IMG/VR virus record: IMGVR_UViG_3300037066_000002 | Coordinates: 1-62,870 of that record | DNA length: 62,870 bases | From: a virus | Lineage: Duplodnaviria; Caudoviricetes | Direction: 5' to 3' (one strand) | Shown: positions 1-62,870 of the stretch, in pieces | Layout: each line of letters starts with the position of its first letter | How positions within the stretch are numbered: position 1 is the stretch's first letter | Notes under the pieces: model-generated | The model's database searches: none | What the model was told of the DNA's origin: nothing | What the model saw: only the letters and a program-made list of their open reading frames with translations | Position numbers and translations under genes: made by a program

Positions 1-341
<341 letters not shown>

Positions 342-351
342 TCCGTATAAA

Positions 352-500
352 TCCTATGCGTTTCTCAGGGTTTCCCTGATTCACAAGCGCACTGGAAACA
401 GCGAAAATAGGACTTGATCGGGGCATCACAGAGCGAGCCGAACGCGAAAAGCGCTGAACTTCCACCTGGCAAAGGTGCGGCGGGATTCGACCCCGATCAA
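352..500 (+). ncRNA. Candidate structured intergenic RNA (two adjacent multibranch domains)
   Basis: TCCTAT(352)/ATAGGA(407) enclosing TCAGGG/CCCTGA and CTG-GAAA-CAG; TTGATCGGGG(414)/CCCCGATCAA(491) enclosing GCCG/CGGC and CACCT/AGGTG. Confidence 0.5.
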
Positions 501-538
501 AAACAGAGGCCCGGTATACCGGGAGAAAAGAGGAAAAG

Positions 539-745
539 ATGACACAGACACAGCGAGGTGGACACTACAGCATTAGGGTTTTCGGACCTGATTATCATAC
601 CTCTCCGGCCCAAACGCGCCGGAACCTCAATGACATTGAGGATCTCGCTCGCAAGATCGGCATCGACAAGTGCGACGTGCGTTTCGTCCGTGCGGATGGC
701 TCGATCAGTGAACCATTCCGACTGCAAAAGGAGCAGGACGCCTGA
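539..745 (+). CDS. Hypothetical early protein
   Basis: Motif plus purine-rich RBS, 68 aa. Confidence 0.7.
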   Translation: MTQTQRGGHYSIRVFGPDYHTSPAQTRRNLNDIEDLARKIGIDKCDVRFVRADGSISEPFRLQKEQDA

Positions 746-777
746 CAGCCGAGGACGGTATACCGGGAGAGGAGAAC

Positions 778-999
778 ATGAGCACACCTAAAACAGACCG
801 AGAATACGCGATTGACGAGATTGGCGAAGGATTGGTCAGGCAAAACGAGTACTTGGATAGCCAGACGCCGGACATGTTAGCAGCGACCGATGCGGCGATA
901 CAGGACGCGCGGGAATCACAGCCGGGGTACAGCCCCGAACTCAGCGTAATCGAGCAGTACATCGTAGAGCAGAGCATTATCGCTCTGGGCGGTAGGTAG
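778..999 (+). CDS. Acidic hypothetical early protein
   Basis: Motif plus GAGGAG RBS. Confidence 0.75.
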   Translation: MSTPKTDREYAIDEIGEGLVRQNEYLDSQTPDMLAATDAAIQDARESQPGYSPELSVIEQYIVEQSIIALGGR

Positions 1000-1025
1000 G
1001 TATACCGGGAGAGGAGGAGAAGAAG

Positions 1026-1382
1026 ATGACAATGACATACGAAGTAACGGCGCAGGATCAACATGGCCCGCTGCGCGGAATCTCGCACAGCTACGAGGGC
1101 TACCAGGACGCGGACGGCAACACGGTGCATGTGTACGCTGTTGAATCGCGTATCGCGGACCTCTTTGAGGCGGACTGCGAGGTAGATGCGCTCGTTATTT
1201 CTTACGACCATATTTACTCTGACGACGAGATAAGCCTATACATCGAGTCGCACGATGATGATGACGAGCACGACCTGGCCGAAATGCGGCGCATGTTCCG
1301 CTCCGTCCACCACCGGAACCCGAGCGAAGACGAGGAGCGCGACCTCTGGAGCCATGTCTGCAATCTGGTGAGCCATGCGTAG
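1026..1382 (+). CDS. Acidic hypothetical early protein
   Basis: Motif plus GAGGAGG RBS. Confidence 0.75.
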   Translation: MTMTYEVTAQDQHGPLRGISHSYEGYQDADGNTVHVYAVESRIADLFEADCEVDALVISYDHIYSDDEISLYIESHDDDDEHDLAEMRRMFRSVHHRNPSEDEERDLWSHVCNLVSHA

Positions 1383-1449
1383 GCATCTCCGCGCGGTGAG
1401 TGACCGCGCTTAAAGAACTTTAGAGTATACCGGAGAAAAGGGGATCACG

Positions 1450-1833
1450 ATGACCTACACTGGACAGAATTACGACGAGATCGAAACGGCGCTGGTAGCG
1501 CTTGGGGCCACTGCGCAGGAAGCCGATGCGCTGACCGACGTACTTCACGTCGAAGGATGGGGCGGAGTCGAAGACAGCGACATGACCGAGGCTGTTCTCA
1601 TCAACATGATCGCCTGGCTTCGCGAGAATCGCCCTGTTGACCCTCGCGCCGATTGGGACGACTCAAATTACATCGACATCATAGAAAGCGAAAATGAGCG
1701 CTGGTTCGCAGCGTCTCCCTGTACCACTCCTACCAATGACGAAACGGATTCCAGCATCAACAAAATGCTTGGCTTTCCTCCCGGTGGCTGCATCCACTTT
1801 GACGGCCTCTCCGGAGCGCTGAAGAACGGGTAG
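1450..1833 (+). CDS. Acidic hypothetical early protein
   Basis: Motif plus RBS. Confidence 0.7.
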   Translation: MTYTGQNYDEIETALVALGATAQEADALTDVLHVEGWGGVEDSDMTEAVLINMIAWLRENRPVDPRADWDDSNYIDIIESENERWFAASPCTTPTNDETDSSINKMLGFPPGGCIHFDGLSGALKNG

Positions 1834-1878
1834 TGCGCTAAATGTGTGTGGCTGAGATCAAAGCGGTATCTAGTTGCC

Positions 1879-2220
1879 TTATTTTGTTGGGGGTGCTGCG
1901 CCGGACAGTAATTGTCTGAAATAAGCGGCCAAGAACAGGCCGAGTAGCGTTCCAACGACGCCAACCACCCAGAGGACCGTTCTGCCGCTAGCCTTCGCGG
2001 CGTGCATGTCCATGCGAACGTCATCTATTTTCTTTCCGTGTTCTTTACTTGCCTCTTTGAGGCTATCTACTGCTTCGGTCAATTTTCCGAGTGCGTGATT
2101 GATCCCTGCAACCAACTCAACAGTAAGTTTATAGTCCCCGAGGGGCGGCGCAGAAGATGAGGTTTGGACCGCGTCTTCGTTGGCTGGTGGCCGCTCTCGC
2201 GATGTTCTGGGCGGAGCCAT
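1879..2220 (-). CDS. Coiled-coil protein with C-terminal membrane anchor (accessory)
   Basis: Heptad region followed by VLWVVGVVGTLLGLFLAAYF. Confidence 0.65.
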   Translation of the reverse strand: MAPPRTSRERPPANEDAVQTSSSAPPLGDYKLTVELVAGINHALGKLTEAVDSLKEASKEHGKKIDDVRMDMHAAKASGRTVLWVVGVVGTLLGLFLAAYFRQLLSGAAPPTK

Positions 2221-2414
2221 GAGTTATGTCTGAGATTGGGCCGCGAGCCATTCCCAGAGCGCTGGGTTGGTGCGTCCCGAGTACCCGTTTATAGGTACTA
2301 TCAGGTGTGAATTAGTAGAGCGCACGCCGAGTTTAAACCTATTCTACTACTTGCAGTACTGGCATTTCAATAAAATACTTGCAATGCAAGTAACAAAGTT
2401 GCTAGCATCTCGGT

Positions 2415-3149
2415 ATGAGCGAACCGCAATCAGGGAAAGTCCGATCCGGTAAGGCGCGCATGGAAAAACTCACTCCTGAAGAACGGAAGGAGTTGGCCCG
2501 CGCCGGTGCCAAAGAGCGATGGAGAAAGGCGAGAGAGGCCGCTACTGGCATTCTGGTGCCCGGGGAAAACGACCCCAAAATATACTCAGGGGATGAAATC
2601 ATTCTCAGTGTTTCCAATAACTTACCTTTAGCAAAGTGGCCGGGGAGTCTTGAGATAGGGATCTCTTGCTACGTGTTGGAAGATGGTCGTCGTGTTATCA
2701 GCCGCACGGGGGCAACGGATTTTCTTACTGGCGGAAAGGGCGGCGGTAATCTTGAAAGCTACACAGGTATTCAGGCGCTAAAGGACTACATCCCTGAAAA
2801 CCTCCCCGGCGAGATGATCGAGTTTACGTTGCCCGGGGTTGTAAATAAGACAGTGCGAGGGATGCAGGCCGAAACGTTTCTGGATATTTGCACTGCTTAC
2901 GTCACCGCTTGGCAGGCCGGAAAACTGGAAAGCGAGGCCCAGATCAAGATTGCGATGAAGGCGGCGATGTTCACGGCTGCTTGCGCTAAGGTCGGGCTTA
3001 TCGCCTTAATCGATGAGGCAACTGGTTACCAATACGAACGACCGCTCGACGGGTTTCGACGCCTCGACGTGCAGCGACGATTCCGTTTATTTGTTCTGGA
3101 AGGGATTCTGAATGTCCCGCTCCACGATCAGCACCTTTCAACGAGGTAA
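2415..3149 (+). CDS. P63C-domain protein, apparently truncated at the C-terminus
   Basis: ARMEKLTPEERKELAR, CYVLEDGRRVIS and ACAKVGLIALIDEATGYQYER motifs, then unrelated sequence; TTGCAA-18-TAGCAT promoter 6 nt before the ATG. Confidence 0.75.
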   Translation: MSEPQSGKVRSGKARMEKLTPEERKELARAGAKERWRKAREAATGILVPGENDPKIYSGDEIILSVSNNLPLAKWPGSLEIGISCYVLEDGRRVISRTGATDFLTGGKGGGNLESYTGIQALKDYIPENLPGEMIEFTLPGVVNKTVRGMQAETFLDICTAYVTAWQAGKLESEAQIKIAMKAAMFTAACAKVGLIALIDEATGYQYERPLDGFRRLDVQRRFRLFVLEGILNVPLHDQHLSTR

Positions 3150-3315
3150 CACGATGAAAAGAACAATCCTTATATTGGTGCTGGCCGCTTCTTCGGCCGG
3201 TGCCGCGGACCTGCGGCATCGGCTGATGTCGAAGGGGTGGCGCAGGGCCGCGACGGTTTCGGCTGCGGGAAAAATAATTATTGCTAAATTATCCGCCGTG
3301 TTTTATCCTGTGTGC

Positions 3316-3489
3316 ATGGCGAAAGATAAACCAGAATCACGAATCAACTTCCCGGCTCCTCGGAAACTCCGCAAGCGCCTGAACGATTACGCGGCGCAGC
3401 ACAACACGCATCGGAACGTTTTGCTCGTGCGCTTTATGCGGGCGATTGTCGGGAGCGGGAAGAACCCGGACGATTATTTCAAGGAGTAA
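3316..3489 (+). CDS. Arc/ribbon-helix-helix-like regulator
   Basis: SRINFPAPRKLRKRLNDYAAQHNTHRNVLL pattern; TTGCTA-17-TATCCT promoter (3281-3309) 6 nt upstream. Confidence 0.6.
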   Translation: MAKDKPESRINFPAPRKLRKRLNDYAAQHNTHRNVLLVRFMRAIVGSGKNPDDYFKE

Positions 3490-3492
3490 TTC

Positions 3493-3933
3493 ATGAGCAA
3501 CGAGAAGAATATCGAACATGCAGCAAAACTGCGGCAACTGGCAGATGTTTACGACCGTGCCGAGGAATTCATTCCTGCTTGCGGTCTTACGATCTTCGCA
3601 GATACCAAAGAGTCGATAGTTTCCGTAATCCGCGCTGTCGGCGGGAAGTTCAGGAAGCGCTCGTCGGGTGATAACGAACACTTTCTGTACTTCGATTCCG
3701 AACGCATCCCCGGACTCTCGGTCAATATCTGGCGTGATCTGGTTTGCCGAAAAATCGTGCGCTGGGAGTGCGACCCGGTGTTTTCGGCAGACGAAGAAGA
3801 TGAGATTGTCGCCTCGAGTTCACCCCAGCCCGTCGCGCAGATTCTGGACGAGGCGGAGGATCTGATCGAGCGCGACGAACCGGCTGGCCCCGCTGCCTAT
3901 CAGGGCGATGGCGTGTTTGCGGAGAATCACTGA
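3493..3933 (+). CDS. Hypothetical protein
   Basis: AAGGAG RBS, operon context. Confidence 0.7.
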   Translation: MSNEKNIEHAAKLRQLADVYDRAEEFIPACGLTIFADTKESIVSVIRAVGGKFRKRSSGDNEHFLYFDSERIPGLSVNIWRDLVCRKIVRWECDPVFSADEEDEIVASSSPQPVAQILDEAEDLIERDEPAGPAAYQGDGVFAENH

Positions 3934-4199
3934 TGAGTATCCCGTCAGACGTAAACTTTTCGGTTATGTGTCTGGTGCGCGGGAATTCTTTCCCGGTCGC
4001 CTTGAGTCGCAATCTGTCGATGGCCGATGCGTTGAGAGAAGTAGCCGATTACCGCGACAAGCAGAAGTCAGCCGGGTTTCGCGTGCGACAGCATAAGGCT
4101 ACAGGCACCGTCAACCTCGAACGGCGCGGATGGATCGATATCATCAACCCTCACGGCGGAAAAACTGAAGCGGAATACTGGGCGGAGCCGACCGTATGA
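3933..4199 (+). CDS. Hypothetical protein
   Basis: TGATG coupling. Confidence 0.65.
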   Translation: MSIPSDVNFSVMCLVRGNSFPVALSRNLSMADALREVADYRDKQKSAGFRVRQHKATGTVNLERRGWIDIINPHGGKTEAEYWAEPTV

Positions 4200-4344
4200 G
4201 CCGCGCCGACACATTCCGTATCGCCGACAAGCTCTTCCAGATCAGCCCAAGGGCCGACAAGTTTGCCGAATTACTCCGCGAACTTGGAGAGAACGGCGAA
4301 TTGTGGGAAGTTGACGAAATTATGAGCAGGCTGGGAGGCCACTG

Positions 4345-5325
4345 ATGAGCAACCTACCCGCCCGCCAGGAGCGCATCATCTACGATCTTCCCGCCTCCGA
4401 ATACCACGCCACGCCGGGACTCAGCCACAGCGCCATGAAGGATCTGATTATCTCCCCGATGCGCTTCTGGCATAACCACGTCCGCCCTGACCGTGAGCCG
4501 CAGGAAGAAACCGATTTCATGATCTTCGGTCGCGCCCTGCATTCGGCGGTGCTGGATACGCCGGAAGTATTCGACGCGCAGTTCTGCTGCGAATACGTAG
4601 CGCCACCGGATGCGCTGGAAAAGTCAGACGATATCAAGCAGTGGATTAAAGACAACGGCGGGAAGCCCACTGGAACCGTCAAGAGCGCGCCTGGAGGCTG
4701 GATCGACCAGGCCCTTGCGATTGATCCGCATGTCGTGATACTGGAGCGCGAGCAGCGCCGTCATTTCGCCAGGAACGAAGGCAAACACATCCTGAAGTCC
4801 GAGGACTGGAGTCGCCTCGCGGGATGCGCGAAGGCACTGATGGATGAGCCGGAATTTCAGCGACTCCGGGCCGTGGGACGATCCGAGGTTTCGTACTTTG
4901 TGACCGACCCCGATACCGGCGTACCGCTCAAGGCGCGAATGGATTTCGTCGCGCCGAAGTGGACGCTGGACCCGAAGACTTTCAGCCAGAAGGGTAAGCC
5001 GATTGATCGGACGGTTGCGGACGCGATCTACTTTGAGGGGTATTACCGGCAGGCCTACCTATACACGACGATTCGCGAGATCGCCGGCGAAGGAAAGACG
5101 GATTTTATCAACCCGTTCGTGGAATCCGAGGAGCCGCACGAAGTCCGCATCCGCCGTCACAATCAGACAAGCCTGCTGTGGGAAGTCGGGCGCAGCGAAG
5201 TCATCCGCCTGATTCGCCTGTACGCGAGCTTGATGGACAGGTTCGGCACTGACAGACCCTGGCGCACAAACGCGACGGTTGACGATTTGATGGATGAGGA
5301 GATTAAGGGGCTGGCATGGACGTAG
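4345..5325 (+). CDS. RecE/exonuclease VIII-like PD-(D/E)xK nuclease (DUF3799-like)
   Basis: EYHATPGLSHSAMK, FGRALHSAVL, LKARMD...DPKT, YYRQAYLY. Confidence 0.85.
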   Translation: MSNLPARQERIIYDLPASEYHATPGLSHSAMKDLIISPMRFWHNHVRPDREPQEETDFMIFGRALHSAVLDTPEVFDAQFCCEYVAPPDALEKSDDIKQWIKDNGGKPTGTVKSAPGGWIDQALAIDPHVVILEREQRRHFARNEGKHILKSEDWSRLAGCAKALMDEPEFQRLRAVGRSEVSYFVTDPDTGVPLKARMDFVAPKWTLDPKTFSQKGKPIDRTVADAIYFEGYYRQAYLYTTIREIAGEGKTDFINPFVESEEPHEVRIRRHNQTSLLWEVGRSEVIRLIRLYASLMDRFGTDRPWRTNATVDDLMDEEIKGLAWT

Positions 5326-6269
5326 ACGAGTTTGAGGTAATCAAAGCCGAGCGCATTTCTGTACCGCTGCTAATTTCGCTGTCGGGCACCAGCGGAAGCG
5401 GTAAGACTTTTTCCGGCCTGCTGTTGGCGGGAGGAATCGCGGGCGCAGATGGGCAGGTCGGCATGATCGACGCCGAGAACGGGCGCGGCTCTCTCTATGC
5501 CGACGATCCCGACATCATGAAGGCGATTCCGAAGGGATATCTTCGGACTGCGATCTCCGCGCCGTACAGTCCACAGCGTTACATCAAGGCGATCAAGGCG
5601 CAGGAAGCGGCCGGCGTCACGGTATGTCTGATCGATTCCACCACCCATGAATGGGAAGGTGAGGGCGGATGTACGGACATCGCCGAGAACAACAAGATGA
5701 AGGGAATGCCGAACTGGGCGATGGCGAAGCGCGAGCATAAGCGATTCCTCGCCTACTGCCTGTCTTCCCGGATGCACATAATTTTCTGCCTCCGAGCGCG
5801 CGACAAGGTGAAGATCACGCCGGATAACAAGGTCATCCCGATTGGAATTCAGCCGATCGCAGAGAAAAATTTCGTTTTCGAGATGCTGATCTCGCTGATG
5901 TTCGATGAGGCCACGCACCAGTACTCGTGCCTGAAGGTGCCGAAGATGCTGACTGCTACGTTCCCCGGCGGAAAGCTCATTACGAGGGAGCACGGCTTAC
6001 TGATTCGCCAGTGGAGCGACGGAGGACGCGCAGAAGATCCGATGGAGTCCGTCCAGAAGCGCGCCAGGTCCGCTGCTGAGTTGGGCATGGAGGAGTATCA
6101 GGCGCTGTTCTCTGGGCTTACGAAGACCGAACAGAAAGCGCTGGCATCCACTACCCACGCGGCGAATAAAAAGATTGCGGAAGACTTCGACAAGGCGGCA
6201 AAACTGGCCGCTGAGGCGGAAGAAGCCGAAGCCGCAGAACTGAAGCGCCGGGGCGTCATCCCGGAGTAG
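5316..6269 (+). CDS. AAA ATPase, Sak4-like recombinase
   Basis: Walker A GTSGSGKT, IDAENGRG, LIDSTTHEW; adjacent to exonuclease. Confidence 0.85.
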   Translation: MDVDEFEVIKAERISVPLLISLSGTSGSGKTFSGLLLAGGIAGADGQVGMIDAENGRGSLYADDPDIMKAIPKGYLRTAISAPYSPQRYIKAIKAQEAAGVTVCLIDSTTHEWEGEGGCTDIAENNKMKGMPNWAMAKREHKRFLAYCLSSRMHIIFCLRARDKVKITPDNKVIPIGIQPIAEKNFVFEMLISLMFDEATHQYSCLKVPKMLTATFPGGKLITREHGLLIRQWSDGGRAEDPMESVQKRARSAAELGMEEYQALFSGLTKTEQKALASTTHAANKKIAEDFDKAAKLAAEAEEAEAAELKRRGVIPE

Positions 6270-6291
6270 CAACCAATTTCAAAGGAGCACT

Positions 6292-6645
6292 ATGTCAAAA
6301 CGAAAGCACACCGAAGCGCCGGAACCACCAGAAAACGAAACGATTCAGGAGTTAGCCGGAGAGGGCACGCGGCCCAAACTGTCCATTCCTGAGATTCTGG
6401 AGTTAGCCGCGAATCTGACAGCCGCAGGAGATCCACCACCCGCGCCCGAAACTCGCAAGCCCCGCACTCGCCTGACACTGGCCGAGAAGACCCAGAAATT
6501 TCTGGCCGGTATCGAGGCAATGAAGAAGAAGCACTCCGACAACGTTCTGGAGAAGGCTGGAGCGGTGCAGTCCGCCATGATGGCTCACGATTCCGCCAAG
6601 GCCGAACAGGCGAAGTTTCTGGAGTCGCTGAAGGGGCTGCCTTAA
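6292..6645 (+). CDS. Hypothetical protein
   Basis: AAGGAG RBS. Confidence 0.7.
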   Translation: MSKRKHTEAPEPPENETIQELAGEGTRPKLSIPEILELAANLTAAGDPPPAPETRKPRTRLTLAEKTQKFLAGIEAMKKKHSDNVLEKAGAVQSAMMAHDSAKAEQAKFLESLKGLP

Positions 6646-6935
6646 TGACCGAACAGGACTTGAGGGACAAACTAAAGGCTGAAGTCTGGAGTCAGCATAA
6701 TGCCGCCACGATGGAGGCGAACCAGCAGAATCTTAACGTGGCTCAGGGTATGACCGGAATCGGCGCACAGATCGGAAATCCCAGGCAGACTCTTCGGGAG
6801 CGTTTAGGCAGCGCGATCCGCATTGGTGAAGATGTTAAGTCGATCGCCAGGAACGCACGCGAACTTGATGCTCTGCTATCGAAACATCCCGACATCGCGC
6901 GGATTCTCGATCTGTACGAGGAGTTTAGGTACTAA
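6645..6935 (+). CDS. Hypothetical protein
   Basis: TAATG coupling. Confidence 0.7.
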   Translation: MTEQDLRDKLKAEVWSQHNAATMEANQQNLNVAQGMTGIGAQIGNPRQTLRERLGSAIRIGEDVKSIARNARELDALLSKHPDIARILDLYEEFRY

Positions 6936-6939
6936 ACCT

Positions 6940-7087
6940 TCCCCGCGAAATCCAAACCGAATCCGCCAAAGCGGGCACGCTTGACCTCGGGGGAGGAACC
7001 GGGTTCGGTCGCGGGGATAAAACAGTTCCGGCAAATCCAACCCGGAAGCGCCAAGTATACGCAAAATCGGCGCTTCCGGTGCCGGAG
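6940..7087 (+). ncRNA. Twin long hairpins, each with a 5' bulge AAAUCCAA
   Basis: CCCCGCG/CGCGGGG plus ACCGA/TCGGT; TCCGGC/GCCGGA plus CCGGAAGCGCC/GGCGCTTCCGG; AAATCCAA at 6948 and 7033. Confidence 0.6.
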
Positions 7088-7180
7088 AAAGAGAGAGTTA
7101 CGCGATGAACGAAACTAAGCACACGCCGACACCGTGGGAAGTCCCGCTACAACAGTTTTTTGAATTGGTGGAGGATATCA

Positions 7181-7672
7181 ATGCCTGAACAGACGCCGCT
7201 GGAACTGGCAAAACGACTGGATTTACTGGACACTCTACAGATCGCCAAAGACTGTATTGCTGATCATACTAACAGGAGAAGAGAAAATAATTGCCCTTGT
7301 GTTGATTGCAAATTGTCCCGCGCCCTGATCGAAGTCACCGCCGAGCGGGACGCGCTACGGAACCCCCTCGGATTATTTGATATGCACGGCCAGGAATGCG
7401 GAAACTGTGGCGTGCGACTCGTGACTGTAAACGGAAGGCCGGCGCTTTCCGAATTGAGGCCGGACACGATTGCGATATGCGGGCGATGCGCTGGTGCCGA
7501 AATTGATCGCGTAGAAAAAGAGCGGGACGCGCTACAGGCCGGGGTGGACGCCGCAAATCGACATTTTCTGATGAGCGATCAGGAACTTCTGGCAATGTGG
7601 AAAGATAGCGCGGCGTACATAAACGCTGCTAGCTCAGCCGCACGGAGAAGGTATGATCTTAGACCTGAATGA
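7181..7672 (+). CDS. Mosaic Cys-rich protein carrying a copy of the scaffold C-terminal motif
   Basis: GGAGGA RBS; CxxC pairs; MSDQELLAMWKDSA. Confidence 0.7.
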   Translation: MPEQTPLELAKRLDLLDTLQIAKDCIADHTNRRRENNCPCVDCKLSRALIEVTAERDALRNPLGLFDMHGQECGNCGVRLVTVNGRPALSELRPDTIAICGRCAGAEIDRVEKERDALQAGVDAANRHFLMSDQELLAMWKDSAAYINAASSAARRRYDLRPE

Positions 7673-8219
7673 AATTCGCAAGAAAAACAAACTGCATTCG
7701 AGCCGTGCCGTAAGGCCGGAAGAGATCGATGCGATGCTGGATCGGATCGAGGAACTTCAGAGGCTGAACGCGGAACTTGTGAAGAGTTCTCTCCGGGATT
7801 GGCTTAAATCTCCCGCTTTCCAAACCTTCATAGATCTCAAGCATGGGCCCATCGGAACCATCCTAATGCTTTTACAGGAAGGCCAGATCAGCCGAGGGAA
7901 GTGCGCTGAGGCTTTGGCGGAATTAGCCCACGGCATTGCACCTGAGGACGTGCGACTGCCTGCGTTCAGCGAGTCTATGTTCACTGACGATCAGACTCCC
8001 GCTGAAGTGTGCGCTGCCAAAGACGCCGAGATCGAATCCCTACGGAAGACGCTGGAGGCGGTACGGGAGAAGGTTGAGTCGGCTCCGCATTATGAGGAGT
8101 GTCAATCCGACTACACCTCCTCATCGGAGGGCCTGCCAGATCCCTGCGACTGCTGGAAAGCGCCCGCGCTCTCCCTGATCGACGCAGCCCTGAAGCCGAA
8201 AGAGGAAGAACATCTATGA
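7653..8219 (+). CDS. Hypothetical protein
   Basis: ORF with RBS, operon context. Confidence 0.65.
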   Translation: MILDLNEIRKKNKLHSSRAVRPEEIDAMLDRIEELQRLNAELVKSSLRDWLKSPAFQTFIDLKHGPIGTILMLLQEGQISRGKCAEALAELAHGIAPEDVRLPAFSESMFTDDQTPAEVCAAKDAEIESLRKTLEAVREKVESAPHYEECQSDYTSSSEGLPDPCDCWKAPALSLIDAALKPKEEEHL

Positions 8220-8293
8220 GCAGAGAATCAGAGATCCGCCGTTGAGCGCCCGTTCTTTTACCGCGCAGTGGCGATGGACTAAAAGGAGAGAAG

Positions 8294-8956
8294 ATGAGAG
8301 AGCCGACCGAAGAATCGTTTCTGAAAGATGTCTCGAATCACCAGATCAAGTTTTTGAAGGACGAATACCTTTACAGGCACATTCGCTTTCGTCGGCAGGA
8401 ATCCGGCAACATGTGGTTCGACTTGGTTACGTGGCCGAACGTTTTGACGATTCACGGCGATATGGGAACGTGGACGTTCTCGCGGGTCGAGGACATGCTC
8501 ACCTTCTTCCGTGATTCCAAACTCAGGATCAATCCTTCGTACTGGGCCGAAAAGTTGCAGCACGGCCAGTTCAGCGGTCGGGAAGGTGCTAAGGTTTGGG
8601 ACCAGGACACGTTTCAGGAGCGCTTGCTGGATCAACTAAAGGATCGCTTTGAGGACGAGCCAGAAAAACTAGCCGAAGTCAAAGCGGCTGTCGAGGAAGA
8701 GGTGTTTCGGCTTCACGACGGCGATGGTCCGCACATGATGCGCCACGCGGCTTACGAGTTCACGCACGAGTTTGAAACCAAACCGGGCACTCGGAACGGT
8801 GAGAAGTTCCAGTTTGACGGAATGGAACTTCCAGACGGCATGGTTTATTCATACCACTTCATCTGGTGCCTGTACGCCATCGTGTGGGGAATCCAGCAGT
8901 ACGACGCAATGCGGAGCGCTCCGGTAGAAGGAATGACGCTTATCAACAGTCGCTGA
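8294..8956 (+). CDS. Conserved phage hypothetical protein
   Basis: YRHIRF...WFDLVTWP..LTIHGDMGT..FSRVEDML.FFR...INPSYWAEK; AAGGAG RBS. Confidence 0.8.
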   Translation: MREPTEESFLKDVSNHQIKFLKDEYLYRHIRFRRQESGNMWFDLVTWPNVLTIHGDMGTWTFSRVEDMLTFFRDSKLRINPSYWAEKLQHGQFSGREGAKVWDQDTFQERLLDQLKDRFEDEPEKLAEVKAAVEEEVFRLHDGDGPHMMRHAAYEFTHEFETKPGTRNGEKFQFDGMELPDGMVYSYHFIWCLYAIVWGIQQYDAMRSAPVEGMTLINSR

Positions 8957-9185
8957 GCGTGCTTCCGATCCCTCGACAGGTCAATCCGATCCCGGCCTTT
9001 CTCAGCCTCGACCAGGCCGAATCCCGCTGCATCAGCAGGGTGGCGTTGAGCGTGTCCATCTGCGTTAGGAGTTGCGCCGCCTCTTCCAGCGGGACCGGGT
9101 GCCATTCGCCGGCAGTGTCGTCGCGGTAGAGGATGCCGCCCTCGGCCTTGTAGCGGCTTCCGGGGTTGGTCTGGTGCCCAGTCAT
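8943..9185 (-). CDS. Hypothetical protein
   Basis: ATGA-coupled to 9182-9286. Confidence 0.55.
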   Translation of the reverse strand: MTGHQTNPGSRYKAEGGILYRDDTAGEWHPVPLEEAAQLLTQMDTLNATLLMQRDSAWSRLRKAGIGLTCRGIGSTLSDC

Positions 9186-9286
9186 TTCTTTCCGGGGCAA
9201 AGATGGGCGCAGCCAGACACGATGAGCTTGTACTGGCCGCATATCGGACAGAGCGCCGTCGGGACGTGGATGATCGGAAGAGGCAT
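9182..9286 (-). CDS. 34-aa Cys-rich mini-protein
   Basis: MPLPIIHVPTALCPICGQYKLIVSGCAHLCPGKK; abuts genes on both sides. Confidence 0.5.
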   Translation of the reverse strand: MPLPIIHVPTALCPICGQYKLIVSGCAHLCPGKK

Positions 9287-9457
9287 TTACTTCGCAGTGC
9301 TGGTGTTGGTTGGAGCGAACACAATAGAGAGTTCGGTGAGAAGGTTGGCGAAGTTGTTCGGCTGGAGAAGAGACGATGCGCCGTTAGCTATGGTGGTGGC
9401 GTATTCCTGATCGGCGATCAGGGCGAGTTGGAGGGTCAACAGGATGTATTTGTTCAT
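9287..9457 (-). CDS. 56-aa hypothetical protein
   Basis: MNKYILLTLQLALIADQEY...; TAGCAT -10 box 6 nt upstream. Confidence 0.5.
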   Translation of the reverse strand: MNKYILLTLQLALIADQEYATTIANGASSLLQPNNFANLLTELSIVFAPTNTSTAK

Positions 9458-9637
9458 GCCTTTATGCTACCGCTTTTCGGCTGTCTGCGGTAAGATGGAA
9501 CCTAAATCAGACGATGCTGTTCACCGCGTAACCTGCACGCATCTGCTCAAGAGAAAGACTCGGAACGCTCATCGGAGTATGCGGCGATGGCGAGATGCTT
9601 CCGGGTCTACCCACTTCGCCAGATCCTGTAAATCTGC

Positions 9638-10225
9638 CTACCGGCTCACCCTGAAGTCCGCCTTAACTGCCTTCGCATCCATCTCCACCAGGACTACAGC
9701 CGGGGGAGCGCAGCCGCCCGCAACAAGCTGGAGCGGATCGGGCAATGTGGCCTGCTGGTAATTGAGCATCGATTGCACCGTGGTCGCCTGCTGAATGATC
9801 GGGATGAGTTGCGATCCCAGGATGGCGGTATCAGTCAGGCCGTTTTTCCATGCCGCAGATAACCCGCCGAGAGAAGTAGCCACCGCCGCACCGGAAACGA
9901 CCGCTACACCGATGCGTAGGCCGATGGCTGTCTTGGTGGACCCTTGTGCGTGCGCGATCACCTGGAGAGCGACGAGAGGCGCGAGGACAGTCATGCCGGC
10001 GGGGATTGCGGCCGGGACTTGCATCACCGCCGCGAGGGGAACCGACACAGACGCCGCGCTCGTATTACAGACCTGGATACTCGCCATGCGGTATTGTTTC
10101 GCCAGTGGCCCGAAGGTGGCCTTGGTTGATGCCTGGCTCAGGACTGTGGCCGTTACGTGCAGGGCTTCAGATGTCTGCGCATACGCTGAGAGCGCGAATA
10201 GAAATGAGAGAGTATATCTTGTCAT
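9638..10225 (-). CDS. Secreted or envelope protein
   Basis: Signal peptide MTRYTLSFLFALSAYA-Q; internal hydrophobic stretch. Confidence 0.75.
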   Translation of the reverse strand: MTRYTLSFLFALSAYAQTSEALHVTATVLSQASTKATFGPLAKQYRMASIQVCNTSAASVSVPLAAVMQVPAAIPAGMTVLAPLVALQVIAHAQGSTKTAIGLRIGVAVVSGAAVATSLGGLSAAWKNGLTDTAILGSQLIPIIQQATTVQSMLNYQQATLPDPLQLVAGGCAPPAVVLVEMDAKAVKADFRVSR

Positions 10226-10440
10226 CGTTCATAATCCTCAAGGGAAGGTTTTCGGGCACTAACGGCGAATGCGGGGCCGACATCATGCGACTTATCAAGC
10301 GCCGACCGCCGAGGACCGCTTGACGTGTTCTGGTCCCAATCCTTCATTAGTTCCAGCGCTTCAGTTTCGGTGATGCCGTCGCGCCGGGATATGATCTCGG
10401 CCCTTCGGTGCTGGACTGAATTCGGCAAAGGTATGGTCAT
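10222..10440 (-). CDS. Hypothetical protein
   Basis: TATCAT -10 box 6 nt upstream; ATGA coupling. Confidence 0.6.
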   Translation of the reverse strand: MTIPLPNSVQHRRAEIISRRDGITETEALELMKDWDQNTSSGPRRSALDKSHDVGPAFAVSARKPSLEDYER

Positions 10441-10495
10441 GGAGCCATGATAACACCGATTGACATACGTATGGAAGTATGGCAAAGTTGAGCGC
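10441..10495. promoter_or_regulatory. Overlapping divergent promoters with central palindrome CATACGTATG
   Basis: TTGACA(10460)-17-CAAAGT rightward; TATCAT leftward; palindrome 10464-10473. Confidence 0.6.
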
Positions 10496-11152
10496 ATGAA
10501 CCAAATCATCACGGCGATTGAGTTGTTCCATTCGGACGGTCATCCATCGGGCATCTGGTATTGCTCCGAGTGCCGCGCTGTCTACACAGAACAGCACGGA
10601 GCGCAGCGATGCCACGGCGTAACCCATTGCGAGACGTGCGGGGTATCGCTCGGTAAACGTGCGCCCCACTATCGGAAGCAATGCGAAGCCTGCGATCAAA
10701 AGGACCGGCGCGACAAGCAAGCCAAAGAGGAATTCGAGCGATACACGAAGGCCGTAAAAATAGCGGCGTCCGAATACACCGGGCCGCAAGTCTTTTTCAA
10801 TGATCGCTACTATGAAACTGTCGCAGACGCCATCGACGGTTGCAACGAGCCGCCCGAATACGTCTGGTCTGTAAAGAACATCGGGCTATGCAAAGCGAAC
10901 CTTGAAGACTTGACTGAGCGCGTTCTTGAAGAGGCATGGGAAGACGCCGATACGAACGATCTGAACGGAATGGATGAACTACATAAGGCCGTGGATGCAT
11001 TCAACGAAGCCAACAGCGTAATTCCCGTTTACATGGTCGATTACCACGAGGCCATCGTGCTCGATAAGGAAATTCTTGAAGAGTGGCATCGGGAGCAAGG
11101 AGCGTCGGATGACGCGCCTCCGCAGACAAAGACTACCGGGGCATCGCTGTGA
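10496..11152 (+). CDS. Cys-rich (Zn-binding) hypothetical protein
   Basis: CSEC, CETC, CEAC motifs. Confidence 0.75.
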   Translation: MNQIITAIELFHSDGHPSGIWYCSECRAVYTEQHGAQRCHGVTHCETCGVSLGKRAPHYRKQCEACDQKDRRDKQAKEEFERYTKAVKIAASEYTGPQVFFNDRYYETVADAIDGCNEPPEYVWSVKNIGLCKANLEDLTERVLEEAWEDADTNDLNGMDELHKAVDAFNEANSVIPVYMVDYHEAIVLDKEILEEWHREQGASDDAPPQTKTTGASL

Positions 11153-11289
11153 AGACCACCCTCCACATCCCCGACGACTTGCACGAGCGCCTCAAGATCG
11201 CGGCCGCAAGGGATAAGACGAGTTTATCCGAAATCCTGCGGAGACTGGCGTTAGCCGCATACCCGGCATCCGGGAAGAGGACGAAATGA
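11149..11289 (+). CDS. CopG/RHH DNA-binding protein (46 aa, not in ORF track)
   Basis: MKTTLHIPDDLHERLKIAAARDKTSLSEILRRL; coupled on both sides. Confidence 0.75.
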   Translation: MKTTLHIPDDLHERLKIAAARDKTSLSEILRRLALAAYPASGKRTK

Positions 11290-11510
11290 AGATTCGGAAC
11301 GCGATCAGTGGAGACGTTCTCGAATGTCCGCCACCGAATCAGATCGGAGAAACGTGTGTCATCCTGAACGGCGTGGAGATTATGCAGGTGTTGTTCAGCG
11401 ATGCAGGTGGCGGAACGGTGACACTGGGAGATGGCAGGCAGTTCAGCGCTGGAGAATACTTTGCGGATTACCTCATGTCCCTGATTTCGCCGCAGCCTGC
11501 GGCCCCATAA
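11286..11510 (+). CDS. Hypothetical protein
   Basis: ATGA coupling. Confidence 0.6.
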   Translation: MKIRNAISGDVLECPPPNQIGETCVILNGVEIMQVLFSDAGGGTVTLGDGRQFSAGEYFADYLMSLISPQPAAP

Positions 11511-11514
11511 ACGC

Positions 11515-11613
11515 TCAGTTCCCAGTCCCGCCAGATCCCGGCGTATTCGTACTCCCGGCGTCCGGGTCGCCGCCGAGGATGCAAGTGAAGAGAAACTCGA
11601 TGAGGAAGTTCAT
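11515..11613 (-). CDS. 32-aa peptide
   Basis: MNFLIEFLFTCILGGDPDAGSTNTPGSGGTGN; TAAAAT 7 nt upstream. Confidence 0.4.
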   Translation of the reverse strand: MNFLIEFLFTCILGGDPDAGSTNTPGSGGTGN

Positions 11614-11628
11614 AGAAGATATTTTAGC

Positions 11629-12084
11629 TTAGGTAACCGTGACCGGAGTTACAAAAAGCTGCTGTTCAGCCTGCCTCCGTCTCAGAAGCCCTGCTGATAC
11701 CTCGCCTCTCGCCAGATCCCATTTCGTGAACTGAGCCGCTGCCGCCCCGAACGCGCCCGCGTTGATGAGTTTGAGTAGCGTGGACGAGGCGAACGCACCG
11801 CCGCCGACATTGTACGCGAAACTGACCAGCGCATCGAACTGGTTCTGATTTAGCGGCGCTTTTACGAGAGAACTTACCACCGCTTCTGCCGTCATCAAAT
11901 CTTCCGATAACCATTCGTCGGCTTGCTCCTGAGTGCAACTTTCTCCGGGTTGAACGGATTCATCGCAGTCATAGTAAGTTGTTCCATAGCCGATTGTCCA
12001 GATACCGCGCTGATCCTGATAGGATTCGAGACGGCAACCCTCGAAGGATTCGATTAATGCGCGGCCTGCCGGGGATGTGACCAT
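11629..12084 (-). CDS. Endolysin, GH24 lysozyme
   Basis: FEGCRLESYQD..GIWTIGYG, NQNQFDALVSFAYNVG, GLLRRRQAE. Confidence 0.95.
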   Translation of the reverse strand: MVTSPAGRALIESFEGCRLESYQDQRGIWTIGYGTTYYDCDESVQPGESCTQEQADEWLSEDLMTAEAVVSSLVKAPLNQNQFDALVSFAYNVGGGAFASSTLLKLINAGAFGAAAAQFTKWDLARGEVSAGLLRRRQAEQQLFVTPVTVT

Positions 12085-12140
12085 GAATTTTTATTTTACT
12101 CTGAAGTGAGAAGAATCCGCGCCTGCGGCACTGTACGGGC

Positions 12141-12323
12141 ATGAACAAACTGAAAAGCGCACTCGCCGCTGTTGCGATGCTCTGCATGTCTTCCGGGTCG
12201 CCGGTCAAGGCCAGCCAGAACTGCGAGGCTGGTTCGGCGTACATGGAGGGTGGGGACTGTTTTCAGGGTCCGCCGTGCCCGGTTACCTGCTACTTCTGGG
12301 GGCTGATCTGCTTCCGTAACTGA
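12141..12323 (+). CDS. Secreted Cys-rich peptide
   Basis: Signal MNKLKSALAAVAMLCMSSGSPVKA; mature part with five Cys, GPPCPVTCYFWGLIC. Confidence 0.6.
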   Translation: MNKLKSALAAVAMLCMSSGSPVKASQNCEAGSAYMEGGDCFQGPPCPVTCYFWGLICFRN

Positions 12324-12547
12324 GCCTGATCGCTTCCGGCCCTCTGCCCGCAGCTTAGGGATTGGGCCGATCCGCAAAATAAACCGCCGCCGCTTCTACC
12401 GCTTCGCAACTCAGCCGGTAACCCAGGCAAGGGAGCAGCCGCCACACGCTTACGATCCACGGTGACGGCCACGGCATTCGCTTTGAGCCTGACTTCCGCC
12501 CGCGCTTGTGCTTAGAGTAACTGTGGTACTTCGGTCGCATCAGCGCA

Positions 12548-12937
12548 TCAGCACACGTAATCGACGAGCAGGGCATCATCCGGCCCCATACCCGGAACTT
12601 GCTTGGTGAAGGTGACGATAAGGCCCGTAGAATCCAGGGTGTAATCCCCGTTGAGGTTGGAAATGCGGAGGCCGTTGAGATAGATCCTCGCTACCTTGCA
12701 GGTGAGTTGGATACTCAGCAGCGGAACCGTGGGCTTGTAAATCTGCGATGGCTGCGGAACCAGCACCAAAGGCTTGCAGACATACACTGGCTGTCCGCTG
12801 GGGAGGTTTCCCCATACTGTCCAGACGCCTATTTGGAAACTCTCTGCCGTGGGGCAGATAGTTCCGGCGATTGGCGGTGCCGGTGCAGGTGGGGCGGTGG
12901 CCTGTGCAGAGAGTGCTGCGAGGATGGCGAGGATCAT
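12548..12937 (-). CDS. Small secreted beta-rich protein
   Basis: Hydrophobic N-terminus ...LSAQA; IYLNGLR...GDYTL...D.LLVDY seen in phage structural domains. Confidence 0.65.
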   Translation of the reverse strand: MILAILAALSAQATAPPAPAPPIAGTICPTAESFQIGVWTVWGNLPSGQPVYVCKPLVLVPQPSQIYKPTVPLLSIQLTCKVARIYLNGLRISNLNGDYTLDSTGLIVTFTKQVPGMGPDDALLVDYVC

Positions 12938-12939
12938 TG

Positions 12940-13218
12940 CTAATCAGACTCCAGTTTATCGAGCGCGTGGCACATTTCGGCGAGTCCGATTATGATCTGG
13001 TACATGGTGGACTTACCCGGTATCCCTCTACGCCATTTGCGGGACGCATCAATGACATCCGCGATCCTCACTTCCGCCTCTTCGGCCCGCTTGCGCCAGG
13101 CGGCATGCATCTCGCGTTCAGTGGAGAGTTGCTTGCGAAACTCCAGGCCGCATGTGCAGAAATCATCGGAACCTGGAGTTAACTCCGGGCAACTTCTGGT
13201 GTGCTCAAGTTCGGCCAT
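12940..13218 (-). CDS. Hypothetical protein
   Basis: HxxxC...CTCG; TGATG coupling. Confidence 0.6.
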   Translation of the reverse strand: MAELEHTRSCPELTPGSDDFCTCGLEFRKQLSTEREMHAAWRKRAEEAEVRIADVIDASRKWRRGIPGKSTMYQIIIGLAEMCHALDKLESD

Positions 13219-13454
13219 CAGTTCCCCGCCTCCTCCGCTGCTGCCGTGTTCACAGGAATCTCCTTCAAGAAATCAGCGATTACTTTTGCTTCATTCCGCG
13301 TACACGTCAAAGTATCCACAGTACAATTACCGTTCACACGTTCAATGATGCACAGATTAGGAGTTGGAATTGTGGATAGGCCGGGAGGGTATGTTTCCCA
13401 ATGGATATACACTCCTTCCGCTCTTTCCCGATCTATTTTAATGTCTTTCGTCAT
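13218..13454 (-). CDS. Hypothetical protein
   Basis: ATGA coupling. Confidence 0.55.
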   Translation of the reverse strand: MTKDIKIDRERAEGVYIHWETYPPGLSTIPTPNLCIIERVNGNCTVDTLTCTRNEAKVIADFLKEIPVNTAAAEEAGN

Positions 13455-13642
13455 TGTTTTTTCTCCGGTGCGGGTGCTGGAGGCGCAGGCGGTGGAGGCG
13501 GAACCTTAGGGGCCTGCCCTAAACAGGACGCCTTCGCGGCGACTTCCGCGTTGTAGATCTTCTCGACCCACACTTCGTAGTCCGCGATGTATTTGCGGAG
13601 TGCACAGCTAAACGCGCCAGCGATAATCGAGGCGTCAATCAT
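13451..13642 (-). CDS. Small protein with Pro-rich tail
   Basis: ATGA coupling. Confidence 0.55.
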   Translation of the reverse strand: MIDASIIAGAFSCALRKYIADYEVWVEKIYNAEVAAKASCLGQAPKVPPPPPAPPAPAPEKKQ

Positions 13643-15552
13643 TGAATTGTGAAGGTATCGAACGTGGCGAAACCAGGAGATGCTATGGAGGTATTATTAG
13701 TCCCGGCAGCTACCATTAACCTTGCCCCAGTTGCGTAACTCCAGGCAACGGTAGAGTCAAATCCGGTCGGCTCTGTCCAGGTAGATCCATCTGGGGCGAC
13801 CTCACAATATATCCTTCCAGCGCTTTCACGGATTCGCCAGTATAATTGCGTGGTTCCATTGTATGAGGCAGTGGCGACAGGCGTGAATGAGTTTACGAGA
13901 AACGACAGGGTTCCGTTTGATTCCTCAAATCCTATGAAGTGGGTCGCGTCTAGCCCCATCAAGTAGTATTCTACGTTTCCGGCAGTACTTGCCACAACAC
14001 CGGGAACCCTAAGTGCGGCGGAACGACCGGTAAAATTTGCAACTGCGTCAGATGTATAACCGTTGAAATTAAACCCTAATGTCGAAGCCTCAGGAATCAA
14101 AATAATCTGATTCGATGAGTTGATGTAAGCGGTAACGAAGAGGCCGGGGCGATTAAGGAACTCGCCTGGATACCAGACGGCAGGCAATCCGGTTAAAAGA
14201 TTCCCGATCTGGCCTGAAGTTGCTGGACTCCTCAGGTCGGCCAGGCGTAAATATGACGCCCCTGTGAACACTGCACCTTCCGGGAAAGAGTAGTTGATTG
14301 TCCCGGCCAGCACGTTAGCGCCAGCCACGTTCACGGTGTTCGCCTCCTCTGAGTACTGCCCGATATAAATTACGGGAGAGCCGCTTACGTAATAGATCCC
14401 GTAGGATGCGTTTTCGCACGCGAACCTCGCTACATAGATTGGGTGATTCGTTGATGCAACCGGGAGACAGCGATTAGCGTAAGTCACATATAGGTCTTCG
14501 ATATTAGCGTGCTCTTGCGCCCTAACCCCTTCATAGTATCCGTACACCATCGTATGCCCATAGCCCGTGATACCGGCGTTGTTGTTTGTTGCCGGGGTTG
14601 TCATCGCGATTGCGTTGGCGTGTGTCGGGGTGGTTGGCGTACAGCCTGCGACGTACCCGCACAACGGAGGCAGGCCAGTGTCGAAAATCAGGTTCTCCCA
14701 AGTCAGTCCGGCCAAATTTCCCGCGTTAACCATTTGAATGTTGGGGTTATCGTAACTTCGGAAAGTCAGGTTCTTGAGTTTCAGCCAAACGTTTGTGAAT
14801 GTTCCAAATCCGCTGTCGGCTGCATATCCGCCGATCAGATTCCCTCCGGTCTGGCTGGACTGAATCACGACCCCGCTCGTTCCCCCTGGAGACGGTGCGG
14901 TGTCACTTATCAAATCAATCAAAACTGGCGAAACGGGTGGGTTTGTCACATACGAAATGCTGGGCATTAATAATATAGCGTTGGCGTGCGAGATGTCCTG
15001 AAACGCCCCATTGCAGCGATAAAATCCGTTGGGGAAAAAGATTGAGCCGCCCGTGCTCGCAAGTCCCGTAATCGCCGCCTGGATCGCCGCTGAATCATCA
15101 TGCTGTACGAGGGTTCCGTTTCCGACGCTGGTTGAGGTGGCAGGCGTAACCGTAAGAGTTCCCGCCGAGCAGGACACCACAGTTCCGATGTAATTCGCCG
15201 AAGCAGCGCCAGCTCCGGCAATGTAAACCCCTTGACTTGCCGCAAAGGTGGAACACGATCCTACGCTACCGGACGTTCCGACTCCGAACGTGCCAGAAGT
15301 CGTCGTTGTGGTGGATGAGCCAGAAGCGTAATAGGGGGCATATGTTGGATTAACCGTTATCAACGGAACGGTGTTTATTGTCGCCGAACTAAACCCGCAC
15401 CCCGTAAACGGGGATGCCCCGCTCACGGCTATCTGGCCCTGGGCGGTACCGGTGCCACAGGGTGTATTACCGCCTCCCGAGGAACCGGAAGAACTGATCT
15501 GCTGTGCCCATGCGCCAGTACAGAGCGCCAGGAAAAGTAAGACGCGAGTCAT
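13639..15552 (-). CDS. Pectate-lyase-like beta-helix tailspike/depolymerase with signal peptide
   Basis: MTRVLLFLALCTGAWA-Q; HDDSAAIQAAI...GGSIFFPNGFY motif; lectin-like C-terminus. Confidence 0.75.
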   Translation of the reverse strand: MTRVLLFLALCTGAWAQQISSSGSSGGGNTPCGTGTAQGQIAVSGASPFTGCGFSSATINTVPLITVNPTYAPYYASGSSTTTTTSGTFGVGTSGSVGSCSTFAASQGVYIAGAGAASANYIGTVVSCSAGTLTVTPATSTSVGNGTLVQHDDSAAIQAAITGLASTGGSIFFPNGFYRCNGAFQDISHANAILLMPSISYVTNPPVSPVLIDLISDTAPSPGGTSGVVIQSSQTGGNLIGGYAADSGFGTFTNVWLKLKNLTFRSYDNPNIQMVNAGNLAGLTWENLIFDTGLPPLCGYVAGCTPTTPTHANAIAMTTPATNNNAGITGYGHTMVYGYYEGVRAQEHANIEDLYVTYANRCLPVASTNHPIYVARFACENASYGIYYVSGSPVIYIGQYSEEANTVNVAGANVLAGTINYSFPEGAVFTGASYLRLADLRSPATSGQIGNLLTGLPAVWYPGEFLNRPGLFVTAYINSSNQIILIPEASTLGFNFNGYTSDAVANFTGRSAALRVPGVVASTAGNVEYYLMGLDATHFIGFEESNGTLSFLVNSFTPVATASYNGTTQLYWRIRESAGRIYCEVAPDGSTWTEPTGFDSTVAWSYATGARLMVAAGTNNTSIASPGFATFDTFTIQ

Positions 15553-15914
15553 TTGTAGCATGTGTACGTGTACCCATCCCCGGAATTGGTGGTATCGAGC
15601 CAGATCGTCTGCGGAGAGTAGAGTGCCGTCGTGGATGACGGGCCGAAGTAAGCGGAGGCCGGCGGAGTAACCCCGTTCGTTAAGGCCGCGCCAATTTTAT
15701 TCGCCGCGCTGACATTTGAACCTCCGATGTAAAGCGTACCCGAGTTCGATGATTTCGCCTGGATCGTCAACGTGATGCAACTCGTCGGCGGTATCGGAGA
15801 TGATGCGACAGATAACTGGACCGCCGTCCCGGCTGTCGTGACGGTTCCGTTTCCCGAGTAATACCCGCCCATAAGGAGCCATGCGCAGATCAGAGACACG
15901 AAGATGAGTTTCAT
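15549..15914 (-). CDS. Small beta-sandwich structural-type protein with signal peptide
   Basis: MKLIFVSLICAWLLMG; TVTTAGTAVQL...IQAKSSNSGTLYIGGSNV. Confidence 0.7.
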   Translation of the reverse strand: MKLIFVSLICAWLLMGGYYSGNGTVTTAGTAVQLSVASSPIPPTSCITLTIQAKSSNSGTLYIGGSNVSAANKIGAALTNGVTPPASAYFGPSSTTALYSPQTIWLDTTNSGDGYTYTCYK

Positions 15915-15940
15915 AAAAATCCTTTACGTTAGATTTTACC

Positions 15941-18900
15941 TTACTGGAGGAACGGTCGCACTTCTGCGAACTGTTGCCCTCCCCATTTTTTAATGCGAAC
16001 GGTCGTGTTTTCAACGAACAGAACGAAGGGCGATGAATTAGACGCCGAGTACCGGAGCATCCTCCCTTTCGCTGCGTTCGGCAACTGAACGAAATCATTG
16101 AACAAAATCCCGTTGCTCGATGGAACGGTGAAATTGGCCAGCAGTACACCGTCATCATTCAGAATTTGAATCGTCGTCGCCGCTGTAGAAATCAACGCAA
16201 TCCTGCCAAACCGAAGTTGTTTCCATCCAGGCATCCCGTGATCGAGCAACTGAGTCGTATACAGGTTTGAATAAAACGGCTGGTTGTAATAACTTGGCTC
16301 AAATTCGTAGAGGACCGTCCCGGCACCGATCACGTATTCAGCCGCAAAATTACGATACAGCACAAGTCCCGCTGCGGCGGTCGAGGAAATCGAATTCAGG
16401 TACTGGCTTCTTCCCGCGACTGCCGATTGGGTTCCAACCGTCACAACCGTCGAATAATTATTGAATCCGGCATAGAACGTGTATCCGCCCGTCGCGTCCA
16501 CGTCGGTCATAGTATCCATGAACAACTTGAGCGTGCGGGGATCTCCGAAATCATAACTGGGCGTTCGGATAGTCCCGAAAAGCGCCGATCCGTTATCGGT
16601 CGCATAGGAGCCAGAGGACATCAAAAACCCATCGCTCGTTCCCATGAGCATTCGGGGCTCGACGCCTTCGGGGACCTCTTCCCAGTAATGGGTAAGAACA
16701 GAGTCAGCGTATTGATGAGGCCAGAAGTTTCCGTTAGTGTCGATCTCAAATGTGAGCATCGAAGACGCCGAATCCTCGTAATCAAACATCAGCGCCGCAT
16801 CGCAATACGCGAGGCGCAGATACTGCGGGGTGGTCATCGTAACCGGATTGAACCCATTGGTTGCGACTGCTGGCTTACCGTCGTGCGGGAACAGAGGATA
16901 AATCTGTTGTGCGAAATACGAGCCGGAGTTGTAGTTCAACTGATACAGGCCGTCTCGCCCGATCATGTAAACTCCCTGCTGTCCCTTCGCCATCCCCCAA
17001 GGAGAGAAGCTGCCGGAGATCGATGTCAACTCCGTCGAAGTGAAAATAATGGTCTGAGCCCCTGTGGAGTTTTGACTGAAACTTGGAGTAACGAGAAAAA
17101 CCCGTTTTGCCGAGGCAACGAAAATTAACGTCTGCCACACGCAGCCGGAAACCAAAGGCTCCGAAGGCGACGTTACCTCCAACGTGTTCACGGTATCGGC
17201 GGAATCGAGATCGTTTCCGTTCGTCCAGTACAGCGTTCCGGGGTTTAACGGATCGCCGATTCCGAATGCGTAGATAGCAGTCGTCCCTTCGAGCGGGCCG
17301 AACATAACAGGCAACGGCTGGCCGAGAAGAACAGGAGATCCAATCGTCAGGGTGGCGTTCGTCAGCGCGCCGAGATTCGACGTAATCTCCAGAAGCGTCG
17401 AAGATATCGGCAGCGCGAATAGTTGTGTTGCATCGTTTCCCACCTGAAGAACGGTTCCCGGTTGCAAGTTCGTTGGGAAAGTCGCTCCGCTCACCCATTG
17501 GACCGTGGTGCCAGCCACATTCACAACTGAATTCTGCGGGGGCGCGAGGACTGGCCACGGTTGCCATACATTCGTTTCGAGCGCCGGATTTCCCGCAATC
17601 AGACTCGATTGAGTGTCGTCAAGGAACGCACTCCCAGTTGCGTTCGGTGTAGATCCCACGTAAACGAGTGCCGCCAAAGAAGGATCGAATCGCTGGATAT
17701 CAATGGTATCTACCTGTGGGTCCGTCGATGCCGTCACGCCCACAGCAATCTGCTGGCGAAGGGGGTACAGATCGTACCGGCATCCGGGAGAGAGGACTGA
17801 GCGGACACCCGTGCGCGAGTCCCGATACCTGTACTGGTACGTGATTCCGACCGGAGATCCGCTTTGCACATCGGGTCCATAACTTCCGGCCACCCACCAC
17901 GCCGAAAAATCCATGATGGTAGTGTCGGTAACGGTCAATTCAACACGAATCGCAGCCACATTCGCAAGGTCAACTGCCTGGTTAGTTCCCACCCTAACGA
18001 GGTCAGAATAGTTGATGAACAGTTCTGTCCACTGGGCCGTTCCTGTATCAAGTTGGAGGCTTGTCGTTCCTGTATCCGGCGCCTGCGTATCGATGGACTG
18101 ATTCTGAATCGCGGTCTGGATTGCTACCACAGATGTCAGCGTTCCGCTTGCTGCCGATTGCAGGTCGGACTGGCGAAACTCTTTATAATAAAAGTTCTGT
18201 GTGAAGTCGTTCGTAACGGGGTCAACGTCGAGCAGGATGCGGCCAGAAGAAATGTTGCTGGGCACATCGAATCGCAAACTGATGTGCATGTAATCGTCAG
18301 GCTGAAGGGGTCGATTTGCACCATTTACAAATGCAAACTGACTAAGATCGAGTGCAACGGTTTTCGTGGCATATCCGACGCCTGCCGTAACCTGGGTTTC
18401 AAGCGCATTCCCGGTGATCGTGGTTGATGATGTCGGAACGCCGACGCCACTCGAAGGAATCGAAATCGTCGTGTATACCCGGAAGGTAACGATGCTGCGC
18501 ACCGCGTCCCCGGCGACGTGAGTATGGGGGTCATTGCAGCGGAAAGAATACAGTCCGTCAGGTCCGACCGTGACACTGAGGACTCTCACAATCGAAGTGG
18601 AGGAAAGCAGGATCAGGGAGTTACGCGCAAGCGTAGGGGTTTGAATCCCGAGCGATATGGAGCACAGTCCACTGCTACCGGAATCGTAGATGATCGCCGC
18701 GATAGTGGTCTGAGGAATTTCCCCGTGAACCTCCTGCACCGTTACTGTTTCAGCGCCACCGGAACCTGTGATTATCAACCGGCATCCTGACTGAAGGAAC
18801 TCGTAGGAGCCAATCGAGTTCTGCGGACTCATAGAGCACCAGCCGTTCGACCCGGTATCGTACAGGATGTCTGAAACGATGGTCGAGGCGGGAACTCTGG

Positions 18901-19483
18901 TGTTCACGGCAGGAGCCGAGGCTGTACCTGTTCCACCCCAGCCAGTATTGGAGTTGCCATCGTCCACGATGCCGTTATTCGTGACACCGTTGAGGCCCCC
19001 AATAGACGCAATATCCGGGGTCGGTGCTACGGCCGGCGGAGCAATCCCAACATTCCTCACCGTCTGTTCGCAATTCGCCTTGACCATCTTATTTTGGTCC
19101 GCGATGTAGATCCACGATTCAGGCGACTGATCGGGACGGAAAACTACCGAAGATAGCGGATTGCCGCTGAAACCTGTTGCTATGGAAGAGAATGGGCCGT
19201 TGTAAGCGCCAGCGTAAAGCGCAGTTCCGGTCCCGAGAAATAACTGATTTGGCGTGCCTCCGGGGATCAGATTATTGACCCGTCGAATCGTGTGAAGCGG
19301 AGCACCGCTATTGATCTGCGCTCCGACTGCCACATAACCAGGACGAACCTCAACCGTTCCCGCAACAACACTGCGGCAATTTCGGACGAAAGGATAGTAT
19401 CCGTCCGGCATCATGTCCACAGGATGCGCCAAATCGACGCCCATGCAGTTGAACTTCGATGGCTTGCGATTGAGTTCAGGCAT
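15941..19483 (-). CDS. Podovirus tail nozzle/stabilisation protein (P22 gp10-like) with insertions
   Basis: 1180 aa, beta-rich, GTVEVRPGY near N-terminus, TPSYDFGDP near C-terminus; follows adaptor genes. Confidence 0.65.
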   Translation of the reverse strand: MPELNRKPSKFNCMGVDLAHPVDMMPDGYYPFVRNCRSVVAGTVEVRPGYVAVGAQINSGAPLHTIRRVNNLIPGGTPNQLFLGTGTALYAGAYNGPFSSIATGFSGNPLSSVVFRPDQSPESWIYIADQNKMVKANCEQTVRNVGIAPPAVAPTPDIASIGGLNGVTNNGIVDDGNSNTGWGGTGTASAPAVNTRVPASTIVSDILYDTGSNGWCSMSPQNSIGSYEFLQSGCRLIITGSGGAETVTVQEVHGEIPQTTIAAIIYDSGSSGLCSISLGIQTPTLARNSLILLSSTSIVRVLSVTVGPDGLYSFRCNDPHTHVAGDAVRSIVTFRVYTTISIPSSGVGVPTSSTTITGNALETQVTAGVGYATKTVALDLSQFAFVNGANRPLQPDDYMHISLRFDVPSNISSGRILLDVDPVTNDFTQNFYYKEFRQSDLQSAASGTLTSVVAIQTAIQNQSIDTQAPDTGTTSLQLDTGTAQWTELFINYSDLVRVGTNQAVDLANVAAIRVELTVTDTTIMDFSAWWVAGSYGPDVQSGSPVGITYQYRYRDSRTGVRSVLSPGCRYDLYPLRQQIAVGVTASTDPQVDTIDIQRFDPSLAALVYVGSTPNATGSAFLDDTQSSLIAGNPALETNVWQPWPVLAPPQNSVVNVAGTTVQWVSGATFPTNLQPGTVLQVGNDATQLFALPISSTLLEITSNLGALTNATLTIGSPVLLGQPLPVMFGPLEGTTAIYAFGIGDPLNPGTLYWTNGNDLDSADTVNTLEVTSPSEPLVSGCVWQTLIFVASAKRVFLVTPSFSQNSTGAQTIIFTSTELTSISGSFSPWGMAKGQQGVYMIGRDGLYQLNYNSGSYFAQQIYPLFPHDGKPAVATNGFNPVTMTTPQYLRLAYCDAALMFDYEDSASSMLTFEIDTNGNFWPHQYADSVLTHYWEEVPEGVEPRMLMGTSDGFLMSSGSYATDNGSALFGTIRTPSYDFGDPRTLKLFMDTMTDVDATGGYTFYAGFNNYSTVVTVGTQSAVAGRSQYLNSISSTAAAGLVLYRNFAAEYVIGAGTVLYEFEPSYYNQPFYSNLYTTQLLDHGMPGWKQLRFGRIALISTAATTIQILNDDGVLLANFTVPSSNGILFNDFVQLPNAAKGRMLRYSASNSSPFVLFVENTTVRIKKWGGQQFAEVRPFLQ

Positions 19484-19727
19484 AGTCGGATGTAACTTTC
19501 TCAGCGAACCGCTGCGCTGACTCCAGACTTATAAATCTAAATTCTTTGTCTTTTTCGTCGAGATTTGTTTTGACAAAAAACGCTACCTCGTACTGGTATT
19601 CTATTGGATCTGTCGGCTGGTATACCTTGGCAATAATCCTTCCGCTTGCGTGGAACAAAACGGCATGATTGTACCTTTCTCCCTCTCGGTCGCGACCTTC
19701 GTGAAACTGCCAGTCGATATCAGGCAT
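19476..19727 (-). CDS. AT-richer inserted small gene (moron-like)
   Basis: Flanked by direct repeat TCAGGCATAG at 19476 and 19720. Confidence 0.6.
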   Translation of the reverse strand: MPDIDWQFHEGRDREGERYNHAVLFHASGRIIAKVYQPTDPIEYQYEVAFFVKTNLDEKDKEFRFISLESAQRFAEKVTSDYA

Positions 19728-21090
19728 AGCGGTTAGCCGTCGAGCTTGCGGCGGCGGCATCCTCCGGCTTGACGTTCATCGTACTCGCGCCCATCTGTGC
19801 GTCATTCTCGCGCCCCGGCATTCCGTACAGCGGACCCATAAACTTGATCTGCTTCGATTGGATCGCGTTTCGGTCCTTCGCGCTGGACATGAAATTATCG
19901 TACAGGCTCATGTTTGAGAAGAACTCTACGCCGGCGAGCTTGAATCCGAGGTAGTGCTGCGCGTAATCGATAATCGTCGGAATCATCTCACGCCCAATCT
20001 GGATAAACTCGTCATCTGATGCCGGAATCGGGGCGCTCGCTAGAACGTCAACCGTGCAACCATATCCGCTATCGGGAACTTTCGAGAAGCAGAGCAAGTC
20101 GAGATCGCACCCTGAGTTGTACGGTTTTCCGCTCGTCATGCGCCAATACGGGAAAGCAGCGTTCAGTTGAGTAATCGTGCTCAATCCGATAGGGACATTG
20201 TTGATTTGAACGCGCGCTGCCGATTTATGGTCTTTGGCAACTGCTACGGTCTGCTGATAGCGTCGGTCGCAGTAGTCGGCGCGGTAGGGATCAAAAGATT
20301 CTCCGTCCATCGTGAACAGGTCGGAAAGCGCCGCGTACTTGATGGCGTGCGAGAACTCGTCAGGGACGCCCAGAAGCGTTGTGGGCGTGACCGGCTGCGT
20401 GTAGTTGTCGCTCAAGGCCGTTACCCACTCAATAGCGCCGTCATTGAGCGGCGGCGGGAATAACTGAACCTGCGTCGGCTGCGTCACGCTTTGCGAGAAA
20501 GCGAATGGCACCCCCGGTTCGAGAGTCCACTGCGGATTATAACTATCCTGCGCCCAGGCATCGGTCGGACGAAGCACCGTCCATGCGCTGGAAACCTGAT
20601 CCTGCCAGTACCCATGACGCAGGTAAACGTAACTCTCATCGACCGTGATAACAGCGTCAGGGGCGGCCGTGACAGGCTGCGGAGCGGATACATTCAAGGG
20701 AAGCGCCGCATCCATCACGAGGCGGTTGCGCCCACGGATTACGGCGTTGATGATTTGGGTGATGTTGAACTGAGAAGATAGTCCAGTTCCAGCGACCCCA
20801 CCAGGCAACTCAAAGCAGTGGAAGTCGATTTCGGTGACGATATCGTTGAATGTAACTGCTCGAGGACGAAGCGCCGGGAGTTGAACAGATAGATCGTACC
20901 AGGGAACCGTGGGACTAAGCGAGAATTCTCCTTTGGCTCGCCAGTAAGAAGTGAGACACCCCCAATACCTGAGAGCTTCGATGACGGCGTATCTGATTTC
21001 AATGTAGTTCCACTGGATGAAATTCGGGTCATCATTCAGCGCGGCAACCTGCGCGACAAGGGACGCCATTGTGTATTGCGAATATGGCAT
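19720..21090 (-). CDS. Head-tail adaptor-like protein
   Basis: VQLFPPP...LLGVPDEFSHAIKYAAL; position in structural operon. Confidence 0.6.
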   Translation of the reverse strand: MPYSQYTMASLVAQVAALNDDPNFIQWNYIEIRYAVIEALRYWGCLTSYWRAKGEFSLSPTVPWYDLSVQLPALRPRAVTFNDIVTEIDFHCFELPGGVAGTGLSSQFNITQIINAVIRGRNRLVMDAALPLNVSAPQPVTAAPDAVITVDESYVYLRHGYWQDQVSSAWTVLRPTDAWAQDSYNPQWTLEPGVPFAFSQSVTQPTQVQLFPPPLNDGAIEWVTALSDNYTQPVTPTTLLGVPDEFSHAIKYAALSDLFTMDGESFDPYRADYCDRRYQQTVAVAKDHKSAARVQINNVPIGLSTITQLNAAFPYWRMTSGKPYNSGCDLDLLCFSKVPDSGYGCTVDVLASAPIPASDDEFIQIGREMIPTIIDYAQHYLGFKLAGVEFFSNMSLYDNFMSSAKDRNAIQSKQIKFMGPLYGMPGRENDAQMGASTMNVKPEDAAAASSTANRYA

Positions 21091-21193
21091 CTCAATTCAA
21101 ACACGTCTCTATTCGCATCGCATCGGGGCCGATTTCCCAAACGTATAGGATGTATCGGCCCGCGCGAGTGATGCTGTAAAGTTCCCACATTTG

Positions 21194-21430
21194 TTACTTG
21201 CGAATGTCTTCGCCGAGGCCAGATTCCGCCGGCCCGCTGAGCATTCCGCCGCCGTTGAAGTTAGCTTTTCCGGGGTCCGCAAACCCCGCCGTCGCGTTGC
21301 CGTAGTCGAACACTTTCGGCATCCCGTCGCTCTGAATGGGCTTGCTGCCAGTCACCGTGTTATTGAACGGAGTCTGGAAGATCCCCGCTACGCTGCTGCC
21401 GGTTCCGTCGTCTGCTTTTCCGTTGGCCAT
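21194..21430 (-). CDS. Small hypothetical (possibly virion) protein
   Basis: AAGGAG RBS. Confidence 0.6.
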   Translation of the reverse strand: MANGKADDGTGSSVAGIFQTPFNNTVTGSKPIQSDGMPKVFDYGNATAGFADPGKANFNGGGMLSGPAESGLGEDIRK

Positions 21431-21588
21431 GTTGGCTCCTTTGCATCTATCTTAACCCGCTTGAAGTACCAGCGGGCGGCATACCCGACTTCCCGCACGT
21501 AGAACAGGAGTTCCCATCCTTCCGCGCCGAGCGCGTTCAGGGCATCTTCGTTCAACTTGTCCAGAACTACCACTTTGTATTCAAACAT
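21388..21588 (-). CDS. DUF4177-like small protein
   Basis: FEYKVV...LNALGAEGWEL...YFKR. Confidence 0.7.
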   Translation of the reverse strand: MFEYKVVVLDKLNEDALNALGAEGWELLFYVREVGYAARWYFKRVKIDAKEPTWPTEKQTTEPAAA

Positions 21589-22863
21589 TTACCAACTCCC
21601 TGTCGGAATCGCGTGATCGCGAAGCCATGAGCCGTCCATGAAGGGCATCGGTGCCCAGGGCGTCTGATCCTGGTAGACCATATCGCGGATCGCCGTCGAA
21701 TCGTCCTTCAACTCCAGGTCCATCGCGTAGCGCTCGTACTGCGCGGAGTGTCGAGCGGCCAGCGCCAGCGAGAAATACGGGTTTGGCGCGTCAGCACTGA
21801 CCCCCGGATACATCGCGCACTTCTCCAACGCTTTTTCGAGGATCACATCCCGGCGCACGAACGGCGGCAACTGCGGATTATTCTCGTCAAACGGCGGAAT
21901 CTTTGCCACGTACAGAAACGGATAATAGTAAAGCTGCGTCATCGGGTGGGGCCACATCTCATAGCGCGGCGAAACTTGAGACTGCGTATAGTCCTGAGCA
22001 CAGTTCGACACAAAGACGTTGCCGACCACATAGGCCGTTAGTGCGGTCGGGAAATACACCTGCACGCCGTCAGACAGATTTATCGGGTTATTGTCGCCTA
22101 CCAGTTGCGGGGGAGAAACTGCCGTCCCCACGCCGTTGCTGATGCGGAACCAGGTGAACGCCAGCGACCCGTCCCCCGGATTTCCTCCCGTCGAGATTGT
22201 GACCACATATGTCGCGCTGCCAGGGTACGAGTACCCGAATGTCGTCGTCGCGGTCGGAGCGGGGCCGCTGCCGGAAACCTGAAGAATCGCGCCCACATTG
22301 CCCTGCGATCCGTTTAGCCCGCCCCCGTAGTCGATAAAGCTCACGCATCGCGGCGTCTGGTTCTGCGACCGTTGCGGGTCCCAAAAATCCAGTTGTGGCT
22401 GCATGATGTTCGTGTGGAGTTTGAAGTTGTTCTGGACATCCTTCAGCGTCAACCATTCGCGGAAGTCGGCAGGCGTCGGATAATATGCCTGGTAAATCAG
22501 GTACGACTGTGTAATCTGTTGCTGGCCGATCCACGGCTGATCGAGGACCAGGGATGTTGCCGAATTCACCGCTGAAATCGTGTAGATCGGCGTGTAAATC
22601 CCGAAGCGGAACTGGCGACCGATGAGTGTCTGGTTCCAGTTCGTTCCGCTGCCGGTGACGTTTGCCGTATTTGGGGTCGCCGTCGCCGTCCCCGTGTTAA
22701 TGAGGTTTGGCGGGGCGAAAGTTGAATTACGAATCAGCCACGACCACTCCCGGCGTTCGGCGAACTCCTGAAACGCATCCTTCACAAACGCCTGCGCCTG
22801 CGCCGGATCAACCGGCGCACGCAACAGGACGTTGTTCCAGACAGAACTGAATTCGTTTGCCAT
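21589..22863 (-). CDS. Head-tail adaptor protein with inserted beta domains
   Basis: N-terminal helix ...EFAERREWSWL; YEMWPHP; VTGSGTNW insertion. Confidence 0.65.
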   Translation of the reverse strand: MANEFSSVWNNVLLRAPVDPAQAQAFVKDAFQEFAERREWSWLIRNSTFAPPNLINTGTATATPNTANVTGSGTNWNQTLIGRQFRFGIYTPIYTISAVNSATSLVLDQPWIGQQQITQSYLIYQAYYPTPADFREWLTLKDVQNNFKLHTNIMQPQLDFWDPQRSQNQTPRCVSFIDYGGGLNGSQGNVGAILQVSGSGPAPTATTTFGYSYPGSATYVVTISTGGNPGDGSLAFTWFRISNGVGTAVSPPQLVGDNNPINLSDGVQVYFPTALTAYVVGNVFVSNCAQDYTQSQVSPRYEMWPHPMTQLYYYPFLYVAKIPPFDENNPQLPPFVRRDVILEKALEKCAMYPGVSADAPNPYFSLALAARHSAQYERYAMDLELKDDSTAIRDMVYQDQTPWAPMPFMDGSWLRDHAIPTGSW

Positions 22864-22869
22864 TCACCG

Positions 22870-23130
22870 CTACCGACACCAGACCGAGACGACCTCGTTC
22901 ATAGTATTGGATGAGTTAAAGGTGATGACAAGCGGCTGAGTTCCGGCGACCGATACGGAGGTCACAAGACTTCCCGGCCCAAGGTCCACCTTAATCAGGC
23001 TGGCGAAGTTGAGGCTCCAGGTTGATCCGGTAGGCCCCGCGATGTTCGCCGTAACCTTTTGCTGATCTCCCACCACGCTCTTGATGATGGAAGGGGCCGA
23101 ATACGGCCCGGTGAGTGTAAGTGCCGCCAT
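22870..23130 (-). CDS. Small structural protein
   Basis: Position, TAATG coupling. Confidence 0.6.
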   Translation of the reverse strand: MAALTLTGPYSAPSIIKSVVGDQQKVTANIAGPTGSTWSLNFASLIKVDLGPGSLVTSVSVAGTQPLVITFNSSNTMNEVVSVWCR

Positions 23131-23708
23131 TAGTCCACGCTCGCAATATCGACATCGACCGTAACGGTGTACGGGCTGCTACCCGTGGGAACCGCTCGAA
23201 TGATGCCAACCGGGGGATAGGGAGGCGCCGTGCCGATGGCCGAAGCCGTGACGCTGGGAACCGTGGTCGAACTCGCCGGGATGGCGATCTGACCCACGGT
23301 GCCGCTGTTGTCGGAGTTGACCAGAACGCCGTTGCCCTTTTGGAGCACATCGACGTAATAGCCGGCCGTCGCAGCAACACGGAAGATCCCGGCCACCGCA
23401 TTGCGCTGGGCGACACCAGTGGAGCCAGCCACGTTCGGCGAACCAGCGAGAGCAAAGCGAGAATCGTTGGTTACGATCTTCTTGCTCTTGTCTAACCAGT
23501 AGGCCAGTTGCGTTGCGAGCACAGCGCCGGTTGGGGTGGCCGAAGTTGCGCCCGAATCGACCTGCACGCGCTGGTACTTGTTGCCGGAGTTGTAAAACTG
23601 CGCTCCGAGTTCGGCGGGTGCGTAGAGAGTCGCGACGTTCGTGGCGTCCGCGTTTGCGCCGTAGATATACGGGTTGATGCTGAATCCAACATTGGTTGTT
23701 TGTGCCAT
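23130..23708 (-). CDS. Capsid decoration/cement-like protein
   Basis: Directly after MCP, strong RBS, Ala/Gly/Thr-rich. Confidence 0.6.
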   Translation of the reverse strand: MAQTTNVGFSINPYIYGANADATNVATLYAPAELGAQFYNSGNKYQRVQVDSGATSATPTGAVLATQLAYWLDKSKKIVTNDSRFALAGSPNVAGSTGVAQRNAVAGIFRVAATAGYYVDVLQKGNGVLVNSDNSGTVGQIAIPASSTTVPSVTASAIGTAPPYPPVGIIRAVPTGSSPYTVTVDVDIASVD

Positions 23709-23735
23709 GATAGTTTCTCCTTTTCTCCCGTATTC

Positions 23736-24857
23736 TTAGGCGTTGAACCCGTAGACCCACTGGTGCAGGTAGGGAGTCGGAACCGTGAGGTTGACACCCA
23801 TCAGGCACAAGCCGGTAAGAACGGTCGAGTTTGCTTCGGGAATGAATTCGCGGAATCCGCCCTGATAAACGCCGTCGCTGGAGATGTAGAGGTTCAACTT
23901 CTCCTTGCGGGCATTGAGGATCAGTATGGACTCCGAGGACGGAACCTGAAGTGTCGGGTACGGCTGAAGCGCCGCATTCGGTCCCTGGCCGAGAGTTTCG
24001 GTCAGCACCTGAACGGCGACCTTGTTGGCGCGGGTTCCGGCGGTTGCGATATCGGAGCCGGGGACGTAGCGCGAAGCCATGACCACGGAGCCGTTGAATT
24101 GCATACCAGTGAAGCCTGCGTCCAATTTGACGTTCTGGAAGCGCTGCTGCGTCTGGAAGCGATTCTGGATGATGCCGTAGCCTTTCGGCGTGGTCATCAG
24201 CGTGTTAGGCTCCCATTCTCCGGTGCCCTGATAGCAGTTGAAGTACTGCGAGTTCAGGACATCGTACTCGATGGTTCCGGGAGTTGAGCCGCTACCGATA
24301 TTGTACGGAGTCGAGTTCAGGGAAGATCCCACAACGCCGTTGCGAGTGTTCTGGCCGTAGTAAACATACGTGTTCCCGAATGGACCTACCGTGGTTCCAT
24401 CGCTCAGCGCTTCGTCGAAGCCGTTGACGTTGGCCGCATAGGATGCCTGACCGTTCAGGTAACTCATGATGCTCAGGAACGCGCCGATGGCCATCATGCC
24501 TTCAGCCACACGCGCCTTGATGAGTTTCGTGACCGCGAGCGGTCCACGGTTGAGAACCTGAATGTCTTCGGCGTACAGCGTTACCGCGACTTCGACGTAT
24601 TTCATGTCGAAGCGGAGTTGCTGTTCCGTCTGCTTCTGGATGACGTTGAACTTCTTGCCCTTCTGGTAGAAGCCGCCAGGGAGCACGTCATACAGGAAGT
24701 TTTCGTTGATGGACGAACCGCCGGCGAATTCCTTTTTGAAGGAATTCCGAAGCATGTACGTCAGGCCGTCGTGGTTGAAAAGGTTGTCGTAAATCTCCGG
24801 TTCTGTGGAGATCAGACGGCGAGTGAATACATTAATCTGATCTAAGCCGTCAGGCAT
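23736..24857 (-). CDS. Major capsid protein
   Basis: 373 aa between scaffold and decoration genes; IYDNLF, GG.SINE, QQRF...AGFTG.QFNG. Confidence 0.8.
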   Translation of the reverse strand: MPDGLDQINVFTRRLISTEPEIYDNLFNHDGLTYMLRNSFKKEFAGGSSINENFLYDVLPGGFYQKGKKFNVIQKQTEQQLRFDMKYVEVAVTLYAEDIQVLNRGPLAVTKLIKARVAEGMMAIGAFLSIMSYLNGQASYAANVNGFDEALSDGTTVGPFGNTYVYYGQNTRNGVVGSSLNSTPYNIGSGSTPGTIEYDVLNSQYFNCYQGTGEWEPNTLMTTPKGYGIIQNRFQTQQRFQNVKLDAGFTGMQFNGSVVMASRYVPGSDIATAGTRANKVAVQVLTETLGQGPNAALQPYPTLQVPSSESILILNARKEKLNLYISSDGVYQGGFREFIPEANSTVLTGLCLMGVNLTVPTPYLHQWVYGFNA

Positions 24858-24988
24858 AGTAAGGGCGCTCCCGCGCTGGAGGCCATGCGCCCGGTTGACG
24901 GAAAAATCAGATGAAAGCGAACGCCAGAAGTCTGGAGTGCGAAACGGTCAGGTTGGCGACGTAACGGATGAATGAATCCGTTATGGTG

Positions 24989-25795
24989 TTACGCCGCGCG
25001 AGACTTTGCGCCGGGGGCGCTATCGTTCCACATTGCCAGAAGTTCCTGATCACTCATCGACTTCTCTGCCACTCCGGTCTTTGGCCGGTCGTAGAAACTG
25101 GGAGGAACTTCCTGATTACCCTGCACGGCATGGACCCCGGCGCGAGTGAGCGCGTCACGGACCTTTTCGGCGGCGTAGTCTTCTTTTTCCTTCGTCAGTT
25201 TCTGCTGTTCCATTTCGCGAACTCGCGGGCCGACATGCTGCTCGTAGGCTCCCGCGTAGGTCACGCCCTTTTCGGCCATGATTCTGTTCATCGCCGTTAC
25301 ATCTTCAACGGTCAGCTTGAGGCCGCGAGTCTGAGCGTCGGCAAGAATCGCCATCTGCTCCGTGCTCATAGCCGAGAATCGCTTCCCTTGTTCGTCCAGC
25401 ATGGCCTGAACCTGCTGCATAGTCATACCAGTCGCCGCTGCGGCATCCCGAACTTCAGTCCTGGAGGAATCGGCATCGAGAGCGCCGAAGCGTTCCTGAT
25501 ACCTGGCAAGGGCAGTCTGCTGATCTATGTAAGCCTTGTAAGTTTTGGACCCGGCGCCTTGACCCGCATATTCCCCTTTCCCTTCCCACCAATCTTGCCA
25601 TCTCTTAGCCGTAGCCGCTTGCGGTTCAAGGTTGCGCACCTTGTCCAGTGCCGAGCTATATTCGGAATGGCGATTGTCGCGATTCTCGATCTCCTTCCAC
25701 TGCGGCTGAGAAAGCGCCACGTTGACCTGTTCATCAGTCAACCCTGCCCCCTTCGCCATCGCTTTGAAGAGATCAACTGCCTTGTCGTTCGTCAT
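24989..25795 (-). CDS. Capsid scaffolding protein
   Basis: Helical charged protein upstream of MCP with short C-terminal amphipathic helix. Confidence 0.7.
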   Translation of the reverse strand: MTNDKAVDLFKAMAKGAGLTDEQVNVALSQPQWKEIENRDNRHSEYSSALDKVRNLEPQAATAKRWQDWWEGKGEYAGQGAGSKTYKAYIDQQTALARYQERFGALDADSSRTEVRDAAAATGMTMQQVQAMLDEQGKRFSAMSTEQMAILADAQTRGLKLTVEDVTAMNRIMAEKGVTYAGAYEQHVGPRVREMEQQKLTKEKEDYAAEKVRDALTRAGVHAVQGNQEVPPSFYDRPKTGVAEKSMSDQELLAMWNDSAPGAKSRAA

Positions 25796-25925
25796 TGAGT
25801 GCCAGCCCCTCCTCGGAGCCTACTCGTTCAAAAATCGTTTGGTCCGGGTATGGACTGGAATCCACTATCTCCCATCGATTACGCGGTTGTTCTCAATCAT
25901 TTGAACTAGGCCGAACCAAAACCCT

Positions 25926-26306
25926 TTACCCCGGCGGCATCGGCGGAGCACCCACGCCCATACCTTGCGGTCCACCGCCAGCGCCACCCGCACCGGGCGC
26001 TCCACCGGGAGAACCGGGAGCGCTTCCGGGAGGAGGAGCGCCGGGGCCACCGCCAGCGGCCATAATCACGTTCGGAACCGCCTGCCCGAGTTGGCTCAAA
26101 AACTGAGCGATGAACGGAGACAGCGGCGGTAATCCCGAAGCCAGCTTTTGCGCGGCTCCCTGCAAATCCTGCATCGCCTGCATTACACCGGGAAGCTGCG
26201 ACGGATCGAACCCTCCCGGTCCAGCCTGACCACCCGGCATCGGCGTCACCGGCCCAATCGGGGGCATCTGGTTAGCGCCTTGCGATGGCGGCGGCATCGG
26301 AGACAT
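25926..26306 (-). CDS. Pro/Gly-rich small protein
   Basis: Typical gene between portal and scaffold. Confidence 0.65.
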   Translation of the reverse strand: MSPMPPPSQGANQMPPIGPVTPMPGGQAGPGGFDPSQLPGVMQAMQDLQGAAQKLASGLPPLSPFIAQFLSQLGQAVPNVIMAAGGGPGAPPPGSAPGSPGGAPGAGGAGGGPQGMGVGAPPMPPG

Positions 26307-26310
26307 GAGA

Positions 26311-26610
26311 TTACTTCATGCTCCCGCGAATATCCTTGCCCATTCCGGTAGGCCCCTTGATACCGGACTTCCCAGTACCCATCGAAGCCTTCTTCGGGAA
26401 GCCGACGCCGTTTTTCGCGCCCATTCCCTTGCCCATCGATTTCTTTGCCATTCCGAGTCCTGTTCCGCCCGAACTGAGTCCAGGCACCATCGTTGAAATT
26501 GCCGGCGAACCACTCGTCGCGGCAATCGAAGCCGGTTTCGACGGCACGATAGAAACGGAACTGCGTCCCTTATCGCGGACGGTATCGGCCAAAGATTCGC
26601 TGAGTGACAT
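26311..26610 (-). CDS. Basic Gly/Lys/Met-rich small protein
   Basis: Low-complexity basic ORF after portal. Confidence 0.6.
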   Translation of the reverse strand: MSLSESLADTVRDKGRSSVSIVPSKPASIAATSGSPAISTMVPGLSSGGTGLGMAKKSMGKGMGAKNGVGFPKKASMGTGKSGIKGPTGMGKDIRGSMK

Positions 26611-26649
26611 CTGAAGAGAGTATACAACTTAACAAGTTGCGGGTGTCAA
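26611..26649 (-). promoter_or_regulatory. Sigma70-type promoter with 19-bp spacer and internal dyad
   Basis: TTGACA-19-TATACT; spacer holds CAACTT-N3-AAGTTG (26625-26639). Confidence 0.65.
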
Positions 26650-28592
26650 CTCTCTTTAATTACCTGACGCGGAGCCTGCTGTCCTGATGCCTTCGCTCCG
26701 GCGGCGCTGACTGTCGGAACGATTCCGATTTGCGCCTGATACGCAAGGCGTTCGGGGATCGTTTTCACGTTATCCGGCAGCACACCAATGTTCGGAATAC
26801 CCATCTTCTCCCAAAGGGTGAACACGTCGAGCACGCCCGCACGGAATAACTGGAACGCCATCATCTTGTCTTCGATTTGAGCGGCATTCAGGAAACTTCC
26901 CGGAGCGATCTTGAAGGTGAATCGGCGGAGGAATTCCTGAGCACGAGCGTACCTCGGGAGCGGCCCCCGCGCCAACGCTTCAGCCAGCGGCGAGCCGTGT
27001 GCATCGAGATCGGACGTATGTGTGTACGCCGGGATAAGCGACTCTGGATCGTAATCGAAGTCTTCCTGCGTTACCGCCCCGGAGCCAGCGATTGTAGTTC
27101 GGATGTTCAGGGTATAGTACTGGCTGAAATCGTAGGCCAGCATTGTTGCAAACTCGCGAATGAAGCACTCGATCACGCGGGATCGATAGCGATTGATCGG
27201 TGTCATGCCGTTCAGGATCGCGTCCACCGTAGAGTTCTCCGGCATCTGGTTCAGGTGCAGCATCTGGTTCAGATCGTTTACGCCGGATATCTCACGCATC
27301 TCTTTCTGAATCCAGTCGCGGTGCGCCGGAACCATTGCGTCCATCGGCGGCGGGTTGACGATCTGGATGCCCTTCCCGGCAAGCGGGTTCTGGAACGCTT
27401 TCCAGCCGGGGCGGCGAGTATCGAACTGGTCGAACGTTGCGCGCGAAACGCTGTTCTTGTCGAGGATAGATCCGGGATTTGCGACCTGCGCAACGTGATC
27501 GTCAATGACGCGGAGAACTGAGTTCAGCGAATCCTGAAGAGGCAGCAGATCCCAGATCGGCGCTTTGCCGAGATAACTCCACGGCCACGGACTGATGGTG
27601 AATTTCAGCACCGGGAACATGGCGTGCCAATACTGGGAAGGCCCGTCATAAATCATCTGCTTCCCTACCCATGCGATCATGCGCTTATTCGGGTAGAGCG
27701 GTTGATTCGGGTTGACGATGTAACTCCAGTTATTGAGCGGTTTGCGGGTTCCCTTCTCGAATTCGCCCAGGCCGACATCGGATTGCGTCGGGTTTAAGCG
27801 GCGGTCATCAAGATAGAGAATCTTCAGGCACGAAACAGGGAAGCGCGGCGGCTTCGCCTTGTTCGTGTTGCCTTGCCCCAGCCATGAGGCGATGCCGCCG
27901 ATAAAGCCGGAGTCGTTCGCTACTTGCTCCGGGGCAGCGTCGGACTCTGCGGTAACGGTGAGTCCGAATCGGTCTTTGAAGTAGTTGACGGGATACCAGT
28001 GCTTGACGATGACACCGAGGCAGGATTGTATTGAGTCATAATCGCGCGGTCGGACGGGAAGGACATTACGGGGGTCCTCGGGAATGAGTTCGAGGTCTTC
28101 AATGTCGGGGTTCCAGACCAAATGGCCATAACCGCTTCCGGCGACCAAGGCGTATTTGATAATAGCAGCCATCCTCTGGTCAATGTTTCTTTGGGTATAC
28201 CACCAGGTACTGAGTTTTCCGTAGATTGCGGCATGTTGCTCCCATCTTTTGTTTGCCGTCTCGTAATCCCAAAACGGCTTCGTGTCGGTCAGGATCGCGG
28301 CGAGTTGTTCAGCAACATCCGCGACTCGGTTTGTCTTAGTCTGACTGAGCGGCGATCTGGTCTGGATGATCGGCGACATCACGCCGATAATGGATTCGAT
28401 GGCCGGCTCAATACGGTCGTAGCCCTTCTGGGAGCCGATGAACGTGCCCGATTCCTGCTCGATTTCGTTACACCATCCGAGCGTCCGGTAGGCGTTCGAG
28501 CCGGGAAGGGAGTCAATGGGGATCTTCGTATCTCCGTAGGGATTTCGGTTAAACGGAGACGAGATCAGTTCAGGCTGTTCGAGTTCGGCCAT
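26646..28592 (-). CDS. Portal protein (P22-like)
   Basis: 648 aa; W..LGKAPIWDLLPLQDSLN, EMREISGVNDL; position. Confidence 0.8.
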   Translation of the reverse strand: MAELEQPELISSPFNRNPYGDTKIPIDSLPGSNAYRTLGWCNEIEQESGTFIGSQKGYDRIEPAIESIIGVMSPIIQTRSPLSQTKTNRVADVAEQLAAILTDTKPFWDYETANKRWEQHAAIYGKLSTWWYTQRNIDQRMAAIIKYALVAGSGYGHLVWNPDIEDLELIPEDPRNVLPVRPRDYDSIQSCLGVIVKHWYPVNYFKDRFGLTVTAESDAAPEQVANDSGFIGGIASWLGQGNTNKAKPPRFPVSCLKILYLDDRRLNPTQSDVGLGEFEKGTRKPLNNWSYIVNPNQPLYPNKRMIAWVGKQMIYDGPSQYWHAMFPVLKFTISPWPWSYLGKAPIWDLLPLQDSLNSVLRVIDDHVAQVANPGSILDKNSVSRATFDQFDTRRPGWKAFQNPLAGKGIQIVNPPPMDAMVPAHRDWIQKEMREISGVNDLNQMLHLNQMPENSTVDAILNGMTPINRYRSRVIECFIREFATMLAYDFSQYYTLNIRTTIAGSGAVTQEDFDYDPESLIPAYTHTSDLDAHGSPLAEALARGPLPRYARAQEFLRRFTFKIAPGSFLNAAQIEDKMMAFQLFRAGVLDVFTLWEKMGIPNIGVLPDNVKTIPERLAYQAQIGIVPTVSAAGAKASGQQAPRQVIKES

Positions 28593-28614
28593 TTGTTAAC
28601 AAGGATACCTTGTT

Positions 28615-29025
28615 TCAAAAGGCGTCGGGTTCGTTTAAGATTTGCTCCCAGTGCTTCGGTTTGACATCAAGGATGTCCTCGTGGATCAGCGGCATGTTCG
28701 CACCTTCTGAATTCCAGTTCGTCGCTTCATGAACGAGGCCGAGCGATTCGAGATGCTTCAGGGAGTGGCGACCGGCAATTGCCGATTCGACTTCTACTCG
28801 CTGGATACCCGCTGCAATCTGCTTCGGATGTAGCGGATGGTCGTTGCGTCCCGGAACCGAGATGGAGCCGTCGCGCCCTACATCGATCACGGTACGTTCT
28901 GATGATCGCACCACGGCGTATCGCTCGTGGTGGAGTTGATCGCAACAACCACACCGGCGCACTTCAGCGGTGTTGCGCGTGCCTCGATTGCATACCCAGA
29001 AGTGATGAGTTTCGCGCCGAGCCAC
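28615..29025 (-). CDS. Zn-ribbon protein upstream of portal
   Basis: GGAGG RBS, GTG start, Cys cluster, PAGYQRVEV-like segment. Confidence 0.55.
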   Translation of the reverse strand: MARRETHHFWVCNRGTRNTAEVRRCGCCDQLHHERYAVVRSSERTVIDVGRDGSISVPGRNDHPLHPKQIAAGIQRVEVESAIAGRHSLKHLESLGLVHEATNWNSEGANMPLIHEDILDVKPKHWEQILNEPDAF

Positions 29026-29318
29026 TATCCGCCTCCAAACGAAATCATCATGTCGCGCATTCGGGCGATGACCCATTCCTCGAACTTCGGACCTCTCCCG
29101 TAGCGACCACGGAGGCGGGAAACCTCGAATGGGCGCAAGGTTACAGATGCCTGTCCGGTCGGCCCGGTGAGTTCGATCAGAAGTTCGTCGGTGGCCGGTT
29201 CGGGACGACAGACCGCTTCGGCAATCTTCTTGTCGGTCAGCACTGCCAGAACCTCCTCATCTGCTGCTGTTCGGGACTTCAATGCTTCGGCAATCCCGCC
29301 CGCTATTGATGGCTTCAT
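29025..29318 (-). CDS. Hypothetical protein
   Basis: AGGAG RBS, ATGA coupling. Confidence 0.65.
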   Translation of the reverse strand: MKPSIAGGIAEALKSRTAADEEVLAVLTDKKIAEAVCRPEPATDELLIELTGPTGQASVTLRPFEVSRLRGRYGRGPKFEEWVIARMRDMMISFGGG

Positions 29319-29689
29319 TTCGCTTCTCCTATCACTTCAAATTCGCACTGCACATACGGTTTCCCGCGCTCCATACTGGCCGCGATTACTTCGCCCTTAA
29401 CGCCGTGCTCCATGAGTTTGTCTTTGTTGACGGTAAGTTTCCCGGACTTCTCGGTGGCGATGAAACAGAGTTTACCGTACCGAAAACCAGGGAGATGGTT
29501 CGAAATCTGAATCTGGCTCAGTTCCGCCTTGATTTCCTTCAGGCGCTTGTCGGCTTCCTCAATCGAGCGCCGAATGTGGTGGCCTTCTCGAATAAGTTGG
29601 ATGACACGAGGATGACGAGGAGCATCATCGAAATCTTCGTAGTTCAGGAGCGCGTACAGGAAGCCGTCGTTGCGCTTTTCGTATGCCAC
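29315..29689 (-). CDS. Hypothetical coiled-coil protein
   Basis: GTG start 6 nt after TAAGAT. Confidence 0.65.
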   Translation of the reverse strand: MAYEKRNDGFLYALLNYEDFDDAPRHPRVIQLIREGHHIRRSIEEADKRLKEIKAELSQIQISNHLPGFRYGKLCFIATEKSGKLTVNKDKLMEHGVKGEVIAASMERGKPYVQCEFEVIGEAK

Positions 29690-29737
29690 AAAAATATCTT
29701 ATCACAACAGGGTAATTCGTGGTAAGATTTTCTTGTG
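29687..29737. promoter_or_regulatory. Palindromic back-to-back promoters; possible recombinase site
   Basis: 21-bp arms (17/21 identical) around a 9-bp spacer; each arm reads TGN-TAAGAT-N6-GTG. Confidence 0.6.
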
Positions 29738-30637
29738 AGCACCGAATTAGTACCGATTGACGTTTCGATTCAAGAACTTGCAACGGCTTGTGTCGCTCGG
29801 CTTGCGCCGAACACTCAGCGGGCGTATGCCACCTACATCTCCGAATACCTGCGAATGAAGATTCCTGTCACCCGCGAGGGAATCAGCGCATGGCTGGCAA
29901 AACGAAAGCAGTATGGGACTGGCGCAGTAACGATCAATGTTGCGCTTGCAGCGCTCAAGTTACTGGCGCGTGAGGCGTGGATTCGCGGGCTGATGGACGG
30001 CGACTGCTACCACGCGATTGACGACATCAAATCTGAAAAGGTTCTTGGGCAGCGGCTCGGCCAGTGGACGGACGAAACCGGAGTCGAGAAACTTCTGGAA
30101 TCCTGCATCGACAACCGGGAGCGGGCAATAATCGCGATCATGTGCGGCTGCGGTTTGCGCCGGTCGGAAGTATGCGCCCTGAAATGGGGCCAGTATCGGG
30201 AGGCGTCGGGGCGCATGGTGCTTGCCGACATCATCGGTAAAGGTGGCCGCATCCGAAGTCTCGGCGTTCCTGAATGGGCCACACAGATGATCGAAGCGTA
30301 TCGCGGCGACGAAGCGGACCCGAACGCTCCTGTTTTTCCGTCGAACGCTCGAATCGGCCAGATCGGCGCTAATAAGCACCTTACCCCGTTCGGACTCGTG
30401 ACTATTATTCAGAAGATTTGTGACCGCGCCGGCGCTGAGCTTCAGAAGTTGCGGTGCCATGATTTGCGACGATCGTTCGCTGGTATGGCACAGTCTGGCG
30501 GGGCGGAAATTCAGATGATCAAACAGGCCCTCGGGCATTCGAGCATCGTCACCACCGAACGGTATCTGAACCAGGTGCAGAACCTGAAGATGGGCAAGAC
30601 GGCGGGAGATCACATCAAGGTAAAGGCGTGTGCATGA
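29735..30637 (+). CDS. Tyrosine recombinase/integrase (Xer-sized)
   Basis: GLRRSE, GKGGRIR, HDLRRSFA, LGHSSIVTTERY. Confidence 0.92.
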   Translation: MSTELVPIDVSIQELATACVARLAPNTQRAYATYISEYLRMKIPVTREGISAWLAKRKQYGTGAVTINVALAALKLLAREAWIRGLMDGDCYHAIDDIKSEKVLGQRLGQWTDETGVEKLLESCIDNRERAIIAIMCGCGLRRSEVCALKWGQYREASGRMVLADIIGKGGRIRSLGVPEWATQMIEAYRGDEADPNAPVFPSNARIGQIGANKHLTPFGLVTIIQKICDRAGAELQKLRCHDLRRSFAGMAQSGGAEIQMIKQALGHSSIVTTERYLNQVQNLKMGKTAGDHIKVKACA

Positions 30638-31185
30638 TTAAGGACTTTGGATATTCACAGACAGCACGAACATACCGTTTCGACCTGAAGCAATGGGCGG
30701 CTAGCGTTCACATCCCGCCTAAAAATCTTCGCTATTTTAAACATCGGGAACAGATGCACGAAGGATTGCTTGAGGCAGTCTCGGTAATGTTGGCGGCGAA
30801 GAAAGATGAAGTTTCAAGCGACACGAAAACGACAGGGAAGGTTCCTAAGTCATTGTCAGCTTGGCTTACCTTGTACTTCTTAATCGTTTTCCCCTTTATG
30901 CGACGGTGGATGGAGGTTGAGACGGTCCCGACTGTCACCACTCGAAATGAAATATGGCGTGTTTGTCCACACGTCCCAATGCAACCAGATGACTCCATCC
31001 TGTCGCACATTCATTTTGTCGAGTACGGCGGCGATTTTGACAAGTTAACAGATAATCGTCGGCTTGCTGCGCAGCAAGTATTGCAGGCGGCTTTGAGGGT
31101 GGCCGACGATAGAGATCCGTTTCCACGCCATCTGTCGGCGGAATTGATGTACGCCGTTAGACTTTACCGGGAGGGAAATGCCTAA
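30634..31185 (+). CDS. Hypothetical protein
   Basis: ATGA coupling. Confidence 0.6.
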   Translation: MIKDFGYSQTARTYRFDLKQWAASVHIPPKNLRYFKHREQMHEGLLEAVSVMLAAKKDEVSSDTKTTGKVPKSLSAWLTLYFLIVFPFMRRWMEVETVPTVTTRNEIWRVCPHVPMQPDDSILSHIHFVEYGGDFDKLTDNRRLAAQQVLQAALRVADDRDPFPRHLSAELMYAVRLYREGNA

Positions 31186-32035
31186 GCGCCGCGTGCCCTA
31201 CGATGGGCTGACTATCACGAAGTTCCGCGTCCGTAACCGCAAGGACCTGGACGCGGCACATGACCGGGGCGACACCGCAGAAGTTGAGCGTCTAAAGAAA
31301 CTGCACCTGAAGGACACCGGAGAGCACATCGAGCCGATGGAGCCGATTATGCGGACGATGAAAAACTACATGGCGAGGGTTCCGCTTGCGAACAACATGG
31401 ACAAGAATGCCCCGAAGAATGTTCCGCCCGTACACATGGACCGCCCCTTTAACCACTTCCTTGAAGGCATTCCATTTGACGAACTCATTCAGGCGTTGGC
31501 GACAACACAGGGGACGAAGTACAAGCGGGCGTTTGCCACGCTGAATGCCGACGCGAAGTACCGTGAGGCTAACCCGAACAAGAAGATCCGTTCTGTGGCA
31601 GGTGGACTGCGAGACTGCGGGATTACGCTTCAGGATTTGATGGAAACCTACGGGCGCTACCGTACCGCGTCAGCCGTCCGAATCGCGATGGACCGATCTC
31701 CCCAGATCATCGCTCACGCCGCCGACGACGCGCAGAACCGAAAGGTTTACTGCCCGCGCTGCGATGGACTTGGGGAGATTTCAGGCGATGACGGATTCCG
31801 TATCTGTCCCGAATGTAAGGGCGCGAAAGAGATCACCCAATCAGGTGATGGAGAGGCCCGCAAACTCGTTCTGGAAGTCGCCGGGATCGCCGGGAAGAAA
31901 GGGCCTGTCGTTGATGCGCGGTCAGTTCACTATGGGCATGGCGTGTTTAGCGTGGAATCGTTGGTTAGGGGAATGGAGCAACTTGAAGCGCCGGAAGATT
32001 CCTCTATAATTGAAGCTGAAACTGAGGAGGTTTAA
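31178..32035 (+). CDS. Zn-finger protein, candidate terminase small subunit
   Basis: CPRCDG...CPECKG; C-terminal IIEAE; upstream of terminase. Confidence 0.5.
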   Translation: MPKRRVPYDGLTITKFRVRNRKDLDAAHDRGDTAEVERLKKLHLKDTGEHIEPMEPIMRTMKNYMARVPLANNMDKNAPKNVPPVHMDRPFNHFLEGIPFDELIQALATTQGTKYKRAFATLNADAKYREANPNKKIRSVAGGLRDCGITLQDLMETYGRYRTASAVRIAMDRSPQIIAHAADDAQNRKVYCPRCDGLGEISGDDGFRICPECKGAKEITQSGDGEARKLVLEVAGIAGKKGPVVDARSVHYGHGVFSVESLVRGMEQLEAPEDSSIIEAETEEV

Positions 32036-32039
32036 GGTG

Positions 32040-32237
32040 ATGGCGAAGACGTTTGATGGCAAGTCGATGAGGCCCGGTGGTGGTGGCCGCTTTGCAAAGA
32101 TGGTCAGCGGCCTTGAATCCAAAGGCAAGTCGCCCGAAGCGGCGAAGGGAATCGCGGCAGCAGCGGGGCGCGCGAAGTACGGCGCGAAAAAGATGGGCAA
32201 GTGGAGCGCGGCGGGTCGAGAGCGCGGGATGAAATGA
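32040..32237 (+). CDS. Small basic phage protein
   Basis: GGGGRFAKM...AAGRAKYGAKKM. Confidence 0.7.
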   Translation: MAKTFDGKSMRPGGGGRFAKMVSGLESKGKSPEAAKGIAAAAGRAKYGAKKMGKWSAAGRERGMK

Positions 32238-32530
32238 ACCTCCTTCGCATCCTGAAAGTCCTCTTGCGCGGCCTTCGGCCCATCAGCCACAGCCTTGACC
32301 GCATTGCCACGGACCTGCACACGTTGACGCGGATTCAGGTAATGCGCCTGCGCCTTGAGCACAACGAGATGCTGACGGATGAAAAGGTCGCCGCGAAACC
32401 CGGCAAGGACGATTACACGGAGGTCAGTTGGGCTGTGAAGGAACCTCCGATCAACCGGGAAACTGGCAAGCCGGTTGTCGAAGAGGACGACTTTCAGGTA
32501 GACTTCGGTTCGATATTTGGAGGAAGGTAA
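32234..32530 (+). CDS. Hypothetical protein
   Basis: ATGA coupling. Confidence 0.65.
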   Translation: MNLLRILKVLLRGLRPISHSLDRIATDLHTLTRIQVMRLRLEHNEMLTDEKVAAKPGKDDYTEVSWAVKEPPINRETGKPVVEEDDFQVDFGSIFGGR

Positions 32531-33787
32531 CTGTACTCTGAAGAAATCATCGAGCGCAATATCGCCCGCATCGCGGCGAAAGCACCTTTCAAGATCACGC
32601 GACTGTCTTCTGCCGTTTCAATCCAGCGCACGAGGGACCTGGAATCAGCATGGGATGCCAAAGAAGGAAAGTTTACCCGTGACCTGACAGAGCAGGAAGC
32701 GGAGTTCGTTCAGTCTGAGATGGCGCTGTGTCGGTACGACTTCAGATATTTCGCGGAACGTTTTGCGACGATCCAATTAGACGCAAACGTAGGCGGCGGA
32801 ATGGCCCCGCCGAAGCTCTGGGCAACTCAGGAACGCGCCTTGAAACTGCTGGCCGTTCGCGAGATCGAGATGTGGAAGCAGTACGAGGAAGACAAGTTCT
32901 GCGACGGGATTCTCGCCGCACTGCACAAGGCCCGCCAGCAGGGAATGACGGCCTTCTGGTGCCAGTTAAAAATGCACCGAATGGTCTTCTACAAAAATAC
33001 TCGCGCTCTCGGGGCAACGCTGGCGATGCCGAACGATTCCTCGAAACTGGAAATTTACAACCGCGATCAGATCATCCTGAATAACCTCCCGTTCTGGATG
33101 AAACCAAAGATCCTGTATGACGTGAAAGGCGAACAGGTTCAGTTCGACGGGCTTGGATCGAAGATGATCTATACCGATTCCGAGCAGCGTTCTGGAATCG
33201 GAACGGGCGCTCAGTGGGATGTTCACCAGATCACCGAATGCGGTTTGTGGGACAACCTGCTCAGACTCATGTTCGAGTTGATGCCCGGTGTCCCGAAGTC
33301 GCCGTATGTGCTTGGCGGATGGGAGTCCACGGCTAACGGGCGCGTCGGCCCCGGCGAAGACTGGATGATCCTGACTGAAAACATCCGCAACAAGAGAAGG
33401 GGCTATGAACATTGGGTGTACTGCTTTATCCCGTGGTATCTGGAGCCGACGAAGTACCGCCGTCCTGCGCCGACGACATGGACCCCGGATGCTATTACGC
33501 AGAAGCACGCCGAGATGGTTGAAAACACTTCCCCGGAGTTCAACGCGGGATTGACTTACCGGCTGACACGTCCGCAGATGTACTGGTGGGAGTCGGAGCA
33601 CGCCATGTATCAGGGGATGAATAAGCTGAATCAATTTTTGACTAATTATTGTGCCACCCCAGAGGAGAGCTTTCAAAGTTCTCTGGCTGGAGCGCTCCCG
33701 TATGAAGTGCTTGAGGGGATGCGGCACAGCGCTTCGATGTGGGGAATGCCCTACGATTTGACGTACAAGGAACAGGTGAAGATATGA
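32531..33787 (+). CDS. Terminase large subunit, ATPase part (probable CTG start)
   Basis: HKARQQGMT Walker A, HQITE Walker B, ESTANG, FIPWY; frame open from CTG 32531 after GGAGGAAGG. Confidence 0.85.
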   Translation: MYSEEIIERNIARIAAKAPFKITRLSSAVSIQRTRDLESAWDAKEGKFTRDLTEQEAEFVQSEMALCRYDFRYFAERFATIQLDANVGGGMAPPKLWATQERALKLLAVREIEMWKQYEEDKFCDGILAALHKARQQGMTAFWCQLKMHRMVFYKNTRALGATLAMPNDSSKLEIYNRDQIILNNLPFWMKPKILYDVKGEQVQFDGLGSKMIYTDSEQRSGIGTGAQWDVHQITECGLWDNLLRLMFELMPGVPKSPYVLGGWESTANGRVGPGEDWMILTENIRNKRRGYEHWVYCFIPWYLEPTKYRRPAPTTWTPDAITQKHAEMVENTSPEFNAGLTYRLTRPQMYWWESEHAMYQGMNKLNQFLTNYCATPEESFQSSLAGALPYEVLEGMRHSASMWGMPYDLTYKEQVKI

Positions 33788-33972
33788 CTCTACGCAACGG
33801 TATTGAGATTATCGATTCGCCTTATATGGTCGCCGGGATGATCTGCGTCAAGGAGGTTGGCGGATATCGAATCATCGACCTTAGAAATCCAAACGACATC
33901 ACTACATTTACGATCCCGCTTGGGAATTCGTTTGTGGTCCCGCTGAAGTACGGGGATGACAGCCGGTGGTGA
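33784..33972 (+). CDS. 62-aa ORF between terminase halves
   Basis: ATGA and GTGA overlaps on either side. Confidence 0.55.
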   Translation: MTLRNGIEIIDSPYMVAGMICVKEVGGYRIIDLRNPNDITTFTIPLGNSFVVPLKYGDDSRW

Positions 33973-34868
33973 CCGCTTTCCCGCCCACCATTGCCATCGG
34001 CCAGCGCGGCTCAATCAGAAAGTCGGAAGATTGCGATCTCGAAGAGGCCCGAAGAGATCCGCGCGGGATTCTCTGGATGTGGGAAGCGCCGGATAACCGA
34101 GAGCGCTACATCCTCGGAGTTGATCCCACTTTTGGGCGCACGGGATGGAATCGCTGGAGCCGCACGGAAGAGGACTTGACAACCGATAACGGCGCTATCG
34201 TGGTGCTTCGTCGCGGAAAAGGCGCAAAGCCGGCCGCTCAGGTTGCGGAATTTGCCGCGCCCATCGACCCGTTTGAGCTTGCGTATGTCGCGAATATCAT
34301 CGGTCGCGTGTATGGTCAGGGCGACGAAGATACGGACCACCAGAGCCTGATTATCCACGAAGGGTTTCCCGGCCCCGGCCCGAGTTTTACGCGGCAGATC
34401 ATGGACCTCGGGTATGGGAACCTGTGGCGTTGGCAGTATTTCGCAGACCTGAACGTGAAGCCGACTCAGGCGGTGGGCTGGCAAGCTACGGATCGGACGA
34501 ATCAGCAGCTTTGGGCAAAGTGCAGCAGGCACCTGATTAAACACGCGGCGCATTCGCAATTGGTGCGGTCGCCAGCGCTTCAGGAAGAATACTGCGATGT
34601 CGTTATCCTCCCCGGCAAGCACTGGGCTGCTTCGGTATCCTCGCGCCGCCACGATGACCGCGTGCGGGCTCACTGCCTTGCGATGTGGGCAGAGCAGGGA
34701 TGGGACGTGGACTTCGAGAGCACCGATGAACCCGTAATTGCCGACACGACTGGCGAGGGTCCGGTTGAGTGGGCGCATACAGATATGACCGCTGCGGAGA
34801 TTCACGAAGCATGGAATGAGCGCTTTGAGGCGATTATGCGAAGCGGGCAAACAAAATATCGTCAGTAA
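33969..34868 (+). CDS. Terminase large subunit, nuclease part
   Basis: LWMWEAP...YILGVDP..G, QVAEF, HDDRV. Confidence 0.85.
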   Translation: MTAFPPTIAIGQRGSIRKSEDCDLEEARRDPRGILWMWEAPDNRERYILGVDPTFGRTGWNRWSRTEEDLTTDNGAIVVLRRGKGAKPAAQVAEFAAPIDPFELAYVANIIGRVYGQGDEDTDHQSLIIHEGFPGPGPSFTRQIMDLGYGNLWRWQYFADLNVKPTQAVGWQATDRTNQQLWAKCSRHLIKHAAHSQLVRSPALQEEYCDVVILPGKHWAASVSSRRHDDRVRAHCLAMWAEQGWDVDFESTDEPVIADTTGEGPVEWAHTDMTAAEIHEAWNERFEAIMRSGQTKYRQ

Positions 34869-34907
34869 GTGTTGATTCGCAACCGCGTCGTGTTGTATTA
34901 TTCTGTT

Positions 34908-35153
34908 GTGAATCAAGTGATCATTCTTCGGTTTGGATTTCTACTTTCAGGACCGATTCAAATCCCCTACGGGCAGAGGGAATTCCGAATTCCGGCCTGT
35001 ATTGCGTTCTGGCCTAATTCCGTTGAGGATTGGTCTGCCGCAACTGTGGTGGTCGCCATTATCATCCTCGCGATATGTGCTTCGGTGAGCAACTGGAAAA
35101 GAATGAATCGCATAGCACGCAATTATCGTAACACGAAAAGTAATGGACAGTGA
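34908..35153 (+). CDS. Small membrane protein
   Basis: One TM helix; TTGATT-18-TATTAT 6 nt before GTG. Confidence 0.5.
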   Translation: MNQVIILRFGFLLSGPIQIPYGQREFRIPACIAFWPNSVEDWSAATVVVAIIILAICASVSNWKRMNRIARNYRNTKSNGQ

Positions 35154-35429
35154 CTTGGTTAGTGTATTATAATGCCAAAATTCAAACTTCAGGCTTCGGT
35201 AAAGAAACCGGGAAAGCATTCCGGTAATCATCAGGCGTCCTGCACCCCACAAGAAGCGAAGAAGCACGACGAACGTTGGGTGCCGATCAATCCCGAAATG
35301 GCCAAGGCGCTCATAAAATCTCTCACGGAGTCCAAAGGGAGGATCGGCTGATTACCTGTCCTGTCCGGCGGTGGGTGGCGTCCTATCGCCTCATCAGCGA
35401 AGGACGCCAATTCCAATTGAGGAATCTGA

Positions 35430-35657
35430 ATGGCTAAGTGGTCGGACGCGGATCTCCGTCTGCGCCAGTGGGTATTGGAGCATCCCGGCGTATGCAAAGA
35501 GATATCAATGAAATGCACGGTAAGCGCTGAATACGTTCGCCTGGTGCTGTATGGGAAGCGCGGGAAGTCGAAGAACAAGCGGGCGAAGCTGGCCACGAGT
35601 GTGACCATGAGCAAGATCAAATCTATGTTGAGAGCAAAGGGAGCGCCGATTGCATGA
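35430..35657 (+). CDS. Small basic HTH-like protein
   Basis: GAGGA RBS; KEISMKCTVSAEYVRLVLYGKR. Confidence 0.55.
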   Translation: MAKWSDADLRLRQWVLEHPGVCKEISMKCTVSAEYVRLVLYGKRGKSKNKRAKLATSVTMSKIKSMLRAKGAPIA

Positions 35658-35807
35658 GAGAGCCGTGTGAGCACATTCTGGAGTTGGCACGCATCGCGAA
35701 AGAGATGGGTATTTCGATCTGGTCCGAGCACGGTGAGCAACCTGCCGGATGGGTCAATATATTTTGTGAAAAGTGCAAAGGAACTTGCGAGACGGCGGTG
35801 CTAAAAA

Positions 35808-37022
35808 TTGCATAACCTTCTCGTCTACGGAGACGCCGTTGACGGACACAGCGGCCTCGGTCGCATCGCCCGTGACCTGTCCCTGATCGCCAACACGATG
35901 CCGGAATTCAAGGTCGGCAGCTTCGGCCGCGGCGCTGTCGGCTCAGTGCGGCTTCCGTTCCCGCAGTATTCGTTCTCCGAAGCCGACCAGTGGGGCGAGA
36001 ACCAAATCATGAAGGTTTGGCGCGACTTCACGCGGGGAAGCGGATTGGGCTCGATTATGACCGTTTGGGATGCCTCCCGGCTGCTGTGGTTCACTGGACT
36101 CGCGGCGACTGGCAATCAGGAGCTTGACGCCTTCCTCGGAAACCGCACGTTCAAGAAGTGGGGATACTTCATGGTAGACGGAACTGGGCCGGATGGCCTG
36201 ACGCTTCCCTATGAATCCCGTGCCGTGATGTCGCAGTATGATCGTGTCCTGGTGGCTTCCGATTGGGGCGCACAGGTGGCACGGCGGTCGGGGATCGAGT
36301 GCGAGTGGATTCCGCATCCGATTGACGGGGATAAGTTTTGTTGGCGGTACGAGGAGTGTAGCGCTCCGTTTCGTGAGAATGATCGTGGAATGCTAGGGGT
36401 TGACGGGCGCATCGTCCTCGGTTGCGTGATGACCAACCAGGCCCGCAAGGACTGGCCGACTGCATTCGCTACCGCAGCACTACTGGCGAAGAAGTATCGC
36501 AGCAAGTTCCTGTTTTGGGTCCACACGGATTCGCCGGCCTTTACGCCGGGATCTTACTGGAACCTGCACGCGCTCGCAGTCGATTACGGGTTGCCACCTG
36601 AGTGCCTGCGGATCACGATTACCGGCACACACACGGATTCGATGATGGCCGCGTTCTACAACGCTTGCGACGTGACGATGCTCGTGAGCGGCGGGGAGGG
36701 ATTCGGCTACCCTGTGGCCGAATCCCTGTGCTGCGGGTGCCCTGTGGTGACCCAAGACTATGCGGCGGCGGCGGAACTGATCCCCGATGCGTACTCAGAT
36801 TGGCGGATTCCGGTAAATGCGTTCAAGCTCGAAACCAACCACAACATTCTGCGGGCCGTGCATTCGCCGTATCGGTGGGCGCAGAAGATTGAGGAACTGG
36901 TGGAGTTGGGGCGCGTCGAGGGCGATGAGTGGCGGGCGGAATTGGCCGACAGCATGAAGCATCTGCATATCGGGAACCTGAAGGCGGTTTGGAAGAGATG
37001 GCTGGTGGAGGGGTTGCGATGA
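35808..37022 (+). CDS. GT-B glycosyltransferase (GT4-like)
   Basis: SGLGRIARDL, NQARKD, FYNACDV...GEGFGYPVAE. Confidence 0.9.
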   Translation: MHNLLVYGDAVDGHSGLGRIARDLSLIANTMPEFKVGSFGRGAVGSVRLPFPQYSFSEADQWGENQIMKVWRDFTRGSGLGSIMTVWDASRLLWFTGLAATGNQELDAFLGNRTFKKWGYFMVDGTGPDGLTLPYESRAVMSQYDRVLVASDWGAQVARRSGIECEWIPHPIDGDKFCWRYEECSAPFRENDRGMLGVDGRIVLGCVMTNQARKDWPTAFATAALLAKKYRSKFLFWVHTDSPAFTPGSYWNLHALAVDYGLPPECLRITITGTHTDSMMAAFYNACDVTMLVSGGEGFGYPVAESLCCGCPVVTQDYAAAAELIPDAYSDWRIPVNAFKLETNHNILRAVHSPYRWAQKIEELVELGRVEGDEWRAELADSMKHLHIGNLKAVWKRWLVEGLR

Positions 37023-37312
37023 GATGGCTGTTGAGTATTTATCGCGAATGGAAAGCATCTCGAGAAATCGACCGCGCAGTACTGAACCGAAAGGTCAAGG
37101 ACGCTTCCAAAACTCTATTGATCGTTTACGATCACGGTAAAATTTCCAAACTTCAGGCGCATTCAATTGCGCTAACACTTCTGGATCGCGGATACTACGC
37201 GCTCATCGTCCGATGCTTTATGTCGGATAAACCTTTTCAGGTTTTTGATCTGTCTTCGTTGCCTGTTGCTGAAATGAAAACTGTCATGGAGACTATCGAG
37301 GAGTTGGGATGA
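37019..37312 (+). CDS. Hypothetical protein
   Basis: ATGA coupling on both sides. Confidence 0.55.
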   Translation: MRWLLSIYREWKASREIDRAVLNRKVKDASKTLLIVYDHGKISKLQAHSIALTLLDRGYYALIVRCFMSDKPFQVFDLSSLPVAEMKTVMETIEELG

Positions 37313-38016
37313 CCTGCGACATCTACACCGTAAAATGCAAGGGTCCGGGTCTTGTCATTCCCAATACTTTCCCCATCACGGTAATTGACAACTCTGACAA
37401 TTCCCGAACCCCCTGCGAATGCTACCGAGACGCATACCTTACGTCGAATCAGCACCCTCCTGATTTTTTGGTCTACATCCACGACGACGTTACTATTCAC
37501 GATGCCGAATGGCTTGACCAAGTTATTTCCGTCTTTGAGGAGCATCCCGATTGCGCGGTTGTCGGACTCGGCGGCGCGACTGAACTGGGACGCGAGGGAC
37601 TTTACAAGAGGCCGTACCGGATCACGGATATGGCACGCGGAGGGTATGCAAGTAATCAGACGGATTGGGCGGTTCACGGGGATCTGCTCAGTGACGTGCG
37701 ACGTGTTGCTGTTGTTGACGCCTTCTTCATGGCGGTTCGCACAGACTTTATTGCTGATATTGGCGGCTGGCCTGTGGGCAAGTTGTCTCATCACTGTCTT
37801 GATCTCTGGCTTGCTTGTGAAGCGGCGCGGACTGGTAAGCTAACCTACGCGGTCCCGGTGAGTTGCACGCATCACGGCGGCGGAACTTCAACGAACAGGG
37901 TCTACACCGAAGCAAAGTGGCTCCAGGGAGAGAATGTGATTTCCGATCATCAGCGGCCCCACGTTTGGCTGCATGAAAATTATCGGGACGTGTTGCCGAT
38001 CAAGGTAAGGCTATGA
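37309..38016 (+). CDS. GT-A glycosyltransferase-like protein
   Basis: LVYIHDDV, VVGLGG, VVDAFFMAVR, DLWLA. Confidence 0.8.
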   Translation: MTCDIYTVKCKGPGLVIPNTFPITVIDNSDNSRTPCECYRDAYLTSNQHPPDFLVYIHDDVTIHDAEWLDQVISVFEEHPDCAVVGLGGATELGREGLYKRPYRITDMARGGYASNQTDWAVHGDLLSDVRRVAVVDAFFMAVRTDFIADIGGWPVGKLSHHCLDLWLACEAARTGKLTYAVPVSCTHHGGGTSTNRVYTEAKWLQGENVISDHQRPHVWLHENYRDVLPIKVRL

Positions 38017-38735
38017 CGAACATCATCATGCTCATTGGGCCGGGTCGCTACAGGCTTACCCGGCAGGCGCTCGAAACGCTTGGGATGTACACTCCAGAGC
38101 CATGCACAATTACCCTTGTTTGCGATGGGGTGGATTTTCGTACTGGTTCAGTTGTAGGTAACTTCAGCAGTCACTTCAAAGATGTTTCCTTTTTGCACGT
38201 CGAGAACTCCGGTCACACCCTTTCGCAACTGAAGAACCTCGGAGTGGCGTGGTCCGAGCAACGGTTCGGTCGCGGAGACTGGCTTTACATTTCGGATTCG
38301 GACGTGGCGTTCACGCCGGGATGGCTGGAGAAGTTGACTACGTTCGCAGAAGATACCGAAGAGGCCGGTGCGCGTCTTTGGGGAGGTCAGATCCACCCCT
38401 TCCATCAACCTATTGGTGAATTAACTGAAAGCGGGATTGGAATCGAAGGAAGCCGCATTTGGGGAACCTGGCATTCAGTTCTCGATGGCCCTTCCTGGTT
38501 GATGCGATGGGAGACGTGGAATTCCGCTGGGCCATTTGATCGCACTACCGCTCCGGGTGTCTGCCAGTCGGAAGAATACAGCGTGTGCGAACGCATTGGA
38601 AAAAATAATGGCCGCATCGGAGTAATTAACCCGTATGTAGTGTGGCACACCGGCCTGACCCATCTGGACGGCCATGACTGCGTAGGACGCAAGGAACGAG
38701 AAGCAATGATACCGAAGGGAATACTGGCCGAATGA
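38013..38735 (+). CDS. GT2-like glycosyltransferase
   Basis: KNLGV...YISDSDVAFTPGWLEKL. Confidence 0.8.
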   Translation: MTNIIMLIGPGRYRLTRQALETLGMYTPEPCTITLVCDGVDFRTGSVVGNFSSHFKDVSFLHVENSGHTLSQLKNLGVAWSEQRFGRGDWLYISDSDVAFTPGWLEKLTTFAEDTEEAGARLWGGQIHPFHQPIGELTESGIGIEGSRIWGTWHSVLDGPSWLMRWETWNSAGPFDRTTAPGVCQSEEYSVCERIGKNNGRIGVINPYVVWHTGLTHLDGHDCVGRKEREAMIPKGILAE

Positions 38736-39304
38736 TTACTTTTGACGAAGCCTTTGAACTGACTCGTAACGTGTCCTCCAACGCGGCTTTCTCCGATCTG
38801 GAGTGCCGCACGTTCTGGGATCTTCTGAACACGCTGCCCGCGTCGGCTAACGTGGTTGAGATCGGTTGTCAACTCGGGCGCACCAGCAGTTTGATCCTGC
38901 AAGCGGCGAAGAATCGCGGGTTTGTTCCCGATTTCATCGACCCGTGGACCGAGCAGCCGGATTACTGCCGTCAGTGGATGGTGATGGCACACTCGGTCGG
39001 AGTCCCGTTTCGCCTGCACATGATGCGAACGGATCAGACGGAGCATATCGGAAAATACGGAATCGATTTCCTTCTGATAGACGGTGACCACACGGCGCAA
39101 GGAGTGAAGACCGACACGACGATGATGATGGGCCGCATGAAGCGCGGCGGGATCGTCTGCGTTCACGACTATGGGAGCGACTCGCTGCCGGATGTCTGGG
39201 AGCAGATCAACATCTATCTCGCGAACAGGTGGCAGAAGAATCTCTGGGAACCAATGGTGATTGCGGACACGCTCGGCGTATGGCGGAGGTCACAGTTTGC
39301 TTAG
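38732..39304 (+). CDS. Class I SAM methyltransferase (Methyltransf_24-like)
   Basis: VVEIGCQLGRTS, IDFLLIDGDHT, VHDY. Confidence 0.88.
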   Translation: MITFDEAFELTRNVSSNAAFSDLECRTFWDLLNTLPASANVVEIGCQLGRTSSLILQAAKNRGFVPDFIDPWTEQPDYCRQWMVMAHSVGVPFRLHMMRTDQTEHIGKYGIDFLLIDGDHTAQGVKTDTTMMMGRMKRGGIVCVHDYGSDSLPDVWEQINIYLANRWQKNLWEPMVIADTLGVWRRSQFA

Positions 39305-39797
39305 GCTGAACTGCGGGTCGGGGCAAAGACCGTTCGATAAACCGTGGATTAACATCGACACTCAGGAGCGGTGGAATCCTGACCTTCTCAGCGATATGTC
39401 GGCGCTTCCGTATGACGACAATAGCGCGGAACTGATCGTCGGGCACCACGTACTGGAGCATTTCGAGATCGGCAAGGCCGATGACCTGATTCGGGAATGG
39501 CATCGGGTTCTTGCGCCGGGAGGGTCGCTGCTGATCTTCGTGCCTGATCTGCGGGCGCTTGTCGAGGCGTGGCGAGACGGCAAGATTGACGACTACATTT
39601 TCGGGGTCAATCTGCACGGTGCCTTTATGGGTCACGAGGCCGACATTCATCGCTGGAGTTACACGTTTGAGACGCTGACCGCAAAGTTGCGCAAGGCGGC
39701 GCACTGGCGGGAAGTCAAGAGATTCGACTGGCGGAAAGTGGCGGGCGCAAATCTGGCTCAGGATTGGTGGGTCTTGGCGGTTGAGGCGGTGAAATGA
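39297..39797 (+). CDS. Class I SAM methyltransferase-like protein
   Basis: RLNCGSG, WINID, HVLEH, WHRVLAPGG.L...VPD. Confidence 0.85.
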   Translation: MLRLNCGSGQRPFDKPWINIDTQERWNPDLLSDMSALPYDDNSAELIVGHHVLEHFEIGKADDLIREWHRVLAPGGSLLIFVPDLRALVEAWRDGKIDDYIFGVNLHGAFMGHEADIHRWSYTFETLTAKLRKAAHWREVKRFDWRKVAGANLAQDWWVLAVEAVK

Positions 39798-40021
39798 AGT
39801 ATCTACGTTTTGAATGGAGGCCATATGGATGCGAAGTTATACCGTACTCAGTTCATTACTGGTTCCACTTTTTCCTTCGGTACCTGACATTTGGATTTGG
39901 CTATCGAGTGTGGTGGGGAATTGCCGAGCCTCGGGGATATATGCCTGATCTCGTAAACGCGCTGGCTAAATACTTCCCGGAGCAGCCCATGAAATCAAGC
40001 ACTACGAGAACCATCGCATGA
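39794..40021 (+). CDS. Aromatic-rich hypothetical protein
   Basis: ATGA coupling on both sides. Confidence 0.5.
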   Translation: MKYLRFEWRPYGCEVIPYSVHYWFHFFLRYLTFGFGYRVWWGIAEPRGYMPDLVNALAKYFPEQPMKSSTTRTIA

Positions 40022-40710
40022 AAACTCTGATCTGCATTTTAGCCCACAACAATTTGACACTGACCAAAGCCTGTGTAGCCAGCGCGCTGAAGCAGGATGT
40101 TCCCTGCGACGTACTGGTGTTCGACAACGCTTCGAGCGATAATACCCCGCAATGGTTAGGGGCGACAGGAACAATCGTCATCGCCGTCAAAGATCGAATG
40201 TCCGTGGCTGGATGCTGGAACTTCGTTCTGGAGTTGGCGTTTACGCCGGGGAAGTACGATGCTGTTTTAGTTTTGAATAATGACACCGAGGTAAGAGAGG
40301 ATTGCGTTCGCTGGCTGTCTGCCGATCCGGCTCCGTTCGTGACAGCCATCAGCGTCCGCACGCGCGAGGAGATGAACTACCCGAACCCTCCAACAACGAG
40401 ACGGCCTCATCCTGATTTCTCCTGCTTCATGATTAAGTGCGAATGCTGGAAGCGGGTGGGGAGATTCGATGAGAGATTCGAGGTCGCATTCTTTGAGGAC
40501 AACGACTATCACGTTCGGGCGCACCGGGCGGGCGTCGAACTGATCGGTATCGATCTTCCCTTCCTGCACCACGGATCGCAAACGGTCAAACGAGCCGATC
40601 CAGCGGAAATGCGGATGATCCAGCGGGCGGCTGAAAGAAACCGCAAACTCTTCCGGTCGATCTACGGATGCGAGCCGGGAAGCAAGGATTATGAGAACCT
40701 GTTTGTATGA
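40018..40710 (+). CDS. GT2 glycosyltransferase
   Basis: VFDNASSD, VLNNDT, FDERF..FFEDND. Confidence 0.9.
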   Translation: MKTLICILAHNNLTLTKACVASALKQDVPCDVLVFDNASSDNTPQWLGATGTIVIAVKDRMSVAGCWNFVLELAFTPGKYDAVLVLNNDTEVREDCVRWLSADPAPFVTAISVRTREEMNYPNPPTTRRPHPDFSCFMIKCECWKRVGRFDERFEVAFFEDNDYHVRAHRAGVELIGIDLPFLHHGSQTVKRADPAEMRMIQRAAERNRKLFRSIYGCEPGSKDYENLFV

Positions 40711-40892
40711 AAGACGATTCCTTAATTCTCGAACCCTTGCCAGGTTCCACCCTGAGCATTCTGACTCTTCTCATCTGCATGATGCTCAGTTTCTCAATTG
40801 TCATGGCAATTAAATCGAGCCGAACCGTAACGCCATTCTGCGCTTGCCATCTCAGCGGCGGATGCAACTGCAAGCCGTGTAAGTGCCGTTAA
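40707..40892 (+). CDS. Small membrane protein with Cys-rich tail
   Basis: TM helix then CAC...CNCKPCKC. Confidence 0.45.
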   Translation: MKDDSLILEPLPGSTLSILTLLICMMLSFSIVMAIKSSRTVTPFCACHLSGGCNCKPCKCR

Positions 40893-41287
40893 TCCTTCTC
40901 CCGATACCGGGCATTAAGAATCCGCATCGATTCGTCGTGCGCCTGACGCCCAATCTTCTTCGGCCCCTGCGATACACGATGAGCCATCCTGACGCCCGAA
41001 GCCGTGTGGAGAACGCGGGCGGCGCGGTGATCGTCCATCCCATTGCCGTCGTGTAGCGCCTTCAGTTTCCCGCCGAATCCTTCCGCGTCTTCGTTCAGGT
41101 GATCGGTATCTTTTGCGCCCAGGTTCTTCACGAAGTTGTCGAGTTCTTCGGCGTGACCGTGACCGAATAAACGGGTACGATCCGCCTTGTTCATTCCCTT
41201 CCAGACTTCTTTGATATCTTCCACGGGAAGATAGGTCATTAGCGTGACGATGTGCTTTCCCGATGCGCGGTCTTCGACTGGTTTCAT
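40889..41287 (-). CDS. Hypothetical protein
   Basis: ATGA coupling. Confidence 0.65.
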   Translation of the reverse strand: MKPVEDRASGKHIVTLMTYLPVEDIKEVWKGMNKADRTRLFGHGHAEELDNFVKNLGAKDTDHLNEDAEGFGGKLKALHDGNGMDDHRAARVLHTASGVRMAHRVSQGPKKIGRQAHDESMRILNARYREKD

Positions 41288-43191
41288 TGTGGCGGTGGCT
41301 CCGGTGCCTGAGCGAGATCGGGCATTTTCGCCTGATCGATCTTCGACCTGATAGCCCGAATCAGTTGCTGGTGCGTGCTGTCCTCGAAGTCCGGTTCATA
41401 GTCGAGTCCCTTGTATCCGGTTTTCGGAACAGGGTTCCCGACCTGCTGGCCGAACGATTTCGCGTCATTCAGGTGTTGGCGAAGATCAGGGCCTTGGCCT
41501 TGAATCAGCCGATCCAGTTCGGGAAACTGTATCCCTTTCGACTGGAAGTACTCCGCGAGATTCTTCACCTTGTTTTCGGTGCTGGTGAGATGCCCTTTTT
41601 GACTTGTGTTGCGTGCGGGGCCGGCGAGAGGCGGCTGCGTTGCATCCGTTTCGATAGGCGGAGTATCCGAAGCAATGGCCACGGGAAGATGCGTTGCTCC
41701 GGCCTGTTGGGCGGCCGCAACCCGGCGATCTCCACTCGTCAGACTGACACGGCCCGTTTCTGGGTCCAAATGCCCAAACGCAGCGGGTGGTTCGCTGCCA
41801 GCGCGGAACATGTCCGCATACCTGAAAATGTCGCCTGCTTTCGCCGGATCTGCCATTGCATCGGCACCGGCGTCGATCTTGTCCAGCGGAACGCGGTACA
41901 CTCCGAAACCTGGGCCGACGCCGCCTCCGGTTCCTTCAGGGTTATCGCGGGCATCGGTGCGGCGAATGAATTCGTAGGGTGCTGCGGCGGCCGGCGCTTC
42001 TGCCGGGGACGGCGCGGGGACAGGAATTGGTTCCGGTGAAGTTCTGGCCCCCTTCCCAAATGAAGAGGTTCCTGGAACCTCCAGCATTGACGGCGGCGCG
42101 GGAGGCTTACGATTCCACGGTTCCACGAGAGGTCCAGACTTCGGAATCGCGGTGAACTTGTCGAAGTTTGGAACCTGCGCATCGGCAGGGATCATGTCGG
42201 GAGCGTTAACCCACGGAACATCACCCGTGGAAGGCGGCGGAGAATATGGCGACGGGCGGCCCGAAGCGCTACCCGCACCACTGGGGAACGTGCTTGTTTT
42301 TCCACGAACCGATGATGCGGTGCCACTGAACCCTGGCCCAGGTTCGGAGTGGGCGGTAGCAGTTGGCGGGGGCGGAATGTCAGCGGGAGGGGTGAATGAT
42401 CCGGTGCGCGGCTTAACGCCGGTTACGCCGGATGGTTTCTGTACTGGAACAGGCGCGGTTATCTGCTGCGCCATTTTCTTCGCCTGAAACAATTCCTCCT
42501 GAGATTGCGGAGGACGCCCCATACGTTCCTCGAAGAGTTTGGAGGGGTCCGCTTTGATTTGCTCGGTAAGCGCTTTTGATGCCGGATCTCCTCGACGTGA
42601 AAGATATTGGGCGAAGTCCCAGAAGTTCTTGATCTTTCCTTCCGGCATCTCGCGGAGAATTTGCCCAATCTTGTTTTCTCCGAAAGCAGTTATTCCGCTG
42701 GCCAGTAGCCCTGCGACTCCTCCCAGAAACGGGCTTCCGCTGTACTTCGTTACCTCGTGATCGGTGATCGAACCGGCTGCAATACCACCCGCTGCCTTGA
42801 GAAGAAACGGGGTAAGTTTACCGGCTGAAATGGCGGCCCCTGCCTCGAATCCGGTAGCGGGAATACTGGCGACTAAAGCCTGTGACTGAGGGGAAGCAAT
42901 CGCATCTCCGGTCTTCGGATTAACGAGCGGAGTCTGTCCGCCAACCGCTGAGTAAGCGTAGTCTGGATTATCGAAGATCGACCCGGTAAACTCTCTCTGT
43001 TGTCCGGGGCGTGGAGGCCCAACAGCAACCGAAGGGGATGTAGGCGATGGCTTCGCACTGTGAATGAACGTCTGAAAGTCCTGATCGCTGAGATTTGCAA
43101 AGCGTGCGTCTACCGCCGCTAACGCCTGCTTCTGCTGGTCGGCGGGGAGTTGGGCAAAACGCGGATCTGCGATGAGGCTCTGAACGCTCAT
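41284..43191 (-). CDS. Putative ejection (internal virion) protein with ParB/Srx-like segment
   Basis: DPRFAQLPADQQKQAL N-terminus, hydrophobic segment, Pro-rich linker, LTSGDRRVAAA. Confidence 0.6.
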   Translation of the reverse strand: MSVQSLIADPRFAQLPADQQKQALAAVDARFANLSDQDFQTFIHSAKPSPTSPSVAVGPPRPGQQREFTGSIFDNPDYAYSAVGGQTPLVNPKTGDAIASPQSQALVASIPATGFEAGAAISAGKLTPFLLKAAGGIAAGSITDHEVTKYSGSPFLGGVAGLLASGITAFGENKIGQILREMPEGKIKNFWDFAQYLSRRGDPASKALTEQIKADPSKLFEERMGRPPQSQEELFQAKKMAQQITAPVPVQKPSGVTGVKPRTGSFTPPADIPPPPTATAHSEPGPGFSGTASSVRGKTSTFPSGAGSASGRPSPYSPPPSTGDVPWVNAPDMIPADAQVPNFDKFTAIPKSGPLVEPWNRKPPAPPSMLEVPGTSSFGKGARTSPEPIPVPAPSPAEAPAAAAPYEFIRRTDARDNPEGTGGGVGPGFGVYRVPLDKIDAGADAMADPAKAGDIFRYADMFRAGSEPPAAFGHLDPETGRVSLTSGDRRVAAAQQAGATHLPVAIASDTPPIETDATQPPLAGPARNTSQKGHLTSTENKVKNLAEYFQSKGIQFPELDRLIQGQGPDLRQHLNDAKSFGQQVGNPVPKTGYKGLDYEPDFEDSTHQQLIRAIRSKIDQAKMPDLAQAPEPPPQ

Positions 43192-45335
43192 TTATTCAGG
43201 TGGTCCTTGATTAAGTCCTGAAGAAGAGTGCTGCCTGTGGGCTGATTCATTTGATGGTTGCCCTGCGGGACCATCTGGGCATACCCCTGCATCCATGACT
43301 TAGCCACATTCAGTTGCTGACGAAGAGTGCCTGGATCTTTAGCAGCAAGGGCCGTCTGCCAGTGTTCGACCATCGGGAGTGAACCGCCGGCGCGAACGCC
43401 GCCGTGAGCCATTGCGACTGCGGATTGCAGGAACGTCAGGTTCGTCGCAAGTTTCGAGAAGATGTGGTCTTTCGTCGGGTCTTCCCCGAGTTTCCCGGTT
43501 AAAAAGTCATTCCACCGGGTTGCGACAAGTCCCAGTTCCCGGGCCTTGTCCGCTTCGTCAATAATCCCCTGGACCTGATTCAGATGTTCGAGAACCGTCG
43601 ATGCTTGCGCCGCACGGTCCCGCATGGAACCTGTGACGTTGTTCGGGTCAACGCCCAATTGCGCCATGCGGGCCGTTACGAGCTTCTTATCGCGGGCATC
43701 CATCAAGCCTCGTGCCGCCGTTTCGTCCTTTGCCATGAGAGCAACGAGGTTGTCGATTCGGTTCGATGGGTTGAAGGGGGCGACGGCTTTGGGAAGTGAG
43801 CCAGACCCAGCGCCCGGAGTTGTCTGAGTTGTCGGCTTTGTTCCGGTCGGTGCGGTCGTTGAAGCGCCGGGAGAAGGAGGAATAACGACTCCGCTTTTTC
43901 GCGTGGTCGATGGGTTTCCCGCTTCATCCATTGTGGTTGTACTGCCCGATGTGTGTTCCAGCGTTCCGGTTTTCAGACGCCGTAACGGAGATCCATCCGG
44001 CGCGGTAGCGGCAATCGTATTTCCGGCGCGGTCTTTGCGGACCCCGATTTCGTAATGCGGGTCTTGAGGATCAAGAACCCATGTGGTCGCTTGCGGAGCG
44101 ACAACAGTACTAGGTCCACCGCCTGGAGCGGTGAGTTTGCCGCCATTGGCGAGCGCGGTATTCGTGCTTTCCTTACCCTGCTCTCCGGCGGTATTCGTGG
44201 TTGTCGTAGTTCCAGCCCATCCCTGGTAAGCGCCGGGAAGAATCTGCCCGGTTCGCGAGCGCAGCGCGGTCCACTTGCCGGTTGCGGAGGGTGGCAGTCC
44301 ATATAACGCCTTCTGGTCGGGTGCCATATCTGTGGCGTCGATCTGCTCTTTTTGCGGAGTTCCGAAGACGGTATTTATCATCGCCGTCATGCCGGTAGCT
44401 CCGTTGCCGCCCTGAACCGTTTCCATGCGAATGATATTGGCAAACTGCGGATCTACAGTTTTCAGGTATGGCTCGATAGCGGCGAGTTTACGCTGCGCAA
44501 ACTGCAAGGCGGTTTCGTTTGTCGCCCGCTGTTCCGTCTGCGCGTCCTGAATGGCGCGGTTGATTGCGGCATCGTGAGTAAGCCCACCGAGAGAGTTGTG
44601 AGTCTGATCCCATGCCGGCGGCGGAGCGATAGCCGCTGCCTGTTGCGGGCTGGCGAGTTCGACTCCGTTCGGCGCGGGAGATCCCTGAGTTGGAGGAAGC
44701 GCCTGAAGCGCCTGGGCCTGCATATTACCGGCCTGTTCGGCGGGAGCGGCCTGTTGCGGAGATTGCTGAACGCCGGGAGGCGGCGGAACACTGAGCGCAC
44801 TCTGGCCACCGCCCTGCGCATTATTGGCGGGGGCCGAGGAGGGGTTTTGGGTAGGATTAAGCGACGGGAACTGAGAGGCATTTAATCCCCCGGCTATTCC
44901 GGTCGGAGGAGGCGGAATGCCGGGGGCGGCCTGCGCTGCGTTCCATGAGGGCATGACTGCCCCGTTGGGAGCGGGTCCAGTCTGCGACTGGCCGGGAGGC
45001 GGCGCGGGAATTTGGCCTTGCTGCCCAATACTGGCCGGGATAGGCGCTTGTCCACTGCGGCGCTGTTGTGCGAGCATGGCCCACTGAGACGGATCGAAAG
45101 GTCCACCCGGCTTCTGAATTTGTTTGTGCAGTTTCGCCGGGTCAGTCGCCGCTGCCTGAAGCATGGTGTTCGCGATCTGGTCGTGAACATCCTGCATCAG
45201 CGGGTCCTTGAGAAGCGACTGGTAGTTGTCGAGAAGATTTCGTTTTGCTTCGATCTGATTTTGAATGCCGATCAACTGCTGCTGGTGGAAATGATCCCCC
45301 AGCGCTCCTGCTAATCCTGAAAAAAATCCGCCCAT
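43188..45335 (-). CDS. Putative ejection protein
   Basis: MGGFFSGLAGALG start, Gln/Pro/Ala-rich; position. Confidence 0.6.
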   Translation of the reverse strand: MGGFFSGLAGALGDHFHQQQLIGIQNQIEAKRNLLDNYQSLLKDPLMQDVHDQIANTMLQAAATDPAKLHKQIQKPGGPFDPSQWAMLAQQRRSGQAPIPASIGQQGQIPAPPPGQSQTGPAPNGAVMPSWNAAQAAPGIPPPPTGIAGGLNASQFPSLNPTQNPSSAPANNAQGGGQSALSVPPPPGVQQSPQQAAPAEQAGNMQAQALQALPPTQGSPAPNGVELASPQQAAAIAPPPAWDQTHNSLGGLTHDAAINRAIQDAQTEQRATNETALQFAQRKLAAIEPYLKTVDPQFANIIRMETVQGGNGATGMTAMINTVFGTPQKEQIDATDMAPDQKALYGLPPSATGKWTALRSRTGQILPGAYQGWAGTTTTTNTAGEQGKESTNTALANGGKLTAPGGGPSTVVAPQATTWVLDPQDPHYEIGVRKDRAGNTIAATAPDGSPLRRLKTGTLEHTSGSTTTMDEAGNPSTTRKSGVVIPPSPGASTTAPTGTKPTTQTTPGAGSGSLPKAVAPFNPSNRIDNLVALMAKDETAARGLMDARDKKLVTARMAQLGVDPNNVTGSMRDRAAQASTVLEHLNQVQGIIDEADKARELGLVATRWNDFLTGKLGEDPTKDHIFSKLATNLTFLQSAVAMAHGGVRAGGSLPMVEHWQTALAAKDPGTLRQQLNVAKSWMQGYAQMVPQGNHQMNQPTGSTLLQDLIKDHLNK

Positions 45336-45344
45336 ATCGCTCCT

Positions 45345-46061
45345 TTAGGACCCGCCCACTCCATCGAAACCGCCGGATGAACTATTCGCGGCTCCCTTTC
45401 CGATACCTCCGATTGCTCCCGAGATCAGACCGCCGATACCGGGAATCGCAGCGCTCAGAACTGGCCCGAGAAGTTTTCCCCACAGTCCGCCGTTCTGCTG
45501 TGCCTGCGTGTAACTCTGCTGCTGCTGGCTCAACCCATAGTTCAGCAGGTTGTTGTTCGCCTGATTGCCGATCTGGCCGAACTGCGCACCCGCTCCCGCC
45601 GCCGATGCGCCGAGCGCTCCTTGTGCTGTCGCGGCTGACTGAAGACCGGCCGGAGCGCCCGCGCGGGCAGCGGCGTACTGAGATGCGATATCTTTTTGCG
45701 CCTCAAACGGGAGATCGAACAGGGTCGAACTCCTTCCCCCTCCGCGCGGCGCCAGGGTCGATCCGGTTTGAAGTGCGGTGTTTAATCCGCCCTCAGTCTG
45801 AGCGATCTGCGGTTGCATCTGGTTCAGGGTGGCTTGCTTATTGCCGTTCATGATCGTCTGAAACCAGTTGGCTACCGGAGCGAGATTATTCAGGCCGGAG
45901 TTCAGTCCCTGCGATCCCTGTGCGCCATAACTGTTCATGAAGTTGGCGGCACTCGTTCCGGTCGATCCGAGCGTGGACGTGGCCGTATTGGTTTGGGCTG
46001 AACTTGGACCGGGCGGAACGCTTCCTCCGCCTCCTCCGAACAGGGATGTCAAGAAGCTCAT
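45345..46061 (-). CDS. Putative DNA ejection/pilot protein
   Basis: MSFLTSLFGGGG, Gly/Ala/Gln-rich, hydrophobic C-terminus. Confidence 0.65.
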   Translation of the reverse strand: MSFLTSLFGGGGGSVPPGPSSAQTNTATSTLGSTGTSAANFMNSYGAQGSQGLNSGLNNLAPVANWFQTIMNGNKQATLNQMQPQIAQTEGGLNTALQTGSTLAPRGGGRSSTLFDLPFEAQKDIASQYAAARAGAPAGLQSAATAQGALGASAAGAGAQFGQIGNQANNNLLNYGLSQQQQSYTQAQQNGGLWGKLLGPVLSAAIPGIGGLISGAIGGIGKGAANSSSGGFDGVGGS

Positions 46062-46083
46062 GTGTGTATTCTCTCAGATTTCA

Positions 46084-47184
46084 TCAGGTTGGTGGAGTAT
46101 AGGCCGTTATCAGCCCATTAACAACCGTCAGCGATCCGTTTGAACCTGTTACCGCCGTCAGTTTTGCAAGCGCAACTGTCCCGCTGAATCCCGATGTGCC
46201 AGGGAACGTGATGGCTACATTCTGGGCAAATGTCGTCAAGCCTTTGGCGTTTGTGGTGAATTGCGCTACATGCGTGGCGTCACCGAATGTGCCTGTAGTT
46301 GAGTTGACTGTGGTCAACGTCAGCGCCCCGGTATCTGCCAAACTCGCATCGCCCGAAACCGTCTCTGCCGCCGGAAGACCAGTACCTTGGCCGATCCAGA
46401 TTTTGGTGTCCGCGAGCGCCGCTGCAATAATCTGATGAGAGGAGTTGGAGGAAAGAACCGTGGCAGATGCCGGAACTGCGGGCGTCTGAACCCACGCACT
46501 TCCGCTCCAGTATTCCGTAATCGTGAGGGTGGAATCGCGAAACTCAAGGCCCGTATCGTTGACTCCCAGCGATGCTCCGTTAAACCCTGTCGTCGGGCGT
46601 GATGCCGTAGCGGCGATATATGCACCTGCTGCGTAGACCCACGCATTGGAACCGCTAACGACCTGAACGATGTAGATCACATCGCGAGTGGTATCAAGAA
46701 ACACCGTCCCGACCACCTCCGAAGAGGGAGGGTATTTTGCAAGCGTGAAGTTTGCATACGTGTCTTCGATTACGGAAGCGATAGCGGCCTGTGGAAGCCA
46801 TTGTCCTGGCTGCGGAGATCCGTTGAAGCGGTACAGTATCCCGTTGACGCTGATGAGAGAACCGTTTTGCGATGCAGGGTCCTGAGGTGATGGAAGCGAT
46901 GTGTACGCCGGGATGTAAGAGCGTTGCGCCTGGGCGAGGATTCCCAGGATCTGAGTCACGTTTGCCATCTGCGGAGTTGCGAGTGTTGCGGACGATCCGG
47001 ACTGAATAATCGTCGTCGTTCCCGGCGCTCCCTGCGCACCCGTTGCTCCGGCTGCTCCCGGTTGCGGCTTGATCGCAGTGAGCGCATCCTGCGCATCGTA
47101 GAGCATATTCCGCAGAGTTCTAAACTCGTTTTGAACCGATCGGGAAACTTCGGGAATGATCGGGAAATTGCGCTCGGCTGTCAT
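46084..47184 (-). CDS. Tail fibre-like protein
   Basis: Short collagen-like stretch, YWSGSAW and TTNAKG fibre motifs. Confidence 0.6.
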   Translation of the reverse strand: MTAERNFPIIPEVSRSVQNEFRTLRNMLYDAQDALTAIKPQPGAAGATGAQGAPGTTTIIQSGSSATLATPQMANVTQILGILAQAQRSYIPAYTSLPSPQDPASQNGSLISVNGILYRFNGSPQPGQWLPQAAIASVIEDTYANFTLAKYPPSSEVVGTVFLDTTRDVIYIVQVVSGSNAWVYAAGAYIAATASRPTTGFNGASLGVNDTGLEFRDSTLTITEYWSGSAWVQTPAVPASATVLSSNSSHQIIAAALADTKIWIGQGTGLPAAETVSGDASLADTGALTLTTVNSTTGTFGDATHVAQFTTNAKGLTTFAQNVAITFPGTSGFSGTVALAKLTAVTGSNGSLTVVNGLITAYTPPT

Positions 47185-49619
47185 GGCGTCTGCGTCTGCC
47201 AGAATCCGCCTGAGTTGTACGTAACCGTCAAGATCTGCCCAGACGGGATTCCGGTCCCCAGGTTGGCTTGGTATACGCTGTATATCGGCAACGCGCTTCC
47301 TCCCTGATATGCCAATGTATTACTTGCATTCGCGCGAAGGCTGAAGTTCATGCTGAGGTTGAGTGTTAGTCCTGCGCTTAGCGGAGGACCGACACCCGCC
47401 GCTGTGGTCAGGGCGTTATTGGTTCCGTTCGCAGGAATTAAGTTGATTGGCCCGATATAGTTGGAAACATTACCCTCGGGGGCGCTTAGAACCCCGGATA
47501 CCGTCAGCGTCCCGTTGACGATGGTATTCCCGATCGTGGTCGCTCCTCCCGAAAACGACGGGACCTCGAGCGTGCCCCCGTTGTATGCGAGCACATAAGC
47601 CGCGCTCGATGGGCTGGTTACGAGGTTCGCCAGGAGCGTGATGACTCCGGTCCCCGTGTTGATCGACTGGATTCTGTAGGCGTGGCCGCCGACAAATACG
47701 GACGAGTCGGTGCCGGGGGCGGAGGTACCCGCCATTGCGGCCGTCAAGGTCCCCCCGGAAATTGTCAGGGTGTTCGTGCCTGACGTGCCGGTTGCGGTGC
47801 CGGTCGAATATTTTATTCCCTGACCTCCATTCGTTGTCGTCAAAATAGAAGAACCGCCGATTCCTGCGGTGTTGTCGGCCCAGGTAAGATTATTGAAGCT
47901 CAAAAATGAATTCGTCGCCGATCCAGGGAAAAGTTTATCGGACATACTGGCGTTCGGCGACTGAATGTTCACGTTCTCAAATTCAAAGATACCGGGAGGT
48001 GCCGGCCCTACATAGCCGGGAGTATGCACCATCGTAATCAACTCGTCGGAGCGGTACGGAAATATTACAACTCCCTGAACCTTGGCATTTCCACCTGCAT
48101 TTGAGATTGCCAGAGTCGTAGTATTGCAGCAAACGATGCGCCCGCCTATGACCTGCCAATTCCCTGCATTTGAGATCAGAAAACTGCCCTGCGTCTCAGT
48201 GTCCACGTCATAGATTTCGTCGGTGAACGCCGACAGGCCATTCATGTAGAAATCGGAAGTTGAGTTCTGCATTCCCCCGCTTTGCCATACGAATGACGCC
48301 GCGAATCCCGGTGTTGTGCCTCCGCTTGCCGCCACTCCGTACTGCCCGGTCGATCCGCCATAGTAGCCGAGGCACTGGTTTGCAGTAAGTCGGTGAGAGT
48401 AAGACTCTCCACCTTGAAGGTCAAAGCAGGCGTAGTTGTATCCGGTGGCGAAGTTCTTTTCAAACACGCCGAAATCGTTGTTTGTGGCCCCGTTTCCATC
48501 GACTAAAATAAAGTCGTAGATCAGGTTATTGGCAGCGCTAAGGGTATTGTTGTAGACATGGAATCCAGTGCTTGTAACCGCTCCAGTCGTGAACTCCATT
48601 GCCGCAGCGCCGGCGCTGCTCATCGGGTAGGTGGCATTGGTCACAATGAACGTGCATCCGTGGATCGAGGCATTGCTTGTTCCGGTGAACTTGAAAAAGG
48701 GAACGTTCGATACCGTTGTCGAGGCCCAGTAGAATTTTGAGCCGGTAAGGCAGTTGACTTCCGCCCCATAGGTGGAATTGACCGCAATCGACCCGTTCGT
48801 GTAATAACTCCCGGCCGGCACAGTTAAGACGCCCGCTACCTGGCTTGGATCTCCACCCGTGGTTATGATCGACGCCGCTGCCGCATTAAACGCCGCAGTT
48901 GTTGCCGTCGCCGTCCCGACTGTTCCCGTTGGGTCTGCTCCGAAGTTGATCGGCGTGACCGATGCGGGTGGGCGAACAAATGCGATCGTTCCGCCAGCCG
49001 AAATGTCATAGCATTGTTGCGTGGGCTGGCAATACGTGTCCTGTGATAGCGTCACCGTCTGCCCACTGGCAGGTTGAAGATAACCGCTCAGGAAGTTTAT
49101 CGCACACCCGGAATCGTTTTCGCTTGCCGCAATGACAATGGCCCCCGGTGCTGAAGTTTGAAGCGTTTGGCCGAGTGAGGCGGCGAGCACACACTGCTGA
49201 TGGAAAGTGTTCCCCGCACTCGGGTAGACGACCTGATTGACCGGCTCGATCCCGGGCACAGCGCCAATCGTGAACGGTGCTGCAATTCCGGCCCCCGAGA
49301 ACGTCAGATCGACAACCGACCCGTTAGCCGCGTAGAAGCTGTAGTAACCGTTGAATGTCGAACACGTCAGCGGATTTGCAAGCGCCGTTCCCGTATTCGT
49401 GGAATACAAAGTCGCCTTCGTACCCGGCGATCCCGTTCCGGTCAGATACACCGTCAGGGTTGCGCCGGGGTACGACTGCTGAACATTCGTGGTAGATTGC
49501 GCGGAGTTCGTGGCGACCTTTTGGCCGCCTTGCTCACAAAACCCCTCCCAGTGCGCGAGCGCCGAGGCTGTACCGGGAAATGACAAGAGTATGAAGAAGA
49601 GTACGGTTAAGCGGGCCAT
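47181..49619 (-). CDS. Tailspike-like beta-helix protein with signal peptide
   Basis: MARLTVLFFILLSFPGTASA-L; GATLTVY...ATLYS...LANP...YYSFYAANG attachment-like domain; NFGADPTG...TAAFNAA...LTVPAGSY. Confidence 0.75.
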   Translation of the reverse strand: MARLTVLFFILLSFPGTASALAHWEGFCEQGGQKVATNSAQSTTNVQQSYPGATLTVYLTGTGSPGTKATLYSTNTGTALANPLTCSTFNGYYSFYAANGSVVDLTFSGAGIAAPFTIGAVPGIEPVNQVVYPSAGNTFHQQCVLAASLGQTLQTSAPGAIVIAASENDSGCAINFLSGYLQPASGQTVTLSQDTYCQPTQQCYDISAGGTIAFVRPPASVTPINFGADPTGTVGTATATTAAFNAAAASIITTGGDPSQVAGVLTVPAGSYYTNGSIAVNSTYGAEVNCLTGSKFYWASTTVSNVPFFKFTGTSNASIHGCTFIVTNATYPMSSAGAAAMEFTTGAVTSTGFHVYNNTLSAANNLIYDFILVDGNGATNNDFGVFEKNFATGYNYACFDLQGGESYSHRLTANQCLGYYGGSTGQYGVAASGGTTPGFAASFVWQSGGMQNSTSDFYMNGLSAFTDEIYDVDTETQGSFLISNAGNWQVIGGRIVCCNTTTLAISNAGGNAKVQGVVIFPYRSDELITMVHTPGYVGPAPPGIFEFENVNIQSPNASMSDKLFPGSATNSFLSFNNLTWADNTAGIGGSSILTTTNGGQGIKYSTGTATGTSGTNTLTISGGTLTAAMAGTSAPGTDSSVFVGGHAYRIQSINTGTGVITLLANLVTSPSSAAYVLAYNGGTLEVPSFSGGATTIGNTIVNGTLTVSGVLSAPEGNVSNYIGPINLIPANGTNNALTTAAGVGPPLSAGLTLNLSMNFSLRANASNTLAYQGGSALPIYSVYQANLGTGIPSGQILTVTYNSGGFWQTQTP

Positions 49620-50212
49620 CAAGGACATTGTACGCCGACCGGAGCCGTGGGGCTGGTGACGAATACAAATGCCCACGCCCCGAAAGCGGCACAATCAAGC
49701 CCCGCGATGGCTCTGCCGAGGCCTGGACTGGACAGAAACTCACCGCCGACCAACATCAAAACCGCCGACAGGCAGAGGTAAGCGGACAGGATCGCGCAGA
49801 AGGCTCCCGGACGCGCTATGGTTGTTACGCCGGATGCTAATCCCAGTGCCAGCAGAATACCGCCGCAGAATTCCATGACGGGTTCAATCGGACTGCCGGG
49901 GTATCTGAGCGCGACCCAAAGGGACAGAGACGCTACGGCAGCGAATATGAGAGAAATCCATACGAGGAAAAGCGCGGGCTTGACGCAATACCGGACCACG
50001 TAGCCGAGCAGGAGAATCGATCCGAGTTGCTGGAATATCCAGAAGCGCGTGTACCAAGTGCCGGAATGGTGTGCGTAGGCGTCAAACAGAGCGGCATCCA
50101 AAACCTCCACGAATACGGCCCAGACCGCCCACGATAGAGGAGATTTCCGCAGTCCGAAGACGATTGCGACTCCGCGAATCAGGAATGCGGCGATCCAGAG
50201 TTTAAGCGTCAT
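49619..50212 (-). CDS. Polytopic membrane protein (~6-7 TM)
   Basis: 197 aa, mostly hydrophobic; coupled on both sides. Confidence 0.7.
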   Translation of the reverse strand: MTLKLWIAAFLIRGVAIVFGLRKSPLSWAVWAVFVEVLDAALFDAYAHHSGTWYTRFWIFQQLGSILLLGYVVRYCVKPALFLVWISLIFAAVASLSLWVALRYPGSPIEPVMEFCGGILLALGLASGVTTIARPGAFCAILSAYLCLSAVLMLVGGEFLSSPGLGRAIAGLDCAAFGAWAFVFVTSPTAPVGVQCP

Positions 50213-51141
50213 TAGAACTTGCGAACGGACTCCATTCTCCTCAACGCTTCCAGCGCTGTTTCTCCCGGCAGCATCTCCCACCCGCAGCCGGTGCATCCGC
50301 CCTTCCATGAGCCGGTTTCTTCGCCGACTTCTTCGTTGAAATCGATGCTGATCGATTGCCGTACTCTCTCGAATAGCGATGTCCACTTGAAGCACTTTGG
50401 ACGCCACGCGCGGCGCTCCACGTAGACCGTCGCGATGCGTTCCTGTACCTCGCCGTTCTTGCGCACGTATCGGTACGGGTATTGCAACTCCTCGCGTCCG
50501 TCCGGTTCTTTTGTGACGCCGCCATTGAGCGGCGACGGTCTGCCGACTTCCCAAGATCCGACGAACGGAACCCATGAGTACTTTACCGGCGGCGTGCCGG
50601 TCCCATACTCCGCGCGTCTGACCTCATTGCGCATGTGGACTGGCTCAAAAGGATTAATGCTGAAACAGACGCCGCGAACGCACCAGGGATCGGCCATCAC
50701 TGTTTCGTTGCGTTTCGACCAGACGTTTATCCAGACGCTTCCACCGTGAATGCGGACGCCGCAATGTCGTTCGTCGATAACGATCACGTCCCGATAGTTT
50801 GTGTCGTTCAGCGGCTTGCGGGGCAGAAGTTTCGACAGCCAAGCCCAGTTCGTAGAGAGCGAGAACCAAAGCGCAACCGGCGGGAACGCCAGCATGAGTG
50901 TCACGTCTTCGTCGCTGATATCGAAGTCGATTCCGCAAAAGTGCGACCAAAGATTCCAGCATAACTCGATGGTTCGCGAGTGGCCATAATTGACGCTCTC
51001 AAGCGGAAAATGCCACCATGCGCGACCGTGCCGAAGTCCGCTTCCCGTCGTTCCGTCCTTGCGTTCGTTGAGGTTTTGCCAGTGCCACCAGAAACGCTGC
51101 ACAGGCTCAGTTGAGGATTTCAGAAGAACTTCTGGGGTCAT
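50212..51141 (-). CDS. Trp-rich phage hypothetical protein
   Basis: C-terminal EVGEETGSWKGG..GC..EMLPGE motif. Confidence 0.75.
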   Translation of the reverse strand: MTPEVLLKSSTEPVQRFWWHWQNLNERKDGTTGSGLRHGRAWWHFPLESVNYGHSRTIELCWNLWSHFCGIDFDISDEDVTLMLAFPPVALWFSLSTNWAWLSKLLPRKPLNDTNYRDVIVIDERHCGVRIHGGSVWINVWSKRNETVMADPWCVRGVCFSINPFEPVHMRNEVRRAEYGTGTPPVKYSWVPFVGSWEVGRPSPLNGGVTKEPDGREELQYPYRYVRKNGEVQERIATVYVERRAWRPKCFKWTSLFERVRQSISIDFNEEVGEETGSWKGGCTGCGWEMLPGETALEALRRMESVRKF

Positions 51142-51144
51142 AAC

Positions 51145-51285
51145 TTATTCTCCATCGTCGGGAGGGAGTCCGGTCGAAGGGTCGGGCGGCGGGGCAGTTG
51201 CGGGTTTCCGCGACCCACAATACGGGCATGTCGGGTCCACTACTATCCCCTTACATTCAGGACAAACGTCTTTCTGTTCAGGCAT
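51145..51285 (-). CDS. 46-aa Zn-finger mini-protein
   Basis: CPECKG...CPYCG; TAATAT 6 nt upstream. Confidence 0.5.
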   Translation of the reverse strand: MPEQKDVCPECKGIVVDPTCPYCGSRKPATAPPPDPSTGLPPDDGE

Positions 51286-51294
51286 GGAATGATA

Positions 51295-51435
51295 TTACCG
51301 CGACTTGCAGCGCCGAAACCAGCAGCGTAGCCCGCGCGCACCGGAGCGGAGGTAACTGTTAATCGCGGCGAACGCCGCGTTGAGCACTGCGAGGCTTCCA
51401 AAGACGATCCCGAGGGCTTTGAAAAAACGGTCCAT
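51295..51435 (-). CDS. 46-aa single-TM peptide with basic tail
   Basis: MDRFFKALGIVFGSLAVLNAAFAAINSYLRSG...RRCKSR. Confidence 0.45.
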   Translation of the reverse strand: MDRFFKALGIVFGSLAVLNAAFAAINSYLRSGARGLRCWFRRCKSR

Positions 51436-51506
51436 GACCTGTACGTATCATAAAGAACCGGCAAAATGATTGTTAATGCGGTTTATTTTCGGGAAAAAGA
51501 ACGGAA

Positions 51507-51911
51507 TCAATCGCCCTGCTGCGGATGCTCGCGACGGAGCATCGCGTGCATCCATCCCCTGATCTCCTGTACCGCGCCTTCGAGTTTGTCGGTTTGGCTG
51601 GTAATGTGATCGAGCTTGACGGTCTGCGCGTCCTGTTTTTTGTCGAGAGAGGCGGTTATGTTCTTCAATTCGGCATTGCTGACCGAGAGTTCTGCGAACC
51701 TCTTATCGTCCTGCTCGTTATGCGCCTTTATTTCTTCCTTTGCGGCTGCGATCTCTCTAGGCGTTGATCTCATTTCGTGGAGCAGTTTCAGGTTATCTTT
51801 CCCCTGCTTCCCGAGCCACCCCAACAGCGCCAGTATCCCGGCTCCGATAATCATCACCCCGACGTTGTACATCGAAACCAGATAGAGAGGAGGATTAGCG
51901 GGCGGAGGCAT
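51507..51911 (-). CDS. TM plus coiled-coil protein (holin-like candidate)
   Basis: One N-terminal TM, heptads; TATAAT 8 nt upstream. Confidence 0.55.
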   Translation of the reverse strand: MPPPANPPLYLVSMYNVGVMIIGAGILALLGWLGKQGKDNLKLLHEMRSTPREIAAAKEEIKAHNEQDDKRFAELSVSNAELKNITASLDKKQDAQTVKLDHITSQTDKLEGAVQEIRGWMHAMLRREHPQQGD

Positions 51912-52117
51912 CTGTGCGGATTATAGCGCACGGTTTGAGGAATTACGCATTCGTAGTTCCGCAATGCGATATTCCAGAACCGTCAACCGCGCCGAAACAA
52001 TGGCCCGTAATGCGTCTTCCCTGCTTAATCTTCCGAGCGTCCAGGCGTACACGAGGATTTCTGCCGTCATGAAAATTATTGTTGCACTGAGAAACGTTAT
52101 ATGCAAGACTATAAATC

Positions 52118-52312
52118 GTGACGCCACAAGAAAGAAAAAAGCGTTTTGAGTCGCGGTTGAGATTGGCCCGGGCGGTTTTCCGCGGTTCGATAGAGCCGAG
52201 AATCGCCGCCGTTAAAGCGGGGTGCGCCCCCAGTAATGTTTACCAGGTTCTCGGAGCGGTCCTGATGCGGGCAGGGCGCGAAGGCATGCTCAGATTGGTG
52301 GATGAAAAGTGA
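52118..52312 (+). CDS. Small HTH/Cro-like protein
   Basis: RIAAVKAGCAPSNVYQVL; TTGCAC-17-AAGACT upstream. Confidence 0.45.
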   Translation: MTPQERKKRFESRLRLARAVFRGSIEPRIAAVKAGCAPSNVYQVLGAVLMRAGREGMLRLVDEK

Positions 52313-52566
52313 AAGTCGAATGGAAAGACACGAGCTTTAACCGCTCGATTCAGTTCACGATGCAGGGGCTTCCTTCTGGCTTTGGGGTATGTGTCAGCAA
52401 CTATGCAGGCCAAGGATGGAGGATTAATTTGGGCGGCGGCAAGGTTTACGAATCCGCAGATGCCGCGAAGGTTGCGGCATTGAAAGATAGCGTGAGGCGG
52501 GCGCGGCGTGCGTCTAAGATGTACGCGGAACTGGCGGAAGCACTCAATGAAATGGAGGCAATATGA
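52309..52566 (+). CDS. Hypothetical protein
   Basis: GTGA coupling. Confidence 0.6.
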   Translation: MKVEWKDTSFNRSIQFTMQGLPSGFGVCVSNYAGQGWRINLGGGKVYESADAAKVAALKDSVRRARRASKMYAELAEALNEMEAI

Positions 52567-52805
52567 CGGAACTGATTATGTGCGTTCTCGGCGTCGCGAC
52601 CGTAGTTTCTTTTATCGCCTACGCCTTCGGACCCTGCAAGCATTCCCGAACGACGTTTCCGCAGTCTGAGCGGTCGGCGCGGTACGCTTCGGTGACGTGT
52701 TTAGATTGCGGACGAAAGTTTGGTTACGACTGGCGGGAGATGCGTATGATCGAGGAAATTACCGCGTGTGAGAATGCTGGCGAACGGACGGAGCGACTTA
52801 TATGA
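52563..52805 (+). CDS. Small Zn-binding membrane-anchored protein
   Basis: CKHSRTTFP...VTCLDCGRKFGYDWREM. Confidence 0.7.
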   Translation: MTELIMCVLGVATVVSFIAYAFGPCKHSRTTFPQSERSARYASVTCLDCGRKFGYDWREMRMIEEITACENAGERTERLI

Positions 52806-52999
52806 TTGACCATCCGCGCAATCTTTCAGACCTTCTGGATAACGCATGGGAGCGGCATTGTGATCTGCGAAGGGATAAGGCGGATGAAATCGCGGAGTCG
52901 CGGTCGATGCAACTGACGCCAAAAGATCCCAGAAAAGCGAAGCGGCAGACTGCGGCGGCGCGAAAGAATCGCGATTCGTGGGGAGATATTCGGATATGA
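52802..52999 (+). CDS. Hypothetical protein
   Basis: ATGA coupling. Confidence 0.55.
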   Translation: MIDHPRNLSDLLDNAWERHCDLRRDKADEIAESRSMQLTPKDPRKAKRQTAAARKNRDSWGDIRI

Positions 53000-53005
53000 T
53001 GCACT

Positions 53006-53353
53006 TTGCGAACCGATTATTTCAATCCGTACCGCGACGAACCTCGTCAGGTCGATTACGATCAGGTGGCCGCCGACTGGGAGCGGAGGTTTCGCCCCGA
53101 TTCAGCAGTACGCGAGGTCGATACGAACGAATTGCCTGATGCCGAGCCGGAACCTCACTTCTCGCCCATTCAGTTCGTGCCGAACAAACTGCGCGAGTGT
53201 TCCAGTCCGACTGGTCATGTTTGGACCTGGCAAGGGAAGTGCGGATTCCAGAAGCGGTATCGCGTGAAGTGCGGAATCTGCAAGGCAACGCGGTTCTCTA
53301 CCGAGGCGGAGTATTTTTCGATTAAGCACAAGATGGGGCCGAAGCCGAAGTGA
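53006..53353 (+). CDS. Hypothetical Zn-ribbon protein
   Basis: C...H...CGIC. Confidence 0.55.
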   Translation: MRTDYFNPYRDEPRQVDYDQVAADWERRFRPDSAVREVDTNELPDAEPEPHFSPIQFVPNKLRECSSPTGHVWTWQGKCGFQKRYRVKCGICKATRFSTEAEYFSIKHKMGPKPK

Positions 53354-53967
53354 ATACCCGCGACCGCCAGATCCGGGAAGCAACCGACCTGCAAGCGCTG
53401 GTCGAATCCTACGGCGTGAAGTTGCGCCGGTGCGCGCCGAACACAGTTATTGGTCGATGCCCATTCCACACCGATAAGTCTCCCAGCCTACGTATCAACC
53501 TTCCAGGACACGCATATCCTGAACGCTGGAAGTGCTGGTCGGGTTGCGGAGCGGGCGATGCTGTCGACTTCCTTATTAAGATCGAGGGCATCTCGAAGTT
53601 CGAGGCCGTAAAGCGTCTGGCCGCGACGGCGGGCATCTCTCTCTCCGAAGATGAAACGCCTGAACAGCGCAAGTCTCGCATTCGCAAACAGAAGCAGGAT
53701 GCCATTGACCGGCCCCGCGCTCTCCGGTATTTCCGCGACAGGTGGAAGTACTGGCGGGGCGCGCTGAATCGGGCGATGCGGGATGGACCGCCGGAGTACA
53801 ACAGCAATGAGTACCGCTGGGCGGATACTTACGGGGCGATGATGCGGCTGTGCGAGAAACTCGCCGGGACGGAGGCGGGGCTGGAGGCTTTTAGGAGAAT
53901 ACATGGGCGAGCAGCGAATTATAAGGCAGGTCGGGAACCACTTTTCAGGTCTTGGAAATCTGGATAA
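53350..53967 (+). CDS. CHC2 zinc-finger (DnaG-type ZBD) protein lacking TOPRIM
   Basis: CPFHTDKSPSL...WKCWSGCGAGDAVDF. Confidence 0.88.
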   Translation: MNTRDRQIREATDLQALVESYGVKLRRCAPNTVIGRCPFHTDKSPSLRINLPGHAYPERWKCWSGCGAGDAVDFLIKIEGISKFEAVKRLAATAGISLSEDETPEQRKSRIRKQKQDAIDRPRALRYFRDRWKYWRGALNRAMRDGPPEYNSNEYRWADTYGAMMRLCEKLAGTEAGLEAFRRIHGRAANYKAGREPLFRSWKSG

Positions 53968-54025
53968 ATGTAATCCGGGATGCAGCCAGTACCTCTAGCA
54001 AAAAATTATAAACCAAAGGAGACAC

Positions 54026-54169
54026 ATGGCTGATTACGCCGAACGAACGCCGCTCCCGGATCACGACAAATGCGCGGCCTGCGGGCATGTCCGCGCGGCG
54101 CATGGCTCGAACGGTATGGTTTGCGGTGCCTGTGGGTGCTTGCGGTTTGTTGCCGAGATAAAACTGTGA
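54026..54169 (+). CDS. 47-aa Cys/His mini-protein
   Basis: AAGGAG RBS; CAACGH...H...CGACGC. Confidence 0.6.
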   Translation: MADYAERTPLPDHDKCAACGHVRAAHGSNGMVCGACGCLRFVAEIKL

Positions 54170-55158
54170 AGGCACCGTTCCCTTGGTTTGGAGGGAAATC
54201 GAAAGTATCCGATCTCGTATGGGATCGATTCGGTGACGTGCCGAATTACATTGAGCCTTTCTTCGGTTCCGGCGCTGTTCTGCTGAATCGCCCACATGCG
54301 GCATCGACCGAGACGATAAACGACCTGGATTGCATGGTGGCCAACTTCTGGCGGGCGCTTCAGAACGATCCAGATGCGGTGGCGTATCACGCCGATAATC
54401 CGGTGAACGAAGCGGATCAGCACGCGCGGCATTTGTGGCTGTGTTCTCAGTCTGAGTTCCGCGAGACGATGAAAGTGGACCCGGAGTTTTATGACGCAAA
54501 AATTGCAGGATGGTGGGTATGGGGACAATGTATCTGGATCGGAGCCGGATGGTGCGCAAAGCAGCTACCTCACCTCGGGAACGCGGGGAAAGGGCTGAAT
54601 CGCCAGCTACCTCACCTCGGGAACGCGGGCACGGGCGTACATCGTAAGCGACCTCACCTCGGCGCGGGCACGGGCGTATGTTTAGCCGAGGAAGAGGACG
54701 CAAGCGACCTCACCTCGGGAACGCTCACCGGACTTTCGATGCGCGCCTACATGCGCGAACTTGCGGAGCGGCTGCGCCGAGTGCGAGTGTGCTGCGGGGA
54801 CTGGTCCCGCATCTGCGGCCCTTCTGTGACTTTCAAGCATGGTATTACGGGTGTTTTCCTCGATCCGCCATACGCGGATACCGCCGACCGGCAAACGGAC
54901 CTGTACAGCGCCGACAGCGCGACCGTGGCGCATGATGTTCGGAAGTGGGCAATCGAGAGCGGGGATAACCCGCTGATGCGGATTGCGCTGTGCGGCTATG
55001 AGGGCGAGCATGCAATGCCGGAATCATGGGATTGCGTGGCGTGGAAAGCGAAAGGCGGATACGGATCGCAAGGAACCGGGCGCGGACGCGAGAACGCTGG
55101 CAAGGAGCGCGTGTGGTTCAGTCCGCACTGCCGCGCAGAGATGGGACTATTCGCATGA
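54166..55158 (+). CDS. DNA adenine methyltransferase (Dam/D12-like)
   Basis: APFPWFGGKS, YIEPFFGSGAV, FLDPPY. Confidence 0.92.
   Translation: MKAPFPWFGGKSKVSDLVWDRFGDVPNYIEPFFGSGAVLLNRPHAASTETINDLDCMVANFWRALQNDPDAVAYHADNPVNEADQHARHLWLCSQSEFRETMKVDPEFYDAKIAGWWVWGQCIWIGAGWCAKQLPHLGNAGKGLNRQLPHLGNAGTGVHRKRPHLGAGTGVCLAEEEDASDLTSGTLTGLSMRAYMRELAERLRRVRVCCGDWSRICGPSVTFKHGITGVFLDPPYADTADRQTDLYSADSATVAHDVRKWAIESGDNPLMRIALCGYEGEHAMPESWDCVAWKAKGGYGSQGTGRGRENAGKERVWFSPHCRAEMGLFA
54562..54724 (+). repeat. Four intragenic ACCTCACCTCGG repeats (QLPHLGNAG units)
   Basis: Three in-frame PHLG units plus one frame-shifted copy (DLTSG). Confidence 0.8.
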
Positions 55159-55240
55159 CCCTCCGCCCCGCCCAGGTAATCTTCCGCGACTCCCTCCGCC
55201 GGGAAGCGGCGCGGGTTCGCGCTGTGCTCGGGGTGGCGGC

Positions 55241-55531
55241 ATGATCGGCTGGGCCGCAAAACCGAAGAAGAAGTTCGTTCCCCGGAACCGAAAGCAGATT
55301 CTTGGTGAGATCGCGGATGAAAAACGCCGCGTAATTAAGAGCACAGGAGGAAAGGCTGGTCACGATGCGCTTAACCTGTACTATGCGGATTATTTTCTTT
55401 CCCGCCGCGGAACCGATGAATACCCAGAGGGCTGTATTCAGATCCAGTACGCTCTGAATGTCTGCGAGCGGATGGGGATTTCGATTGAGGAGAATGTAAA
55501 TGAGATTCTTATGCTGGGGCGAGGGAAGTAA
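55241..55531 (+). CDS. Hypothetical protein
   Basis: ORF in operon. Confidence 0.55.
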   Translation: MIGWAAKPKKKFVPRNRKQILGEIADEKRRVIKSTGGKAGHDALNLYYADYFLSRRGTDEYPEGCIQIQYALNVCERMGISIEENVNEILMLGRGK

Positions 55532-55544
55532 AGGAGCGTTTGTT

Positions 55545-55742
55545 ATGCCATCAAGCAAGAAACCTACACGGACAGTGAACGGTAGCCTGCCAAGGAAGAA
55601 GAAGTCGGCCAGCGTGATTTCCAGGTACCGGGCAGAGGCCAAAGAAATTGCCACAGCGCGGCAGGCCATGGAGCGTGCCCACAGAGGCATTGAGTTTGAG
55701 CCAGAACGATTGCACTACGTAACTGTATCGCAAATGCGATAG
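55545..55742 (+). CDS. Small basic protein
   Basis: AAGGAG RBS. Confidence 0.5.
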   Translation: MPSSKKPTRTVNGSLPRKKKSASVISRYRAEAKEIATARQAMERAHRGIEFEPERLHYVTVSQMR

Positions 55743-55811
55743 CCTCCCGTACAAGACCTCGTGGCGGCGTGGGAAGCCAGCGAGCGGAGGTTGGAAAGAC
55801 AGGCAGCCTGA

Positions 55812-56657
55812 ATGATAGAATCTACCCCAATGGCGAGCGCCACAAAACTCACAAGACGGCCACGGCTTCTCGATCTGTTTTGTTGCGCCGGTGGAGCCGG
55901 CGTTGGCTACAGCAGGGCCGGTTTCGACGTGGTAGGCGTCGATATCAGCCCGCAACCCAGCTACCCGCTGCCGTTTATCCAAGCGAACGCCCTCACGCTC
56001 GATCCACGATTTATTGCGTTCTTCGATGCAGTTCACGCTTCGCCGCCATGCCAGTCGTACAGCGATCTCGCCAAGCGAAACGCGAACGCCGATGCATGGC
56101 CACGTCTGGTTGAGCCTGTTCGCGAAATGCTGAAGCGTTCAGGTCTTCCCTACGTGATAGAGAATGTGGACGGCGCTCCGTTGATTGATGCGGTAGTGCT
56201 CTGCGGAACGATGTTTTCAAATCTCCGCGTGCTTCGCCATAGACTGTTTGAGGCGAGCTTCACAATAATGACACCGCCCCATTCAAAGCACCCGAAGGTC
56301 CACACGTTTGATAAACGCAAATCCCATTTTGGAAAAACCAACGAATGGACGGATTTCGTACAGGTCACTGGGGGCGGAAACTGTACACTCGCCGCCGCTC
56401 GTGAGGCTATGGGTATCGACTGGATGAACAAGGGCGAAATCAATGAATCAATCCCGCCCGCCTATACCGAATTCATCGGCCGGCAACTACTACACCATCT
56501 GCACTCTGGCGGATTAGAGCCAGCCAGGACACGAAAGAGTAGTGACGTGGCGGATGAACTTGGAATTTCACGGCAAACGATCATACGCCGAATCCATCTG
56601 GGGTATTCGGTTCAGGAAGTAACGTGCAAGAGGATGAAGTCGGGGCCGCGCCGATGA
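55812..56657 (+). CDS. DNA cytosine-C5 methyltransferase with HTH-like tail
   Basis: LLDLFCCAGG, HASPPCQ, YVIENV, ESIPPAYTEFIG. Confidence 0.9.
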   Translation: MIESTPMASATKLTRRPRLLDLFCCAGGAGVGYSRAGFDVVGVDISPQPSYPLPFIQANALTLDPRFIAFFDAVHASPPCQSYSDLAKRNANADAWPRLVEPVREMLKRSGLPYVIENVDGAPLIDAVVLCGTMFSNLRVLRHRLFEASFTIMTPPHSKHPKVHTFDKRKSHFGKTNEWTDFVQVTGGGNCTLAAAREAMGIDWMNKGEINESIPPAYTEFIGRQLLHHLHSGGLEPARTRKSSDVADELGISRQTIIRRIHLGYSVQEVTCKRMKSGPRR

Positions 56658-57142
56658 GGGTGCTTGCGTTGGACCCTGGGCCGGATATGACGGCGTGGAT
56701 TATTTGGGATGGCGATAAGATTCACGGCATGGGCTGGGAGCCAAACTGCAAGGTCAGGCTCTATTGCTTTCCTGATAACGCGGATATTATGGCGGTCGAG
56801 ATGATCGCTTCCTACGGCCTCGCAGTGGGCCGCGATGTATTTCGAACGTGTGTTGAAATAGGCCGATTTGTTGATCGGTGGGAGACGCGGGAGAACTGTC
56901 CGGGTGAGACAGTTTTAATCCCTCGCCTTGATGTGAAGATGCACCTATGCCACACGGCACGCGCAAAGGACGCCAATATCTCGCAGGCGCTGAAGGACCG
57001 CTTCGGTGAAGTCGGCACGAAGAAGAATCCAGGTCGGCTGTTTGGCGTGAAGTCGCATATCTGGGCGGCCCTCGCGGTTGCGGTGACGGTTTACGATAAC
57101 CACGCGGCAGGTATATATACCGCCGCGTTTACAGACGTGTAA
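56654..57142 (+). CDS. RuvC-like Holliday junction resolvase
   Basis: VLALDPG, AVEM, AKDANI, HIWAALAVA. Confidence 0.75.
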   Translation: MRVLALDPGPDMTAWIIWDGDKIHGMGWEPNCKVRLYCFPDNADIMAVEMIASYGLAVGRDVFRTCVEIGRFVDRWETRENCPGETVLIPRLDVKMHLCHTARAKDANISQALKDRFGEVGTKKNPGRLFGVKSHIWAALAVAVTVYDNHAAGIYTAAFTDV

Positions 57143-57192
57143 GTTGTAGGTATATATACCTGTTGCTTTCGATTATCGATGCGTGGCACAAT
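57109..57192 (+). promoter_or_regulatory. Two GGTATATATACC palindromes followed by a promoter
   Basis: Copies at 57110 and 57149; TTGCTT(57163)-18-CACAAT. Confidence 0.6.
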
Positions 57193-57196
57193 GGTT

Positions 57197-57263
57197 GCGC
57201 GGGGTAGCTCCCCGCGCGTGGAAAGGCTTCCCACCCTGCTGTCGCCGTCATCCGGCAGCAGGG
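57197..57263 (+). promoter_or_regulatory. Three-hairpin leader upstream of helicase operon
   Basis: GCGCGGGG-TAGCT-CCCCGCGC; GTGGAA/TCCCAC; CCTGCTG/CAGCAGG. Confidence 0.45.
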
Positions 57264-57298
57264 GCCTCCTCCTCGAACACAGATGACGGAGATGACAC

Positions 57299-57484
57299 AT
57301 GCCGGAACCCGCCGAAGCACGTATCTATTGCGAAGATTGCCGTTTTTACCAGCCAAGTGAGAATTCTGGTTTCTGCCATATCTTCCCTCCTCGAGTTTTG
57401 TATATCAACGCCACGGAGGACCTGTTAACTGCGTGGCCTGAAGTTGATCTGGCAGACTGGTGCGGGGCCGCGAAGGCCAAGTGA
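57299..57484 (+). CDS. Small Cys-rich protein
   Basis: CEDCRFY...C...PP...WP.V...DWCG. Confidence 0.7.
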   Translation: MPEPAEARIYCEDCRFYQPSENSGFCHIFPPRVLYINATEDLLTAWPEVDLADWCGAAKAK

Positions 57485-59226
57485 CATCGCAGCCCGATAA
57501 CGTATCCGATCCACTCGAATTCCTCGCCGCGCAGGCGCTCGCTGATATGACGTCAGCATACAAACTGGAGTTCGCCCTTGAACTTGCGCGCGCCAAAGTT
57601 TCCGAAGATCCAGTCCGCATTGCCGCCGCGAATGAAGTAATCAGAAAACTCCGGTTGAAGCACGATTCGTTCAGGGTAACCGACCTGAACGACCTGATTA
57701 AATCCCAGCGGGTCCGCGCGCTCTCCGAGAAGGCGGACGCCGATAATAAGACGCGCCCGCCAATCGACGTATCGAAGTGTCCGCTGATCTTTTTCGGGAT
57801 GAACGACGATGGAAACGCCGAGCGTTTGCTTGTCCTGCATCGGGACAAAATGCGCTATTGCCCAGAATTTAAGGCATGGCTGATTTGGGATGGAAGGCGA
57901 TGGGAACAGGATAAATTCGGGAAGGCCCAGGAGTTGGCGGTTGACGCGATGCGGCAATTCCTTTCCCAGGTGCGCGACGACGGGAAGATTTACGAATTCG
58001 CCTTGAAGTCTGTGAACCTGAAGGGCGTCACTAACTGCCTGGCATTGGCGGCTCCGCGCGTGGCTGTCTCCGCCGGGAAACTGGACTCATCTCCGTGGTT
58101 GTTCAACTTCCGCAACGGCACCGTCGATCTGCGAACGGGGGCCATGAAGCCGCACGACCCGGCAGACTTGATAACAAAACTGGCCGATCACGATTACAAC
58201 CTGAAAGCTGAATGCCCGCGATGGCGCGAGTTCGTGAACTGGACGATGGGTGGTGGATCTGAGTCCGATGCGGATCGAGTCGGAAGATTTACAGAATACC
58301 TCCAGCGTGCTCTCGGTTACTCGATCACCGGCAGCACGTCCGAGAAGGCGCTATTCATCCCGTGGGGAGAGAAGGGAAATAACGGTAAGACCACAATGCT
58401 TGTCGTGGTCGGTCGCCTGATTCCCGAGTACTCGGGAATGCTGGACGTGGAAACCCTAATGACACGCAGCCGCTCATCCTCAAACGCCAGCGCCGACATC
58501 GCAGACCTGCGCGGCGTCCGATTCGTTCGCACCAGCGAAGCCGAAACGACGCAGCGTTTAGCCCAAGGATTAGTGAAGAAGCTGACCGAGGGGCAAGGAG
58601 AAGTTAAAGCCATCAAGAAGTACGAGAACTGGGTATCGTTCGCCGCTACACACAAAATCTGGATGGACACAAACGGCCGGCCAAGTTTCGAGGCTGAAGA
58701 CAACGCCATGATGAACCGGATGCACCTGATCCCGTTCCCGGCGAGCCTTGCGGAGTCGGATGTAGACCGAACCTTACCCGATGCACTCGTGAGAGACGAA
58801 GCCTGCGGGATACTCGCGTGGCTGGTGCGCGGCGCGGTGAAGTGGTACAAAGACCGGCTCCGCCGACCGGATGAAGCTGTAGCGGCGCGCGATCAGTGGC
58901 GCGATCAGATGGAAGTTGACGACCCCTGGATGACGGTGATCTCCGACTGGATCGTAGCCGAGGAAATGAAGTTCATGGAGACATCCCGATCATTCGGAGC
59001 GGACTCATTCTTCGATTTCACGGTCGCAGATATCCTAACTAAAGCCATGGGAATGAAAGAGAAGGATCAGGATGTTCATGGTAAGGCCGACACCATACGC
59101 GTAGGTAAGATCCTCGGAAGATTCAAGAGCGCCGACGACAAGCCACAGTTCGAGCGTTACCGGCGACCAGCGGCCCCGCGACCGTGGGCATACCGCCGAA
59201 TTAACCAAGCCCCTGATTCCGCTTGA
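57481..59226 (+). CDS. P4/D5-family SF3 helicase (phage/plasmid primase P4 family)
   Basis: DDGNAERL, WLIWDGRRW, NGTVDLRTG, GNNGKT, ADLRGVRFV..SE. Confidence 0.92.
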   Translation: MTSQPDNVSDPLEFLAAQALADMTSAYKLEFALELARAKVSEDPVRIAAANEVIRKLRLKHDSFRVTDLNDLIKSQRVRALSEKADADNKTRPPIDVSKCPLIFFGMNDDGNAERLLVLHRDKMRYCPEFKAWLIWDGRRWEQDKFGKAQELAVDAMRQFLSQVRDDGKIYEFALKSVNLKGVTNCLALAAPRVAVSAGKLDSSPWLFNFRNGTVDLRTGAMKPHDPADLITKLADHDYNLKAECPRWREFVNWTMGGGSESDADRVGRFTEYLQRALGYSITGSTSEKALFIPWGEKGNNGKTTMLVVVGRLIPEYSGMLDVETLMTRSRSSSNASADIADLRGVRFVRTSEAETTQRLAQGLVKKLTEGQGEVKAIKKYENWVSFAATHKIWMDTNGRPSFEAEDNAMMNRMHLIPFPASLAESDVDRTLPDALVRDEACGILAWLVRGAVKWYKDRLRRPDEAVAARDQWRDQMEVDDPWMTVISDWIVAEEMKFMETSRSFGADSFFDFTVADILTKAMGMKEKDQDVHGKADTIRVGKILGRFKSADDKPQFERYRRPAAPRPWAYRRINQAPDSA

Positions 59227-59305
59227 CGAACGCGCCGACAAGTCGTACACTCGAATTTCCTATCGCGCCGCTGCGTCCCACAAGGACCGGCGGCGTTTCT
59301 GCTTT
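59223..59305 (+). promoter_or_regulatory. Promoter plus terminator-like hairpin in front of the origin
   Basis: TTGACG-17-TACACT; CGCCGC...GCGGCG followed by TTTCTGCTTT. Confidence 0.55.
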
Positions 59306-59315
59306 CAAACGGCTC

Positions 59316-59597
59316 TGTCCCACTTAAATCGAAGCCGTCCCACTTTTTGTCCCACTTTCTGTCCCACTTTAACTCCTTTGTTTTGTAGGTTGTCCCACTT
59401 GTCCCACCAAAAACTGTCCAGACTTTTCTATAGGGGCTACATACAGCCCCAGTATCTGTCTGGATGTCTCTCTTTTTCCCTATAGAATACTTTTACTTCT
59501 TTTAAGTGGGACAAGTGGGACAAGTAGGATTCTAAAGAACTTATAGTGGGACAAAAAGTGGGACGTGTAGTGGGACAGAGGCTCAAAAGGTGGGACA
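59316..59597. repeat. Putative replication origin with inverted iteron arrays
   Basis: Six GTCCCAC (59317-59407) facing six GTGGGAC (59506-59596) around an AT-richer core, just after the helicase. Confidence 0.8.
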
Positions 59598-59943
59598 GGC
59601 TCCGACCAGCCCCGAAACCACCCAAAACCGCCACAATCGCCCCACAACGAATTCCGGGGTCCACTGCATCCTCCGACTGCCTGGAAATCGCGTACAGCCA
59701 GCCCTGACGCGAAATACGGGCATTCTATAATCTCCAGCCTGGCCAGATGTTGCCTTTCAACTGAACCGGGTTTTTTGAGTGGGATGGGTGGGGACAGCGG
59801 CCCTCCTCCACCCCCGCCGGCACCCCCTGGACAATCAAAGCGCAATGATAATGAGCATTAGCGCAAGTGGATTTTGTGCGGGAGATAGCGGCCTCGAGCG
59901 GGATCAGGACGAGATAGCGGCCAGCTTGATCACCAACTGGGAA

Positions 59944-60216
59944 TTACGTGTGCCGGCCATTGCGACTTGGTGGTAGATCTCGATCCAGGTCCAACTCGGT
60001 CGGAGTGTACAGCCCGTACTTCCGCTGATACCTCGCAGCTCTGTCACTCCTGCCGATCCTATGATGCCGAGCGAGTTGCACCGATCGTATGTGGGCCGCT
60101 GCTTCCTCTGTAGCGCCCGGTTTGTGCTCGGCTGGTATTGCCTTGCACGCTGAGCAGGGCCTAACACGCTTGCCTTGCCCTACGGTGCCGCACTGCTGAC
60201 AGGTCCAGTGGATCAT
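59944..60216 (-). CDS. Zn-finger hypothetical protein
   Basis: CQQC...CSAC; TAGAAT 6 nt upstream. Confidence 0.55.
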   Translation of the reverse strand: MIHWTCQQCGTVGQGKRVRPCSACKAIPAEHKPGATEEAAAHIRSVQLARHHRIGRSDRAARYQRKYGLYTPTELDLDRDLPPSRNGRHT

Positions 60217-60310
60217 ACAGATATTCTACCTGGTAGAAGTCGTCCGAATTGGCCTAGTCCGTTTCGGACGACTATAAGCAAAACCGCGACCAAGTATAAA
60301 TATTACTCAT

Positions 60311-60410
60311 TTGACCACTTGCGTTAATGTATGAGACACTGTGAATGTCAGGCAGGGCACAGACACCGCGGTTCCGAGCTTCGGCCGGCCGGATAGAAAC
60401 GCGAGTCCTG
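60311..60410 (+). promoter_or_regulatory. Early promoter and structured leader
   Basis: TTGACC-18-GACACT; CAGGGC/GTCCTG, CGCG/CGCG, TCCG/CGGA nested stems. Confidence 0.45.
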
Positions 60411-60455
60411 AGTATATCAAGGCGAGTAGTTTAAGGCATAACCAATGCCGAGAGG

Positions 60456-60770
60456 ATGAAGATGAATAACGTAACAGATAACGTAGACCTGAATCTCAAC
60501 GGTATGCGCGCTGATCTGATCGCGGCTGGTTTCGTGTTCGGTGATCGTGACGGATTCGTGGGCGAACGAATCTATCCAGCCTGGCAGGGCGCATTCGATA
60601 GCAAGCGGCTGGTTTGCCGCGACGTGCGCGTGCTGAATAACGGCACACTGATCGTTCACAATCCATGGACAAACGTGATTGAGGATCACATCGGCTCAGT
60701 TGCAGAGATCGGAGAATACCTCAAGGCGCACGGCAGGTTATGCGAGCCAGGCGCAAACGTTTGGGATTAA
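60456..60770 (+). CDS. Hypothetical early protein
   Basis: ORF with RBS. Confidence 0.65.
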   Translation: MKMNNVTDNVDLNLNGMRADLIAAGFVFGDRDGFVGERIYPAWQGAFDSKRLVCRDVRVLNNGTLIVHNPWTNVIEDHIGSVAEIGEYLKAHGRLCEPGANVWD

Positions 60771-60828
60771 ATAGCGGATGGCAGGTCTTCGGACCTGTAA
60801 CGCACCGGCGCTGAGTCCAAAGTCTCAG
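60770..60828 (+). ncRNA. Twister-like self-cleaving ribozyme (permuted, P5-type)
   Basis: GCG-GAUGG-[CAGGUC-UUCG-GACCUG]-UAA-CGC...CUGAG-UCCAAAGU-CUCAG; loop CCA complementary to UGG. Confidence 0.6.
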
Positions 60829-60862
60829 GCAATGCGTAGCGCTCAGGAGGCGCTTAACTAAC

Positions 60863-61393
60863 ATGACCAACACAGTTTCAACCGAAGTCGAGCATGGATT
60901 GAGTGAGGCGTCTATCGGTGCGGCGCATCCGGGCCTGATAGTCCAGTTGCATTACAAGTGCCGTGACATCGGCTACGGAATTGAGGAAGGCACTGTTGCG
61001 GGCCACTTCACTGGCAACCGTGACAACTACGGCAAATACACCTTCAGGCGCGATGACGGCGGCGCGGACCTGTATCTGTTCGAGGATGAGATTTACACGG
61101 TTGCCCCTGCGATCGCAGCGTTCGGTTTGAGGTCCGGTCGGCGGGAAGCTGGAGATCGGACAATGATCGGCGGAACGGTTCGCAAGATCGGGCCATCTGG
61201 CGGCGGATACATGACCGCTGGTGGCTCTTGGGTGTCGAGTTACTGGAAGAACCCACGGCCATTCACCGGATCGGCAGGCGCACAGGCAAGGCGCAATCGC
61301 CGGCGTGACGTGCGTAAAAACTGGTGGACTGGCATGGGGAATTACACCGATGCCGCGTTTTCACCGTGCGACGGTCGCGGGAGGCTGTACTAA
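60863..61393 (+). CDS. Hypothetical early protein
   Basis: AGGAGG upstream. Confidence 0.65.
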   Translation: MTNTVSTEVEHGLSEASIGAAHPGLIVQLHYKCRDIGYGIEEGTVAGHFTGNRDNYGKYTFRRDDGGADLYLFEDEIYTVAPAIAAFGLRSGRREAGDRTMIGGTVRKIGPSGGGYMTAGGSWVSSYWKNPRPFTGSAGAQARRNRRRDVRKNWWTGMGNYTDAAFSPCDGRGRLY

Positions 61394-61524
61394 TGGCGAC
61401 CTACAAGAGAATCGTGTACAGCGAGCGCACACCAGCGACAAAGAAAACCATCTGGCCGATGTTCTTGGTGGCGGCGTTGGGCGTCGCGGGGTGCGTGTGG
61501 ATAGCGTGCCTGTTGTCTCAGTAA
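61393..61524 (+). CDS. Small single-TM protein
   Basis: TAATG coupling; hydrophobic C-terminus. Confidence 0.5.
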   Translation: MATYKRIVYSERTPATKKTIWPMFLVAALGVAGCVWIACLLSQ

Positions 61525-61602
61525 TTATCCGAATTGACCCCGGCCCGCGAAAGGGCCAGAATGAAACCATTACACCGTCCACCAGACGGAGAGGAAAAGA
61601 AG

Positions 61603-61863
61603 ATGAAAAATCACGCATATATCAACAGCAACCCGTCCGCATTCGACAGCAATTGCGCTACGTGCGACGGAAAGGCGAGAGACTCGGTTCACAATGGCAG
61701 ATATGCCGTGCGGGTAGCCTTCGATAACGGGAATTCGCTCACAACGGAAATCAACGGGAATCCCGCTGACATTCAGGCGTACTACCTCCGCAACGAATTC
61801 AACCTCGGCGACGGAGCAGGCGGCGACCTGATGGCGACGGCTACCGCCGTGGAGTTTATCTAA
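61603..61863 (+). CDS. Hypothetical early protein
   Basis: VAFDNGNSLTTEING...YY...FN; GAGGA RBS. Confidence 0.65.
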   Translation: MKNHAYINSNPSAFDSNCATCDGKARDSVHNGRYAVRVAFDNGNSLTTEINGNPADIQAYYLRNEFNLGDGAGGDLMATATAVEFI

Positions 61864-62216
61864 TGAAGATAACCCGCGAATTTGCACCCGCTGACCGCTA
61901 CCTTTACGACTTCAAAGTATGCACCACCGATAAGGGATGGGCGCAACTGGACACACGCCAGGATGCAAGCTATTTCGGTACGTGGATCAATCCGACCGCC
62001 CGCAAAATCTTCTGCTACTGCGAGGGAGACACCACGCTGACCGAATGCGAGACGGACGCCGAACTGCAAGCCGAACTCGCTACGATGGCAGCATGGAACG
62101 CGGAGAACGGATATCGCGCATTCTCAACGGGCAAGGCAATCGCCATTGACCCCGGCTTTAACGATGACCTGAAAGCCGCTTGCGTGGCGGCTGGCATTGG
62201 TGGTTACCTCCACTAA
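61863..62216 (+). CDS. Conserved phage hypothetical protein
   Basis: DRYLYDF...GWAQLDTRQDASYFGTWINP...YCEGD. Confidence 0.75.
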   Translation: MKITREFAPADRYLYDFKVCTTDKGWAQLDTRQDASYFGTWINPTARKIFCYCEGDTTLTECETDAELQAELATMAAWNAENGYRAFSTGKAIAIDPGFNDDLKAACVAAGIGGYLH

Positions 62217-62221
62217 CGACA

Positions 62222-62358
62222 TTCAGCGGGGTCCAACGGCCATCGCCGCACTCGCCCTGCCAATCGCCTTGCCAGCGTGGTACCTGGCAACAAGCCCGAG
62301 GGCGTCACGCTCGGGCAACGGCGCTAATGGATCACCTGCCCGTGGTAGCGCTGCTGGA
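62222..62358 (+). ncRNA. Candidate multibranch intergenic RNA
   Basis: TTCAGC/GCTGGA enclosing TTGCCAG/CTGGCAA, GCCCGAG/CTCGGGC, GCGCTA/TAGCGC. Confidence 0.45.
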
Positions 62359-62389
62359 GTTTACAGACGATCCAACAAGGAGAGAAAGA

Positions 62390-62718
62390 ATGAATATCGA
62401 AGACCTGACAATCAAGCAGGCGCGGGAACTGGCCGCGCTTTTCGGCGGTGGCTCAACTCCGCCTCGGCATCCGGCAGTAGGCAAATACTGCGTGGTGCGC
62501 ACCTACAGCGCTGGCGTCCACGCTGGAATCTTACAGAGCGCGGAAGGGACGGCGGTTACACTGACCGATTCCCGGCGCATCTGGAACTGGACGGGCGCAT
62601 TGTCGTGCTCTGAGATCGCCGTCTCGGGAATCGCTGGCGGCAAGGTGGCGGTATCTGTACCGACGCAATACCTGACCGAGGCAATCGAGATCATCCCGGC
62701 GACGGCGGAGGCCGAAAA

Positions 62719-62737
<19 letters not shown>
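62390..62737 (+). CDS. DUF6948-like protein
   Basis: LTIKQAREL, GKYCVVRTYSAGVHAG, SRRIWNWTGA.SCSEIA, EAIEIIP; AAGGAG RBS. Confidence 0.75.

Positions 62738-62870
<133 letters not shown>

Follow-up and report, generated by a model that had tools for sequence, protein, structure and literature searches.

An inverted, in-frame copy of a scaffold-like C-terminal motif in an accessory early gene of a phage genome

Proteins sharing scaffold tails in described systems

In phage 80alpha, the last 16 residues of the scaffold protein (SP) are described as an 11-residue amphipathic helix and a hook, placed on the N-arm of the coat protein (PMC5644958). For P22, the C-terminal helix-turn-helix, or hook, of gp8 is reported to dock on the coat N-arm, touching Asp14, Glu15 and Glu18, and to contact the portal too (PMC12005531). 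The SaPI1 protein CpmB has a C-terminal helix homologous to that of the 80alpha scaffold, takes the coat N-arm site and competes (Dearborn et al., 2017, PMC5644958). In herpesviruses the protease and scaffold UL26/UL26.5 have one common C-terminal tail (PMC12005531), and for T4 IPIII and P1 DarB a short capsid targeting sequence is described as sufficient to send a passenger into the head (PMC9024508).

The window analysed here, a phage genome taken at its full length of 62,870 nt, encodes a 163-aa orphan accessory early protein (P0001, gene A, 7181..7672, + strand) with a copy of the terminal motif of a scaffold-like protein (P0002) close to its C-terminus. As far as the published description of CpmB goes, it is the closest precedent, being a non-scaffold protein with a scaffold-homologous C-terminal helix, as in gene A, which matches at 13/14 residues and 40/42 nt and retains each of the five invariant helix residues. 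CpmB, however, is described as sharing both helix and hook (RIIK motif), whereas gene A shares the helix only, hook and flanking blocks being absent. It is also, in the same description, encoded by a parasitic satellite and redirects capsid size, whereas gene A belongs to a cassette in the phage's own early region; a satellite origin is not indicated, as gene A has phage recombination genes on one side and further early genes on the other, all on one contig.

Lambda C and Nu3 form another protease/scaffold pair with a shared C-terminal tail. Similarly to this pair and to UL26/UL26.5 as described, gene A and P0002 encode two proteins of one virus with the same tail, which in the described pairs is coat-binding and brings the second protein into the procapsid. 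These pairs are, by their descriptions, nested in-frame genes with a maturation protease as the passenger, whereas 17.4 kb separate the copies in P0001 and P0002, which are on opposite strands, and the gene A product gave no protease signature in Pfam or PHROG. The signals of T4 IPIII and P1 DarB are described as N-terminal and not as copies of a scaffold tail, with known virion proteins as passengers; in contrast, the motif of gene A is located at residues 131–144 of 163. Engineered fusions to the P22 scaffold reportedly load other proteins into capsids, but no sequence relation to gp8 is seen, and the P22 fusions are man-made, while that of gene A would be natural. Gene A is thus outside each of the compared classes (not satellite-encoded, no hook, not nested, not N-terminal) and is at most a variant of the principle.

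The 42-nt copy, its donor and its recipient

An inverted-repeat search of the window reproduced the match on which the initial annotation was built: positions 7570–7611 are identical to the reverse complement of 25017–25058 at 40/42 nt. This pair (95% complementary, arms 17405 nt apart) ranks first of 19 listed inverted pairs. First-order Markov simulation of the window, repeated 20 times as the null, gave a best seeded non-local inverted 42-mer of 27–30/42, far below the 40 observed, and the copy is real and non-random. In gene A (7570..7611, + strand) it encodes MSDQELLAMWKDSA, residues 131–144 of P0001, and at the 3′ end of the scaffold-like gene (25017..25058, − strand) it encodes MSDQELLAMWNDSA, residues 247–260 of the 268-aa P0002. 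Both copies are sense and in the same frame close to the C-terminus of each protein, as had also been noted at the outset; the copy is placed ~19–22 residues before the end of P0001. The two mismatches are AGC/AGT (synonymous Ser) and AAA/AAC (Lys/Asn). Since 12/14 codons are identical, a copy made at the DNA level, not convergence, accounts for the match. The longest perfect stretch between the arms is 26 nt, gapped local alignment gave no convincing extension of the match past 42 nt, and identity falls from 95% to background at both repeat edges. A six-frame check of the 42-mer found stop codons in 3/6 frames, so for a patch that persists inside an open ORF the odds of being translated into the scaffold peptide were about 1 in 3. 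The motif is followed by GCGGCGTAC in gene A and by GCGGCGTAA at the end of the scaffold gene; speculatively, these would fit a copied 3′ end minus 21 nt with a lost stop, a fit expected by chance in ~1% of cases.

The donor, P0002 (24989..25795, − strand), is encoded directly upstream of the major capsid protein (MCP; P0003, 23736–24857, − strand, phrog_9953 E 4e-14) and downstream of the portal protein (P0004, 26646–28592, − strand, phrog_156 E 1e-12 and a weak SU10_portal match). The head module, all on the minus strand, is ordered portal, two small ORFs, P0002 and MCP, and the same gene order is seen in L018/G003. Among 2031 candidates we found 16 relatives of P0002 at 51–100% identity. 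The motif is present in 16/16 scaffold-family proteins, with D249, Q250, E251, L252 and W256 invariant and M255 nearly so; together with F234, R237, P238, G241 and A243 these five make up the ten invariant C-terminal residues. The DQELLxMW terminal helix is the most conserved C-terminal block of the family. In the AlphaFold model (16 sequences, mean pLDDT 67.6), P0002 is ~80% helical, with helices over most of residues 3–219. Residues 220–248 have no secondary structure and low pLDDT and are predicted to form a disordered linker, which is followed by a helix at 249–259 and a short tail.

Assignment of P0002 to the scaffolds agrees with its position between portal and MCP and with the predicted elongated helical fold, linker and small C-terminal element. 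No match of P0002 to a described scaffold family was found in Pfam or PHROG, and PDB gave nothing below E 0.2; an Atlas lead (0.87) goes to a cluster with PF09306 on 12% of its members. Judging from position and fold class, we consider P0002 probably a scaffold. The scaffold C-terminal motif named by the initial annotation is upheld as the most conserved C-terminal block and, in the model, as a terminal helix, whereas its family assignment found no counterpart among scaffold families and the annotation of a cultured relative, Tunturi_1, places the scaffold label on a different gene. A scaffold profile run against genome_contigs gave 27 pattern matches and 0 relatives, with no prophage relatives among them. 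When scaffold residues 225–268 were used as the query in a protein search, three candidates were returned, all scaffolds; 13 known family members were missed, which makes this search too insensitive to judge whether other proteins carry the tail.

P0002 can be connected to the Tunturi_1 head module in two steps. It is similar to its L018 counterpart (31% over 195 residues, E 7e-16), which in turn matches Tunturi_1 gp7 at E 5e-9 over 44 residues (gp7 N-terminus); direct comparison of P0002 with gp7 was not significant, and the link runs only through L018. In the Tunturi_1 record (L025, PP887698.1), gp7 (6292–7047), helical, charged and upstream of MCP, is called "hypothetical", and the label "head scaffolding protein" is given to gp9 (8322–8960), an Ala/Gly/Val/Thr-rich product encoded after MCP. 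The positional counterpart of gp9 in the window, P0028 (23130–23708), is rich in Ala, Gly, Ser, Thr and Val, and matches its L018 neighbour at E 8e-20 but not gp9 significantly (E 0.19). Neither gp9, gp7 nor P0028 found a PHROGs family at E <= 0.1 (0 families), and Pfam gave nothing significant for them. The scaffolding label of gp9 may be misplaced. Between portal and scaffold-like gene, L018 (8096–8695) and L025 (5009–5605) carry an endonuclease ORF, annotated as HNH in Tunturi_1, where the window has two small unassigned ORFs instead; the "MAGIIDGEG" stretch of the L018 ORF is LAGLIDADG-like.

The recipient, called an early gene by the initial annotation, is indeed an accessory gene in the recombination ("early") block, which includes an exonuclease (4345–5325) and an AAA_24 ATPase (5316–6269). 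A GGAGG is located 7 nt 5′ of the gene A ATG, and its GC3 is 0.52 vs. 0.64–0.74 for core genes. P0001 consists of a helical N-terminal part with CPCVDC, a CGNC...CGRCAG zinc ribbon, a coiled coil, the copied motif and a 19-residue tail; its single-sequence fold was of low confidence (pLDDT 54). The zinc-ribbon module (7370..7504, + strand) is common to P0022 and P0023. A 16-nt direct repeat inside gene A, GAGCGGGACGCGCTAC (7340–7360 and 7520–7540), places ERDAL on either side of the zinc ribbon. The downstream gene P0024 (188 aa, 7653..8219, + strand) starts within gene A, overlapping its end by 20 nt, and no terminator-like sites were seen on the plus strand from the recombination genes to 9164. 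The C-terminal PCDCWK..AL.L motif of P0024 resembles the P0022 C-terminus (E 2e-5) and P0001 residues 38–52. This likeness points to a modular family, and the early region is an assembly of shuffled short modules.

Searches among 1.84 billion representatives gave three matches to gene A. P0007, on a separate 648-nt contig, is 97% identical to P0001; P0022 (E 3e-5) and P0023 (E 5e-4) are distant, align to residues 54–129 in this search and have in common with P0001 only the zinc ribbon and flanking coiled coil (spans 45–127 and 64–108), and both are without the scaffold tail. Homology to these distant relatives stops at about residue 129 and the copied motif starts at 131, directly after the conserved module. 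A tblastn of P0001 against 50,697 phage records returned only E >= 1 noise, and 146 pattern matches in metagenome_contigs included 0 relatives. Pfam, PHROG and PDB searches of P0001, P0022, P0023 and P0024 gave nothing significant, while the Atlas leads for the gene A group, all <0.9, name Ead/Ea22-like (0.79), Lar-like (0.81) and zinc ribbon proteins.

As the motif is universal and old in the scaffolds and missing from the distant relatives of gene A, the copying went from the scaffold gene to gene A. The copy differs at 2 positions from the resident scaffold allele and at 5 from the L003 lineage. Gene A and most of P0024 form a variable cassette (7022..8156, + strand), which is replaced in G001, a relative 95–99% identical in shared parts. 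G001 holds the flanks 6932–7021 (97%) and 8157–8212 (89%), with ~930 nt of unrelated sequence and two other ORFs between them, and its sole motif match is in its own scaffold gene. Because G001 swaps the cassette, gene A is dispensable. As for the presence of the fusion in relatives, raised by the initial annotation, it is confirmed in the allele P0007 but fails in the closely related G001, which is without gene A. P0001 and P0007 are identical at 140/140 of residues 1–140 and at 13/15 of residues 141–155, and all differences are in the last 23 residues. P0007 keeps every invariant motif residue; its sole motif change, K141N, gives the scaffold's residue, and 141 is the only motif position that also varies among scaffolds. 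The clustering of allele differences in the tail could reflect a relaxed tail. A joint in X4 from 7203 to 7662 was considered as an allele lacking gene A and was set aside as too weak (side of 23 letters, likeness floor 90).

Pattern scans for the motif covered viral_contigs and metagenome_contigs, with both the window's own record and Logan-only contigs outside their range. In viral_contigs, 2/2 hits were in scaffold genes, with no other carrier; of the 5 hits in metagenome_contigs, 3 fell in scaffold genes, and the other 2 were chance matches in unrelated proteins. In G003, a distant relative with a complete genome, the scaffold ends with a different tail (…FLSSMRETWQKSA), and no second tail copy and no gene A relative are present. 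Copies of scaffold tails in other phages, for which the initial annotation had suggested a search, were therefore not recovered: viral_contigs, metagenome_contigs and G003 contained no other non-scaffold carrier.

Readings of the copied helix

The predicted layout of P0002 parallels the coat-docking tails described for 80alpha and P22. Since characterised scaffold C-terminal helices dock on the coat N-arm, the early protein may be expected to display a coat-docking peptide. We tentatively favour the reading that the gene A product is a coat-docking tag or, in analogy to SaPI1 CpmB, a scaffold competitor. The 42-nt patch of the scaffold gene was copied, inverted and in frame, onto the 3′ part of gene A; in this reading, the terminal helix of P0002 would be a coat-docking element like those reported for 80alpha SP and P22 gp8; and the helix would still dock despite the different tail that follows it and the missing upstream F..RP..G.A block. 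The gene A product would then display this peptide and bind MCP, or the procapsid interior, at the scaffold's site. From there it would enter proheads as a passenger or compete with the scaffold, modulating or delaying assembly. A fuller proposal is somewhat doubtful: an accessory early protein of the zinc-ribbon/coiled-coil type would have been given the scaffold's coat-docking helix and would thereby be pulled into proheads as they assemble. It could be carried to the next host as natural cargo or, sequestered while coat protein builds up, act as a scaffold competitor or as a timer coupled to assembly.

Consistent with docking on the coat, residues 1–40 of MCP (23736–23855) are identical in 5/5 rows covering them, while, in those rows that lie outside the window/G001 pair, the scaffolds are 64% (L003 and L020) and 56% (L022) identical to that of the window. 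The MCP N-arm thus appears unusually constrained in these sequences, and the conserved MCP N-terminus would fit a conserved pair of scaffold tail and coat N-arm. Several results speak against docking, however. The copy holds 5/10 of the invariant residues in the scaffold's last 35 positions, F234, R237, P238, G241, A243 and the terminal RAA being absent from gene A. Known capsid cargo is made late, whereas gene A sits in the recombination/early block. The other cassette of G001, the lack of a further non-scaffold carrier in the contigs scanned, the position of the allele differences, the prior of about 1 in 3 for in-frame reading and the missing family match of P0002 weigh on the same side. 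Complex prediction for MCP with P0001 residues 100–163, run without controls, gave scores of 0.00 and 0.00 against a mark of 0.32 and weighs on neither side.

A neutral recombination scar is nearly as likely as a coat-docking graft. Here, a short patch or the scaffold 3′ end would have been joined to gene A by illegitimate or short-homology recombination; placed behind the last module that folds, it would do no harm, and its peptide would be under no selection for a role. The drop of identity at both edges of the match suits this explanation, since it makes them look like junctions and not like decayed homology, and the copy lies in a mosaic region, with a different cassette at this site in G001 and with short PCxC..AL.L motifs found repeatedly at the ends of genes. 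The GC3 of gene A below that of core genes, the concentration of allele differences in the tail and the lack of recurrence in the other genes and phages scanned point the same way, as does the fact that half of the scaffold's invariant tail residues were not copied; the speculative 21-nt deletion with a lost stop, by which GCGGCGTAC and GCGGCGTAA could be related, would fit as well. On the other hand, the patch (247–260) nearly coincides with the predicted helix (249–259), its C-terminal placement is the same as in the donor, and every invariant residue that was copied is kept in two alleles. Moreover, a docking helix that is sufficient by itself would bind physically even if its graft were neutral. 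The shared helix might instead bind a partner other than the coat, such as the portal, a small head protein, a host chaperone or protease, or the protein itself by self-association. The function of the tail is assigned by analogy only, P0002 is without a match to any known scaffold family, and P22 hooks are described as contacting the portal also (PMC12005531). We regard such a partner as improbable, given that docking of the tail on the coat N-arm is a recurrent solution in the solved cases as described and that the invariant MCP N-terminus fits coat docking.

The initial annotation had also proposed that the repeat could invert the ~17 kb between its copies, and a role at the DNA level, either by inversion of these 17.4 kb or as a shared cis-regulatory site, is very unlikely in our view. 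As the arms share one frame, recombination between them would interrupt neither gene: it would swap only the last 8 residues of the scaffold and the last 19 of gene A. Gene A would then be followed by the MCP-to-lysis genes and the scaffold gene by the early genes, so that late and early operons would be rewired. The 26-nt perfect stretch and the phage-encoded recombination genes (exonuclease and AAA_24 ATPase) would favour such exchange, but for homologous inversion such a repeat is very short, the 64 ORFs scanned included no invertase, and in G001 the early block and the scaffold gene are in the same relative orientation. No strand-changing joint at either arm was found in the contigs of 4 runs, and the proposed inversion is accordingly not borne out there; contigs hide rare isomers, however, and this makes the missing joints weak evidence. 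Antisense pairing is excluded, because each copy is sense in its own gene and the mRNAs are the same, not complementary. Least credible of all is an assembly artefact in the form of a chimeric join at a shared k-mer. The window is a metagenome assembly with ends in a hexamer repeat, but Logan contigs from the probable source run, one of 9457 nt over 6900–9735 and another over 22685–25800, agree with it at 0 differences, P0007 encodes the same junction on a different 648-nt contig, and a chimera at the 42-nt repeat would swap flanks and not create the repeat. Misassembly at either copy, which the initial annotation had left to be checked, is unlikely, as both the 9457-nt and the 648-nt contigs carry the junction.

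If the favoured coat-docking graft works, a helix of 14 residues would act as an address label for phage heads that is both portable and evolvable, and the copying of a few dozen bases could be enough for a phage to redirect accessory proteins of its own. Scaffold-tail mimicry, described for a satellite (CpmB) and for nested protease/scaffold genes, would then include phage genes that stand alone, with a minimal natural capsid-loading tag in poorly known soil phages whose nearest cultured relatives infect Acidobacteriota. Its cargo or timer version, if true, would be the natural equivalent of the engineered loading by scaffold fusion and, encoded by the phage itself, an analogue of CpmB. If, instead, the copy is a scar, it would be a clean case of short-patch mosaicism making a new protein end.

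The phage genome, its relatives and further repeats

The window takes in the entire IMG/VR virus record of 62,870 nt, which has a completeness estimate of 99%, and is a near-complete 62.9-kb phage genome carrying an integrase. Of the 64 ORFs scanned, only this tyrosine integrase (29735–30637) is a recombinase; the genome further encodes an endolysin and a primase/helicase. The sole cultured relatives found are the podoviruses Tunturi_1 and Tunturi_2, with a portal identity of 24%, and their host is described as the acidobacterium Tunturiibacter (PMC11924767). A blastn of the head module against 50,697 phage records gave zero matches. Near-identical contigs are contained in peat and permafrost runs, where 44/47 pieces of X2 and 28/31 of X5 are at least 99% alike.

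Both contig ends consist of one hexanucleotide tandem repeat, GGCTMC, with ~56 copies at 6–340 and ~20 copies at 62749–62870; one of its frames translates into an extended Ala-Pro/Ala-Thr repeat. It is probably within this repeat that the assembly broke, so that circular closure or permutation of the genome through it is likely. Contigs in X1 (depth 2.8) and X4 (depth 19.6) join position 12540 back to 9677 (2864 back) with the same 5 inserted letters. This joint may represent a structural variant, a duplication or a small circle across the early/lysis junction.

Further repeats were observed elsewhere in the window. At 508–1023, a 30-nt element that includes the palindrome GGTATACC and, after it, GGGAGAG occurs three times at intervals of ~243 nt, in each case just before a small plus-strand ORF (539, 778 and 1026), which suggests a repeated regulatory or RBS unit or a small-gene array. 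An ORF at 54070–55158 with a methyltransferase-like N-terminus includes 3–4 direct repeats at 54559–54724, with a 42-nt period and the core AGCTACCTCACCTCGGGAACGC. Just 3′ of the primase/helicase gene (57460–59226), inverted repeats of GTGGGACAA-like units (21 nt, 100%; 46 nt, 76%) lie one inside the other at 59336–59565, and this stretch looks like an iteron or origin-type region.

Follow-up and report, generated by a model that had tools for sequence, protein, structure and literature searches.

A probable type-P5 twister ribozyme, missed by the Rfam models, between two genes of a tailed-phage genome

The window analysed here, the whole 62,870-base stretch of IMG/VR virus record IMGVR_UViG_3300037066_000002 (Duplodnaviria; Caudoviricetes), very probably carries a type-P5 twister ribozyme that is invisible to Rfam and lies in a typical phage intercistronic setting. 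Judged on its sequence, the element is near certain to belong to the twister family, and by analogy with that family it is quite likely to cleave itself; the site of cleavage and the chemistry of the resulting ends are those that the family predicts. The fuller claim, that positions 60774-60828 (+) form a genuine type-P5 twister cutting itself at U60798/A60799 within a message that carries two open reading frames (ORFs), is probable.

The record is complete or nearly so (estimated completeness 99%). The candidate ribozyme lies in a 92-nt spacer (60771-60862) between two plus-strand ORFs (Table 1), both of whose products have almost no homologs. The upstream ORF, whose stop codon lies 3 nt ahead of the first helix strand of the ribozyme, was assigned to no PHROG family and has one homolog (P0006, 77% identity); residues 8-82 of the downstream product form a domain that other proteins carry after a longer N-terminal region. 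Some 1.2-1.5 kb before the spacer are a primase/helicase gene (57460-59226) and a cluster of GTCCCAC repeats.

Another phage, L002, with a primase 97% identical, agrees with the window as far as 60476 and from 62218 onward, and has different genes in place of 60476-62218; the twister therefore sits within a swapped gene cassette. No twister was found in the 54-kb L002 record. A blastn search of 59800-62000 against 50,697 phage records gave no match, and IMG/VR yielded neither a locus encoding either flanking protein nor the locus of P0006; a search for the latter in JGI metagenomes gave 492 pattern stretches, none of which was confirmed, and an exact 26-mer of the ribozyme element had no occurrence in metagenome contigs. 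In four DNA runs from peat and permafrost, the contigs that cover parts of the stretch are identical to it, save for three short pieces of low identity (5-7 differences over 38-39 bases), and contain neither variation within the element nor ends. Conservation of this particular copy cannot be assessed, because it has no close homologs and the relative with the 97% identical primase is without the cassette.

Table 1. Features of the spacer and its flanking genes (positions in the window)
Feature	Position	Strand	Remarks
Upstream ORF	60456-60770	+	104 aa, function unknown; stop codon UAA 60768-60770
Match to subgroup covariance models	60770-60833	+	full length, model positions 1-67
P2, 3' strand GCG	60774-60776	+	pairs with CGC 60801-60803
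L1, 3' strand GAUGG	60777-60781	+	faces UAA 60798-60800 across P1
P1 hairpin	60782-60797	+	CAGGUC 60782-60787 / GACCUG 60792-60797, loop UUCG
L1, 5' strand UAA	60798-60800	+	aligns to the invariant UAA of our own models and of Rfam Twister-P5
P2, 5' strand CGC	60801-60803	+	followed by the T2 strand
T2 strand AC	60804-60805	+	
P4 hairpin	60811-60828	+	CUGAG 60811-60815 / CUCAG 60824-60828
Loop L4, UCCAAAGU	60816-60823	+	8 nt, closed by G60815-C60824
GCAA tail	60829-60832	+	directly 3' of P4; recurs in the subgroup, outside the Rfam model
Competitor strand UGCGU	60833-60837	+	complementary to ACGCA 60800-60804
Hairpin AGCGCU-CAGGA-GGCGCU	60838-60854	+	Shine-Dalgarno sequence partly in loop
Downstream ORF	60863-61393	+	176 aa, function unknown; ATG at 60863

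Every element that a preliminary description of this DNA had listed was found in the sequence where that description placed it. P1 is capped by a loop, and the arrangement is therefore the circular permutation whose ends lie beyond P4 (type P5). G60777 takes the position of the general-base guanine of the twister family, a role for the L1 guanine that we adopt from excerpts of PMC11662667; the predicted scissile bond is U60798/A60799, with A60799 at the general-acid position, and the cleavage chemistry would be that of the family as set out in parts of PMC5408937 and PMC11662667. Two pseudoknots complete the core, both entirely Watson-Crick: T1 joins L4 CCA (60817-60819) to L1 UGG (60779-60781) through U60779-A60819, G60780-C60818 and G60781-C60817, and T2 joins AC to GU (60822-60823) through A60804-U60823 and C60805-G60822. 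Folded alone, the core (60770-60829) has P2, P1 and P4 as its minimum-energy structure (-22.3 kcal/mol), and the 106-nt spacer stretch has a folding z of -2.35 against shuffles. A Shine-Dalgarno sequence (AGGAGG, 60845-60850) stands 12 nt ahead of the downstream ATG at 60863.

Rfam, searched at its gathering scores, had no hits anywhere in the window. At E ≤ 10, segments of 301, 111 and 71 nt returned no twister, only unrelated noise, and RF02684, RF03154 and RF03160 returned none over the whole record; the window thus stays below the gathering threshold of RF02684 (37.6 bits), which served as the operational criterion. The preliminary description had looked to these models for a check and had counted a missing model hit against the identification, a standard that proved too strict because the Rfam models miss this member of the family.

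Relatives were sought in IMG/VR with patterns made from the unpaired motifs of the element, the stems being left free. The first two patterns (14 and 34 loci) were set aside as giving chance matches, with the exception of one locus, L016; the third, in which P2 was free too and 17 bases taken from the window element were fixed (in GAUGG, UAA, RCC and UCCAAAGY), matched 50 loci. Eight of these share the layout of the window, with a capped P1 and with P1, P2 and P4 strands that are complementary within each locus and mutually different between loci: P1 has 6-10 bp, P2 has two or three of its three pairs, and P4 has 4-6 bp in seven of the eight (in L098 it has 3 bp and an A.C pair beside the loop). 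The eight also share letters that lie outside the pattern, RGCG before P4 and GCAA after it. The remaining 41 loci, which match the pattern and have nearly no pairing, were rejected, as were three pattern matches in prokaryote genome contigs, with nearly no pairing and no stems; L016 was set apart as a different permutation.

Five of the eight structured loci pass the gathering score of Rfam Twister-P5, RF02684 (L103, 54.2 bits; L074, 47.2; L084, 45.2; L065, 44.5; L096, 40.5). The printed Rfam consensus (GAGgG, UCcCAAGC) is variable exactly where the subgroup reads U and A. Covariance models built from the relatives found second copies that the pattern had not, at L074:823-906 and L107:2806-2875; five other copies among the ten relatives so collected fall below the Rfam cut-off.

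Three covariance models, none of which contains the window, were run over the whole window on both strands with filters off, and each placed its best match at the same position (Table 1). R1, made from two relatives, gave 35.4 bits (E 4e-7; runner-up 17.0 bits); R2, from eight relative sequences, gave 56.6 bits (E 2e-13; runner-up 11.4 bits); R3, restricted to the five Rfam-passing sequences, gave 57.4 bits (E 1.1e-13; runner-up 14.5 bits). The score of the window is partly high by construction, because the relatives in the models came from a pattern of this same element.

An alignment of 11 sequences was guided by the model and fitted to it for P1, P2 and P4, with the pseudoknots written in; a MAFFT alignment of the relatives was dropped, as it split GAUGG and P1. 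Of 208 cells 97.6% pair, and both sides change in 16 of 19 pairs, with a covariation score of 0.971 (0.212 in shuffles; none of 500 shuffles as high), while slid controls pair at 26-38%. Covarying pairs comprise seven of the seven modelled in P1, three of three in P2 and four of the four modelled in P4. All 33 T1 cells pair, an invariance that in eight of the ten relatives arises by construction, because the search pattern fixed those letters; a compensatory exchange of one T1 pair, G-C to A-U (GAUGA with UUCAAAGC), occurs in L107:2806-2875, a copy that the pattern had missed and the model retrieved. For the first T2 pair, 9 of the 11 sequences have a standard combination (A-U in five, G-U in three, G-C in one) and the other two have something else; the second pair is an invariant C-G.

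The eight relatives were chosen from the 50 matches for having stems. Given these caveats of pattern, selection and alignment, the argument rests on three supports jointly: the split into 8 structured and 41 unstructured loci, the Rfam calls, which are independent, and the two copies that only the models found. On these grounds the twister core, the capped P1, the compensated CCA/UGG pairing of T1 and the predicted cut at U60798/A60799, all put forward in the preliminary description, are strongly supported; the element groups with the sequences that pass Rfam Twister-P5 and keeps the critical nucleotides. The second pseudoknot, described there as one nucleotide off the usual register, has the register common to the subgroup, a 3-bp P2 followed by RC.

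Among the closest known systems is the type-P5 twister, RF02684 (clan CL00120). The window resembles it in the order of its parts (P2 3' strand, GA-N-GG, capped P1, UAA, P2 5' strand, T2, P4), in an 8-nt L4 of the form UCC-N-AAG-Y and in both pseudoknots; its L4 is the RF02684 consensus UCcCAAGC except at two positions, which are compensated in T1 and T2, and five relatives sharing its variant letters (GAUGG, UCCAAAGY) score above the RF02684 threshold. It differs in P2, which is GCG/CGC with three pairs where the consensus is GCA/UGC with four, in the inner pairs of P4 (CGG/CCG in the consensus) and in T2, which is A-U plus C-G instead of G-C plus C-G.

Type-P1 twisters (RF03160) share the catalytic core and the pseudoknots; unlike the window, which gives no match to that model, they have their ends in P1, with P2 closing over P4. 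L016 has the variant letters in this P1-open order. It lies in an unrelated, AT-rich phage contig, where an intergenic stretch contains UAACGC and a 5-bp hairpin with the same UCCAAAGU loop, and GCGGAUGG follows the hairpin instead of preceding it, so that the same parts stand in another circular order. L016:1055-1110 aligns over its full length to RF03160 with 21.8 bits (E 0.013 in a scan of 181 nt), a score far under the model's gathering score (67.2). The hammerhead and further small self-cleaving ribozymes of bacteria are similar in lying beside hypothetical and phage-like genes, as described in excerpts of PMC6765202 and PMC8782182; they have a different fold and active site, and none has an Rfam match in the window.

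The setting is uniform among the copies. All 11 lie between co-directional phage genes, and the upstream stop codon falls between -9 and +16 nt from the model start in every one and between -9 and -1 in ten; two copies have a UGA stop that overlaps GAUGG itself. A listed downstream ORF begins 9-39 nt past the model end in 10 of the 11 copies, and L095 has a ribosome-binding site and an ATG about 25 nt downstream. At two loci (L074 and L107) two twisters flank a single ORF (148 aa at one locus and 145 aa at another). A PHROGs search of 18 flanking proteins of the relatives gave no shared family, its results being limited to families without a known function and weak tail matches, and an all-against-all blastp comparison of the flanking proteins gave no homology across loci. 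According to parts of PMC6765202, bacterial twisters occur near phage genes and have been proposed to process polycistronic transcripts; the same suggestion is made for small self-cleaving RNAs in bacteria in passages of PMC6765202 and PMC8782182.

By analogy, intercistronic self-processing is the simplest reading of this setting. A single message would carry both the ORF at 60456-60770 and that at 60863-61393, and its spacer would fold into P2-L1-P1 plus the P4 hairpin; L4 would then dock into L1 via T1 and onto the strand after P2 via T2, and the RNA would cut itself at U60798/A60799. The upstream product, terminating in a 2',3'-cyclic phosphate, would extend 28 nt past its stop codon and have the P1 hairpin at its end. 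The downstream product would begin with a 5'-hydroxyl at A60799 and would contain the P4 hairpin, the ACGCA/UGCGU helix and the hairpin that displays the ribosome-binding site. The purpose may be to uncouple the stability or the translation of the two cistrons.

The ACGCA/UGCGU helix is also a possible competitor of the active fold. The preliminary description had pointed to a competing strand downstream; it is indeed present in the window (UGCGU, with CAGG at 60844-60847 complementary to CCUG at 60794-60797), but it is not found across the family. In the minimum-energy fold of the full spacer the ACGCA/UGCGU helix replaces P2, and a nearest-neighbour calculation that leaves the pseudoknots out prefers this fold to the active secondary structure by about 2 kcal/mol. 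Complements to the cleavage-site strand were scored within 45 nt after P4, with p values against shuffled downstream sequence. Complements of at least 5 bp occur in 4 of the 11 copies: the window (5 bp, p 0.10), L103 (6 bp, p 0.016), L095 (6 bp, p 0.0085) and L065 (7 bp, p 0.0045). The other seven have no complement of at least 5 bp (3-4 bp, p 0.25-0.99), and the strand is therefore not family-defining; the sequences are suggestive of a feature of a subset. The helix, if formed after cleavage, would by computation pair the new 5' end, leaving 0-2 bases free.

The "switchable" ribozyme of the preliminary description is thus a hypothesis, and two forms of it, neither likely, can be set out. In one, the twister is active and controlled: UGCGU would capture ACGCA and block P2 and T2 unless the cut comes first or, alternatively, a ribosome terminating at UAA 60768-60770 would cover GCG-GAUGG and unfold the catalytic strand, so that processing would be tied to the speed of transcription or to translation of the upstream gene. 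The energetic preference for the competing helix in the full spacer, the complement in 4 of 11 members and the upstream stop that abuts or overlaps the ribozyme 5' strand in 10 of 11 are all consistent with such control, but seven members are without the complement, the competitor is transcribed only after the whole ribozyme, twisters being fast cleavers, and an abutting stop is equally expected from the tight packing of phage genes. We regard it as doubtful that control of this kind operates here.

In the other form, offered tentatively, part of the subgroup would combine the ribozyme with a programmed refolding partner, a strand after P4 complementary to the cleavage-site strand. If so, the strand would, after the cut, close up the new 5'-hydroxyl end in a terminal helix with 0-2 bases unpaired, which would prevent religation and protect the downstream message against decay that depends on the 5' end; the same helix, formed before the cut, would switch the ribozyme off. 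With the abutting stop, cleavage and the fate of the downstream gene would then depend on the kinetics of upstream transcription and translation, and twin twisters around one ORF (L074, L107) would cut out a message for a single gene, with ends both defined and protected.

It is also conceivable, with a distinctly smaller probability, that the element is an inactive relic, the descendant of a twister in which a 3-bp P2 or the competing helix makes cleavage inefficient; its intercistronic hairpins would then do no more than stabilise the message or display the ribosome-binding site. The P2 of the window consists of three pairs plus an A.A, short of the four-pair P2 that typifies the consensus and is not taken here as a defining trait; the element is unscored by the models of Rfam itself, the competing helix has an advantage of about 2 kcal/mol in folding without pseudoknots, and the copy is a singleton, with no close relatives in which purifying selection might be seen. 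Excerpts of PMC5408937 describe a P2 of 4 bp and relay the suggestion that the active site may be disturbed when the length of P2 is altered. Only 2 of the 11 aligned sequences, however, could form a fourth P2 pair, and the 3-bp P2 is also seen in relatives scoring above the Rfam threshold (L065, L096 and L074:1375-1441). In a high-throughput assay of natural type-P1 twisters, as reported in parts of PMC11662667, about 94% of candidates cleaved; imperfect P1, P2 and P4, changes of length and wobble pairs in the pseudoknots were tolerated, and, according to those parts, cleavage did not depend on how long or how perfect P2 was. Strong loss of activity is reported there on changing the A after the cut, A2 or the L1 guanine, or on the change A6G in L4. 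All of these critical positions (A1, A2, the L1 guanine and A6 of L4) are kept in the window, and both pseudoknots are wholly Watson-Crick, which argues for an active twister against a decayed one.

Chance resemblance, meaning that ordinary GC-rich hairpins between genes (an RNase III site or an attenuator, for instance) match a loosely applied twister template by accident, would accord with a match first made by eye that allowed for a "compensatory variant" and a pairing "one nt off", with the modest z-score and with the lack of an Rfam hit in the window, but it is effectively refuted by the E value of about 1e-13 from window-free models whose runner-ups reach 11-17 bits, by a layout, spacing and extra conserved bases equal to those of the sequences that pass Twister-P5, and by the absence of a T-run after every hairpin.

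The wider proposal of an RNA-processing system for early expression, built by the preliminary description on this element and on further RNAs at 60353, 62222 and 352, is unsupported. Rfam at E ≤ 5 gave no hits in 59700-62870 or 1-2500, and the twister models R2 and R3 found no second copy within the window. The three stretches are conserved in L002, where two of them are repeated at cassette borders; they are intergenic modules, conserved or repeated, that border a swapped gene cassette.

Twister ribozymes have been known since 2014, and these findings leave the definition of a twister unchanged. Their role in bacteria and phages is described as still open in the excerpted text of PMC6765202. 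Rfam misses the window and five other copies, and phage twisters are therefore likely to be under-counted. The uniform setting of all 11 copies fits intercistronic processing, and two features offer functional leads: a strand able to pair the new 5' end, in 4 of the 11 copies, and the pairs of twisters around one gene at two loci.

The twister ribozyme of type P5 lies in the spacer between two ORFs, and two IMG/VR phage loci (L074 and L107) carry a pair of twisters about 500 nt apart with a single ORF between them. The bracketed ORF in L107 has a paralog, 30% identical, which is the ORF that follows the second twister. An intergenic candidate for a type-P1 twister, lacking P3 and with a weak P1, was seen on the + strand of another, AT-rich phage contig (L016, 1055-1110); it matches the Rfam Twister-P1 model RF03160 at 21.8 bits (E 0.013), far short of the model's gathering score (67.2). 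Variant letters (GAUGG, the 3' strand of L1, and UCCAAAGU) are common to this candidate and the twister of the window. The second-best match in the window to the covariance models built from relatives, on the - strand at 26334-26390, scores 11.4-14.5 bits and contains GAUGG and a hairpin but no L4 motif; this weak match is most likely noise.

Short repeats are found in the window. Just 3' of the primase/helicase gene, 13 of the 16 GTCCCAC heptamers are clustered at 59275-59596 around an AT-rich centre, an arrangement suggestive of an origin or operator of the iteron type. Another repeat, GTATACCGGGAGA, contains the palindrome GGTATACC and occurs three times (0.06 expected), each copy immediately 5' of the ribosome-binding site of one of successive small ORFs on the + strand; it may be a shared leader, operator or processing site.

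Repeated elements and paired twisters
Feature	Location	Strand	Remarks
Twister pair, L074	823-906 and 1375-1441	-	Brackets one ORF (148 aa)
Twister pair, L107	2806-2875 and 3360-3431	-	Brackets one ORF (145 aa)
GTCCCAC heptamers	Window 59275-59407	+	n = 7
GTCCCAC heptamers	Window 59506-59596	-	n = 6
GTATACCGGGAGA copies	Window 514-526, 758-770, 1000-1012		Variant near 1428

An ORF of Gly-Ser, Gly-Tyr and Gly-Asp dipeptide repeats (62719-62870) is cut off where the record ends and resumes at 1-341, and the start of the window repeats the sequence from 62745 on, with a different number of repeat units. This suggests that the genome is circular or terminally redundant and that the break in the record falls within this repeat.

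Comparison with L002, a close relative without the twister, shows that window 60476-62218 is a mosaic cassette: its gene content differs from that of L002 9002-11092, and both flanks are about 93% identical. L002 has two copies each of the intergenic modules at window 62218-62314 and 342-540, placed at borders of gene blocks in the manner of recombination junctions. The protein encoded downstream of the twister (60863-61393) has a domain, at residues about 8-82, that shares 55-88% identity with internal segments of three proteins from metagenomes (180, 204 and 280 aa). The N-termini of the two closest are longer, which places the twister-bearing spacer at a domain-level recombination border.
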